From positions 1 through 43,809 of the forward strand of contig DATJXF010000009.1 of NCBI GenBank assembly GCA_035500415.1: 43,809 bases of DNA. Direction: 5' to 3'. Position 1 is the stretch's first letter. Every line of letters begins with the position of its first letter. The notes under the pieces are model-generated. The model searched no databases. It was given only the letters and a program-made list of their open reading frames with translations, and was not told where the DNA came from. This stretch comes from Candidatus Acidiferrales bacterium. Lineage in GTDB: Bacteria > Eisenbacteria > RBG-16-71-46. The translations under genes were made by a program, and so were the position numbers. This document shows positions 1 to 43,809 of the stretch, piece by piece.

Positions 1-247
1 AGGTGCGAACGCGGGCCGAACCCATGAGACGAGTCTAGGGAGGCGCGCGGGCGATTCCGCACGACGATCCATTGCGGGGCGGGAGCACCCGGCGCGCTGG
101 GCCCTTGCGCCCGCAAGGCGCGAGCGCGTTGCGGCGCGGGCGACTCGCGCGCCGGGGGGAAATGCCGCGCGCCCCGGTCCGAAGCCGGAGCGCGCGAGAT
201 CACCCATCGCGAAATGCGGCGCGCGTTGCAGGGCGCGCCGCGCGCGG

Positions 248-1042
248 TCAGCGATCGGGTCCCAGCAGCTGGCCGAGCCCGCCCAGGAGTCCCCCCTCGT
301 CGACGCGCCGGCCGCCGCCCTGCGGTGCGGCCGCGAAGATGCGGCCGGCGAGGCGCGAGAACGGCAGCGACTGGAGCCACACCCTGCCGGGCCCTTTGAG
401 CGTCGCGAGGAAGAGCCCCTCGCCGCTGAAGAGCATCGTCCGGATGCCGCCCGCGAGCTGGATGTCGTAGTCGACGCCCGCTGTCATCGCGACGATGCAG
501 CCGGTCTCGACGCGCAGCGTCTCGCCCGCGGCGAGCGTGCGCTGCTCGAGGGTGCCGCCGGCGTGCACGAACGCGAAACCGTCGCCGTGGAGCCGCTCGA
601 GGATGAAGCCCTCGCCGCCGAAGAGCCCGGCGCCGAAGCGCCGCGTGAACGCGATGTCGATGCCCACGCCCTTCGCCGCGACGAGGAACGAGTCCTTCTG
701 CGTGATGAGCTCGCCGCCCAGCTCGGCGAGCGGGATCGCGACGATCTTGCCGGGATACGGCGCGGCGAACGCGGCCTTGCGCTTCACGCGGCCCTGGTTC
801 TGGAACACCGTCATGAACAGCGACTGGCCGACCAGGAGCCGCTTGCCCGCGCCCAGCAGCGCGCCCACGAGACCACTCGGCTGCACCGAGCCGTCCCCGA
901 AGATCGTCTCCATGTGGATGTCGTCTTCGAGGTACATCATCGCGCCCGCCTCGCCGACGACCGCCTCGCCGGGATCGAGCTCGATCTTCACGTACTGGAG
1001 GTCGTTGCCGAGAATCTCGTAGTCGACGACGTCGTTGGACAT
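248..1042 (-). CDS. AIM24 / TIGR00266 (DUF124) family protein
   Basis: 264-aa ORF with ATG at 1042. MSNDVVDYEILGNDLQYVKIELDPGE N-terminus and GGEGFILERLHGDG / LFSGEGLFLATLKGPGRVWLQSLP blocks are typical of this family. Confidence 0.85.
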   Translation of the reverse strand: MSNDVVDYEILGNDLQYVKIELDPGEAVVGEAGAMMYLEDDIHMETIFGDGSVQPSGLVGALLGAGKRLLVGQSLFMTVFQNQGRVKRKAAFAAPYPGKIVAIPLAELGGELITQKDSFLVAAKGVGIDIAFTRRFGAGLFGGEGFILERLHGDGFAFVHAGGTLEQRTLAAGETLRVETGCIVAMTAGVDYDIQLAGGIRTMLFSGEGLFLATLKGPGRVWLQSLPFSRLAGRIFAAAPQGGGRRVDEGGLLGGLGQLLGPDR

Positions 1043-1118
1043 GAGAGCTCCTTCGCGAGGGGCGTCCGCACCGATCGGGCGGGCCGGGAGGAACTACGTC
1101 CCCTGGGCGGCGCCGGTT

Positions 1119-1910
1119 TCAGTCCAGCTCGACGAGCCCGTGTGCGCGCAGCATCTCCTCGAAGCGCGCGAGGCCGGACTGCTCCTCGGGCCCGAAGCGG
1201 TAGTGGAACTGGCGCAGGTAGCTCTCGGTCTCGGCCGTGGACCAGCCCGGATCGGTCGTGCGGCGTGCGACCTCCGGCAGCGACGCCAGTCCGGCTGCGA
1301 GCGAGGCCTCGAGGAACGCGCGCATCTCGTCCTTGACCGCGGGATCGAGCGCCGAGCGCACGACCCACAGCGCGTAGACGAACGGCAGGCTGGTCCACGC
1401 GAGCCAGTCCTCGCCGAGGTCGAGCACGTGCGTGAAGCCCTCGGGCGGGCGCTTGCGCGTGCGCATCGCCTGATCGCCGATCAGGAGCACGGCGTCGGCC
1501 TGCGTCGGCTCCAGCCCGCGCACGTAGCGCACGCCCTCGAGTCCGCGGCGTACGTCGAGCAGCAGGCGCAGCAGGCGAATCGAGGTCGACGTGGCCGGCG
1601 TGACCGAGATGCGCGCGCCCGCCAGCGCGGCCGCCGGCCGGCGCGAGAAGAGCAGCACCGAGAGCACCGGCCCGCGCGCCGCGACGCCCAGCGGCGCGAG
1701 CACCTCGAAGCGGTCGCGCAGCCGCAGGTAGTCGCCCGCAGCCATCAGCCCCAGGTCGACGCCGCCCGATTCGGCCTCGCGCCCCAACTCGCGCGGTTCG
1801 AGGTTCCGCACCGCGAACGGCGCGTCGTCCCAGAGCGCGTAAAACGGCGCCGCATTGGCGTAGGGAATGCGGGCCGCGACGACCGTGGAGAGCGAGCGCG
1901 AGGTGGGCAT
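1119..1910 (-). CDS. mqnA: chorismate dehydratase MqnA (futalosine pathway), MqnA/MqnD/SBP family
   Basis: ORF 1119..1922; I prefer the internal ATG at 1910 (MPTSRSLSTVVAARIPYANAAPFYALW...). The IPYxNxxPF N-terminus and overall length fit MqnA. The start could instead be the GTG at 1922. Confidence 0.75.
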   Translation of the reverse strand: MPTSRSLSTVVAARIPYANAAPFYALWDDAPFAVRNLEPRELGREAESGGVDLGLMAAGDYLRLRDRFEVLAPLGVAARGPVLSVLLFSRRPAAALAGARISVTPATSTSIRLLRLLLDVRRGLEGVRYVRGLEPTQADAVLLIGDQAMRTRKRPPEGFTHVLDLGEDWLAWTSLPFVYALWVVRSALDPAVKDEMRAFLEASLAAGLASLPEVARRTTDPGWSTAETESYLRQFHYRFGPEEQSGLARFEEMLRAHGLVELD

Positions 1911-2064
1911 GGCGGCTCGCACGATACCGCCGCCTTCGGGCGGGGTCGAGCCGAGCCCGGCGCCGGGCGTCGCGGGCGCAGCGAGTCAACCGGGCTACCC
2001 GGCCGCAGCGGGTGTTCCGGCCACAGCGAGCGCAGCGGGCGCGACGATTTCGCGACGATTCCGC

Positions 2065-2094
2065 TTGTGCGCCCGGGCGGGTCGCCGCTAAGCT
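2065..2094 (+). promoter_or_regulatory. candidate sigma70-like promoter for the his leader (TTGTGC-N18-TAAGCT)
   Basis: Hexamers at 2065..2070 and 2089..2094 lie just upstream of the leader ATG at 2104. The match is weak and would imply a near-leaderless leader mRNA. Confidence 0.25.
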
Positions 2095-2103
2095 TCACGC
2101 CTC

Positions 2104-2190
2104 ATGTCCGCACTCCGCCGCCATCATGTGCATCGCCACCACGCCCGCAGGGGCCGTGGTCGATGCGCGTTGCGCGAAACGGCGGACTGA
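2104..2190 (+). CDS. hisL: candidate his operon leader peptide (MSALRRHHVHRHHARRGRGRCALRETAD)
   Basis: 28-codon ORF in the mqnA/hisG divergent spacer. It has 5 His codons within 7 consecutive codons (CAT CAT GTG CAT CGC CAC CAC, 2122..2142). An in-frame TAA at 2089 makes 2104 the first possible start. An intrinsic terminator follows directly before hisG. No clear SD. Confidence 0.6.
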   Translation: MSALRRHHVHRHHARRGRGRCALRETAD

Positions 2191-2222
2191 AGCGCCGAAT
2201 CCCGAAGCAACGACTCGATCGC

Positions 2223-2259
2223 GGCCCGTCCGGAAATCCGGACGGGCCTTTCGCTTTTT
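2223..2259 (+). terminator. intrinsic terminator / attenuator upstream of hisG
   Basis: Perfect 11-bp GC-rich stem: ggcccgtccgg (2223..2233), loop aaat, ccggacgggcc (2238..2248). It is followed by tttcgcttttt and sits 20 nt before the hisG start, upstream of the hisG SD AGGAGGA (2267..2273). Confidence 0.75.
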
Positions 2260-2279
2260 CCGACGCAGGAGGAAACGCC

Positions 2280-3146
2280 GTGCTCCGCATCGCGCTCCCC
2301 AACAAGGGCAGGCTCGCCGACGAGACCCGCGAGCTGTTCGAGGACGCCGGGCTCGACGTGCGCACCGGCTCGCCCCGCGCGCTCGTCGCCTCGCTGGGCG
2401 GCGTGTTCGAGGCGCTGTTCGTGCGCGCCCAGGACATCGCCGAGTTCGTCGCGGACGGCGCCGCCGACGTCGGCGTGACGGGCCACGACCTCGTCGCCGA
2501 ATCCGGCCGCGAGCTCGACACGTTGCTCGATCTCGGTTTCGGTCGCTGCCGACTCGTGCTGGCCGCGCACGACGAACGTGGCGCCGCATCGGCCGAGGCG
2601 CTGCTGCCGGGCACGCGCGTCGCGACGTCGTTCCCGCGCATCGCGCGCGAGTTCTTCGAGCGCCGCCACCTCGCGGTCGAGATCGTGCCGGTCTCCGGCG
2701 CCGCCGAGATCGCGCCGCACGTCGGGATCGCCGACGTGGTCGTCGACCTCACCTCGACCGGCTCCACGATGCGCGTGAACGGCCTGCGGGAGATCGAAAC
2801 CCTCCTCGAGTCCACCGCGCGGCTCGTGAGCCGGCCCGGCGCGCGCGCGGCCGACGAGAACGGGACCGACGCGCTCGGCGAGCTGGTGATGGCGCTCGAG
2901 TCGGTGCTGCGGGCACGCGGCCGCCGCTACGTCATGGCCAACGTGCCGCGCAGCGCGCTGCCCGAGGTGCGCGCGGTGCTGCCGGGGTTGAACGGCCCCA
3001 CCGTGACCGAAGTGCTCGACGGCGGCCGCTTCGTCGCCGTTCACGCCGTGGTCGCCGCGGACGTGCTCATGAGCACCATCTCGGGTCTGCGCCGGCTCGG
3101 CGCCGAGGGCATCCTCGTCACCCGCATCGAGCGGCTGGTACCATGA
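2280..3146 (+). CDS. hisG: ATP phosphoribosyltransferase, long form (with C-terminal regulatory domain)
   Basis: GTG at 2280 lies 6 nt after AGGAGGA. VLRIALPNKGRLADETRELFEDAGL... and the DLTSTGSTMRVNGL motif are present. 288 aa implies the HisZ-independent long form. Confidence 0.95.
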   Translation: MLRIALPNKGRLADETRELFEDAGLDVRTGSPRALVASLGGVFEALFVRAQDIAEFVADGAADVGVTGHDLVAESGRELDTLLDLGFGRCRLVLAAHDERGAASAEALLPGTRVATSFPRIAREFFERRHLAVEIVPVSGAAEIAPHVGIADVVVDLTSTGSTMRVNGLREIETLLESTARLVSRPGARAADENGTDALGELVMALESVLRARGRRYVMANVPRSALPEVRAVLPGLNGPTVTEVLDGGRFVAVHAVVAADVLMSTISGLRRLGAEGILVTRIERLVP

Positions 3147-4444
3147 CGACACGATCGCGCTGGAACGGCGAGGCGCTCTCGGCGGCGCGCGAAGCACTCC
3201 TTCGCGAGCGACGCGCCGGCGGCGCCGATCCGGCGTGCGAATCGCAGGTGCGCGAGATCATCGCGCGCGTGCGCGCCGGCGGCGATCGCACGCTTTCGGA
3301 GCTCGCACAGCGCTTCGACGGCGTCGCACCGTCCGCGCTGGCGGTGCCCGCCGCGACGCTCGTCGCGGCCCGCGACGCGCTCGAGCCGGGCGTGAGGCGG
3401 GCGCTCGAGCACGCCGCGCGCAACCTCGAGCGTGCCCACGAGGCGTTCCGTCCGTGCGCCGTGGAGGTCGAGACCGAGCCCGGCGTGCGGGTGGGCCGCC
3501 GGCCCGATCCGCTCGCGCGCGTCGGCGTCTACGCGCCGGGCGGCCGTGCGGCCTACGCGAGCAGCGTGCTCATGGCCTGCATCCCGGCGCGCGTCGCGGG
3601 CGTCGCCCAGATCGTGGTCTGCTCGCCGCCCCAACGCGGGACGGGCCTGCCTTCCGACGTCGTGATGGCCGCGGCGCACCTCGCCGGCGCCACCGAGGTC
3701 GTGACGGCCGGTGGCGCGGGCGCGATCGCCGCGCTGGCCTACGGCACCGAAAGCCTCGCGCCCGTCGAGCGCATCGTCGGGCCCGGCAACGCGTGGGTCG
3801 CCGAGGCCAAACGCCAGGTCGCGGGCGTCGTCGGCATCGACTCGCCGGCGGGCCCGAGCGAACTGCTCGTGATCGCCGACGATGCCGCCGACGCGGACGG
3901 CATCGCGCGCGAGCTGCTCGCGCAGGCCGAGCACGACCCGGAGGCCGTCGCGATCGCGGTCGCGATCGGGCCGCGGATCGCCGCGGCGATGCAGACGGCG
4001 CTCGAGCGGGCGCTCGCCGGCGCGCCCTCCGGCGCGTACGCGGCGGCGCTCGTGCGGCGCGGCGGCGTGGTGCGCGCGGACGATGCCGGCGAGGCGCTGG
4101 CGTTCGCGAACGCGTTCGCGCCCGAGCACCTGCTGCTCGCGCTGAGCGCGCCCGAGGCCACGCTGGCGGAGGTTCGTGGCGCGGGCGCGGTGTTCGTCGG
4201 CGCGACGAGCTCCGTGGTGTTCGGCGACTACCTGGCGGGCGGTAATCACGTGCTGCCGACGGGCGGTGCCGCGCGCGCCTGTTCCGGACTCTCGACGCTC
4301 GACTTCGTGCGCTGGACCGCGTGGCAGCGCGTGAGCGAAGCGGGCGCGGCCGCGCTCGCCGGGGACGCGGGCGCGCTCGCGGAGGCCGAAGGCCTGCCGG
4401 CCCACGCCGCCGCCGCGCGCGCGTGGGCAGGAGCGGTGCGATGA
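3143..4444 (+). CDS. hisD: histidinol dehydrogenase
   Basis: ATG at 3143 overlaps the hisG stop (ATGA). GVYAPGGRAAYASSVLM, IVGPGNAWVAEAKR, GPSELLVIAD and QAEHDP blocks are present. Confidence 0.95.
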   Translation: MTTRSRWNGEALSAAREALLRERRAGGADPACESQVREIIARVRAGGDRTLSELAQRFDGVAPSALAVPAATLVAARDALEPGVRRALEHAARNLERAHEAFRPCAVEVETEPGVRVGRRPDPLARVGVYAPGGRAAYASSVLMACIPARVAGVAQIVVCSPPQRGTGLPSDVVMAAAHLAGATEVVTAGGAGAIAALAYGTESLAPVERIVGPGNAWVAEAKRQVAGVVGIDSPAGPSELLVIADDAADADGIARELLAQAEHDPEAVAIAVAIGPRIAAAMQTALERALAGAPSGAYAAALVRRGGVVRADDAGEALAFANAFAPEHLLLALSAPEATLAEVRGAGAVFVGATSSVVFGDYLAGGNHVLPTGGAARACSGLSTLDFVRWTAWQRVSEAGAAALAGDAGALAEAEGLPAHAAAARAWAGAVR

Positions 4445-5499
4445 GCTCCGGGCTCACGACGCGGCCGGACTGGGACGGCCTCGCGGCCTACCGCCCCGAG
4501 CCCGCGGCGCCGTCGGCGCGACTCGACCTCTCGGACAACACCAGCCGCTTCGGCGTACCGCCCGCGGCCGCGCTCGCGCTCGCCGCCGAACCGGTCGCCG
4601 CGCTCGCGCGTTATCCGCACGCCGACGCGGCGCCGCTCCGATGCGCGCTCGCGGACTACGCCGGGGTCCTGCCCGGACAGATCGTCACCGGATGCGGTTC
4701 GGACGACGTGCTGGACTCGGCGTTCCGGGCGCTCGCCGCGCCCGGCGCGCGCTGCGCGTTGCTCGCGCCGACGTTCCCGATGGCCGAGCGCTTCGCGCGC
4801 CTGAACGGCCTCTCGCCTTCGTCCGCGCCGCTCTCGCGCGATGGCGGCTTCGATCCCGATGCGCTGCTCGCGGGCGCGCCGGCGCTGGTCTACCTGTGTT
4901 CGCCCAACAACCCGACCGGCGCCGCGCTCGATCCCGACGCGCTCGAGTACGTGATCGCGCACGCGCCCGGCGCCGTTGTGCTCGACGAAGCGTACGCCGA
5001 GTTCGCGGACGGTGACTGGATCGCTCGGGCGCCCTCGCGACCCAACCTGCTCGTCACGCGCACGCTCTCCAAGGCGTTCGGGCTCGCTGCGCTGCGCGTC
5101 GGATACGCCGCGGCGACCGGGCGGCTGATCGAGCGCGTCGAGCTCTCGCGCGGGCCCTACAAGGTGAGCGGGATCGCCGAGCGCGTCGCGACGGCGGCGC
5201 TGCGCGACGATCGGCCCTGGGTACGCGAGCGGGCCGCGCAAGCCGCCGCGCTGCGCGACCGGTTGAGCGCGGCGCTGCGCGGACTCGGTCTGGAGCCGCT
5301 GCCTTCGGCGGCGAACTTCGTTTCCGTCCCGGTGCGGGACGCCGCCGCGCTCGCGGCCGCGACGAGCGCGCGCGGCGTCGCGCTGCGCGCGCTGCCGGCG
5401 CTTCCCGGCTTCGGCGACGTGCTGCGCATCACGGTCGCACCGTGGCCCGAGCTCGAGCGCGCACTCGCGGCACTCGCGGAGGCGCTGCGGTGCGCGTGA
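4441..5499 (+). CDS. hisC: histidinol-phosphate aminotransferase
   Basis: ATG at 4441 overlaps the hisD stop (ATGA). Class-II aminotransferase pattern (SPNNPTG, RTLSKAFGLAALRVGY with the PLP lysine) in his-operon context. Confidence 0.9.
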   Translation: MSSGLTTRPDWDGLAAYRPEPAAPSARLDLSDNTSRFGVPPAAALALAAEPVAALARYPHADAAPLRCALADYAGVLPGQIVTGCGSDDVLDSAFRALAAPGARCALLAPTFPMAERFARLNGLSPSSAPLSRDGGFDPDALLAGAPALVYLCSPNNPTGAALDPDALEYVIAHAPGAVVLDEAYAEFADGDWIARAPSRPNLLVTRTLSKAFGLAALRVGYAAATGRLIERVELSRGPYKVSGIAERVATAALRDDRPWVRERAAQAAALRDRLSAALRGLGLEPLPSAANFVSVPVRDAAALAAATSARGVALRALPALPGFGDVLRITVAPWPELERALAALAEALRCA

Positions 5500-6110
5500 C
5501 GCTCTTCGACTACGGCGCGGGCAACCTGCACTCGCTCGCGAAGGCGCTCGCGGCGGACGGCGTGACGCTCGTGATCACGAGCGATCCGTTCGCGGCGCTC
5601 GACACCGATGCGGTCGTGCTTCCGGGCGTGGGAGCGTTCGCGCCCGCCGCCGCCGCGCTCGCGCCGGCGCGCCCGCGCTGGCGCGACGCCGTGCAGGCCG
5701 GCCTGCCCTGCATCGGGATCTGCCTCGGCCTGCAACTGCTGCTGGACGCGAGCGAGGAGGGCGTGGGCGAAGGCCTCGGGCTCGTCGCGGGCCGGGTGCG
5801 GGCGCTCTCGACCCGGCGGCGGCCGCACATGGGCTGGAACGCGCTCGAGGGCGCGCTGGAGCCTGCGCTCGAAGCCGCTGGCCTGCGCGAGGCCTACTTC
5901 GCGCACTCGTTCGTCGTTCAACCCGAGGACGCCCGCGCGGTGACGGCGTGGACGGTGCACGAGCGCGAGCGCGTCCCCGCGATCGTGCGCTCCGGCTCCG
6001 CGCTGGGCGTCCAGTTCCATCCCGAGAAGAGCGGCCGCGCCGGCGTCGCGTTCCTGCAGTCGGTCCTCGCCGGGGCGCTCGCGCGCAGCGGCATGTCGGA
6101 GCGCGCGTGA
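5490..6110 (+). CDS. hisH: imidazole glycerol phosphate synthase, glutamine amidotransferase subunit
   Basis: GTG at 5490 lies 7 nt after GGAGG (5478..5482); an alternative GTG at 5496 would give a GTGA overlap with hisC. FDYGAGNLHS, GICLGLQLL and FHPEKS motifs are present. Confidence 0.9.
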   Translation: MRVTLFDYGAGNLHSLAKALAADGVTLVITSDPFAALDTDAVVLPGVGAFAPAAAALAPARPRWRDAVQAGLPCIGICLGLQLLLDASEEGVGEGLGLVAGRVRALSTRRRPHMGWNALEGALEPALEAAGLREAYFAHSFVVQPEDARAVTAWTVHERERVPAIVRSGSALGVQFHPEKSGRAGVAFLQSVLAGALARSGMSERA

Positions 6111-6817
6111 TCGCGATGCCCGCAATCGACCTGCGCGAGGGCGCGTGCGTGCAGCTCGTGGGCGGCGCCTACGAGCGCGAACGCGTGCGGCTCCCCGATC
6201 CGGTGGCCGTCGCGCACCGCTGGCGCGACTGCGGCTTTCGCGCGCTGCACGTGGTCGATCTCGACGCCGCGACGGGCCGCGGCGGGAACGCGGCGGCCAT
6301 CGCCGCGCTGCTCTCGGCCGGCGGCGAGGTGCAGGTGGGCGGCGGCGTGCGCGACGAAGCGACCATCGCGCGCTGGCTCGACGCCGGCGCGGCGCGGGTC
6401 GTGATCGGCACGCGCGCCATCGAGGATCCCGCCTGGCTGGCGGAGGCCGCGACGCGCTTTCCCGGCCGCCTCGTCGTCGCGCTCGACGAACGCGGCGGCC
6501 AGGTGGCGACGCACGGCTGGACGCGCGCGCATGCGGAGGGCGCGGACGAGCGCGCCGCCGCGCTCGCTTCGCTGCCGCTTGCCGCCGTGCTCGTCACCGC
6601 GGTCGACCGCGAGGGCCGCCTCGCCGGCCCCGATCTCGATCTCGTCGAGCGCGTCTCGAGCCGCGTTCCGCATCCCGTTCACGCCTCGGGCGGCATCGCC
6701 AGCCTCGAGGACCTGCGCGCCGTGGGCTCGCGCGGCGCCGCCGCCGCCGTGCTCGGCATGGCGCTCTACACCGGCGCGCTCGATGCGCGCGCCGTCGCGG
6801 AGGAGTTCGGCTCATGA
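6107..6817 (+). CDS. hisA: ProFAR isomerase (1-(5-phosphoribosyl)-5-[(5-phosphoribosylamino)methylideneamino]imidazole-4-carboxamide isomerase)
   Basis: GTG at 6107 overlaps the hisH stop (GTGA), with GGAG 5 nt upstream; alternative ATG at 6116. PAIDLREGACVQL, HVVDLDAA and GGGVR motifs are present. Confidence 0.9.
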   Translation: MIAMPAIDLREGACVQLVGGAYERERVRLPDPVAVAHRWRDCGFRALHVVDLDAATGRGGNAAAIAALLSAGGEVQVGGGVRDEATIARWLDAGAARVVIGTRAIEDPAWLAEAATRFPGRLVVALDERGGQVATHGWTRAHAEGADERAAALASLPLAAVLVTAVDREGRLAGPDLDLVERVSSRVPHPVHASGGIASLEDLRAVGSRGAAAAVLGMALYTGALDARAVAEEFGS

Positions 6818-7356
6818 CCTCGATCGTGCGCGAGACGCGCGAGACCCGCGTCGAGATCCGGCTCGCGCCGGGTGCGGGCACGACGCGTTGCCGCACCGGC
6901 TTGCGCTTTCTCGATCACATGATGACGACGCTCGCCGCCACCGCGGGCCTCGAGATGGAGCTCACGGCCCGCGGCGACCTGCGCCACCACGTGATCGAGG
7001 ACGTCGCCCTCGCCACCGGCGAGGCGGTCGCGAGGCTGCTGCCCGAGCGGCCCGTGCGCTACGGCGAGCGCACGCTCGCGATGGACGACGCTCTCGTCCA
7101 GGTGGCGCTCGACCTCGGCGGACGCGCGTACTACCGCGGCCCACTGCCCGCGCCGCTCTACGACCACTGGATGCGCTCGTTCGCGACGCAGGCGCGCGCG
7201 ACGCTGCACGTGCGCGTGCTGCGCGGGCGCGACCGGCACCACGTGATCGAGGCCGCCTTCAAAGCGCTGGGTTTCGCGCTGCGCGACGCGCTCGCTTCGA
7301 GCGGCGCCGGAGCGAGCACCAAGGGCGCGGTGCGCTGGGAGGACGGCGCGTGCTGA
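6814..7356 (+). CDS. hisB: imidazoleglycerol-phosphate dehydratase (monofunctional)
   Basis: ATG at 6814 overlaps the hisA stop (ATGA). RETRETRVEIRL, GLRFLDHMM, GDLRHHVIED and RDRHHVIEAAFKALG motifs are present. 180 aa, so no fused histidinol-phosphatase domain. Confidence 0.9.
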   Translation: MTSIVRETRETRVEIRLAPGAGTTRCRTGLRFLDHMMTTLAATAGLEMELTARGDLRHHVIEDVALATGEAVARLLPERPVRYGERTLAMDDALVQVALDLGGRAYYRGPLPAPLYDHWMRSFATQARATLHVRVLRGRDRHHVIEAAFKALGFALRDALASSGAGASTKGAVRWEDGAC

Positions 7357-8150
7357 GGCGCCGCGTGATCGCCTGCCTCGACGTGCGCGGCGAGCGCGTC
7401 GTGAAGGGCGTGGGCTTCGGGGACCTGCGCGACGTCGGCGATCCCGTCGAGCTGGCGGTCCGCCACGAGGCCGAGGGCGCCGACGAGATCGCGTTCCTCG
7501 ACATCTCCGCGACGCTCGAGGGCCGCGCGACGTTCCTCGAGGTCGTGCGGCGCACCGCCGAGCGCCTGTTCGTCCCGCTCACCGTGGGCGGCGGCATCCG
7601 CTCGGCCGAGGATGGCGCGCGCGCGCTGCGCGCCGGGGCCGACAAGGTGAGCCTCAACTCCGCGGCCGTGGCGCGTCCCGAGACGCTCGACGAGCTGGCC
7701 GGGCGTTTCGGCTCGCAATGCGTCGTGGCGAGCATCGACGCGCGGCTCGAGCACGGCGCCTGGCGCGTGTGGACGCACGGCGGCTCCCGCCCGAGCGGGC
7801 TCGATGCGATCGAGTGGGCTCGCGTGTGCGAGTGGCACGGCGCGGGCGAGGTGCTGCTCACCAGCATCGACCGCGACGGCACACGCTCGGGCTACGACCT
7901 CGAGCTGACGCGCGCCGCGGTGGACGCCGTACGCGTGCCGGTCGTGGCCTCGGGCGGCGCCGGATCGGCGGCGCACGTCGTGGAGGTGCTCGCCCGCGCC
8001 GGCGCGGACGCGGCCCTGCTGGCCGGCACGCTCCACGCGGGCGCGCTCGGGCTCGGCGAGATCAAGCAGGCCATGGCGCAAGCGGGACTCCCCGTGCGCC
8101 GCGCTCCCGGCACGCCCGCGCCCGACGCGGAGGCGCCATGTTCGAACTGA
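7350..8150 (+). CDS. hisF: imidazole glycerol phosphate synthase, cyclase subunit
   Basis: GTG at 7350 overlaps the hisB end by 7 nt. VLRRRVIACLDVRGERVVKGVGF, PLTVGGGIRS and SIDRDGT motifs are present. Confidence 0.95.
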   Translation: MLRRRVIACLDVRGERVVKGVGFGDLRDVGDPVELAVRHEAEGADEIAFLDISATLEGRATFLEVVRRTAERLFVPLTVGGGIRSAEDGARALRAGADKVSLNSAAVARPETLDELAGRFGSQCVVASIDARLEHGAWRVWTHGGSRPSGLDAIEWARVCEWHGAGEVLLTSIDRDGTRSGYDLELTRAAVDAVRVPVVASGGAGSAAHVVEVLARAGADAALLAGTLHAGALGLGEIKQAMAQAGLPVRRAPGTPAPDAEAPCSN

Positions 8151-8737
8151 CCCGGTTGCCGGAGGGAACGAGCGTGCCCGTGATCGCTCAGGACGCGCGC
8201 AGCGGCGTCGTGCTCATGCTGGCGTGGGCCGACCGCGAGGCCATCGAGCGCACGCTCGCGACCGGCGAGATGCACTATCGCTCGCGCACGCGCGGGCTGT
8301 GGCACAAGGGGGCGACGAGCGGTCACGTGCAGCGCGTCGTCTCGCTCGGCTGGGATTGCGACGCGGACGCAATCCTCGCGCGCGTCATCGCGGCGGGCCC
8401 CGCGTGCCACCAGGGCACGACGTCCTGCTTCCGCGACGAGGCGCTCGATGCGGACGCGCTCGCGGCGCTCGATCGCGTGATCGCGGCGCGGGCGGCGGGC
8501 GGGGATTCGCCGGATGCGAGCTACACGCGCCGGCTGCTCGGCGATCGCAATCTTCGGCTCAAGAAGCTGGGCGAGGAAGCAGGCGAGCTCGCGGTGGCGT
8601 GCGCCGATGGCGAGCGGTCGCGCGCCGTCTCGGAGGCCGCCGACCTCGTCTACCACGCGCTCGTCGCGCTGCGCGCGCTGGGCGCGGGACTCGACGACGT
8701 CCGGGCCGAGCTCGCGCAACGCGCGCGGCCGCGGTGA
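8138..8737 (+). CDS. hisIE: bifunctional phosphoribosyl-AMP cyclohydrolase / phosphoribosyl-ATP diphosphatase
   Basis: ATG at 8138 overlaps the hisF end by 13 nt. The HisI part (HYRSRTRGLWHKGATSGH, CDADAIL, GPACHQG) is followed by the HisE part (SYTRRLL, KKLGEEAGE, EAADLVYH). Confidence 0.9.
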   Translation: MFELTRLPEGTSVPVIAQDARSGVVLMLAWADREAIERTLATGEMHYRSRTRGLWHKGATSGHVQRVVSLGWDCDADAILARVIAAGPACHQGTTSCFRDEALDADALAALDRVIAARAAGGDSPDASYTRRLLGDRNLRLKKLGEEAGELAVACADGERSRAVSEAADLVYHALVALRALGAGLDDVRAELAQRARPR

Positions 8738-8788
8738 CGCGCCGGCACCGCAACGCCCGCCGCTCGCGCCCGGGCGCCGCGGCGGGGG

Positions 8789-8806
8789 GCGTGGCCTAGG
8801 CCACGC
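8789..8806. repeat. perfect 18-nt palindrome GCGTGGCCTAGGCCACGC at the hisIE/mqnE convergent junction (possible bidirectional terminator hairpin)
   Basis: The sequence is self-complementary and spans the mqnE TAG stop (8796..8798). There is no U-tract on either side. Confidence 0.35.
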
Positions 8807-9920
8807 TCGCCGCGGCGGGCTCGTCGCGCCGCGCGTAGGTGCGCACGACGCGGTAGAGCGCGTCGCGCTGTACCGGCGTCTTTCCCGCTTCGCGGATCAG
8901 GTGGACCATGCCGGCCTCGGCGAGCCCCACGGGACTGCGCGCGAGCGCGGCGTGCGCGATCTTCTCGTGACCGATCGTGCCGTCCATGTCGGAAGCGCCG
9001 AAGTTGATCGCGGCCGCGGCGGTGTCCTGCCCGAGCATCACCCAGTAGCTCTTCACGTGCGGCACGTTGTCGAACACCAGCCGCGAGATCGCCACGGTCT
9101 TCAGGTCCGTGATCGCGGACGCCTGGCGGCGCACGAGCCCGGTCACGCCGGGCTGGAACGCGAGCGGGATGAACGCGAAGAAGCCCGGCGCGCGGCGCTC
9201 CAGCTCGCGCAGCTCGATCACGTGCTGCACGCGCTCGGCGGGCGTCTCGATGTGGCCGTAGAGCAGCGTCGCGTTGCTCGGGATGCCGAGCCCGTGCGCG
9301 ACCTCGTGGATCTCGAGCCAGCGCTTCGCACCGATCTTCTGGTGGAAGAGCTCGCGCCGCACGCGCTCGCTGAACACCTCGGCGCCGCCGCCGGGCAGCG
9401 CGTCCAGGCCCGCGGCCTTGAGCTCGGTCAGCACCCAGTCGGCGGGCTTCTTCGTGAGCCGGCAGAAGAAGTCGATCTCGACCGCGGTGTAGGCCTTGAC
9501 GCTCAGATCGGGCTTCTTCTCCTTCACCCAGCGGATGATCTGGACGTAGTCGTCGAACCGCCACTTGTTGTGCAGCCCTCCGACGATGTGGATCTCGGTG
9601 ATCTCGGGATCGACGTGCGCGAGGATCTCCTCGCGCGTCATGGTGTACGCGCCGGGATCGTTCGGCTTCTTCGCGTAGTCGCAGAACTTGCACGCGAGCA
9701 CGCAGACGTTGGTGGGATTGAGCTGGCGGTTGACCGTGAAGTAGACGCGGTCGCCGTGGCGGTCGCGCGCCACCGCGTCGGCGAGGCGGCCGAGCTCGAG
9801 GACGGGCGCATCGAACAGCCGCACGCCTTCCTCCTGCGAGAGCGATTCGCCGGCGAGCAGGCGGGAGCGGGCGGCCTCGACCAGCGGGTCGCGCAAGCGG
9901 AGTTCGGAAACGTGGCTCAC
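8796..9920 (-). CDS. mqnE: radical SAM futalosine-pathway enzyme, most like aminofutalosine synthase MqnE (MqnC not excluded)
   Basis: The real start is probably the GTG at 9920 (VSHVSELRL...), 8 nt after GAGGA. It has a CxxxCxxC cluster (NVCVLACKFCDY), GGAEVFSERVR, LLYGHIETP, FDNVPHVKSYWVMLG and SDMDGTIGHEKIAHAA. The upstream part of ORF 8796..10583 is Arg/Ala-rich shadow sequence. Confidence 0.8.
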   Translation of the reverse strand: MSHVSELRLRDPLVEAARSRLLAGESLSQEEGVRLFDAPVLELGRLADAVARDRHGDRVYFTVNRQLNPTNVCVLACKFCDYAKKPNDPGAYTMTREEILAHVDPEITEIHIVGGLHNKWRFDDYVQIIRWVKEKKPDLSVKAYTAVEIDFFCRLTKKPADWVLTELKAAGLDALPGGGAEVFSERVRRELFHQKIGAKRWLEIHEVAHGLGIPSNATLLYGHIETPAERVQHVIELRELERRAPGFFAFIPLAFQPGVTGLVRRQASAITDLKTVAISRLVFDNVPHVKSYWVMLGQDTAAAAINFGASDMDGTIGHEKIAHAALARSPVGLAEAGMVHLIREAGKTPVQRDALYRVVRTYARRDEPAAASVA

Positions 9921-10131
9921 GATGGGAGTCCTCGAAATCGTGCGGATGCGCGCGGCGGCGGCGCGAGAATAGCAACGGCCCGGTCGGGCGTCATGTCGTC
10001 GACCGCTCGCGAACCGGCGTCCGCCGCTCGTGCGCCGCCGTTCGCCGAACTCCCCGCGACCGCGCGCGGCGCGGCGTGCACGATGGGTCCGAGTCGCTTC
10101 GCTCCATGCCCATTTCGAGAGGAGACGCCCC

Positions 10132-11175
10132 GTGGCACCCGCCGACCTCGCGCCCGAACCGTTCGATCCCGCGACCGCGTCCGAGTCCACGTTCGTGACC
10201 CTGCATGCCTTCACGTCCCGCCTGCGCGCGGAGTTCATGCCCGACGACCCGCCGACGCCGCTCGCCGAGGCGATCGCGGTCTGGCGCGCCAGCGGGGAGC
10301 TGGGACACGTCGAGACCTGGCTGCTTCGCGACGGCGACGCGATCGTGGCGCGCGGCCAGGTCGGCTGGGCGCGCTCGGGCCCGAACCCGCACATCGCGAC
10401 GGTGCAGCTCGACGTGGACGCGCCCCTGCGGCGGCGCGGCCTCGGGGCCGCGCTGCTCGCGCCGATCGCCCGCACGATGCGTGCGGCCGAACGCACGTCG
10501 TTCGTCGCGACCACGCTCGGGAGCGCGCCCGGCGGCGGCGCGTGGCTCGAACGCATGGGTGCGACCCGCGGGCTCGAGACCACCGCGACGCAGTTGCGGC
10601 TGGACGCGCTCGATCGCGACCTCCTGGCGGCGTGGATCGCACGCGCCGATCGCGATGCGTTCGAGCTCGGCTACTGGGACGGCCCATACGCCGAGGCCGA
10701 CCTGGACGCGATCGCCGCGCTCCACGAGGTGATGGGCACGCAGCCGATGGGCGCGCTCGCGGTCGCGCACGCCCGCCCCACGCCGGCCGAGCTCCGTCAG
10801 GACGAAGCCGCGATGGTGCCGCGCGGCACCCGGCGCTGGACCGCATGGGTGCGCGAGCGATCGAGCGGGCGGTTCGCGGGATTCACCGAGCTCACGTGGC
10901 GGCCGAGCGCTCCCCACGTGCTGAACCAGGGCAGCACGGGCGTGTTCCCGGAGTTCCGCGGGCGGGGCCTCGGGGCGTGGCTCAAGGCCGCACTGCTCGA
11001 TCGCGTGCTGCGCGAGCGACCCGAGGCGCGTTGCGTGCGCACGACCAACGCCGACGTCAACGCGGCCATGCTCCGCATCAACCGCGCGCTCGGCTTCGCG
11101 CCGTACATGGCGCGCACGGTGTGGCAGGCCGATCTCGCGGTCCTCGAGGCCTGGCTCGCCGGGCGCGCGTCGTGA
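10132..11175 (+). CDS. GNAT family N-acetyltransferase (apparently two tandem GNAT-like halves)
   Basis: GTG at 10132 follows GAGAGGAGA. It carries two acetyl-CoA-type motifs, RRRGLGAALL and FRGRGLGAWLKAALL, and ends NAAMLRINRALGF. Substrate unknown. Confidence 0.65.
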   Translation: MAPADLAPEPFDPATASESTFVTLHAFTSRLRAEFMPDDPPTPLAEAIAVWRASGELGHVETWLLRDGDAIVARGQVGWARSGPNPHIATVQLDVDAPLRRRGLGAALLAPIARTMRAAERTSFVATTLGSAPGGGAWLERMGATRGLETTATQLRLDALDRDLLAAWIARADRDAFELGYWDGPYAEADLDAIAALHEVMGTQPMGALAVAHARPTPAELRQDEAAMVPRGTRRWTAWVRERSSGRFAGFTELTWRPSAPHVLNQGSTGVFPEFRGRGLGAWLKAALLDRVLRERPEARCVRTTNADVNAAMLRINRALGFAPYMARTVWQADLAVLEAWLAGRAS

Positions 11176-11251
11176 ACGCCGCGCCCGCCATCGGATCGGC
11201 ACCGCGCCCGCACTGGCCGCATCCAGGCCGTTTCTCTATGCTCATCGCTTC

Positions 11252-13312
11252 ATGGCCTTCCGAAAGCTCGATCGCATGAGCACGCAGACCCCGCGGCGCG
11301 TCCGCCCCGCGCCCGGCGCGCCGACGGCGACGCCCGCCAAGCCGAAGGTTTCGCTGCGCTCGGTGTGGCCGCTCGTCTGGTCGCTGCTGCGGCCCCGGCG
11401 CTGGATGCTCGCGCTCGGCATGGTGCTCATGGCGATCAACCGCGTCTGCGGGCTCGTGCTGCCCGGCTCGTCGAAGTTCCTGATCGACGACGTGCTCGGG
11501 ATGCGCGGCACCCCGAGCACACCGGGCCACGTCTCGGTCGCGGCGCCGCAGGACCTGCTCGACCGCGCGTGGGCGCCGCTGCGGCACGTCGCGCACGTCA
11601 CCGGCATCCCGGCGCCCGGGCCGCATCCCGAGCTGCTGGTGCCGCTCGTCGGCGTGGTCGTGCTCGCGACGCTCGTCCAGGGCGGCACGTCGTTCGCGCT
11701 CACGCAGCTGCTCTCCAAGGAGGCGCAGCGCCTCATCGCCGAGATGCGCCGACGCGTGCAGACGCACGTCTCGAAGCTCCCGGTCGGCTACTACGACGCG
11801 AACAAGACCGGCGCGCTCGTGTCGCGGATCATGAACGACGTCGAGGGCGTGAGGAACCTGATCGGCACCGGACTCGTCGAGTTCGTGGGCGGGCTCCTCA
11901 CCGCCGCGCTCTCGTTGTTCGTGCTGCTCCAGCTCAACTTCGTCATGACCGCGCTCACCGCGGCCGTGCTCGTCAGCTTCACGCTGGTCCTGAACCGCGC
12001 CTTCGCGGTCATGCGCCCGATCTTCCGCGAGCGCGGCCGCATCACCGCCGAGGTGACCGGCCGGCTCACCGAGTCGCTCGGCGCCGTGCGCACCGTGAAG
12101 GGCTACCACGCCGAGCAGCGCGAGCAGGGCGTGTTCGCGGGCGGCGTGCAGAAGCTGCTCGACAACGTGCTCGCGACGCTCACCGCGCAGTCGGTCATGC
12201 AGCTCTCCTCGTCGCTGCTGCTCGGCTTCGTCGGCGCGCTCATCATGTTCGTCGGCACGCGCCACATCCTGGGCGGCACGCTGACGCTGGGCGGCTACTT
12301 CTCGTACACCATGTTCCTCGGCTTCCTGATCGCGCCCGTCTTCCAGGTCGTCGCGATCGGCACGCAGCTGACCGAGGCGATGGCGGGGCTCGAGCGCACG
12401 CGCGAGGTGCTCGCCGAGCTGCCCGAGGACACGGATCCCAGGCGCGTGGCGCGACTCGAGCGGCTGCGCGGCGCGGTCGCGTTCGAGCACGTCGACTTCG
12501 CGTACGAAGCCGACAAGCCGGTGCTGCAGGACGTCTCCTTCAGCGCCGAGCCCGGCACCGTGGTCGCGCTCGTCGGCTCGTCGGGCTCGGGCAAGAGCAC
12601 GATCATCGGCCTGCTCGCGGCGTTCCACGTGCCGCAGGCCGGGCGCGTCGTCGTCGACGGCGTCGATCTCTCGACGGTGCGACTCGAGACGTTCCGCACC
12701 CAGCTCGGCGTCGTGCTCCAGGATACGTTCCTGTTCGCGGGCACGATCCGCGAGAACGTCGCGTTCTCGCGCCCCGATGCGACCGACGACGAGATCGCCG
12801 AGGCGTGCCGCATCGCGCGCGTCGACGAGTTCGCGAACCGCTTCCCCGAGGGACTCGACACCATCGTCGGAGAGCGGGGCATCAAGCTCTCGGGCGGCCA
12901 GCGCCAGCGCGTCTCGATCTCCCGCGCGATCCTCGCCGATCCACGGCTCCTGATCCTCGACGAAGCGACGTCGAGCCTCGACTCCGAGAGCGAGGCGCTG
13001 ATCCAGGAGGGCCTCTCGGCGCTCATGCGCAACCGCACGACGTTCGTGATCGCGCACCGGCTCTCGACGATCCGCCGCGCCGACCAGATCCTCGTCGTGG
13101 AGGAGGGCCGCATCATCGAGCGCGGCAACCACGCGCAGCTCTACGCGCTCGGCGGCCGCTACCGCGACCTCTACGACCGCCAGCACGGACTCGAGCAGAA
13201 CCTCTTCCTCGCGCCCGGCGAGGGCGACAGCGTGCCCGACGCCGAGGGGCGCGCCGCGCGCGGCGCGGCCGTGCCCGGCATGCTCGATCTGATGCAGGGA
13301 AGAGGGCGGTAG
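11252..13312 (+). CDS. ABC transporter, fused permease/ATP-binding (type I exporter, MsbA-like)
   Basis: N-terminal 6-TM domain followed by an NBD with Walker A (GSSGSGKST), signature (LSGGQRQR), Walker B (LLILDEATS) and H-loop (IAHRL). Alternative start ATG at 11276. Confidence 0.9.
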   Translation: MAFRKLDRMSTQTPRRVRPAPGAPTATPAKPKVSLRSVWPLVWSLLRPRRWMLALGMVLMAINRVCGLVLPGSSKFLIDDVLGMRGTPSTPGHVSVAAPQDLLDRAWAPLRHVAHVTGIPAPGPHPELLVPLVGVVVLATLVQGGTSFALTQLLSKEAQRLIAEMRRRVQTHVSKLPVGYYDANKTGALVSRIMNDVEGVRNLIGTGLVEFVGGLLTAALSLFVLLQLNFVMTALTAAVLVSFTLVLNRAFAVMRPIFRERGRITAEVTGRLTESLGAVRTVKGYHAEQREQGVFAGGVQKLLDNVLATLTAQSVMQLSSSLLLGFVGALIMFVGTRHILGGTLTLGGYFSYTMFLGFLIAPVFQVVAIGTQLTEAMAGLERTREVLAELPEDTDPRRVARLERLRGAVAFEHVDFAYEADKPVLQDVSFSAEPGTVVALVGSSGSGKSTIIGLLAAFHVPQAGRVVVDGVDLSTVRLETFRTQLGVVLQDTFLFAGTIRENVAFSRPDATDDEIAEACRIARVDEFANRFPEGLDTIVGERGIKLSGGQRQRVSISRAILADPRLLILDEATSSLDSESEALIQEGLSALMRNRTTFVIAHRLSTIRRADQILVVEEGRIIERGNHAQLYALGGRYRDLYDRQHGLEQNLFLAPGEGDSVPDAEGRAARGAAVPGMLDLMQGRGR

Positions 13313-13325
13313 CGCCCGCCCCGCA

Positions 13326-16034
13326 CTACATCCCGAAGTGGTGCGAGACCTTGACCAGGAAGATGTTGTTGGGCTGGGTCGCCGCGAGCGTGGAGAACGA
13401 CGGCGCGAAGTCGAAGTCCCCATCGCCCGTCGTCACGGTGCGGTCCTGCGTCCACACGACGTAGATCGTCGAGCCGGGCACGTACTCCCAGCGCAGCACG
13501 GCGTCGCCGCGAATGGTGCGGTAGGTGAAGTCGGGATGGCCGATCTCGAACGCGGCCATCGGGCCCGCACCGTCCGGATCGGCGAAGTAGTTGGTGCCGT
13601 CGTAGGTCAGCGTCGAGCCGTCGTCGCGCCCGTAGACGATGAAGTCGTACGTGTCGGGTTGCGCGAGCTCGCGGTAGTTCGTGTAACGCCCCGATGAGAC
13701 GAGTGGCTGCGCGAACACCTGGATGCTGAGGTTGGTCGTGAGCGAGCAGTCCATGCGGAGCTGGGCGCCCACCGTCTGCTGGTCGAGGTGCGCGAACACG
13801 TAGTGCCCGCCGGTCGCGAGCGCGAGCGGATCGACCTCCTGCGTCACGTACTGCGCGTCCTGGCGGTTGTACTCGTACGTCGGGCCGGCGGAGAGCGAGA
13901 GCCGCGACGACGGCTTCCACGTCACGGCCGGCGCGATCGGCACATCGAACGAGCCGGCCTCGTCGCCGTTCGGGCTCACCTCGATCGAGCACGACAGCTT
14001 CGCGCGGCTGTTGCCGCTCCAGAGCGCGTCGGTCCACCACGAGCGCGGATCGAGCATCGCCGGCCCGCCGCGCGTGCGGCGATCGTTGATGTCGTGCGAG
14101 AGGTAACCGCCCGAGAACGTCCAGGTCCACGCGTTCATCTGGTCGAGGTTGGCCTTGAGGAAGTACTGGTTCATGGTCTGCTGCCCGGCGAAGTTCCAGC
14201 CGTCCGCGAGCGCGCCGATCACCCAGAAGTCCTTCGCCCCGGCCCAGGGCCGCTTCCACATGTAGCCGAGCCCGACGTGGTCGTTGATGACGTCCGAGCG
14301 CGAGCCGTAGCCGAGGTCGTTGACCTCGAAGCCCGGCGACATGACGCCGATCGCGGAGTTGCTCATCCACGGCCCGGTCTGGCGGTTGAGCCACAGCCGT
14401 CCGACGTAGCCCGACAGCGACGTCGCGTTGGCGTCGACGCCGAGATCGGGCCGGTCCGGCCGCTGGTAGTAGTGCTGCGGGTCCTCTTCGAGTGCGGCGA
14501 TGCGCGCGGGCGTTCCATCGACCCGTGAGCCCGCCACGTAGCCCGAGAGGACCCAGGTCCGCTTCGCATCGAGCGCGGTCCAGCCGTCCATCGCGGTGAC
14601 GAGCGCGTTGCGGTTGAGCTGGTCCGCGAGCCCGGTCCCGTCGAGTTCGCGCGCCGTCTCGAGCGCCATGAGCCCGAGGCCCTGGTGCTCGTTGTTGTAC
14701 GAATGGATCCCGCGCATCACGCCGTAGTAAGTGAGCGGCTCGACCGCGAGCGTGTGCCGGCTGCCGTCGGGCAGCTCGAAATCGCCGAACTCCTCACGCG
14801 TCACGGCCTGCACCGCGCCGACGTTGAAGCCGGGCGAGGGCTGGCCCGTGAGCTTGAGCGCGCCCAGGATGTGCGTCGCGCCCGGCAGGTGCGAGTAGGT
14901 GGTCGTGTCGGGCAGCGCGCCCTCGGGCGTTCGGCCGATGCGACGCGTGTAGAAGAACGTCGGCTCGGGCCAGTTGAAGTTCCAATAGTCGCTCGCGCCG
15001 TTGTTGCCGCAGCGGAACACCGAGAGCCCCTCGGTGAAGAACGGGCGCTTCTCGTTGAAGTAGGTCTCGGCGTCGGAGAGGTTCACGACCGCGGGATCGA
15101 TCTCGACCTGCCCGAAGTCGGGATTGATCGTGGCGTTGAGCGTGAACTTGGAGCCCACGCCGGTGCGGACGTCGGCGCCGAGCGCGGGCGTGTAGCGCGG
15201 ATCGCTGTTGTAAGGATCGCCGAGATCGTGCGCGAGGTATTCCGCCTTGCCGGTCGAGTACGGCGTCACCTCGACCGTGTGCGTGGTGCGCACGCCGTCC
15301 AGGCCGTCGAGCTCGACGAAACGCGAGACGAACCCGCTCTCGCCGATCGGCGCGTAGACCAGCTTGTCGTCCTCGTGGCAGCGCGAGATGACGCGCTCGA
15401 AGTCGATGCCCCACACCATGTGATCGCCGCCGCGCGAGCGCATCTGCGAGAACGGAATGCGCATCTCGGCGGTCCAGCCGAGCGAATCGCGGTGCGTGCG
15501 CGCGCTCCACACGCCGTCCCACGAGTCGTCGCTCCAGTCGTCGTTCATGAGCGTGCCGTCGAGCTCCGTGCCGGCCGCGCTCACCAGGAAGTAGTAGCCC
15601 GTGCGCCGGTCGTGGAACGTGTCGAAGGCGACGCCGAACTCGTCCGAGCCGCTGTCGTTGTCGCGCCGCGAGAGCCGCGCGACGATCGAATCCGGCCGGC
15701 GATCGTACATGCGCGCGCCGACATAGATCGCCTCGTCGTCGTACGCGACGCGCACTTCGGTGCGCTGCGACGGCTCCTCGCCCTGGTCGGGATCGGCCTG
15801 CTGGAGCTGGACGACCGCGTTGTCGCTCTGCCAGACCGGCTCATCGAGGATGCCATCGATCACGATCGGCTCACTCGCCCGCACGGCGTGCACCGCGTCG
15901 GCAAACTGCGGACGCCTGGGCCGAGGCGGGCCGGCCGTGCTCGCGCCCGGCCCGGGCGGCGCGTCGGCGCGGGCGATCGGGCAGGCGCTCGCGCAGACAA
16001 TGAGCAGCGTGAGCGCGGCGGGGATCGGACGCAT
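13326..16034 (-). CDS. secreted CBM9-like / DUF5916 family protein (probable outer-membrane associated)
   Basis: Start taken at the ATG at 16034 (MRPIPAALTLLIVCASACPIARA signal peptide). An IDGILDEPVW CBM9/DOMON-like N-terminal module is followed by a long beta-rich region. This is a family call from memory of the DUF5916 architecture. Confidence 0.7.
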   Translation of the reverse strand: MRPIPAALTLLIVCASACPIARADAPPGPGASTAGPPRPRRPQFADAVHAVRASEPIVIDGILDEPVWQSDNAVVQLQQADPDQGEEPSQRTEVRVAYDDEAIYVGARMYDRRPDSIVARLSRRDNDSGSDEFGVAFDTFHDRRTGYYFLVSAAGTELDGTLMNDDWSDDSWDGVWSARTHRDSLGWTAEMRIPFSQMRSRGGDHMVWGIDFERVISRCHEDDKLVYAPIGESGFVSRFVELDGLDGVRTTHTVEVTPYSTGKAEYLAHDLGDPYNSDPRYTPALGADVRTGVGSKFTLNATINPDFGQVEIDPAVVNLSDAETYFNEKRPFFTEGLSVFRCGNNGASDYWNFNWPEPTFFYTRRIGRTPEGALPDTTTYSHLPGATHILGALKLTGQPSPGFNVGAVQAVTREEFGDFELPDGSRHTLAVEPLTYYGVMRGIHSYNNEHQGLGLMALETARELDGTGLADQLNRNALVTAMDGWTALDAKRTWVLSGYVAGSRVDGTPARIAALEEDPQHYYQRPDRPDLGVDANATSLSGYVGRLWLNRQTGPWMSNSAIGVMSPGFEVNDLGYGSRSDVINDHVGLGYMWKRPWAGAKDFWVIGALADGWNFAGQQTMNQYFLKANLDQMNAWTWTFSGGYLSHDINDRRTRGGPAMLDPRSWWTDALWSGNSRAKLSCSIEVSPNGDEAGSFDVPIAPAVTWKPSSRLSLSAGPTYEYNRQDAQYVTQEVDPLALATGGHYVFAHLDQQTVGAQLRMDCSLTTNLSIQVFAQPLVSSGRYTNYRELAQPDTYDFIVYGRDDGSTLTYDGTNYFADPDGAGPMAAFEIGHPDFTYRTIRGDAVLRWEYVPGSTIYVVWTQDRTVTTGDGDFDFAPSFSTLAATQPNNIFLVKVSHHFGM

Positions 16035-16269
16035 GCTCGAAGCTCCGGGACGGACCGGTCGGGTTCTGGAGGTTTGACGCCCGGGGCAGCGCCGCGGTTG
16101 GCAGACTCCTGCCACCGGCGCGTCGAACTCTGCCTACGGCCTCACGCTCGCCCGGGTTGCGCCGGGCCGCACGTTGCCGCGGCGGACGCCCCGCGCGAAA
16201 GCGCGGGCGGACGAACGCGGGCCGGTTGCGGACGAGAGTGGGCGGCGGCGGGCCGCAACGGCGCCGCTC

Positions 16270-17196
16270 TTACTCGCGGGGCCCGTCGGGCCGCGCGAGC
16301 GCAGCGGCCAGCGCCGCGGCGACGCGCGCGTTGTGGAGCAGCAGCGCGCGATTGGCGCGCACGCTCGCACCGTCGGTTCCCGCGCGCATGCGCTCGAGCA
16401 GGAACGGCGTCACCGCGCGGCCGCGCACGCCGGCCGCGGCCGCGGCGGCCAGCGCCTGCTCGAGCGCGCGCTCGGAGTGCCCGGCCGGCAGCTCGTCCGC
16501 GGCGGGAATGGGATTCGCGACCAGTACGCCGGTGCCGCCGCCCAGAGCGAAGTGCTCGCGCACCGCGGTCGCGAGCGCCGCCACGTCGCCGAAACCGCGG
16601 TCGACCGGCAGCCCGCTCGAGCGCGCGTAGAAGGCGGGGAACTCGTCGGTCTGCCAGCCATAGACCGGAACGCCGAGCGTCTCGAGCATCTCGACCGTGC
16701 GCGGCAGGTCGAGGATCGCCTTGGCCCCGGCACACACGACCGCGACTGGAAGGCGCGCGAGCGCGGTCAGGTCGGCGCTCACGTCGCCGGACTGCGCGGC
16801 GCCGCGATGGACGCCGCCGATTCCGCCGGTCGCGAACACGGCGATGCCGGCGCGGTTCGCCGCGAGCATCGTCGCCGCCACCGTGGTCGAGCCCGACTCG
16901 CCCGCCGCGAGCACGGCGGCGAAGTTGCTCAGGTTGAGCTTCGCCACGCCTGGCGTCGTCGCGAGCCGCTCGAGCTCGCCGGACCCGAGCCCGACGCGCA
17001 GCTCGCCCGCGATCACGCCGATCGTCGCGGGCACGGCGCCGTGCGCGCGCACTTCGGCTTCGAGCTCGAGCGCGACGTGCACGCCGTCGGGGTGCGGCAG
17101 CCCGTGCGTCACCACGGTCGTCTCGAGCGCGACGACGGGCCGCCTCGCGGCGAGCGCGCGCGCGACCTCTTCGGAGCAGGTCAGGCGCGGGCTCAC
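16270..17196 (-). CDS. psuG: pseudouridine-5'-phosphate glycosidase
   Basis: GTG at 17196 overlaps the psuK stop (GTGA). VALETTVVTHGLPHP, TTVAATMLAA, VFATGGIGGVHRG, DVSADL and VVCAGAKAILD blocks are present; 308 aa. Confidence 0.9.
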   Translation of the reverse strand: MSPRLTCSEEVARALAARRPVVALETTVVTHGLPHPDGVHVALELEAEVRAHGAVPATIGVIAGELRVGLGSGELERLATTPGVAKLNLSNFAAVLAAGESGSTTVAATMLAANRAGIAVFATGGIGGVHRGAAQSGDVSADLTALARLPVAVVCAGAKAILDLPRTVEMLETLGVPVYGWQTDEFPAFYARSSGLPVDRGFGDVAALATAVREHFALGGGTGVLVANPIPAADELPAGHSERALEQALAAAAAAGVRGRAVTPFLLERMRAGTDGASVRANRALLLHNARVAAALAAALARPDGPRE

Positions 17197-18116
17197 GCCG
17201 GCGCTCCCGCGCCGAACCACGCGCGCAGGCGCGCCTCGGCGTCCGCGCGCGTCGCTTCGAGCAGCGCGGCCGGGCCCCACGCGGCGAGCGCGAAGCTCGC
17301 GCCCACGACGCCGCGGTGCACGGCTTCTTCGGCGTCCCGGCCCGCGAGGATCGCGGCGAGGAACCCGGCGGCGAACGCATCGCCGGCTCCGGTCGGATCG
17401 ACGATGCCGTCGGTGCGAGCGGCCCACTCGCTCACCCGATCGGCGCGCGCGTCGTAGAGCAGTCCGCCGCGCAGGCCGCGCTTGAACGCGACGTAGCGCA
17501 GCCGCCCGCCCGCGAGCCGGCGCAGCGCAGCGTGCGGATCGGTCGAGACGCCGTCCAGGCGCAGCTCGTCCTCGCTCGGGAAGAACGCGTCGACGCCCGC
17601 GAGCACGTCGTGCCACGCGGGCAGCGTCGCTTCGGTCACGAGCTCGTGCGGATCCACGGAGACGAACGCGCCGTGCGCGCCGAGCGCTTCCACCTGCCGG
17701 CGCTGCACCGCGAGCGGCATCGGCGCGAGGTGGAACGCGCGCGCGCTGCGCCATGCGGCCGGCACCTGGGCGGGCTCGGGCGAGACGTCCGCGTGCGTGG
17801 GCCCGCCCAGCCGGTGGACGACGCGGCGCACGCGCCCCTCGTAGAGGAGCCACGTGCGCACGCCGGGGCGGCCGAGCGGCGTCACGCCGTCGAGCGCGAT
17901 GCCGCGCCTGGCAAGCGCATCGAGCATCGCGACCGGGTAGTCGGTGCCCTGCAGGCTCACGCAGCCGACGCGCACGCCCCAGAGCGCGGCGGCGAGCGAG
18001 GCGTAGAGGATCGCGCCGCCCGCCTGGCCCATGCGCGTGTGGCCATCCGGGAACACCAGATCGTCCACGAGCAGGTTGCCGAGCAGCACGAGCTCGGGCG
18101 CGATCGTCGCGCTCAT
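17193..18116 (-). CDS. psuK: PfkB-family carbohydrate kinase, probably pseudouridine kinase
   Basis: ATG at 18116 overlaps the btpA stop (ATGA). PfkB signature DPTGAGDAFAAGF is present. The specific substrate is inferred only from coupling to psuG. Confidence 0.7.
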   Translation of the reverse strand: MSATIAPELVLLGNLLVDDLVFPDGHTRMGQAGGAILYASLAAALWGVRVGCVSLQGTDYPVAMLDALARRGIALDGVTPLGRPGVRTWLLYEGRVRRVVHRLGGPTHADVSPEPAQVPAAWRSARAFHLAPMPLAVQRRQVEALGAHGAFVSVDPHELVTEATLPAWHDVLAGVDAFFPSEDELRLDGVSTDPHAALRRLAGGRLRYVAFKRGLRGGLLYDARADRVSEWAARTDGIVDPTGAGDAFAAGFLAAILAGRDAEEAVHRGVVGASFALAAWGPAALLEATRADAEARLRAWFGAGAPA

Positions 18117-18931
18117 GCGGGCTCCAGCGCGGCGAACGCCGCGGCCATCGCGCGCGCCGCGGCGGGATCGAGCGCGTTCGACCACAGCCCGTCGTGCTTG
18201 ATCGACGAGCCGACGATGAAGCCGTCGGCGCACGCGTAGCGCGCGAGGTTCCCGGGCGTCAGGCCGGAGCCGACGAGCACGGGCGTCGCGACCGCATCGG
18301 CGACGTCACGGACCTCGGAGGGCGAAGCCTCCTGCCCGGTCGCGGCCCCGGTCACGATCACGCCGTCGGCAAGGAAGAACTCGGCGGCCTTCGCGGTCTC
18401 GACGAGCGGGACGTCGGCGGTGATCGCGTGCGCGGCATGCTTCTTCTTGACGTCGGCGAAGGCCCGCACGCGCTCGGCGCCGATCGCGCGGCGATAGCGC
18501 AGCAGCTCGCCCGCGCTCGCCGCGATCAGCCCCTCGTCCGCGACGTGCGCGAAGACGAAGCCTTCCACGCGGACGAACTCCGCGCCGCAGGCATGCGCGA
18601 CCGCGATGGCGTCGCGATTCGCGCCGGCGAGCACCTGCACGCCGAGCGGCAGGGCCGTCTCGCGCTTCACCTCGCGGCCGATCGCGGTCATCGCCGCGAC
18701 GATCTCGGGTCCCGCGGGCGCCGTGACGTAGGGCCGGTCGTGCATGTTCTCGATCATGAGCGCGGTGAAACCGGCCTCGCGATAAATGCGCGCTTCGGCG
18801 ACCGCGTCGTGGATCAGCTTGTCGATCGCGTGGTGCGCGCCCGGCGTGCCCGGCAGCGCGCCGACGTGGATCATGCCGATGAGCGCGCGGGGCGCGCCGA
18901 AGAGCCGGCCAAAGGATTCACGGGCGAGCAT
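18113..18931 (-). CDS. BtpA/SgcQ family TIM-barrel protein
   Basis: ATG at 18931 (MLARESFGRLFG...). LIGMIHVGALPGTP, ALMIENMHDRPY, VQVLAGAN, FVRVEGFVFAHVADEG and VLVGSGLTPGN are typical of BtpA/SgcQ (PF03437). Confidence 0.8.
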   Translation of the reverse strand: MLARESFGRLFGAPRALIGMIHVGALPGTPGAHHAIDKLIHDAVAEARIYREAGFTALMIENMHDRPYVTAPAGPEIVAAMTAIGREVKRETALPLGVQVLAGANRDAIAVAHACGAEFVRVEGFVFAHVADEGLIAASAGELLRYRRAIGAERVRAFADVKKKHAAHAITADVPLVETAKAAEFFLADGVIVTGAATGQEASPSEVRDVADAVATPVLVGSGLTPGNLARYACADGFIVGSSIKHDGLWSNALDPAAARAMAAAFAALEPA

Positions 18932-19102
18932 CCCGCGAAGGTACGGCGCACGCGCGCCGGGACACAAACGCGCTTCGCGCGGTTCGAGCCGGCGCAGGCG
19001 CTCGCGACGCTGCGCGGCCCGGCGCTCCCGATGCTGGGCGGCCCGACGTCGGGGCGCCGTGCGGCTCGACGCCGCGCCCGCCGCACGAGCAGGCGCGAAC
19101 GC

Positions 19103-19660
19103 TCAGCGCGCCGCCCGGGCGCGCATCCACGCGCCGAGCGAGCGCTCGGGTGCGGGTGCCGTTGCGGGCGCCGCGCCCACGCCCGCGGCCGCCGGCCAGG
19201 GGAGCGCATGCGTGGGCGCGCGGCGCGCGACCACGAGCAGCGGCAGGCGCGCGCGGTTGCGCTCGCTCCCGGTGGCGGGCGCGGTGAGCGCGCCGGCCAG
19301 GACGCCGCGACGCAGCCAGCCGCCGAACGCGATCGTCCCTCCCGAGTCGGGAATCGTGAACCGTACGCTCGGCGGCTCGAACGCGAGCCGCCCGGCATCG
19401 AGCGCGCGGACGCCCAGCGCCGCGAAGCTGACGAGCACGTGCAGCGAGTCGCCTTCGCCCGAGATCTCGAGCTCGGCCGGCGTGCTCTCGCCGCGCCACG
19501 ACAGCGCACCCGGCCAGTCGCCGACGAGCGCCGCGGGCGTCTGCACGTCCCGCGGGCCGCAGCCGGAAATCGCTGCGATCACGAACGCCAGCGCACCGGC
19601 CAGCGTCGCGGCGCGCCGGACCTCTGCGCCGCGAGCCCGCCGCCCGGCCCCGGGCGTCAT
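19103..19660 (-). CDS. hypothetical lipoprotein
   Basis: ATG at 19660 overlaps the stop of the upstream TPR membrane protein (ATGA). It has a basic n-region and a lipobox (LAFVIAAISGC). No recognisable family. Confidence 0.5.
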   Translation of the reverse strand: MTPGAGRRARGAEVRRAATLAGALAFVIAAISGCGPRDVQTPAALVGDWPGALSWRGESTPAELEISGEGDSLHVLVSFAALGVRALDAGRLAFEPPSVRFTIPDSGGTIAFGGWLRRGVLAGALTAPATGSERNRARLPLLVVARRAPTHALPWPAAAGVGAAPATAPAPERSLGAWMRARAAR

Positions 19661-21483
19661 GGCGTTGCCGCGTGCGCGAGCCGCGCCAGCGCTCCCGCCT
19701 GCACATCGCGCGGATTGCGTGCGAGCGCCGAGTCGGCGAGCGCGAAGGCCGCCGCGCTGTCGCGCCGCGCGAGCGCGAGGTTCGCGAGCCCGGTCCAGGG
19801 ATCCGACGCCCGCGTGCCGCGGCGGATCGCCTCGCGGTATTCCGCCTCCGCGCGGGCGAGGCGCCCGGCCTTCAGGTCCGCGAGGCCCTCCTGGTAGACG
19901 TAACGCGGGTTGGGTTCGAGCGCGTAGGCCGCATCGAACTGCCTCGCGGCCTCGTCCCAGCGCGCGTGGTTGAGCGCGAAGAGCCCGACGTGGTCGTGGG
20001 CGAACGAGCGCGCGGTCGGACTCCACGCGGGCGTGGCGGCGAGCAGCGTGTCGATGCGCGCGAGGTTCATGCTCGTATCGGCGTGGAGCGCCCACGACGT
20101 CGCCGCGGCGGCGAGCGCCAGCGTTACGGCGGGCGCGAGCGTGCGCGCCGCGCCGCGCCGCCACGCCGCGACGAGCGCGCCGGTGGTGGCGAGCGCCACG
20201 ACGAGCGCGGGGGCCGTCGAAGCGTCCCAGTCGCGTCCGCTGCCGCGGCTCGCCCGGACGAACAGCATGAGCCCGAGCGCACCCACGACCGCCGTCCCGG
20301 CGAGCGCGGGCAGCATGGCCCGGCCGCGACGCGCCGGCGCGGAGCGCTGCAGCAGCGCCGCGGCGATGGCGCCCGCGAGCGCGAGCGGGGCGAGGAAGAA
20401 GAGCGCGTTGAGCGTGTCGCTGGCGCGCAGCAGCTCATCGGACGTCCCCGCCGAGCCGAGCGTCTTCGCGACCTCGCCGCCCGGCAGGTGGACGGAACGG
20501 TCGATGGTCGTGAAGACGTGCCACGCGAACGGCGCGAGCGCGATTAGCGCGAGCACGCACGTGAGCCCGGCGAACAGCACGCTGGCGCGGCGCGGCGCTT
20601 CCTTCGCGCGCAGCGCCGCCAGCACGAACGCGACCAGCACCGCGGGCACGACCGCGAAGCCCACGCGGTGCGTGAGCACGGCCGCGTTCGCCCCTGCGGC
20701 GAGCTCCCACTCGCCGTGCGCCCCCTCGCGCGCGAGCCGCACCGCGCCCGCGGCGGCGAAGGCGAGCCCGGCCAGCACCGGGCCGTATTTTTCATAGCCC
20801 GCGAAGTGCGTGAGGTAGCCGCCCGCGATCAGCACGAGCGCGCCCGCGACGAACGCGGCGCCGCGCGCGCCGCAGGCCCGCACGAACCGCAAGCAGCCGA
20901 GCGTGAAGAGCGCCGCCATGGCCGCGCCGATGGCCTGGAGCGCGGTCTCCGGGCTCCAGCCGGCCGCGACCAGCGCGTGCGCCAGCTGGAAGTGGAGCAG
21001 CGCATCGAGCGGATAGGCCTGCGGAAAGAGCACGTGCGGATCCAGCGTCGTCGCGAGCGCGCCGACGCGCAGGCCGAAGTCGCCCGCGAACTCGACCGGA
21101 TCGCGCAACGCGAACACGAGCGCGGCGACGGCGAGGGCGGCGAGCGCGTCGCCGCGGCCGGGCGCGCGCTCCCATGCCGCGCCCAGCGCATCGAGCGTGC
21201 CGGCGATGCGCCGCGCCACCGCCGGCACGAAGCCGGCGGCTGCGAGCAGCGCGATCGCGACGCCGAGCGGCCGCGGCCAGTAGCGCAGCGTGTTCACGCC
21301 CCAGAGCCAGTTGGACGGCGAGAGCGCGCCCGCGACGCGCAGCGCGAACAGCAGCGCGAGCGCAGCGAACAGCATGCGCGTGAGCGCGGGATCGTCGGGC
21401 GCCGCCGCTTCGCGTGCGCGCGGCGGCGCTTCGCGCCGCCCGCGGCCCCCGCTCCGGGGCGGCGCGGAGCGCACGTGCGTCAC
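19657..21483 (-). CDS. polytopic membrane protein with C-terminal TPR repeats (function unknown)
   Basis: GTG at 21483 overlaps the ubiD-like stop (GTGA); alternative ATG at 21375 (MLFAALALLF...). There are roughly a dozen hydrophobic segments, then TPR-like repeats (ARWDEAARQFDAAYALEPNP..., RLARAEAEYREAIRRG..., LARRDSAAAFALADSALARNP). Confidence 0.7.
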   Translation of the reverse strand: MTHVRSAPPRSGGRGRREAPPRAREAAAPDDPALTRMLFAALALLFALRVAGALSPSNWLWGVNTLRYWPRPLGVAIALLAAAGFVPAVARRIAGTLDALGAAWERAPGRGDALAALAVAALVFALRDPVEFAGDFGLRVGALATTLDPHVLFPQAYPLDALLHFQLAHALVAAGWSPETALQAIGAAMAALFTLGCLRFVRACGARGAAFVAGALVLIAGGYLTHFAGYEKYGPVLAGLAFAAAGAVRLAREGAHGEWELAAGANAAVLTHRVGFAVVPAVLVAFVLAALRAKEAPRRASVLFAGLTCVLALIALAPFAWHVFTTIDRSVHLPGGEVAKTLGSAGTSDELLRASDTLNALFFLAPLALAGAIAAALLQRSAPARRGRAMLPALAGTAVVGALGLMLFVRASRGSGRDWDASTAPALVVALATTGALVAAWRRGAARTLAPAVTLALAAAATSWALHADTSMNLARIDTLLAATPAWSPTARSFAHDHVGLFALNHARWDEAARQFDAAYALEPNPRYVYQEGLADLKAGRLARAEAEYREAIRRGTRASDPWTGLANLALARRDSAAAFALADSALARNPRDVQAGALARLAHAATP

Positions 21484-23282
21484 CTTCGCCACCAGCTCGA
21501 GACGGCGGTCACCACGTCGGGCGGGGTCGCGACGGGCTCGGGGTAGCCCGCCTTCCAGGTCGCGTCGATGCCGAGCGGCCCGCGGCACGTGAGCCAGGCG
21601 CCGCGCGACTCGACGCGCGCGGGCACGACGTCGCGTGCGCAGTCGAAGCGCGTGAAGATGCCCCAGAGCAGCAGCTCGTCGTCCTCGAGCGGCACGTCGG
21701 TGCTCACCGCGACGACGAGCTTTGCCGCCGCGAGCTCGGGGCGCTGCACGAGCGCCTCGATCACCGCGCGGCCCTCGCCCGCGACCTGCACGACCAGCAT
21801 GCCGCCCCACGCGAGCCGGTGGGCCCGCACGCGTGCGTCCAACGCCGCGGGGTCCGGCAGGCGCGTGGGCGCACCCGGTGCAGCCGGCTCCGTCGCGGGC
21901 GCGACCCCGGTGCCGGGCGACTCGCCCGCCGAACCCACCGCGCGCGCGTGCGATTGCGCGTCGATCACCATCTTGCTGCCGAGGTTCATCGTGAAGCTCG
22001 TGAAGTCGAGGGTGTCGAGCGGCACGCCGGGCAGCATGAGCAGGTCGGTCGCGGGATCGAAGTGCCGCGCGATCGCCTCGAAAACCGCGCGCCGGTCGCG
22101 CGGGTTCACGTCGGCGTCGACGACCACGACGACCTTCGTGAGCGAGAGCTGCCCGGTGCCGAGCAGGCCGAGCGCGGTTTTCTTGCCCTCCCGGGCGAAT
22201 CGGTTCTCGACCGCGACGACGAGCAGGTTGTGGAAGCCCGCCTCGAAGCACGCCCACAGGTCGGCGATCTCGGGATGGATGACGCGCAGCAGCCCCGTGA
22301 ACATCTCCTGCACCGCCTCGCCCATGAACTTGTCCTCCTGCGGCGGCCTCCCGACGACCGACGCCTGGAAGACGGGCAGCGCGCGGTGCGTGATCTCGCG
22401 CACGTGGAAGACGGGAAACGGCGCGGCGTGCGAGTAGTGGCCGAAGTGATCGCCGAACGGGCCCTCGGTGTGGCGCTCGCCCGCGGGCACGACGCCCTCG
22501 ATCACGAACTCCGCGTCGGCGGGCACCTCGAGCTTCAGCGTTCGAGCGCGCGCGAGCCGCGTCGGCGCGCCGCGCAGGAAGCCCGCGAACGCGAGCTCGT
22601 CGATGCCCTCGGGCAGCGGCGCCACGGCGGCGAGCAGCGTCGCTGGATCGGCGCCCACCGCGACCGCGACCTCGAGCGGCTCGCCGCGCGTCTCGGCGCG
22701 ATGGAAGTGAAAGCCCCCGCCCTTGCCGATCTGCCAGTGCATGCCGGTCGTGCGCGGGTCGTACACGTGCATGCGGTAGATGCCGAGGTTGCGCGCGCGC
22801 GTCACCGGATCGGCGGTGAAGACGAGCGGAAACGTGACGAAGCGTCCGCCGTCGTTCGGCCAGAGCTGCAGGATCGGCAGCGGCGCCAGGTCGGCGCCGA
22901 GCGTGCGCTCCTGCGCCGGGCCGCGTTCGACGTGCGTGCACTTGCCCGCGAGCAGACGCTTCGCGCTGCCGCGGAGCTTCCAGAGCCCCGAGAGCCCGAT
23001 GCTGGGCAGCTCGTGCACGAGCGCTTCGATCTCGGCGCCCACGGCGCCCGGGGTGCGGCCGAGCGCCCACTCGATGCGCCGCCGCGCCGCGAGCACGTTG
23101 ACGGCGAGCGGGAAGCGGCTGCCGCGCACGTTCTCGAACAGCAGCGCGGGGCCCTCGGCCCGCGCTTCGCGGCAGGCGATTTCCGTCACCTCGCAATGCC
23201 AGTCGACCTCGCGCGTCACGCGCTGGAGATCGCCCTTCGCATCGCAGTGGTCGAGGAACTCCCGCAGCGTGCGAAAGCTCAT
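21480..23282 (-). CDS. UbiD-family (prFMN-dependent) decarboxylase, menaquinone (futalosine) late-step type
   Basis: ATG at 23282 overlaps the ubiX-like stop (ATGA). MSFRTLREFLDHCDAKGDL, LLFENVRGS, NLGIYRMHV, MHWQIGKGGG and GPFGDHFGHYS blocks are UbiD-like. The C-terminal ~150 aa extension is typical of the menaquinone-associated subgroup. Confidence 0.9.
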   Translation of the reverse strand: MSFRTLREFLDHCDAKGDLQRVTREVDWHCEVTEIACREARAEGPALLFENVRGSRFPLAVNVLAARRRIEWALGRTPGAVGAEIEALVHELPSIGLSGLWKLRGSAKRLLAGKCTHVERGPAQERTLGADLAPLPILQLWPNDGGRFVTFPLVFTADPVTRARNLGIYRMHVYDPRTTGMHWQIGKGGGFHFHRAETRGEPLEVAVAVGADPATLLAAVAPLPEGIDELAFAGFLRGAPTRLARARTLKLEVPADAEFVIEGVVPAGERHTEGPFGDHFGHYSHAAPFPVFHVREITHRALPVFQASVVGRPPQEDKFMGEAVQEMFTGLLRVIHPEIADLWACFEAGFHNLLVVAVENRFAREGKKTALGLLGTGQLSLTKVVVVVDADVNPRDRRAVFEAIARHFDPATDLLMLPGVPLDTLDFTSFTMNLGSKMVIDAQSHARAVGSAGESPGTGVAPATEPAAPGAPTRLPDPAALDARVRAHRLAWGGMLVVQVAGEGRAVIEALVQRPELAAAKLVVAVSTDVPLEDDELLLWGIFTRFDCARDVVPARVESRGAWLTCRGPLGIDATWKAGYPEPVATPPDVVTAVSSWWRR

Positions 23283-23833
23283 TCCAGCTCGTCCTGGCGC
23301 CAGCCCTCGCCCGCGGGCTCGCCGAGGAGCCCGAGCACCTTGTCGGTAAAGCCCGCGACGAGCGCGTCGACGTCGCGCGGATTGCGGTACCAGGGCGGCG
23401 CGACCGGCATGATCACGACGCCCTCGCGCGAGAGCCGCGCCATGTGCTCGAGCGCGATCGTCGAGAGCGGCGTCTCGCGCACGCACAGCACGAGGCGCAT
23501 GCGTTCCTTGAGCGCCACGGCGGCGGCGCGGGTGATGAGCGTGTCGGCGATGCCGACGGCGACGCGCGCGAGCGTGCTCACGCTGCACGGCAGCACGACG
23601 AACGCGTCGTAGCGATTGGTGCCGGACGAAAACGGCGCCGCGAGGTCGTCGTCGCGGAAGATCCGTTTGACGTGCGGCTCGAGATCGCGCGGCAGGAGAT
23701 CGAGCTCGCTCTTCAGGACGTGCCGCGCCCAGTCCGAGAGGACGAGGTACTTCTCGCCCGGGCAGCGGCGCACGAAGTCGACGCCGTGGATCGCGCCCGA
23801 GGCGCCGGTCATGCCGATCAGGTACCGCGCCAC
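23279..23833 (-). CDS. ubiX: UbiX-family flavin prenyltransferase
   Basis: GTG at 23833 overlaps the ubiA-like stop by 1 nt (TAGTG). IGMTGASGAIHG, VLPCSVSTLARVAVGIADTLITRAA, LVLCVRETPLS and PVAPPWY blocks are present. Confidence 0.9.
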   Translation of the reverse strand: MARYLIGMTGASGAIHGVDFVRRCPGEKYLVLSDWARHVLKSELDLLPRDLEPHVKRIFRDDDLAAPFSSGTNRYDAFVVLPCSVSTLARVAVGIADTLITRAAAVALKERMRLVLCVRETPLSTIALEHMARLSREGVVIMPVAPPWYRNPRDVDALVAGFTDKVLGLLGEPAGEGWRQDELE

Positions 23834-24741
23834 TAGAACCCGCCCGAGGCGAGTCGGAACGCGAGCACGCTCGCGAGCACCGCGGCGCCCACCCACACGT
23901 TGATCTTGAAGAACGCGAGGTTCACGTCCTGGGCGAGCCGCTGCTCGAGCGCGAGCAGCACGACGGTCGCGACGAAGAGCGCGGCGCCGAGCGCGCCGAA
24001 GGGGGTCGCGAGCGCGCGAACACCGCCCGCGAGGCTCCCGCAGGCGATCGCGAGCGCGAGCGCGGCGAGCGCGTGGAGCGTCCACGAGACGCGCATCGCG
24101 ACCGGGCGGCCGAGCCAGGCGACGAGCGAGTGCAGGCCGCTCGTGCGGTCGAAGTCCTCGTCGAGCGTCGCGTAGATGATGTCGAAGCCCGTGACCCAAG
24201 CGAGCGCGAACGCCGCGAGCGCGACGGCCGGCCGCCAGCGCTCCAGATCGGGGTGAGCGGCGGCGAAGCCGGCGAGCGGGGAGAGCGCGAGCGCGAGCCC
24301 GACGCCGACGTGGCAGAACGGCGTCCAGCGCTTGAGGTACGGGTAGAGCGTGAAGACGGCGAGCGGGATCGCGGCAACCTCGAGGTACCACGCTCCGAGC
24401 GCCGCGCACGCGATCAGGTAGGCGAGCGTGCTGCCCGCGAGCAGCAGCCACGCTTCGGCGAGTCGCATGCGGCCCGCCGGCAGCTCGCGGCCGCGCGTGC
24501 GCGGGTTGCGCGCGTCGATCTGGCGGTCGATCAGCCGGTTGAGGCTCATGCCCGCGGTGCGCGCGCCCACCGCCGCGATCGCGATCAGCAGCCAGCGCAG
24601 CGCGGGCAGCGCGGGCCCCGGGGCGCTGAAGACGCCGGCGAGAATCAGCGGCAGCGAAAAGAGCGTGTGCTCGAAACGCACGAACGAGGCGTAGGTGCGC
24701 AGCCGGCCGGGTGCGGCGATCGGGGTGCTCGAGGTCGACAT
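23833..24741 (-). CDS. mqnP: UbiA-family aromatic prenyltransferase (MqnP-like)
   Basis: ATG at 24741. It has ~9 TM segments and the UbiA motifs NRLIDRQIDARNPRT and DIIYATLDEDFD. It is the first gene of a five-gene overlapping operon. Confidence 0.85.
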   Translation of the reverse strand: MSTSSTPIAAPGRLRTYASFVRFEHTLFSLPLILAGVFSAPGPALPALRWLLIAIAAVGARTAGMSLNRLIDRQIDARNPRTRGRELPAGRMRLAEAWLLLAGSTLAYLIACAALGAWYLEVAAIPLAVFTLYPYLKRWTPFCHVGVGLALALSPLAGFAAAHPDLERWRPAVALAAFALAWVTGFDIIYATLDEDFDRTSGLHSLVAWLGRPVAMRVSWTLHALAALALAIACGSLAGGVRALATPFGALGAALFVATVVLLALEQRLAQDVNLAFFKINVWVGAAVLASVLAFRLASGGF

Positions 24742-24907
24742 CGGGGTCCTGGCGGATGAGCGAGGGTCCGGAACCGGTCGACCTTAGAAGTGGCCGCGCG
24801 ATTTCTCAACCGCTCGGGGCGCGAGGAGCTCGCGAGACGGTGCGCGGCACGCCGCCGGGCGCTGCGCCGCCGCGGCGCCGCGAGCGAAGCTGCGGCACCT
24901 CGCCCCG

Positions 24908-24941
24908 CGGATTCGATCGCGGCGCGCCGCGATCGAATCCG
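24908..24941. repeat. perfect 34-nt palindrome (cggattcgatcgcggcg|cgccgcgatcgaatccg)
   Basis: Self-complementary over 17+17 nt with no spacer. It lies in the mqnP/lexA divergent intergenic region, so it is not a terminator for either flanking gene. Confidence 0.9.
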
Positions 24942-24951
24942 GCGCCGTCAT

Positions 24952-24997
24952 GGAGCTCGCGGTGATCGCCCTCACGAGGCGAATCGCCGCGAGCTCC
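24952..24997. repeat. long imperfect hairpin (11-bp outer stem, 7-bp inner stem with one bulge)
   Basis: ggagctcgcgg (24952..24962) pairs with ccgcgagctcc (24987..24997). The inner gatcgcc / ggcgaatc pairing leaves a 7-nt loop. A direct copy of ggagctcgcg lies at 24825..24834. Confidence 0.8.
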
Positions 24998-25331
24998 ACG
25001 CGACGCCGATCGATCTGCGCGCTCACCTCCCGAACCCGACCTCCCTGCGCGCGTCACGCGTCGGAGAGTGAAGGCGGCGGGTGAGCTTCAGGCGATCGGC
25101 CCCCGATAGCGACCCCCTCCGCATCGCCAGCCGACCTTCACCTCCTCCGGCGCGATCGAGGCCTTCCGGCCTCGTCGAACGGCTATCGCAAGTCGGCTGC
25201 CAAGCGCGCACGGCGGGAGAAATGGGCGCAACCTGTTGTGGGGTCACGATCCTCCAGGCAATGGGCGCACGCGGCGGTGTCCTCTGCCCGACGCGGCTGA
25301 CGCGCCGCCGTCGGCGCGAGGACGCCGGCCC

Positions 25332-25365
25332 TTGACGAGGTGCACGCGTGTGCAGTAACGTGCTG
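25332..25365 (+). promoter_or_regulatory. candidate lexA promoter (TTGACG-N18-TAACGT) overlapped by three phased GTGCAC-like hexamers (candidate LexA operator)
   Basis: -35 at 25332..25337 and -10 at 25356..25361. The hexamers are GTGCAC (25340..25345), GTGCAG (25350..25355) and GTGCTG (25360..25365), spaced 10 bp apart. The core TGCAC-gcgt-GTGCA is palindromic. Confidence 0.55.
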
Positions 25366-25414
25366 CGCGTGCCGGGTCCCTTGCGGGATCCACCTCCAGC
25401 GGACGGAGACCTTC

Positions 25415-26008
25415 ATGCTGAATGAGCGCGCCAAAGAGATTCACGCTTACATCCAGCGCTTTCGCCGCGAACGCGGATCCTCGCCGACCATTCGCGAGAT
25501 CGGCGAGCACTTCCGGATCTCGTCGACGAATGGCGTCCGGTACTACCTGAACCTGCTCGAGAAGGCGGGGTACATCCGCCGCAATCGGAAGATCTCGCGC
25601 GGCATCGGGCCCATGGAGTCGGCGCGGCCGATGGGCATCCCGGTGCTCGGCCGCGTCGCGGCCGGCCAGCCGATCCTCGCCGAGGAGAACTTAAGCGGCA
25701 CGCTCGATCTCGCCGAGATGTTCGGACAGAGCAACGAGCTGTTCGCGCTGCGCGTGCGCGGCGACAGCATGGTCGACGCCGGCATCCTCGAAGGCGACTA
25801 CGTCATCGTGCGTCGCCAGGAGACGGCGCGGCCGGGCGAGATCGTCGTCGCCTTGATCGAGGACGAGGCCACCGTCAAGCGCTACCAGCCGCGCCGCAAC
25901 CACGTCGAGCTCGTCGCGGAGAATCCCAGGTACAAGCCGATCGTGGTCGACCCGGATTCCAACTTCCGCGTGCTGGGCACGGTGCGGGGAGTTCTGCGCA
26001 CCGTTTGA
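25415..26008 (+). CDS. lexA: LexA repressor (S24 peptidase)
   Basis: ATG at 25415 follows GGAG. An N-terminal wHTH is followed by the Ala-Gly cleavage site (VAAGQP), catalytic Ser (RGDSM) and Lys (TVKRY). 197 aa. Confidence 0.95.
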   Translation: MLNERAKEIHAYIQRFRRERGSSPTIREIGEHFRISSTNGVRYYLNLLEKAGYIRRNRKISRGIGPMESARPMGIPVLGRVAAGQPILAEENLSGTLDLAEMFGQSNELFALRVRGDSMVDAGILEGDYVIVRRQETARPGEIVVALIEDEATVKRYQPRRNHVELVAENPRYKPIVVDPDSNFRVLGTVRGVLRTV

Positions 26009-26030
26009 TGGCCGCGGTTCATCACAAATG

Positions 26031-26055
26031 ACGGGAGCCCAAGCTCCCGTTTTTC
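26031..26055 (+). terminator. intrinsic terminator downstream of lexA
   Basis: 8-bp stem: acgggagc (26031..26038), loop ccaa, gctcccgt (26043..26050), followed by tttt. Confidence 0.8.
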
Positions 26056-26066
26056 ACCCCCGCGAA

Positions 26067-26082
26067 GTGCACATCCGTTCAC
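26067..26082 (+). promoter_or_regulatory. second copy of the GTGCAC-N4-GTKCAS motif (candidate LexA operator) upstream of the HUH gene
   Basis: GTGCAC atcc GTTCAC has the same hexamer spacing as upstream of lexA and ends 23 nt before the GTG start at 26106. Confidence 0.5.
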
Positions 26083-26105
26083 CGATCCCCGCAGGAGGAA
26101 GTACC

Positions 26106-26582
26106 GTGGAACTCGATCTGGCTCCCCAGGTGAAGCAGGCACTGGAAAAGGATTGGGAGCCGCTGTATCGCAGCCAGCTGCACTACCTGGTGACCTGGAA
26201 CACGCGGGGCAGGCGGCCAGTGCTGAAGGAGAAGCACATCGAAGCGCTGCACGGGCTGATCCGCCAGACGTGCGAGGAGCGCGACTTCGAGCTCGTCGAG
26301 GTGGTCGCCGGACAGGATCACGTGCACGTCCTCTTCGGGCTGCGGCCGGCGCAGAGCGTCGCGAGCGCGGTGCGCGAGCTCAAGGGTCGCACGAGCATGA
26401 CGTTGATGGGACAGCACCCTGAGCTGCGCGTCTGGCTGCGCGGCAACCTGCTCTGGGACGAGCGCTACACGGTCGAGACCGTGAGCCCGCTCCGCGTCGA
26501 CCGCATCCGCGACCGGCTTTCGAGCGTGCACCGCACGCTCTTCGGCTGCGCGGACACCGAGCCACTGGCCGAAGCGAGCTGA
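26106..26582 (+). CDS. IS200/IS605-type Y1 (HUH) transposase-like protein, apparently lacking the catalytic tyrosine; solo, probably domesticated or decayed
   Basis: GTG at 26106 lies 7 nt after AGGAGGA. LHYLVTWNTRGRRP, the HUH motif in GQDHVHVLF, KGRTS and LWDERYTVETV match the IS200 TnpA layout. The region aligned to the catalytic-Tyr helix reads RIRDRLSS, and no Tyr occurs after TVETV. No tnpB is present. Confidence 0.75.
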   Translation: MELDLAPQVKQALEKDWEPLYRSQLHYLVTWNTRGRRPVLKEKHIEALHGLIRQTCEERDFELVEVVAGQDHVHVLFGLRPAQSVASAVRELKGRTSMTLMGQHPELRVWLRGNLLWDERYTVETVSPLRVDRIRDRLSSVHRTLFGCADTEPLAEAS

Positions 26583-26597
26583 TCCCGGCGGCCTTCC

Positions 26598-26657
26598 GGA
26601 CTGGCTGAGGTGGTGAGCTCCGCGCCCACACACCTTGCGATCACCCCAGCCAGCTCC
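26598..26657. repeat. imperfect inverted repeat (about 15 bp paired, 24-nt loop) downstream of the HUH gene
   Basis: ggactggctgaggtggtga (26598..26616) pairs with tcaccccagccagctcc (26641..26657). It is flanked by similar direct repeats, ccggcggccttccgg (26585..) and ccgggcggcctcctgg (26656..). It lies at the convergent junction with ribA. Confidence 0.5.
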
Positions 26658-26736
26658 GGGCGGCCTCCTGGCCGAAGGCTCGCCCAAGCGCCCAGGCGAG
26701 CGGGTGAGACTCGTCCGAGGCGCCAGGCCCGGCTCT

Positions 26737-27498
26737 TCAGCCGGCGGCGCGGTTCGCTCGGGGCTCCGGGGGGACCTCGGGCGTGCTGCTAATGTCCGCA
26801 GCGCCGTCCGGGCCCGGAATAACCTCGCGTGCGATTTCGGCGTTGGACGGCGCGGCCGGGGCGGGCTCCAGGCCGAGCCAGTGGCCGGCGCGGCTTTGCT
26901 TGGTCAGCAAGTAGCTCGCGTTGAAGCGCGTGGGTGGCGTGATGACCGGGATGCGTCCCGCGATCGTGACGCCGTATCGGCGCAGGCCCTCGAGCTTGCG
27001 CGGATTGTTGGTCATGAGTCGCACGCTGCGAACGCCGAGCGCGCGCAGCATCTCGGCCCCGACGCGATAGTCGCGCTCGTCGTCGCCGAAGCCGAGCGCG
27101 TGATTCGCATCGACCGTGTCGTAGCCGCGGTCCTGGAGCGCGTAGGCCCGGATCTTGTTCGCGAGCCCGATTCCGCGACCTTCCTGCCGCAGGTAAAGGA
27201 GCACACCGACCGGCTCGGCAGCGAGCGCACGCAGTGAGGCCTGCAGCTGCTCGCGGCAATCGCAGCGGAGCGAACCCAGCACGTCGCCGGTCAGGCACTC
27301 CGAATGGATGCGAACCGGAACCCGGGCCGCGCGGCGGACCGGACCGCGCACCAGCGCGAGGTGCTCGTTGCCGTTCTCGTCGGGGGTGAAACCGATGGCA
27401 CGGAACGTCCCGCTCGTCGTTGGCAGTTCGGCCACGGATAGCATGCGAAGCGGTTCGGTGATGCCTGCAGTTGCGGCAGCTGGGGTGCGAATCTTCAT
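26737..27498 (-). CDS. ribA: GTP cyclohydrolase II
   Basis: ATG at 27498 lies 7 nt after GGAGG. RIHSECLTGDVLGSLRCDC, YLRQEGRGIGL, DTVDANHALGF, DERDY and MTNNPRK motifs are present. It has a ~45-aa Pro/Ala-rich C-terminal tail. Confidence 0.9.
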   Translation of the reverse strand: MKIRTPAAATAGITEPLRMLSVAELPTTSGTFRAIGFTPDENGNEHLALVRGPVRRAARVPVRIHSECLTGDVLGSLRCDCREQLQASLRALAAEPVGVLLYLRQEGRGIGLANKIRAYALQDRGYDTVDANHALGFGDDERDYRVGAEMLRALGVRSVRLMTNNPRKLEGLRRYGVTIAGRIPVITPPTRFNASYLLTKQSRAGHWLGLEPAPAAPSNAEIAREVIPGPDGAADISSTPEVPPEPRANRAAG

Positions 27499-27676
27499 GC
27501 GAACGCCTCCGATGCGGGTGCAGCGGGACCCCGGGTTCAGATGCTCGGGGCCCTCCCTGCGTCGCTGAGATTCGAGCGGACGGCCGTCAGGGAATTGCGC
27601 AGCGACTGCCGGGCGGCCCGCGCGCGCGGGGCGCGGCCCGTGGCCTGGGCGGGCTCGCGCAGCGTTTTCGAGCAGG

Positions 27677-28603
27677 CTAGCCGCGTTCGGTCGCGGCCTG
27701 CGCCGCCTCCAGCCCGCCGCGAGAGGCGAGCAGCGCCGCCGCGAGCACCAGGCCAGCGCCCAACCACTGGACCGCGCCAAGTCCCTCACCGAGGAAGAGC
27801 GCGGCAGCGAGGATGGCGACGAGCGGCTCCGCGGTCGCGATCACCCCAGCTTCCGCCGAGCTCATGTGCTGAAGCCCGGCGTAGAAGAGCCGAAATGGCA
27901 CGAGCGTGGAGAAGAGCCCGAGCGCGACGAACGCGCCCCAGAGCGAAGGCGAGTAGCCCGCCTCGATGATTCGCCGCGGTGGCGTCACGATGGACCAGAA
28001 GAGCGCCGCCACCGCGAACGAGTAGACGAGCACGGTCTCGGGGGCGTAGCGCGCGAGGCCGCGCTTCGAATACACGATATAGAAGGCGAATGAAGCTGCG
28101 CAGAGGAATCCGACGGCCCAATCGAGCGGTCGCGCGTGGAGAGCGTGCGCGTCGACGCCGCTCACCAGGCAGACCGTTCCGGCGAGCGCGCCGAGTACGG
28201 CGAGGATGGTGGTCGCGCTCACGCGCCGCCCGCGCAGGAGGTCGACGGCGACGATGAGCGAGGGCGCGAGGTACTGGAGCAGGATCGCGAGGCCGACGCC
28301 CAGGTGGGCGATGGCGTAGTAGTAGCCGCCCTGAACCGCAGCCACGCCAAAGATCCCCAACGCCGCAAAATACCCGAGATCGCGACGGTCGATCCGTAGC
28401 AGATGCGGCGCGCGGATGCGCAGCACGAGGAGCATGGTCATTGTCGAGACGAGCAGGCGAATCTCGACGACACTGAGCGGCGGTACGTGGTGATCGCGAA
28501 AGATGAAGCGCGCCAGCGTGGCGCTCGTCCCCCAGAAGAGCGTTGCAGTGAAAACGAGCCAGCGACTGGACGCGCGGCGATCGGTCCCAGCGGCCGCGCT
28601 CAC
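27677..28603 (-). CDS. EamA/DMT family transporter
   Basis: GTG at 28603. It has 10 predicted TM segments in two EamA-like halves. Confidence 0.8.
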   Translation of the reverse strand: MSAAAGTDRRASSRWLVFTATLFWGTSATLARFIFRDHHVPPLSVVEIRLLVSTMTMLLVLRIRAPHLLRIDRRDLGYFAALGIFGVAAVQGGYYYAIAHLGVGLAILLQYLAPSLIVAVDLLRGRRVSATTILAVLGALAGTVCLVSGVDAHALHARPLDWAVGFLCAASFAFYIVYSKRGLARYAPETVLVYSFAVAALFWSIVTPPRRIIEAGYSPSLWGAFVALGLFSTLVPFRLFYAGLQHMSSAEAGVIATAEPLVAILAAALFLGEGLGAVQWLGAGLVLAAALLASRGGLEAAQAATERG

Positions 28604-28707
28604 TTCGCGACCTTCAAGCGGGCGAGAGGTACGGCGCGTCGGGCTCGCGGCATCTCACGTCGTGAATCAGGCCTTAGCGCTCATGGACAGTCTGTTGCGA
28701 GGACTAA

Positions 28708-29124
28708 TCAGCGCTTGATCGCTTCGCGGATTCGTGGATCGCCGACCATTTCGACAGATCCACCGCCCGCTTCGAGCATCGTGCAGCGACCGGTGAAATG
28801 AACGCCCTGCTCCATGCCCACGCTGGTCGCCGAGACGTCGCCCTCGACGCGCGCGCCGGACTTCATCTCGATCGAGCCGAGCGCGCGCACGTTGCCAATG
28901 ACGCGACCTTCGATCACCGCCTCGCGCACTTCGATGTCGGCGCGCATCATGCCGTGTTCGCCGATCTCGAGGCGCTCGCAGTTCAGGATGTCGCCGTCGA
29001 ACTCGCCCTCGATCCTGAGCGTGCCGGTCACCATCAACGTGCCGCGAAAGCTCGAGCTGACGCCAATCACGGTATTGGGTGGGGTCGGCGGCTCATCCAC
29101 GTTTCGGCTTCGAAATTTCATCAT
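28708..29124 (-). CDS. bactofilin (polymer-forming cytoskeletal protein, DUF583)
   Basis: ATG at 29124 or 29121 follows GGAGG. It shows the beta-helical repeat pattern GTLxxxGxLRIEGEFDGDI...IGEHGMMRADIEVREAVIEGRVIGNV...KSGARVEGDV. It lies 44 nt downstream of parB. Confidence 0.85.
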   Translation of the reverse strand: MMKFRSRNVDEPPTPPNTVIGVSSSFRGTLMVTGTLRIEGEFDGDILNCERLEIGEHGMMRADIEVREAVIEGRVIGNVRALGSIEMKSGARVEGDVSATSVGMEQGVHFTGRCTMLEAGGGSVEMVGDPRIREAIKR

Positions 29125-29168
29125 GGCGCCTCCAATTCATAATGAGAGCTCATCGCGAGAAGACGTGG

Positions 29169-30041
29169 CTAGAGAACGCCCCAGGCTTCGAGCAAGCGCT
29201 CCAGATCCTCCTGGCCGTAGAACTCGAACGTTACCGAGCCGCCCTTGCTGCCGGGCTTGATCTCGACTCGGGTGCTGAATCGCTGCTGAAGCTTGGTCTC
29301 CCACTCCTCGAGGCCGCCGAGGCGGGCCGGCCGCGGCCGCGAGTGTGCGCGACGCTGGCGGCGCCGAACGAACGCCTCGGTGCGGCGCACCGAGAAGCCT
29401 TTGCCAGAGATGTAGCGGGCAGCGGCGAGGACTTCCCCAGGACTTTCGAGCCCGAGCAGGGCCCTGGCGTGGCCAGCGGACAGTGTTCCACGTGAAACCA
29501 TGTCCATCACCTCGGGCGGCAGCGCGAGCAACCGAAGCGAGTTCGTGATCGACGTCCTGTGCTTGCCGAGCCGCTCGGAAACCTGATCGTGTGTCAGCCC
29601 CACGCGCCCGATCAGTGCTTGATAGGCCTTGGCCTCGTCGATGGCGTTCAGGTCCTCGCGCTGTATGTTCTCAACGAGCGCGAGCTCAAGCATCTCGCGG
29701 TCGTCGAACTGCCGGACGATCGCCGGTATGCGCGTGAGCCCGGCGAGATGAGCGGCCCGCAACCGCCGCTCGCCGGCCACGAGCTCAAAGCCATCGGAGG
29801 TGCCGCGCCGCACGATAACCGGCTGAAGCACGCCGGTCGCGCGGATCGAGTCCGCCAGCTCCCGCAGCGTCTCGTCGTCGAAGCGCGTGCGCGGCTGGTG
29901 CGGGTTGGGGCCGATCTCCGAGATCTCGAGCTCTCCGACGCCCGCGCCGTCGGCGGCGGTCGCGCGCCCATCGGCGATTCCGGTTGCGGTCGAGCTGGAG
30001 ATGAGGGCTTCGAGCCCTCGTCCGAGCGCTTTCCTACTCAT
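29169..30041 (-). CDS. parB: chromosome partitioning protein ParB/Spo0J
   Basis: MSRKALGRGLEALI, NPHQPRTRFD, GVLQPVIVRR, ELVAGERRLRAA and HTH blocks are present. Its start overlaps the parA end by 8 nt. Confidence 0.95.
   Translation of the reverse strand: MSRKALGRGLEALISSSTATGIADGRATAADGAGVGELEISEIGPNPHQPRTRFDDETLRELADSIRATGVLQPVIVRRGTSDGFELVAGERRLRAAHLAGLTRIPAIVRQFDDREMLELALVENIQREDLNAIDEAKAYQALIGRVGLTHDQVSERLGKHRTSITNSLRLLALPPEVMDMVSRGTLSAGHARALLGLESPGEVLAAARYISGKGFSVRRTEAFVRRRQRRAHSRPRPARLGGLEEWETKLQQRFSTRVEIKPGSKGGSVTFEFYGQEDLERLLEAWGVL
29484..29499. other. parS site inside parB (TGTTCCACGTGAAACC)
   Basis: 15/16 match to the TGTTNCACGTGAAACA consensus. Confidence 0.8.
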
Positions 30042-30795
30042 GGTCGATTACCTCCCGTGCGAGCTCGCGATAGCTCTCGGCGCCGCTGCTGTGCGGGTCG
30101 TAGAGCACGATGGGCTTGCCGAACGATGGGGCTTCGCTCAGGCGGACATTCCTTGGAATCACCGTCTTGTAGACACGATCGCTGAAGAACTTGCGCGCCT
30201 CGTTGGCCACCTGCTGCGAGAGATTGAGGCGCGCGTCGAACATGGTGAGCAAGACGCCCTCGATCCGGAGCGCGGGGTTCAGGTGGTCCTGGACGAGTCG
30301 GATCGCCCCGATCAGCTGCGTCAGCCCCTCGAGCGCGAGGTATTCGCACTGGAGCGGGATAAGGACGGAGTCCGAGGCGGTGAGCGCGTTGATGGTGAGC
30401 AGCCCCAGCGATGGCGGGCTGTCCACGAGGATGTAGTCGTACTCGGCGCTGATCTTCGCGAGTGACGTCTTGAGGCGTGTCTCGCGAGCCATCATGCCGA
30501 CGAGCTCCACCTCGGCACCCGAAAGACGCTGGCCCGCCGGCAAGAGATCCAGCGTCGCGAGGTCGGTGGGCTTGATCGCGTCGCGGATCTCGGCGTCGCC
30601 GATGAGCACTTCGTAGATCGTCTGCCTCTGATCGTTGCCGTTGACGCCAAGCCCGCTCGTTGCGTTGCCTTGCGGGTCGATATCGACGATCAGGACGCGC
30701 TTGCTCTCCTGGGCGACGCAGGCCCCGAGGTTGATCGCCGTGGTGGTCTTGCCGACGCCGCCCTTCTGGCTGGCAATCGAAATGATGCGTCCCAT
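30034..30795 (-). CDS. parA: chromosome partitioning ATPase ParA/Soj
   Basis: ATG at 30795 gives the canonical N-terminus MGRIISIASQKGGVGKTTT (deviant Walker A). An upstream GTG at 30891 would add 32 poorly conserved residues. Confidence 0.93.
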   Translation of the reverse strand: MGRIISIASQKGGVGKTTTAINLGACVAQESKRVLIVDIDPQGNATSGLGVNGNDQRQTIYEVLIGDAEIRDAIKPTDLATLDLLPAGQRLSGAEVELVGMMARETRLKTSLAKISAEYDYILVDSPPSLGLLTINALTASDSVLIPLQCEYLALEGLTQLIGAIRLVQDHLNPALRIEGVLLTMFDARLNLSQQVANEARKFFSDRVYKTVIPRNVRLSEAPSFGKPIVLYDPHSSGAESYRELAREVIDHE

Positions 30796-30998
30796 TCCCT
30801 TGGTCGCTCCGGCTGGGGCCGTGTTCTGCCTGAGATTGTCGCGCGGTGGCGTGCGGCACTCTCGGGCCGAACTTGGGGAGGTTTGCTGCACGCCGTGCGA
30901 AGGCTCGTGCAGTGCGGCGAGCCGACTTCCTGTCCAGGTCGCCGCGGCGCTCGGGTCCCGCGAAACTAGCAGCCCCTCGCGTCAGCGCTCAAGCGCAA

Positions 30999-31014
30999 TG
31001 TTCCACGTGGAACA
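30999..31014. other. parS site (perfect palindrome TGTTCCACGTGGAACA) between rsmG and parA
   Basis: This 16-nt perfect palindrome matches the parS consensus at 15 of the 15 specified positions and lies about 200 nt upstream of parA. Confidence 0.8.
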
Positions 31015-31037
31015 AGCGCAATGCCGCGCTCATCGAT

Positions 31038-31907
31038 TCATCGCAATCGAAATGTCGCAAACGTGTTCGGTCCATTGTCGAACGTCGTCGTCGACTCGTG
31101 AGCCCAGCGCGATTGCCATCCGCTGCCGTCGCGCGCCATCTCCTCGCCGACACCGCTGCCCTTCCAGAGGAACGCGCGCCCACCGGGCTTGAGCAGCTTC
31201 TCCGCCAGCTCGAGCGTCGGCCCAAGCAACATCGTCGCCCGCGACGTGAATGCATCCAGTCTGGTGTCGCGCAGCTCGCCATCGACAAGGACCTCGAGCC
31301 GGCCCAAGCGCACTTCGACCCCGGTCAAACCAAGCTCCATGATGGCCTTGCGCATGAACAGCGTCTTGTTCCGCCGCGACTCGACGAGCAGCCAGCGCTT
31401 GCCGACGCCCGCGATGGCCAGCGGAATCGCCGGCAGGCCGGCGCCGCTCCCCAGGTCCAGGACGGATTCGACGCCCGCATCCATGAGCTCGCGAGCCGGT
31501 TGCAGCGATTCGGCGAGGTGCCGCTCGACCAGCCGCGGCTCGTCGTTGCGCGAGATCAGGTTGGAGACGCCGCGGTTCCACTCGAGCAGGAGCGTGGCGT
31601 AGCGCTCGAGTCTGGCGAGTGCAATCTCGCGGTCGACGCCGCATCGCTCGAGCAGCGGTCGCAGTCTGGCCCATGGCTGGCGCGCCAGCAGCTTCGCCGG
31701 ATCCAGAGCGCGGGGCTCGCGTTTCGCTCTCCCGCCCGGTGCGGCAAAGCGGCGGTCGTCGTCGCGCGGGGCGCCGCGGCGCGGCGCTCCTTCGCGCGGC
31801 GCAGAGCTGCGCCTCCTCGTGGTCACCTCGGATCGCGCCGAGCTCGCGCGCGTCGTAACGGATCGGCGGCGGTCAGCGCCCGTGCGGGTGTTCGGTTGGC
31901 GAGCCAT
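31038..31907 (-). CDS. rsmG: 16S rRNA (guanine527-N7)-methyltransferase RsmG with Arg-rich N-terminal extension
   Basis: The core has LERYATLLLEWNRGVSNLIS, the SAM motif VLDLGSGAGLPAIPLAI and RATMLL. No ATG/GTG/TTG occurs near the canonical start, so the ATG at 31907 (or the GTG at 31832, which begins VTTRRRSS) adds at least 45 basic residues. Confidence 0.8.
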   Translation of the reverse strand: MARQPNTRTGADRRRSVTTRASSARSEVTTRRRSSAPREGAPRRGAPRDDDRRFAAPGGRAKREPRALDPAKLLARQPWARLRPLLERCGVDREIALARLERYATLLLEWNRGVSNLISRNDEPRLVERHLAESLQPARELMDAGVESVLDLGSGAGLPAIPLAIAGVGKRWLLVESRRNKTLFMRKAIMELGLTGVEVRLGRLEVLVDGELRDTRLDAFTSRATMLLGPTLELAEKLLKPGGRAFLWKGSGVGEEMARDGSGWQSRWAHESTTTFDNGPNTFATFRLR

Positions 31908-32083
31908 GGCAACCACTCTAGCATCGCGGGCGCAGGATCTCCGCGCAGCGCTCGACCCGGGCCAGGCGCCGATCCGATTCGCGAACCGCGCCGGGCGAAC
32001 GCGCAGCGCCTCAGTCTCGCCCGGCACGGTCGGCTGAGGCCCGGCACCAGCGCGATTCACGCGCCGGGCGAGCGCGCAGCGCC

Positions 32084-34207
32084 TCAGCCTCGCCCGGCCC
32101 CGCGCGCCACACCCACCCTCGCCGCGTGCCGCTTCGCGTGGACGAGCAGCACCGCCACGTCCGCGGGAGAGACGCCCGCGATCCGCGCCGCCTGCCCGAC
32201 GCTCGCGGGTCGCCAGCGTGCGAGCTTCTCGCGCGCCTCACTCGAGAGCCCCCGCAGCGGTTCGGCCCAGAGCGACTCCTCGAGCGGCAGGGCTTCGAGC
32301 GCCGCGGCCCCGCGCGCCGTGCGTGCCTGGCGCTCGAGGTAGCCGCGATACTTGAGCCGCACCTCCAACGCTTCGCGATCGTGGGGCGCGAGCTCGCTGA
32401 TGACGCCCAGCGCCGCCAGATCGTCGAACGTGACCTCGGGCCGCGCGAGGTAGTCCGCCGCCCTGACCGCCCGCGCCGTGGCCGGCGCAGCCTCATCGCG
32501 CGCGGGCTCGGGGCGCGCCCCGCCATCGCGGGCGCTTCCGGCCGTCGCGGACCCTGCGCTCGCCCCCGCTTCACTCGCGTCACCATTTCTCGAAGCCGCG
32601 ACCGTCACCGTCACGCGCGCCAGCCGGCGGGCCTCGGCCTCGATCGCGGCGTAGCGCGCGCGCACGCGTTCGCGCTGTTCGTCGTTCAGCAGCCCGAGCG
32701 CATGGCCGATCTCCGCCAGCCGCTCGTCGGCGTTGTCCGCACGCAGCAGCAGCCGATGCTCGGCCGCCGAGGTGAACATGCGATACGGCTCGCGGTGCTC
32801 GCGCGTCACGAGGTCGTCGATCAGCACGCCGACGTACGCCTGATCGCGGCGCAGGACGAGCGGCTCGCGGGCCGTGAGCGCGAGCGCCGCATTGACGCCC
32901 GCGACGAATCCCTGCGCCGCCGCTTCCTCGTAGCCCGACGTGCCGCAGATCTGCCCCGCGAGGTAGAGGCCGCGGATCGCCCTCGCCTCGAGCGTCGGCC
33001 GCAGCTGGTGCGGCAGCACGAAGTCGTACTCGACCGCATAACCGGGGCGGATCATCTCGGCGCGCTCGAGCCCGGGGATCGTGCGCACGAACTCGAGCTG
33101 CACGTCCTCGGGCATGCTCGTCGAGACGCCGTTCACGTAGATCTCCTCGACGTCGCGGCCCTCGGGCTCGAGGAAGAGATGGTGCGACTCGCGCTCGGGG
33201 AACTTGACGACCTTGTCCTCGAGCGACGGGCAGTAGCGCGGTCCCGTGCCGCGGATCGCGCCGGAGTAGAGCGGCGACTGCGCCAGGTTCTCCCGGATCA
33301 CGCGGTGCGTCGCCGCGTTCGTGTGTGTGCTCCAGCACAGCACCTGCTCGAGGTCCAGACGCTCGGTCCAGTGCGAGAACGGCCGCGGCGGCTCGTCGCC
33401 CGGAGCGGGCTCGAGCGCCTCGAACGCGATGCTGTCCCGCCGCAGCCGCGGCGGCGTTCCGGTCTTGAGCCGGCCGCGCTCGAAGCCCAGCTCGCCCAGG
33501 CATTCGCTGAGCGCCCGCGCCGCGTGCTCGCCGATCCGCCCGCCGGGAATCTGCCGCGGCCCGATGTGAATCAGGCCGTTCAGGAACGTGCCCGGCGTGA
33601 TGACGAGCGCGCGGCACTCGAGCACGCGTCCGTCGGCGAGCTCGACACCGGTCACGCGGCCGTGCTCGCGCCGCACGTGGTTCGCGATGCCCTCGAGGAT
33701 CTCGAGCCCGGCGACGCCGTCCAGCAGCGCGAGCATCTCGAGCGCGTAGCGCGGCTTGTCGCACTGCGCGCGCGGCGACCACACCGCGGGCCCGCGGCCG
33801 CGGTTGAGCATCTTGAACTGGATGCCGGCGCGGTCGGTGACGCGCGCCATGAGCCCGCCGAGCGCGTCGATCTCGCGCACCATGTGGCCCTTCGCGATGC
33901 CGCCGATCGCGGGATTGCACGACATGCGCGCGATGTCGCCGCGTTGAACCGTGAGGAGCGCGGTCGAGAGTCCCATGCGCGCGCAGGCGTGAGCGGCCTC
34001 GCAGCCCGCGTGACCGCCGCCCACGACGATCACGTCCCGGCGCGTTTCGCGCGGCACGGGCGCGCAGGCCGCGCGGACCGGGTGCTCGACGCCGGCCGCA
34101 CGCCAGGCGCCCGCCGCGCCCCCGACATCGGGCGCGCGCTCCGCGCCCGGCGCGCCGGCGCGGTCCGAATTGGGCCGAGCGCCCGCGGCTGAGGCCCCGA
34201 TGCGCAT
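32084..34207 (-). CDS. mnmG: tRNA uridine 5-carboxymethylaminomethyl modification enzyme MnmG (GidA)
   Basis: [61 protein letters not shown] and the C-terminal [14 protein letters not shown] block are present. The start is uncertain: ATG at 34207 or GTG at 34057 ([15 protein letters not shown]), which fits the canonical length better. Confidence 0.9.
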
Positions 34208-34232
34208 CGCCTCGTTCGCGCTCACGTCCGCC

Positions 34233-35600
34233 TCACTTGCCCACGCAGAAGCGCGCAAAGATGCGCTCGAGCAGATCGTCGCTCACGCGGACGCCGAGCA
34301 GCTCTTCGAGCGCCCCGAGCGCTTCGCGCAGCTCGAGTGCGACGATCTCGCCCGGCGCGCCGTGGTCCGCCTCGCGCGCCGCGCGTTCGAGCGCCGCGCA
34401 CGCGCGGGCGAGCGTCGCCGACTGCCGCTCGCTTGCGAGCACCTCGCCCGCCTCGAACCCCGCGACGCGGGCGAGCGCCGTCGCGACGTCCGCGACGCCC
34501 TCGCCGGTGAGCGCACTCACCCCGACCGCCTCGGCGCGCTCGGCGCCGAGCCCCTCGAGCCGGGACGCAGCTCCGGCGTGCGCGCCGCGATCGCGCTGGT
34601 TGAGCGCGAGCACGACGCGCCGCCCGGCGAGCGCGGCCATCTCGTCGCGCTCGGCCGCCGACGCCGCCGTGGTGCCGTCCACGACCCAGAGCACGACGTG
34701 ACTCGCTTCCAGCGCACGCCGCGCGCGCGCAACCCCCTCGGCCTCGATCGGATCGCCCGCCACGCGCAGGCCGGCCGTATCGGAGAGCGTGAAGAGCGCA
34801 CCCTCGAGCTCGATCGTCGCGCTCACGCGGTCCCGCGTCGTGCCCGGAACCGGCGTGACGATCGCACGCTCCTCGCCCACGAGCCGGTTGAAGAGGGACG
34901 ACTTGCCCGCGTTGGGGCGGCCGACGATCGCCACCTGCACACCCTCGCGCAGCGCGCGGGCCCAGGCCGCGCCGGCGAGATGCGAGGCGAGCGCCGCGCG
35001 CTCGGCGACGATGCGCGCGATCACCCCGGCCGGCACCTCGATGCCGCCCACGTCCTCGGCGAAGTCGACGCGCGCCTCGACCTCGGCGAGGAGATCGGCC
35101 AGCGCCTCGAGCCGCGCGCGCAACTCGGCCGAGAGCTCGCCCGCGAGGCGCGAGAGCGCGGCGCGGTGCATGCGATCGCTGCGCGCGTGAATCAGCTCCG
35201 CGACCGCCTCGGCCTGCACGAGATCGAGCCGGCCGTTCAGGAAGGCGCGCAGCGTGAACTCACCCGGCTCCGCCGCGCGCGCGCCCACCGCGAGCAGCCG
35301 CTCGAGCGTGCGGCGCGCGGGCAGCGCGCCCCCGTGGCACGAGATCTCGACGACGTCCTCGCGCGTGTAGGAGGCCGGCGCGCGAAAGAGCGCGGCGACC
35401 ACCTCGTCGATCCGTGCCTCGCCTCCGAGCCAGCCGTGGTGGAGCGTGTTCCCGCCGGCCTGGCGCAACGGGGCTCGCCCGCGGAAGACCTCGTCGGCGA
35501 GCGCGATCGCGCGCGGGCCGCTCACGCGCACGACCGCGAGGCCCGCCTCCCCGGCGGGCGTCGCGATCGCGGCGATGGTGTCGTCGAGTGCGAACGGCAC
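34233..35600 (-). CDS. mnmE: tRNA modification GTPase MnmE (TrmE)
   Basis: GTG at 35600 follows [13 protein letters not shown], the G-domain ([20 protein letters not shown]) and the C-terminal CVGK are present. Confidence 0.95.
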
Positions 35601-35675
35601 GAGGGTCTCCGGATGAAACGAGAGCGCCGGTCCCGCGGGGCGAGACCGGCGCCGGATGGCGGATGTGGCCGGATC

Positions 35676-37124
35676 TCAGCCCGCGTCTTCCTCGCCGGTT
35701 CTTTCGGGGAAGCTGGCGGGTGCGACCGCCACGCGTTTGATCATGCCCGTGCCGAGCGCGTAGGTCCTGACGCGGGTGTCCTCGCGCAGCGTGACGTGGA
35801 TGATGCGGCGCTCCTGCGAGTTCAGGTACTCGGTCACGACCTCGGCGTTCTTCGCGAGCGCCTCGTCCGCGAGCGAACGCGCCAGCGTCTCGAGCTCGGC
35901 CTCGCGCCGCTTCCAGAAATCGTTGATCTCGAGCTGCAGGTGATAGCGCGAGCCCTCGCCGCGATTGAGGAAGCGGTTGAGCAGGTGCTGCATCGCCTGC
36001 CGCACTTCACCCTTCTGGCCCGTGAGCAACTCGTCACCCTCGGTGACCTCGGCCGTGACCTCGCTCCGGTTGCCCTCGGCGGCCACGGTCACCGTCGCCT
36101 GAAAGCCCATGCCCCTGAGCAGATCCTCGGTGAGCCGCTTGCTCGTCTCGGCGAGCTCGGCATCGCTCATCGAGGGCTCGCCGTGATGCTCCGCGTGCGA
36201 CTCCCTTTCGCGCACGCGCGCCACGGGCGCCTCTTCGCGGGCGCGAACCGGCATGGGCGCCACGGCGGGCCGCGGCGCACGGGCGCCCGCGGGCGGAATC
36301 GGCGGTGGAGCCGGCGCCATCGCCGGCAGGCGCTCGCCCGACGACGACACGGGCTCGGCGGAAACCGGCATGGGCTCGAACGCGAAATCGCCCGGCTCGT
36401 TTTCCCCGTGCTCGTGTTCGCCTTCGTGCGCGTGCGCGTGCGTATCGCCGTTCACGCGCGGCGCGCCCTCCTCGGGCAGCGCTCCGCCTTCGCCCATGCG
36501 GCGGCGTCCGCGACCGCCGCGGCGGCCGCGTCGACGGCGCCGGCGCCCGTCTTCGTCGCCCGGGTGCTCGCTCGATTCGGCGCGCCCCGCAGGCGGCGCC
36601 GCGCCGGCCATTGCCGCATCCCCCGCGGGCCGGGGCGCCGGTGAGGCCGGAGCCTGCGGCCTGGCGCCCCGCTCGTCGCGGGGCCCGGGACGGCGTTCCT
36701 CTCGCCGCTCACTGCGTCGCTCCTCGCGGCGCCCTTCGGCGCGCGCGGGCTGGGGCTGAGGCGGGCCCTGCGGCCGGCCGGCTTCGCGGCCACCTTCGCG
36801 GCCACCTTCGCGGCCACGATCCTTGCCCCCGTCGCGTCCGCCTTCACGTGGCCGCTCGCGGTCGCGCCCGCCGCGCCCGCGACGACCGTCGCGCTCCCGG
36901 CTCGAGACGCGCCGCTCGCGCGTCTCCTCGGGTTCGCGCACCGGACCGCCCGGGCGTCGCATGATGCTCACGCGGAATGGCCGCGCCCCCAGTCCCAGGA
37001 AACCGCCCTTGCCCTCCTCGACCAGCGTGATCGTCGCCTCGGAGCGCGACAACCTCAGCTCGTCCAGGCCCTTTCGGACTGCTTCCTCGTAGCTCTTGCC
37101 TTCGTACACCGAACCTTTGGCCAT
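35676..37124 (-). CDS. jag: Jag/KhpB-like RNA-binding protein (Jag_N + KH + R3H) with a very long Arg/Gly/Glu-rich linker
   Basis: The Jag_N domain (MAKGSVYEGKSYEEAVRKGLDEL...) is followed by ~270 aa of low complexity. The KH-like domain (ATVTVAAEGNRSEVTAEV...LTGQKGEVRQAMQHLLN) and R3H region (NSQERRIIHVTLRED) come last. 482 aa versus a typical ~210-260. Confidence 0.85.
   Translation of the reverse strand: MAKGSVYEGKSYEEAVRKGLDELRLSRSEATITLVEEGKGGFLGLGARPFRVSIMRRPGGPVREPEETRERRVSSRERDGRRGRGGRDRERPREGGRDGGKDRGREGGREGGREAGRPQGPPQPQPARAEGRREERRSERREERRPGPRDERGARPQAPASPAPRPAGDAAMAGAAPPAGRAESSEHPGDEDGRRRRRRGRRGGRGRRRMGEGGALPEEGAPRVNGDTHAHAHEGEHEHGENEPGDFAFEPMPVSAEPVSSSGERLPAMAPAPPPIPPAGARAPRPAVAPMPVRAREEAPVARVRERESHAEHHGEPSMSDAELAETSKRLTEDLLRGMGFQATVTVAAEGNRSEVTAEVTEGDELLTGQKGEVRQAMQHLLNRFLNRGEGSRYHLQLEINDFWKRREAELETLARSLADEALAKNAEVVTEYLNSQERRIIHVTLREDTRVRTYALGTGMIKRVAVAPASFPERTGEEDAG
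36782..36817. repeat. perfect tandem repeat, 3 x 12 nt (cttcgcggccac)
   Basis: It is in frame inside the jag linker and encodes the (GREG)n stretch GREGGREGGREAG on the minus strand. Confidence 0.9.
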
Positions 37125-37395
37125 TTTGTCCCCGTTTCTCGGTTGCCCTCGCCGATCGTGGCGCAGCCCTCGGACTTCGTGGCGCGCCGGCGCGGCAACT
37201 GCGAGCGGACCGGATCGTTGCCCCCCGTGGGCGGCGGATTCGCGCGGCGCTCGACTTCGAGCGGCCAGCGCGCGTCGCGTGCGCGACCGGATGGGCGGTT
37301 CTCGAACGACGGGTCAGCTTACTTCGGCGCGGACCCCGTCCGCCACGCCGAAGGCTCGAAACGCACGACGATCGAACGCGGGACGAGGCCCGCGA

Positions 37396-39198
37396 TCAGC
37401 GCCGGCGTCCTTTCGCGGGCGTCACCACCGCAGGCACCACCACGCCACCGTCCGAGCGCATCGCCAGCCACTGCTGCAGGCTGGTCAGCAGGTTCATGAC
37501 GGTCCAGTAGAACACCAGCCCCGACGGCAGGTTGTAGAAGAAGATCAGCATGATGAAATTCATCATGTACATCGTCGGAGCCTGGCGCGGGTCGGTAGGC
37601 GTGAAGAGCTGCGACAGGAAGCCCGTTCCTGCCATGAGCACGGGCAGGAGACGAATGGGCAACGGCCCGACCGTCAACAGCACGTCGGGCGCGGACAGAT
37701 CGTGGATCCAGCCGACGAACGGCGCCTGCCGCAGGTCGATGGCGTTGAAGATGACGGCGTAGAACGAGAACAGGAGCGGCATCTGCAGGACCATGGGCAG
37801 GCAGCCGCCGGTCGGGTTGACGCCGTTCTCCTTGTACAGCGCCATCATCGCGGTGTTCTGCGCGGCCGCGTCGTTCTTGAACTTCTCCTTGATGCGCTCC
37901 GTCTCCGGCTGCAACCGCTGCATCGCGCGCATGCTCTTCATGCTCGACATGTTGAGCGGGTGGAGCAGCAGCCGGACGAGCGTGGCCATCACGAGAATGC
38001 TGATCCCGAAGTTGCGCACGACCGCGTTGATCGAGCGCAGCAGCCAGAGCAGCACCTTGCTGATCGGAACCAGCCACGCGAAGCCGAGGTCGACCGCACG
38101 CTCCAGCTCGAGCGAGCGGCTCTGCCTGGCGAGCGCGAAGTAGTCCGACGGCCCGAAATACGTGACGAAGCGCTGCGTGCCCGCGCCGCTCGCGGGCAGC
38201 GGCATGACCAGCGTGCCCTGCGCGAGCGGCTCGACGGCCGGCGTGCCCGCCGGCCGCAGCGCGAGCTGATCGGGGCGCAGCGTGCGGGTGAACCCCTCGG
38301 CGAGCGCGGCGTGGCCGTCGCCCGAGGCCGCTGCCACGAGCCCGAGGAAGTAGTGGCTCTGGACGCCCGCCCAGTGGGCGACGCCCTCGTGCACGCGCGG
38401 CGCCTTGTTGACGAGCCCGGGCGCCGCGTCGCGATGCAGGTCCTTGCCGACGAGGCTCACCGCCCGCAGCCCGCGCAGGTCGTTCTGCAGCACGGTCTCC
38501 GTCATGAGCGGCCAGGAGCGGACGACCAGCGAGTAGTCGCTGATGCGCCATGCCGCCGGCACCGCGCGCGTCTCGAGCTCGAGGTCCATGAGGTAGGTGT
38601 CCGGCTGCGCGCGCCAGGTCTCGCGCACGAACAGCCCGCTCGTGTCCTGGAACGTGAACGTCAGCGCGCGGATCGCACCCGCGGCATCGAGGCTCTCGGC
38701 CGGCGTGAACATGGCGTCCGCGAGCGAGCGGAGCGCGACGCCGGAGCCCAGGTCGACGCCGAACGTGGGGCCGCCCGAGAGCTCGACGCGATTGGGCGCG
38801 TCGACCTCGTGACCGGGCGGCGGGCGGCGCTTGGGGTGGATCGCGTAGCCGCTGTCGCCGTACGCGGCCGCGTAGCGCTTGAGCTCGAAGGAGACGAGGC
38901 GCGCGCCGCGGCTGCTGAACGTCGCGCGGTAAAGTGGCGTTTCGACGACCGAGAGCCGCTCGGGCACGGGCGGCGCCGCGGCGCGGCCGCTGGCGACGGC
39001 CGCGCCGGACGCGGGCAGCGCCGCCGGGGCGCCGGGAGCTGCGGCCGTGAGCGACGCGCCCGGCCCGCCGATCGCGGGCGCGGCGTGCGTCGTGTCCGGC
39101 CGCACGACCGGCTTGGGCGCGAAGCGCTCGCGACCGGCCATGAAGATCACGGCCACGAGCATCATGAGCGCGAGGGCGATGGCGGTGCGGCGATCCAC
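37396..39198 (-). CDS. yidC: membrane protein insertase YidC
   Basis: GTG at 39198 lies 2 nt after the yidD stop. An N-terminal TM and a large periplasmic domain are followed by the conserved C-terminal 5-TM core (GISILVMATLVRLLLHPL, PTGGCLPMVLQMPLLFSFY). Confidence 0.95.
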   Translation of the reverse strand: MDRRTAIALALMMLVAVIFMAGRERFAPKPVVRPDTTHAAPAIGGPGASLTAAAPGAPAALPASGAAVASGRAAAPPVPERLSVVETPLYRATFSSRGARLVSFELKRYAAAYGDSGYAIHPKRRPPPGHEVDAPNRVELSGGPTFGVDLGSGVALRSLADAMFTPAESLDAAGAIRALTFTFQDTSGLFVRETWRAQPDTYLMDLELETRAVPAAWRISDYSLVVRSWPLMTETVLQNDLRGLRAVSLVGKDLHRDAAPGLVNKAPRVHEGVAHWAGVQSHYFLGLVAAASGDGHAALAEGFTRTLRPDQLALRPAGTPAVEPLAQGTLVMPLPASGAGTQRFVTYFGPSDYFALARQSRSLELERAVDLGFAWLVPISKVLLWLLRSINAVVRNFGISILVMATLVRLLLHPLNMSSMKSMRAMQRLQPETERIKEKFKNDAAAQNTAMMALYKENGVNPTGGCLPMVLQMPLLFSFYAVIFNAIDLRQAPFVGWIHDLSAPDVLLTVGPLPIRLLPVLMAGTGFLSQLFTPTDPRQAPTMYMMNFIMLIFFYNLPSGLVFYWTVMNLLTSLQQWLAMRSDGGVVVPAVVTPAKGRRR

Positions 39199-39200
39199 GG

Positions 39201-39416
39201 TCAGGCCCTCGGCACCGGGTCGTACCCCGACGTTCCGAGCGGGTGGCAGCGCGCGAACCGCGCCAGCGCGAGGCGGCCTCCGCGCAGGACGCCGTGGCGC
39301 TCGATCGCTTCGCGTGCGTACTCGGAGCAGGTCGGGTGGTGGCGGCAGCCGCCGCGATAGAGCGGCGGCATCGCGACCTGGTAGAAGCGGATGAGCGCGA
39401 GGGCGAGCGTGCGCAC
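39201..39416 (-). CDS. yidD: membrane protein insertion efficiency factor YidD
   Basis: 71 aa. LIRFYQ....CRHHPTCSEYA and RCHP motifs are present. Confidence 0.9.
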   Translation of the reverse strand: MRTLALALIRFYQVAMPPLYRGGCRHHPTCSEYAREAIERHGVLRGGRLALARFARCHPLGTSGYDPVPRA

Positions 39417-39419
39417 GGG

Positions 39420-39800
39420 TCAGCCGCCGATCGCCGGCGCGAGCGCGCCGGCGTGCGCGAGGAGGCTCTCGAGCTCGCTCGCGAGCTGCGCGTGCGTGGC
39501 CGCGAGCGCACCGCGCGAGGCGATGAACACGAGCAGGAACCCGTGGTGCGGCACGCGCGGCCAGCGCCGGCGCACGATCTCGCGGATGCGGCGGCGCGCG
39601 CGATTGCGCTGCACGGCGTTGCCGACGCCGCGCTTGCTCGCGATCCAGCCGAGGCGCGTCACGTCACCGGGGCTCGGAAGCACGAGCAGCAGGCAGCAGC
39701 GGCCGCGGAACGCCGTGCCGCCCTCGCGCACCCGCGCGAAGTCGCGCGCGGTCCGCATGCGGTGTTGCGGGGCGATGCGCTCGGCGCGCTGCGGACTCAT
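39420..39800 (-). CDS. rnpA: ribonuclease P protein component
   Basis: 126 aa, basic. It has the RNR-like motif (KRGVGNAVQRNRARRRIRE) and the canonical position between rpmH and yidD. Confidence 0.9.
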   Translation of the reverse strand: MSPQRAERIAPQHRMRTARDFARVREGGTAFRGRCCLLLVLPSPGDVTRLGWIASKRGVGNAVQRNRARRRIREIVRRRWPRVPHHGFLLVFIASRGALAATHAQLASELESLLAHAGALAPAIGG

Positions 39801-39920
39801 GGGTTTCGGACTTCGGGCGGAGCGTCATCCGGAAGCCGGACTCCGGTGGGATGGCGAGGGCGGACCTGCGCACGCGAGGGCGCCGCAACGGGGCGCGCAG
39901 CGGGGGCAGCGCTGCCGGCG

Positions 39921-40070
39921 CTACCGGGAATGGGAGGAGACGGTCAGACGCTTGCGGCCGCGTGCGCGCCGGGCGGCCAGAACCTTTCGGCCTCCCTTGG
40001 TCTTCATGCGGGCGCGGAACCCGTGCGTCTTGAACTTGTGCCGGTTGCGGGGTTGGAAGGTGCGCTTCAT
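39921..40070 (-). CDS. rpmH: 50S ribosomal protein L34
   Basis: This 49-codon ORF is below the ORF-track cutoff; I translated it by hand. The product is [49 protein letters not shown], with ATG at 40070 and TAG at 39921..39923. Confidence 0.92.
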
Positions 40071-40306
40071 CGTGAGGAAACCTCAGCGTCGGAAGGAGTT
40101 GGCACAAACAGCAGGGGAATCTAGGCGAGTCGCGGCCGGGCCGTCAAGTCGTGGGCCGGCGCCGGCGGGTCGTACGGGCGCCCGGTCCCGCGCGCCGGGG
40201 CCGGCGCGGGCACTCTTGGCTCATGGGGCGCATTCGCGGCGCCGATAACGCCCCGGGAGCCCCGCTCGATGAACGCTTCTCGGCGCGGCAAGAGGACTTA
40301 CGAACC

Positions 40307-42001
40307 ATGATCACGAGGCAGCCGGTACCCGGACCGCAACCGGACAACCTCTCTCCCGCCGCGCGAAACCTCGCCCCATGGTGGCGCGAGGTCGATCAGC
40401 TGCTGCGCCTGGCGCGCGCCCTTGGACCGGACGCTCCGGCGGTCGAGCAGCAGCGCGCCCGGCTCGTCGAAGCCGCCGCGAGCCTCGTCAAGTTCCACGC
40501 GCCGCTCGTGCTGCGCTGCGCGCCCGAGGGGCTCCTGCTGCGCGACGAGCTTGTCGCGCTGCGAGCGTTCGAGGACGCCCCTGCCGACGCGGCGGGAAGT
40601 GGCATCCCTGCGCTGCTCGAGCGCGAAGGGGTGCGCTCGCTGACGCTCGACTCGCGCACCTCGCAGGCCGACGTGCAGACCCTCCTGGCGGCGCTCATCC
40701 GCTCCGCCGTCGCACCGGCGCCGGATCACGACATGGTGACCGACCTCTGGAGCGCGGATCTGGACGGGCTGATCGTCGAGGTCGCCCCGCTCTACGAGCT
40801 GCTGACGACGGGAGGCGAAGCGAGCGCCGATGGGCGCCCGCCCGCGAGTTCTCAAGTTCCGGCCGACATGGTCCCGCCACGCGATCTGGCCGGCGCCGAC
40901 GAACCGACCGACGCCGCCGCGGCGTGGAGCCGCCTGGCCGCGGACGAGGACGCGGCGCGCCAGGCGTGGGAGCAGGCTCGCATCGAGGACGCCGCGCGGC
41001 AGTGGCCCGAGCGGCTCGAGCGGCTGGAGCAGTCGCTGGCGCAGCGCGCGCCGGGCCCTGCGACGGGCGAGGCACTGGTCGCGGCGCTCGCCGGCTGGCT
41101 CGTTGGCGCGATGCGCCGCGCCGACTGGATCGGTGCGACGCAGGCGATCGAAGGGTTGCGCCGCGCCGATCCGGATCGCGAGTGGAGCGGTACGCAGCTC
41201 GCGCGCTCGCTGGGCGAGCTGGACGCCGACGCGATGGCGGAGCGTCTCGATGAATCGGCGCGCGAGGACATCCAGCGCTTCTTCGCGCTCGCGGTGCGCA
41301 TCGGCCGCCCGGCGATCGACCTCGTCGTCCGCGTGATGGCGCACGCCGAGCGCCCGCGCGTTCGCGCCGCGGCGACGTCGACGCTGGGCTACCTCGGTGC
41401 CGAGGATCCGCGCGCGCTGGCGCCCTACGTCCGCGACCCGCGCTGGCAGGTGGCCCGCAACGTCGTCTTCGCGCTCGGACAGGTCGGCGGCGAGGAGGTG
41501 GGCCGCGCGCTCGCGTCGTCGCTGCTCCATTCGGATGCGCGCGTGCGCCGGGCGGCGGTCGAGTCGCTGGGACAGGTGCCCGTCCATCGCCGCACGCCGC
41601 TGCTCGTCTCGCAGCTCGACGTCGCCGACTCGAACCTGCTCGGCAGCGTGCTCGCGATGCTGCTGCGCGATCCCGCGCCCACGGTGCTGCCGGCGCTGCT
41701 CGAGCGGGTCGCACGGACCGACTTCGATGCGCGTCCCGAGGAGTCGCGCCTCGCATTGATCGGAGCGCTGGGCGAGCTCCACGACGACCGCGCCGTCCCC
41801 GCGCTTCGCGAGCGCGTGAACGCGGGCGGCTGGTTCGCCAAACGCACACCGGAGCGACGCGCGGCGGCGCGCGCGCTCGTCACGCTCGGCACGCCGGCGG
41901 CGATCGAAGTGCTGCGCGAAGGCCAGCGCTCGCGCGCCGAGGCCGTGCGCGCCGACTGCCAGGAAGCCCTGTCCCGAACCGCCAGCGAGGCCGCCGCATG
42001 A
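40307..42001 (+). CDS. HEAT-repeat domain protein (function unknown)
   Basis: ATG at 40307 follows AGGA. The C-terminal third has PBS-lyase/HEAT-like repeats (RVRAAATSTLGYLG, DPRWQVARNVVFALGQVGG, DARVRRAAVESLGQV, ESRLALIGALGEL, RRAAARALVTLG). The stop overlaps the next start (ATGA). Confidence 0.7.
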   Translation: MITRQPVPGPQPDNLSPAARNLAPWWREVDQLLRLARALGPDAPAVEQQRARLVEAAASLVKFHAPLVLRCAPEGLLLRDELVALRAFEDAPADAAGSGIPALLEREGVRSLTLDSRTSQADVQTLLAALIRSAVAPAPDHDMVTDLWSADLDGLIVEVAPLYELLTTGGEASADGRPPASSQVPADMVPPRDLAGADEPTDAAAAWSRLAADEDAARQAWEQARIEDAARQWPERLERLEQSLAQRAPGPATGEALVAALAGWLVGAMRRADWIGATQAIEGLRRADPDREWSGTQLARSLGELDADAMAERLDESAREDIQRFFALAVRIGRPAIDLVVRVMAHAERPRVRAAATSTLGYLGAEDPRALAPYVRDPRWQVARNVVFALGQVGGEEVGRALASSLLHSDARVRRAAVESLGQVPVHRRTPLLVSQLDVADSNLLGSVLAMLLRDPAPTVLPALLERVARTDFDARPEESRLALIGALGELHDDRAVPALRERVNAGGWFAKRTPERRAAARALVTLGTPAAIEVLREGQRSRAEAVRADCQEALSRTASEAAA

Positions 42002-43350
42002 GCACGCCGGCCACGCCGCAGCCCAAACGCAGCGCCGCCGGGCGCATCGACTGGCGCGAGCACGGCCTTCAGGTCGTGAGCCGGCTCACCTCGGTGCTGC
42101 GCATGGGGCGCTCGTACGCCGTGGGCAACCCCGTGTTCACCGGCCAGCTCGCCCAGCTCCTCGGCGTCATCGAACCGGCGCTCGCCGAGCTGGGCGAGGT
42201 GCGCGTCGTCGAGTGCGATGGCGAGGTGAGGTTCAACGACCTGCGCCTGCCCTTGCGTTCGACCAGCACGCGGTTCGTCGACCAGCTCATCACCGAGCTG
42301 TCGTTGCGCGACATCGGCGGCATCCGGCTCAAGCGCGGGCTGCAGGTGCCCGAACTCGAAGCCTTCATGCGTCTCTTCCTCGCGTCCGAAACCTACAAGG
42401 GCGCCGAACTCGAGCGCGCCTGCCTCGCCGCGGGCATCCGGCACGCGACGCCCATCCTCGAAGCGACCCGGGTCGTGCTGACGACGGGCGAGGGCGCGAC
42501 CCTGGCGCCGGCGCACGTCGAGGCGCTGGGCACCTGGGCGCTGGCGCAATCCGAAGCGCTCGGCGTGCTCGGCAACGCACCCGCGAGCGCATTGCGCTCG
42601 CGGCACTGCAAGCGCCTCGTGGCGTCGCTCGTCGACGGCATCCTCGCCGGCGAGCCCGTGGTGATGGCGCTTTCCGACCTCGATGCCGCCCCGCCCTCGG
42701 CGGACGAGCACGCGCTGCGCGTCGCACTCCTCGCGCTGGCCGTGGGCGCGCGGCTCGGACTGAAACGCGACGAGCTGGCGACGCTGGGCGCCGCCGCGAT
42801 CGAGCTGGCGTGGAGCGAGGGGCCGCTGTCCGAAGACGAGTCGGCGGACGATCTCGAAGCGGTCGCATCGGTCACCCGGCTGCTCCGCCGGACGCCGCTC
42901 GACAGCGTCTCGCTGCTGGCCGTGCAGTCGCTGCTCGGCAGCACGGGCGGGGCCGAGCCGCTCGCGGGCGTGCTGCAGCTGGCGCGGGCGTGGGTGACGC
43001 TGGCGAGCCTGCGCCTGGGCGATGGCATGCGCTGGACGCCGCACGAGGCGCTCGGGCTCGTGCTCGGTCCGCTCGCGTCGCGGTTCCACCCGGCGGCGCT
43101 CGCCGCACTCGTCCGCGTGCTCGGGCTCTATCCGCCCGGGCAGCTGGTCGAGCTCGACGACGGTACGGTCGCCCGGGTCATGGCGCCGGGCGAGGCCGAC
43201 CCGGCCCGGCCGCAGATCGAGCGGCTGACGGGTCCGGCGGGGGCCGGAGAGCCCGTGACGCGCGGCGAGGTGGTCGACCTGCCCGCCGAGCGCACGATCG
43301 CCCGCGCAGTGCCCTTCGTTCGCCCGGAGCCGCCCGCGAAGGTGGCGTAG
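41998..43350 (+). CDS. degenerate HD-GYP-like domain protein (metal-ligand and GYP motifs lost)
   Basis: The layout follows HD-GYP proteins: H-x2-RVA (EHALRVALLALAVGARLGL) and a C-terminal YPPGQLVELDDGTVARV block. The HD dyad position reads IE (AAAIELAWSEG), and no HHE...GYP segment is recognisable. Confidence 0.6.
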   Translation: MSTPATPQPKRSAAGRIDWREHGLQVVSRLTSVLRMGRSYAVGNPVFTGQLAQLLGVIEPALAELGEVRVVECDGEVRFNDLRLPLRSTSTRFVDQLITELSLRDIGGIRLKRGLQVPELEAFMRLFLASETYKGAELERACLAAGIRHATPILEATRVVLTTGEGATLAPAHVEALGTWALAQSEALGVLGNAPASALRSRHCKRLVASLVDGILAGEPVVMALSDLDAAPPSADEHALRVALLALAVGARLGLKRDELATLGAAAIELAWSEGPLSEDESADDLEAVASVTRLLRRTPLDSVSLLAVQSLLGSTGGAEPLAGVLQLARAWVTLASLRLGDGMRWTPHEALGLVLGPLASRFHPAALAALVRVLGLYPPGQLVELDDGTVARVMAPGEADPARPQIERLTGPAGAGEPVTRGEVVDLPAERTIARAVPFVRPEPPAKVA

Positions 43351-43373
43351 GGCGCGCCGATGCCGGCGCCGGC

Positions 43374-43809
43374 TTACCGCTGCAGCAGCGTCGCCGACCT
43401 CGCGTTCAGGTGGTGGAGATGTTCCACCGTGTACTCGAGGATCGGCTTGAGGTACTGCGCGCCGTTCGGCAGGTTGATGCAGCGCTGGCCCGCGGGCACG
43501 TCGACGCCGCCCGGAATGCCGCCGCGCCAGCGTTGCACGTGCACGCGGCCGTTCATCACGCAAACGCAGGTGCCCTGCTCGTCGTCGCGCAGCACCCCCA
43601 GCTCCGTGCCCGTCACGCGTGCGCGCACCTCGGGCGTCTCCACGTCGAGCGTCGCGCCGTGGAACGCGCGGCCCGTCGCGTAGAACGCGTAACCGTTCGC
43701 GACGCGCGCGCGGTCGTGGCGGCCCCACCAGCGGCCGGGCCCCGCGGGGAGCGTGACGTCGGTCTGCATGTCGATCGATACCGCGAGCACGCCCGGCTTC
43801 ACGAGCTCG
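43374..43809 (-). CDS. FecR-domain protein (partial; N-terminus beyond the window end)
   Basis: The FecR-like pattern is GYAFYATGRAFHGATLDVETPEVRARVTGTELGV...CVCVMNGRVHV...VDVPAGQR. The ORF is still open at the window edge. Confidence 0.5.
   Translation of the reverse strand, partial: ELVKPGVLAVSIDMQTDVTLPAGPGRWWGRHDRARVANGYAFYATGRAFHGATLDVETPEVRARVTGTELGVLRDDEQGTCVCVMNGRVHVQRWRGGIPGGVDVPAGQRCINLPNGAQYLKPILEYTVEHLHHLNARSATLLQR

Follow-up and report, generated by a model that had tools for sequence, protein, structure and literature searches.

A domesticated, tyrosine-less TnpA homologue next to lexA in Candidatus Eisenbacteria and its predicted control by LexA

The 43.8-kb stretch of DNA analysed here (the window) carries a lexA gene, whose product is the central regulator of the DNA-damage response in bacteria, followed by a 158-aa gene of the IS200/IS605 transposase type, referred to below as the HUH gene. 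Public records label the proteins of this family "IS200/IS605 family transposase". This arrangement raises the question of whether a mobile element lies beside lexA by chance or whether the gene is part of the response that lexA controls. We conclude, with a probability of roughly 70%, that the 158-aa gene encodes a domesticated, catalytically disabled homologue of the transposase TnpA that is very likely repressed by LexA and would act without cleaving DNA. Kept with the same box ahead of both genes in all genomes available for an entire candidate phylum, the lexA-HUH pair resembles a component of the DNA-damage response that has not been described before, not a mobile element. The features of the locus are compiled in Table 1.

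Table 1 Features of the lexA-HUH locus (positions in the window).
Feature	Position	Strand	Details
-35 hexamer TTGACG, lexA promoter	25332..25337	+	TTGAC at 1.6-2.0 bits in 57 distinct promoter sequences of orthologues
Putative LexA box 1, TGCACGCGTGTGCA	25341..25354	.	Perfect palindrome in the lexA promoter spacer, between -35 and -10
-10 hexamer TAACGT, lexA promoter	25356..25361	+	18 nt past -35; TA...T invariant (2.0 bits) in orthologues
lexA 5' leader element	25369..25393	+	GTGCC(G/A)GG, then GGTCC..GGACC hairpin; conserved in the upstream-region alignment
lexA	25415-26008	+	197 aa; cleavage site and Ser/Lys dyad intact
Intrinsic terminator after lexA	26031..26055	+	Stem ACGGGAGC/GCTCCCGT (26031-26050), loop CCAA, T-run
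Putative LexA box 2, TGCACATCCGTTCA	26068..26081	.	24 nt ahead of the HUH start codon
TCCCCGC element, then Shine-Dalgarno AGGAGG	26086..26098	+	Conserved; AGGAGG at 26093-26098
Tyr-less TnpA-fold (HUH) gene	26106..26582	+	158 aa; GTG start 26106, stop 26582
D71-H72-V73-H74 (HUH motif)	26316-26327	+	Codons in the 158-aa gene
R137, in place of the catalytic Tyr	26514-26516	+	Codon in the 158-aa gene

The first gene of the pair encodes a LexA repressor with a winged-helix DNA-binding domain, an S24 peptidase domain, an Ala-Gly cleavage site, and a Ser/Lys dyad. Its product scores 186 bits on TIGR00498 (cut-off 111), matches LexA_DNA_bind (PF01726) and Peptidase_S24 (PF00717), and contains VAAG/QP, GDSM, and TVKRY, which bears out an earlier note on this DNA that had described lexA as intact. 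The lexA promoter proposed there, TTGACG-N18-TAACGT, receives no call in a promoter scan of the window, but orthologous lexA promoters conserve its TTGAC and TAnnnT positions. Three phased hexamers had also been described at this promoter. The first two constitute the palindromic box 1, whereas the third (GTGCTG, 25360-25365) is not conserved; it adjoins the -10 hexamer TAACGT, sharing the last two bases of that hexamer, and a full second box at its position is present in just 2/55 orthologous lexA promoters. Further downstream, the leader hairpin of lexA shows compensatory variants in the upstream-region alignment, e.g., GGTTCG..CGAACC.

The protein encoded by the second gene has the layout of an IS200/IS605 TnpA, as had been read from its motifs. 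It scores 83 bits against PF01797 (cut-off 23), matching just profile positions 3-115 of 121, and 82 bits against NF033573 (IS200/IS605 family transposase, cut-off 55). Its predicted fold, modelled with moderate confidence (pLDDT 73), resembles the TnpA proteins of ISDra2, IS608, and IS200 in Foldseek comparisons (E 1.5e-8 to 2xm3), with which it shares size, the HUH motif DHVH, and the KG.S and W..Y blocks. Unlike these transposases, it has Arg in place of the catalytic Tyr, and the Y...Q motif is gone: in a phmmer alignment with ISDra2 TnpA (2xm3), the catalytic Y132 corresponds to R137 and the metal ligand Q136 to V141. R137 is followed by H142-R143, the C-terminus reads A-E-A-S, and the 158-aa protein contains no Tyr C-terminal of the TVETV block. 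The claim that the HUH motif is kept while the nucleophile is lost thus stands, and inspecting the catalytic column across homologues, a check suggested in the earlier note, gives Arg and never Tyr in 120/120 close homologues. Among the metagenome family members, 68/69 carry R or K at this column, the exception being a single Pro in a frameshift-like sequence, while all five canonical outgroup TnpAs carry Y, each with Y...Q. D71, H72, and H74 are invariant in all examined sequences of the window's clade (clade A). H142 is equally invariant in the close homologues (120/120) and is found in 38/39 clade A metagenome members; R143 is present in 117/120 close homologues and variable in the metagenome clade A set. 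Protein length is conserved at 157-158 aa.

Another conserved Tyr acting as the nucleophile was considered and ruled out. ISDra2 TnpA has tyrosines at the positions of Y21 and Y27, and Y121 does not vary in canonical TnpAs either; all three are therefore structural residues in common. A sporadic Tyr occurs in the variable C-terminal linker of 13/120 homologues.

A search of 185,579 species-representative genomes yielded 57 loci, nearly all from Candidatus Eisenbacteria. The HUH gene lies directly downstream of lexA in 57/57 of these loci and likewise in 62/62 metagenome loci with upstream sequence. It is essentially single-copy, with one MAG contributing three of the 57 loci, and is embedded in a conserved chromosomal order, lexA-HUH-(ribA)-eamA-bactofilin-parB-parA. 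The window holds no tnpB, as previously stated, and no real dispersed repeats; neither the window nor the loci contain REP-like repeats or a canonical IS200/IS605 copy, and no locus has a second hairpin. The dN/dS of the HUH gene is 0.16-0.32, compared to 0.16-0.52 for lexA. Relative to the window sequences, LexA and HUH-protein identities covary (r = 0.70) with equal medians of ~70%, and HUH-protein identity is about 57-88% across the phylum.

These observations bear on the reading suggested by the database labels, in which an ordinary IS200-type insertion sequence, or its decaying relic, sits beside lexA by chance. The NF033573 score above its cut-off and the transposase names in public records speak for such an element, but the essentially single copy, the fixed position, the lack of tnpB and end hairpins, a dN/dS well below 1, the Arg in 120/120 homologues, and the constant length refute it, and we regard it as barely credible. 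As judged from sequence, the HUH gene is neither an IS nor a pseudogene, because it combines an essentially single copy, fixed synteny, low dN/dS, and an invariant Arg. In Candidatus Eisenbacteria and related lineages it accompanies lexA at a fixed chromosomal position and is inherited vertically under purifying selection. Domestication rather than mobility, as the earlier note had proposed, is supported by the same four properties, and the checks it had suggested on copy number, IS ends, and lexA synteny in relatives all point this way, with no IS ends found.

The ancestor would have been an IS200/IS605-type Y1 HUH transposase (TnpA) in which the Tyr changed to Arg and all signs of mobility were lost. 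In contrast to IS200/IS605 elements, the locus lacks subterminal hairpins at both ends, tnpB, and multiple copies, and is inherited vertically at one chromosomal site beside lexA. Among the Tyr-containing relatives found in the representative search, the nearest ones show the Y...Q..HH signature of TnpA_Y1 subclass 1.2, and several of them possess an N-terminal stretch ahead of the first strand, as does the LexA-linked HUH family. Members of subclass 1.2 are low-copy and devoid of IS features, keep the Tyr, and occur mostly in Cyanobacteria and Bacteroidetes, with no lexA link described (Quentin et al. 2018, PMC6006769). The same survey left out sequences without the Y motif as probably non-functional (PMC6006769), and a family like the LexA-linked one would therefore be filtered out. 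RAYT/TnpA_REP proteins descend from the same transposase superfamily and are likewise domesticated, low-copy, and chromosomal. They have both HUH and Tyr, and the REP hairpins on which they act flank their genes, whereas the present locus has neither the Tyr nor, in the window or loci, REP-like repeats. On the RAYT profile NF047646 the HUH protein reaches 44 bits, under the cut-off of 80, and 4er8 is merely a weak structural match. Our literature search found no description of a LexA-linked, Tyr-less TnpA homologue.

The lexA and HUH genes are preceded by the same palindrome. Within the 43.8 kb, TGCACNNNNGTKCA (TGCAC-N4-GT[GT]CA) occurs at two sites only, box 1 and box 2, with 0.06 expected; this count is matched by 0/100 shuffles of the window, and no further site appears when one mismatch is allowed. 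The limitation of the motif to two sites, first noticed by eye, therefore holds. Box 1 is a perfect TGCAC-N4-GTGCA and keeps its place in all genome loci that cover the lexA promoter. Box 2, with the consensus TGCACA(T/A)N(T/C)GTTCA, is present in 57/57 genome loci (54 exact, three with one mismatch), and a box upstream of the HUH gene is also found in all metagenome loci with enough upstream sequence, covering three clades. Across the 57 genome loci and the window (~0.45 Mb), the exact pattern is found solely at the two orthologous positions; the clade A loci and the window contain no recA, uvrA, or dinB gene, and no further box was found in them.

The LexA box of Fibrobacter succinogenes, a member of the same FCB superphylum as the Eisenbacteria, is reportedly TGCNC-N4-GTGCA, as determined by Mazon et al. 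in 2004. Both boxes, which are predicted sites, match this consensus or deviate from it at one position. Box 2 consistently differs from box 1 in its second half-site (GTTCA vs GTGCA), and GTTCA half-sites are typical of Gram-positive LexA boxes. This difference, along with the lack of a canonical promoter detectable under box 2, would suit an alternative in which the shared palindrome is bound by another regulator or by the HUH protein itself, leaving the gene outside SOS control. We consider this very unlikely. Every orthologous lexA promoter has a perfect palindrome between -35 and -10, the hallmark of LexA autoregulation, the sequence agrees with the reported Fibrobacter box, and in the sister clades described below the box stands ahead of a dinB gene group. 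The HUH protein would also be an unlikely binder, since TnpA-type proteins recognise ssDNA hairpins, not duplex palindromes.

Under LexA control, the reading we prefer, LexA dimers would occupy TGCAC-N4-GTGCA in the lexA promoter, providing autoregulation, and also TGCAC-N4-GTTCA just 5' of the HUH gene. The HUH gene would consequently stay silent until RecA-stimulated self-cleavage of LexA upon DNA damage. A precedent for an HUH-superfamily transposase gene that is directly LexA-repressed and induced by DNA damage is found in ISCR elements (PMC13393415). The Rcr proteins of these elements are active transposases of the mobile IS91/ISCR group, with LexA control shown in E. coli (PMC13393415), whereas here a disabled Y1-type homologue is fixed in the chromosome and its control by LexA is predicted.

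The region between the two genes contains an intrinsic terminator, as proposed before: its RNA folds with -15.8 kcal/mol (z = -5.25), and the stem is preserved in orthologues by compensatory changes (GGGAGT/ACTCCC, GGGAGA/TCTCCC, CGGAGGC/GCCTCCG). It is absent from the calls of a + strand scan because the longest stem takes up one T. The hairpin is present in one copy per locus, with no second copy downstream, which rules out an IS end or a REP. In our model, the terminator would shield the HUH gene from basal lexA transcription. The 158-aa ORF does have its own Shine-Dalgarno sequence, as claimed, and the CCCCGC element 3' of the box recurs in most clade B and C loci. No canonical sigma-70 promoter for the HUH gene was detectable by the promoter scan or in the upstream regions of orthologues and sister clades; box 2 may block a weak promoter overlapping the terminator T-tract, or else read-through from lexA. 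Searches for known RNA families in 25000-26900 gave merely two chance-level matches, both under the gathering score, and the 43.8-kb window has no tRNAs. By eye, a possible HUH promoter can be drawn in clades A and C from TTTTCA in the T-tract and A(T/A)NNGT inside the box, with 16-17 nt spacing; it does not fit clade B.

Two sister clades, B and C, help to narrow down what the protein does. In both, the HUH gene also follows lexA and has the box, and the clade B lexA promoter shows the same box/promoter layout as in clade A. The position of the HUH motif reads D(R/K)VH in clade B and SQVR in clade C; the Tyr column holds R/K in both, without conservation of H142. The gene order is lexA, then HUH-(DUF6504)-dinB, and the DNA polymerase IV encoded downstream of the HUH gene reaches 307 bits on NF002677 (cut-off 256); the stop codon of the clade B HUH gene overlaps the start of DUF6504. 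The box stands ahead of a set of genes to which dinB, a classical SOS gene, belongs. This dinB neighbourhood is seen only in the sister clades, the window's clade having no polymerase gene beside the HUH gene; the downstream partners of the HUH gene differ among the three clades, while the lexA linkage is constant.

A covalent 5'-phosphotyrosine intermediate is impossible without the Tyr, so the protein should support neither transposition nor DNA rejoining. The clade A protein could nevertheless be an enzyme, namely an SOS-induced, metal-dependent hydrolytic single-strand nuclease or nickase in which water replaces tyrosine as the nucleophile at the retained HUH site; H142 might then be the third ligand, and R137 might hold the phosphate. 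The invariance of D71, H72, and H74 in clade A, the counts for H142 and R143 given above, and the retention of HUH despite the loss of Tyr are in line with this idea. Clades B and C, however, have exchanged one or both histidines for R/K/Q, and H142 as well is not conserved there, while linkage, box, and fold are kept; the catalytic site is therefore not a family-wide requirement. To our knowledge, no HUH enzyme works without its Tyr, and we judge such a nuclease unlikely. The option of a nicking activity, left standing in the earlier note, is weakened by the same loss of histidines.

Because the sister clades keep the fold, the lexA linkage, and the box without the metal-binding histidines, the function common to all three clades is most likely non-catalytic. 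The invariance of D71, H72, and H74 and the near-invariance of H142 suggest continued selection in clade A for metal binding, and possibly for some chemistry. Extrapolating from the fold, the protein would bind single-stranded or hairpin DNA in a structure-specific manner, as this is the ancestral substrate of TnpA, and could have an accessory or scaffolding part in damage tolerance, a role that fits the place of the sister-clade gene immediately ahead of DUF6504 and DNA polymerase IV.

Alternatively, the protein might regulate the SOS circuit or a checkpoint, modulating LexA or the RecA filament or inhibiting cell division. Its linkage to lexA is absolute across three clades whose downstream partners vary, and by analogy one may point to lexA-adjacent checkpoint genes, sulA after lexA in Pseudomonas and yneA beside lexA in Bacillus. 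Given a fold of the nucleic-acid-binding kind, the absence of any resemblance to known division inhibitors or RecA modulators, and a clade B stop codon overlapping the start of DUF6504 directly upstream of a translesion polymerase, we find this role rather improbable. Still less probable, in our estimate, is a dominant-negative decoy that binds the end hairpins of IS200/IS605 elements or poisons TnpA dimers, suppressing single-strand transposition when damage makes ssDNA abundant. ISDra2 TnpA is the closest solved relative, and ISDra2 transposition is triggered by irradiation. A trans-configured TnpA dimer is described for IS608 (PMC3597680), and a Tyr-less subunit would be inactive in it. Yet the identity of ~57-88% across the phylum and the loss of HUH in sister clades point to a stable target in the host more than to IS ends, which evolve fast, and the window and loci offer no canonical IS200/IS605 copy for a decoy to act on.

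Some SOS mutagenesis cassettes centre on inactivated homologues, as in imuA-imuB-dnaE2, and others are polymerase-accessory pairs, as in umuDC and yolD-uvrX. The clade B and C loci resemble the imuA-imuB-dnaE2 type in joining a dead relative of a DNA enzyme to a translesion polymerase under putative LexA control. They differ in that a transposase, rather than RecA or a Y-family polymerase, is the source of the dead component, and the window's clade has no adjacent polymerase gene. We tentatively postulate, as a possibility on which we would not yet rely, that a non-catalytic, transposase-derived protein is an ancient obligatory partner of LexA in one lineage of the FCB superphylum, serving as the ssDNA/hairpin-recognition subunit of a hitherto unrecognised HUH-DUF6504-Pol IV damage-tolerance module analogous to the ImuA-ImuB-DnaE2 mutasome, of which the Eisenbacteria would keep only the LexA-linked recognition subunit.

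Known domesticated HUH/Y1 transposases (RAYTs and related subclasses) all keep the catalytic tyrosine. The LexA-linked HUH family has lost it and, in the sister clades, lacks the metal site as well; its conservation is nevertheless as tight as that of LexA. If confirmed, it would bring a protein of a new kind into the SOS response, provide a clean natural case of a transposase fold re-used without its chemistry, and supply an in-silico LexA box for an uncultivated phylum. The uncharacterised gene group HUH-DUF6504-dinB-DUF72-helicase, observed in the sister clades, is a candidate for a role in translesion synthesis. Since annotation pipelines label the HUH genes 'IS200/IS605 family transposase', mobile-element counts are inflated in these genomes.

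The open reading frame directly 3' of lexA encodes a protein of the TnpA fold that lacks the nucleophile. It matches Pfam Y1_Tnp with 83 bits, covering just profile positions 3-115 of 121, and its best match among solved structures is ISDra2 TnpA, whose catalytic Y132 and metal ligand Q136 align opposite R137 and V141, respectively. An AlphaFold model (pLDDT 73) matches the ISDra2, IS608 and Sulfolobus IS200 transposases (E around 1e-8), and the RAYT structure 4er8 only weakly. A search of 5.8 billion proteins returned 895 relatives, the best 120 of which span 157-158 aa at 71-88% identity. Among these 120, the tyrosine column holds Arg in 120/120, D71, H72, H74 and H142 are invariant, and no conserved Tyr lies C-terminal of the TVETV block. 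The loss of the catalytic Tyr with retention of HUH, proposed in the earlier note, is thereby borne out. The conserved tyrosines Y21, Y27 and Y121 were considered as replacement nucleophiles and rejected, since the first two have tyrosine counterparts in ISDra2 TnpA and the third is likewise invariant among canonical TnpAs.

Coordinates of features at the lexA-HUH locus (window) and in orthologous loci
Feature	Location	Strand	Remarks
Box 1, putative LexA box	window 25341-25354		lexA promoter
lexA leader element	window 25369-25393		GTGCC(G/A)GG, then GGTCC..GGACC hairpin
lexA	window 25415-26008	+	197 aa
Hairpin and T-run	window 26031-26055		3' of lexA; -15.8 kcal/mol, z = -5.25
Box 2, putative LexA box	window 26068-26081		5' of HUH gene
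CCCCGC element	window 26086-26092		between box 2 and ribosome-binding site
AGGAGG	window 26093-26098		precedes HUH start
HUH ORF	window 26106-26582		GTG start; 158 aa
A-x-A-S	window 26571-26579		C-terminus of HUH protein
Downstream genes	window 26737-34258	-	GTP cyclohydrolase II, EamA transporter, bactofilin, parB, parA, gidA/mnmG
Double box	L014 3227-3250		lexA promoter
Double box	L030 3209-3232		lexA promoter
Clade B gene group	L061 5001-10465		example

Scanning 185,579 genomes, each representing a different species, recovered 57 loci of the HUH gene, nearly all labelled Candidatus Eisenbacteria; in 57/57 the gene immediately upstream, on the same strand, is lexA. The order lexA-HUH-(ribA)-eamA-bactofilin-parB-parA is kept in most of them. 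Copy number is about one per genome, with the exception of one MAG carrying three loci, and no dispersed repeats were found in the window. The upstream hairpin occurs once per locus, and no second hairpin resembling the terminator was seen 3' of the gene in these loci. Against eleven orthologues, dN/dS is 0.16-0.32 (lexA, 0.16-0.52), indicating purifying selection, and, measured against the window copies, LexA and HUH protein identities are correlated (r = 0.70) and have equal medians of about 70%. An insertion sequence is rejected on the fixed synteny, near-single copy, one hairpin per locus and low dN/dS.

The three loci of the exceptional long-read MAG, MFD05942.bin.1.32 (L034, L040, L056), include two shortened or frameshifted matches; genuine paralogues, pseudogenes, a bin of mixed origin or indel errors in the long reads could be the cause. 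Three further loci (L032, L052, L057) are labelled Saccharimonadaceae, Gemmatimonadales and Methylomirabilota, respectively; their Eisenbacteria-like lexA-HUH-eamA-bactofilin-parB synteny suggests mis-binned or mislabelled contigs. In the window, the downstream genes form a set that flanks the replication origin in many bacteria, and ubiD, a probable ubiX and ubiA lie upstream on the minus strand.

The lexA product is intact, as described from the sequence: it scores 186 bits against the equivalog model TIGR00498 (cut-off 111), contains both the LexA DNA-binding and S24 peptidase domains, and shows the Ala-Gly site and Ser/Lys dyad. The terminator behind it likewise holds up by folding energy, and its stem is kept via compensatory changes among orthologous loci. 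In the window (73% G+C), TGCACNNNNGTKCA occurs at just the two boxes, as the by-eye scan had indicated, where 0.06 occurrences are expected; a one-mismatch search added no site. The exact pattern is confined to these two orthologous places in about 0.45 Mb of sequence, made up of the 57 genome loci and the window; box 2 has one mismatch in three genome loci. All orthologous lexA promoters read TTGAC-N3/4-TGCAC-N4-GTGCA-N-TAnnnT, so that the box 1 palindrome fills the spacer between the conserved -35 and -10. A perfect palindrome within the lexA promoter typically signals autoregulation by LexA, and the sequence fits the LexA box reported for Fibrobacter succinogenes. Every lexA-HUH intergenic region carries, in order, the terminator hairpin, a T-run, TGCACA(T/A)N(T/C)GTTCA, CCCCGC and a ribosome-binding site, with box 2 usually ending 23-26 nt 5' of the start codon. 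Judged by this conservation, the two putative LexA boxes are phylogenetic footprints.

A third hexamer claimed upstream of lexA did not stand: it lies immediately beside the -10 element, and orthologous promoters do not conserve it. The arrangement envisaged there, TGCAC-N4-GTGCAC-N4-GGTGCA, is present in two species (L014 and L030), where a second full box overlaps the first by four bases. The lexA leader element, conserved in the orthologous leaders of L001-L057, has compensatory hairpin variants (e.g. GGTTCG..CGAACC) and no Rfam match.

We infer that LexA represses the HUH gene, that the terminator would insulate it from basal lexA transcription, and that the protein would be made only upon LexA cleavage. 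No canonical promoter was seen for the gene in the intergenic regions; box 2 may overlie a weak promoter with its -35 in the T-tract, or may block read-through from lexA.

An exhaustive profile search returned the tight HUH family, then one divergent cluster at 38% identity, followed by ordinary TnpAs. Tracing this cluster by a second protein search, contig look-ups and a metagenome scan resolved three clades. Clade A (window, Eisenbacteria) keeps DHVH, has R in the Tyr column (K in a subclade), and is followed by convergent eamA or ribA. Clade B reads D(R/K)VH, the first His being lost, with R in the Tyr column, and clade C mostly SQVR, both His being lost, with R or K. All canonical outgroups have DHVH and Y...Q. 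In all 62 metagenome loci that extend 400 nt or more upstream of the gene, lexA precedes it; a box-like site matches at 8-10 of 10 specified positions wherever upstream sequence suffices, and clade B lexA promoters share the -35/box/-10 layout of clade A. CCCCGC also lies 3' of the box in most clade B/C loci (L058-L099) despite diverged surroundings.

In clade B, an 83-aa DUF6504 gene overlaps the HUH stop and is followed by DNA polymerase IV (307 bits against NF002677, cut-off 256) and DUF72; in clade C, dinB follows after about 140 nt, then DUF72. The clade B gene group (L059, L061, L063, L066) is conserved and continues with two proteins of ~375-430 aa that have no family match and an HRQ1-type helicase (DEAD/Helicase_C/WHD_HRQ1/MZB); together with the HUH gene, it may constitute an undescribed damage-tolerance cassette. 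Pol IV follows in the gene order of two clades, suggesting that the HUH protein has a role in damage tolerance.

HUH/Y1 chemistry is defined by a covalent intermediate via Tyr, which a protein without this residue should be unable to form. The main rival reading, that clade A proteins retain metal binding or hydrolytic activity, finds room in their invariant HUH histidines and H142; however, clades B and C have lost histidines and kept everything else, so the common function is most likely binding, not cutting. The ancestral ligand of the fold is structured single-stranded DNA. A regulatory or checkpoint factor, or a decoy against IS200/IS605 transposition, are weaker alternatives to such binding. 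We rate the family as a LexA-linked, most likely non-catalytic branch of domesticated Y1 HUH transposases; the original observation is confirmed, and comparative genomics both supports and extends the interpretation given to it.

Although homologous to IS200/IS605 TnpA, the HUH protein lacks two defining features, the catalytic Tyr and mobility, and it falls outside the RAYTs, whose definition needs Tyr and REPs. The nearest Tyr-bearing relatives show Y...Q..HH, which marks subclass 1.2 (low-copy, non-IS) in the scheme of Quentin et al. (PMC6006769); their TnpA_Y1 survey retained a protein only if it had an HUH motif as well as a Y motif. For ISCR elements, LexA was demonstrated to control an HUH transposase gene, but these, unlike the fixed gene beside lexA, are active mobile elements (PMC13393415). 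Nothing relevant emerged from literature searches on Eisenbacteria and LexA, on DUF6504, or on LexA in connection with inactive HUH transposases. The NCBIfam equivalog NF033573 ('IS200/IS605 family transposase') gives 66-82 bits on these Tyr-less proteins (cut-off 55), passing even clade C, in which both HUH histidines are missing too, and public records name them IS200/IS605 transposases; they are thus systematically annotated as transposases, which is misleading.

In clade A the C-terminal A-x-A-S hardly varies (118-119 of 120), and clade B proteins have a conserved tail with a Cys (CS.. or RC) in its place; the C-terminus could be a degradation tag or bind a partner.
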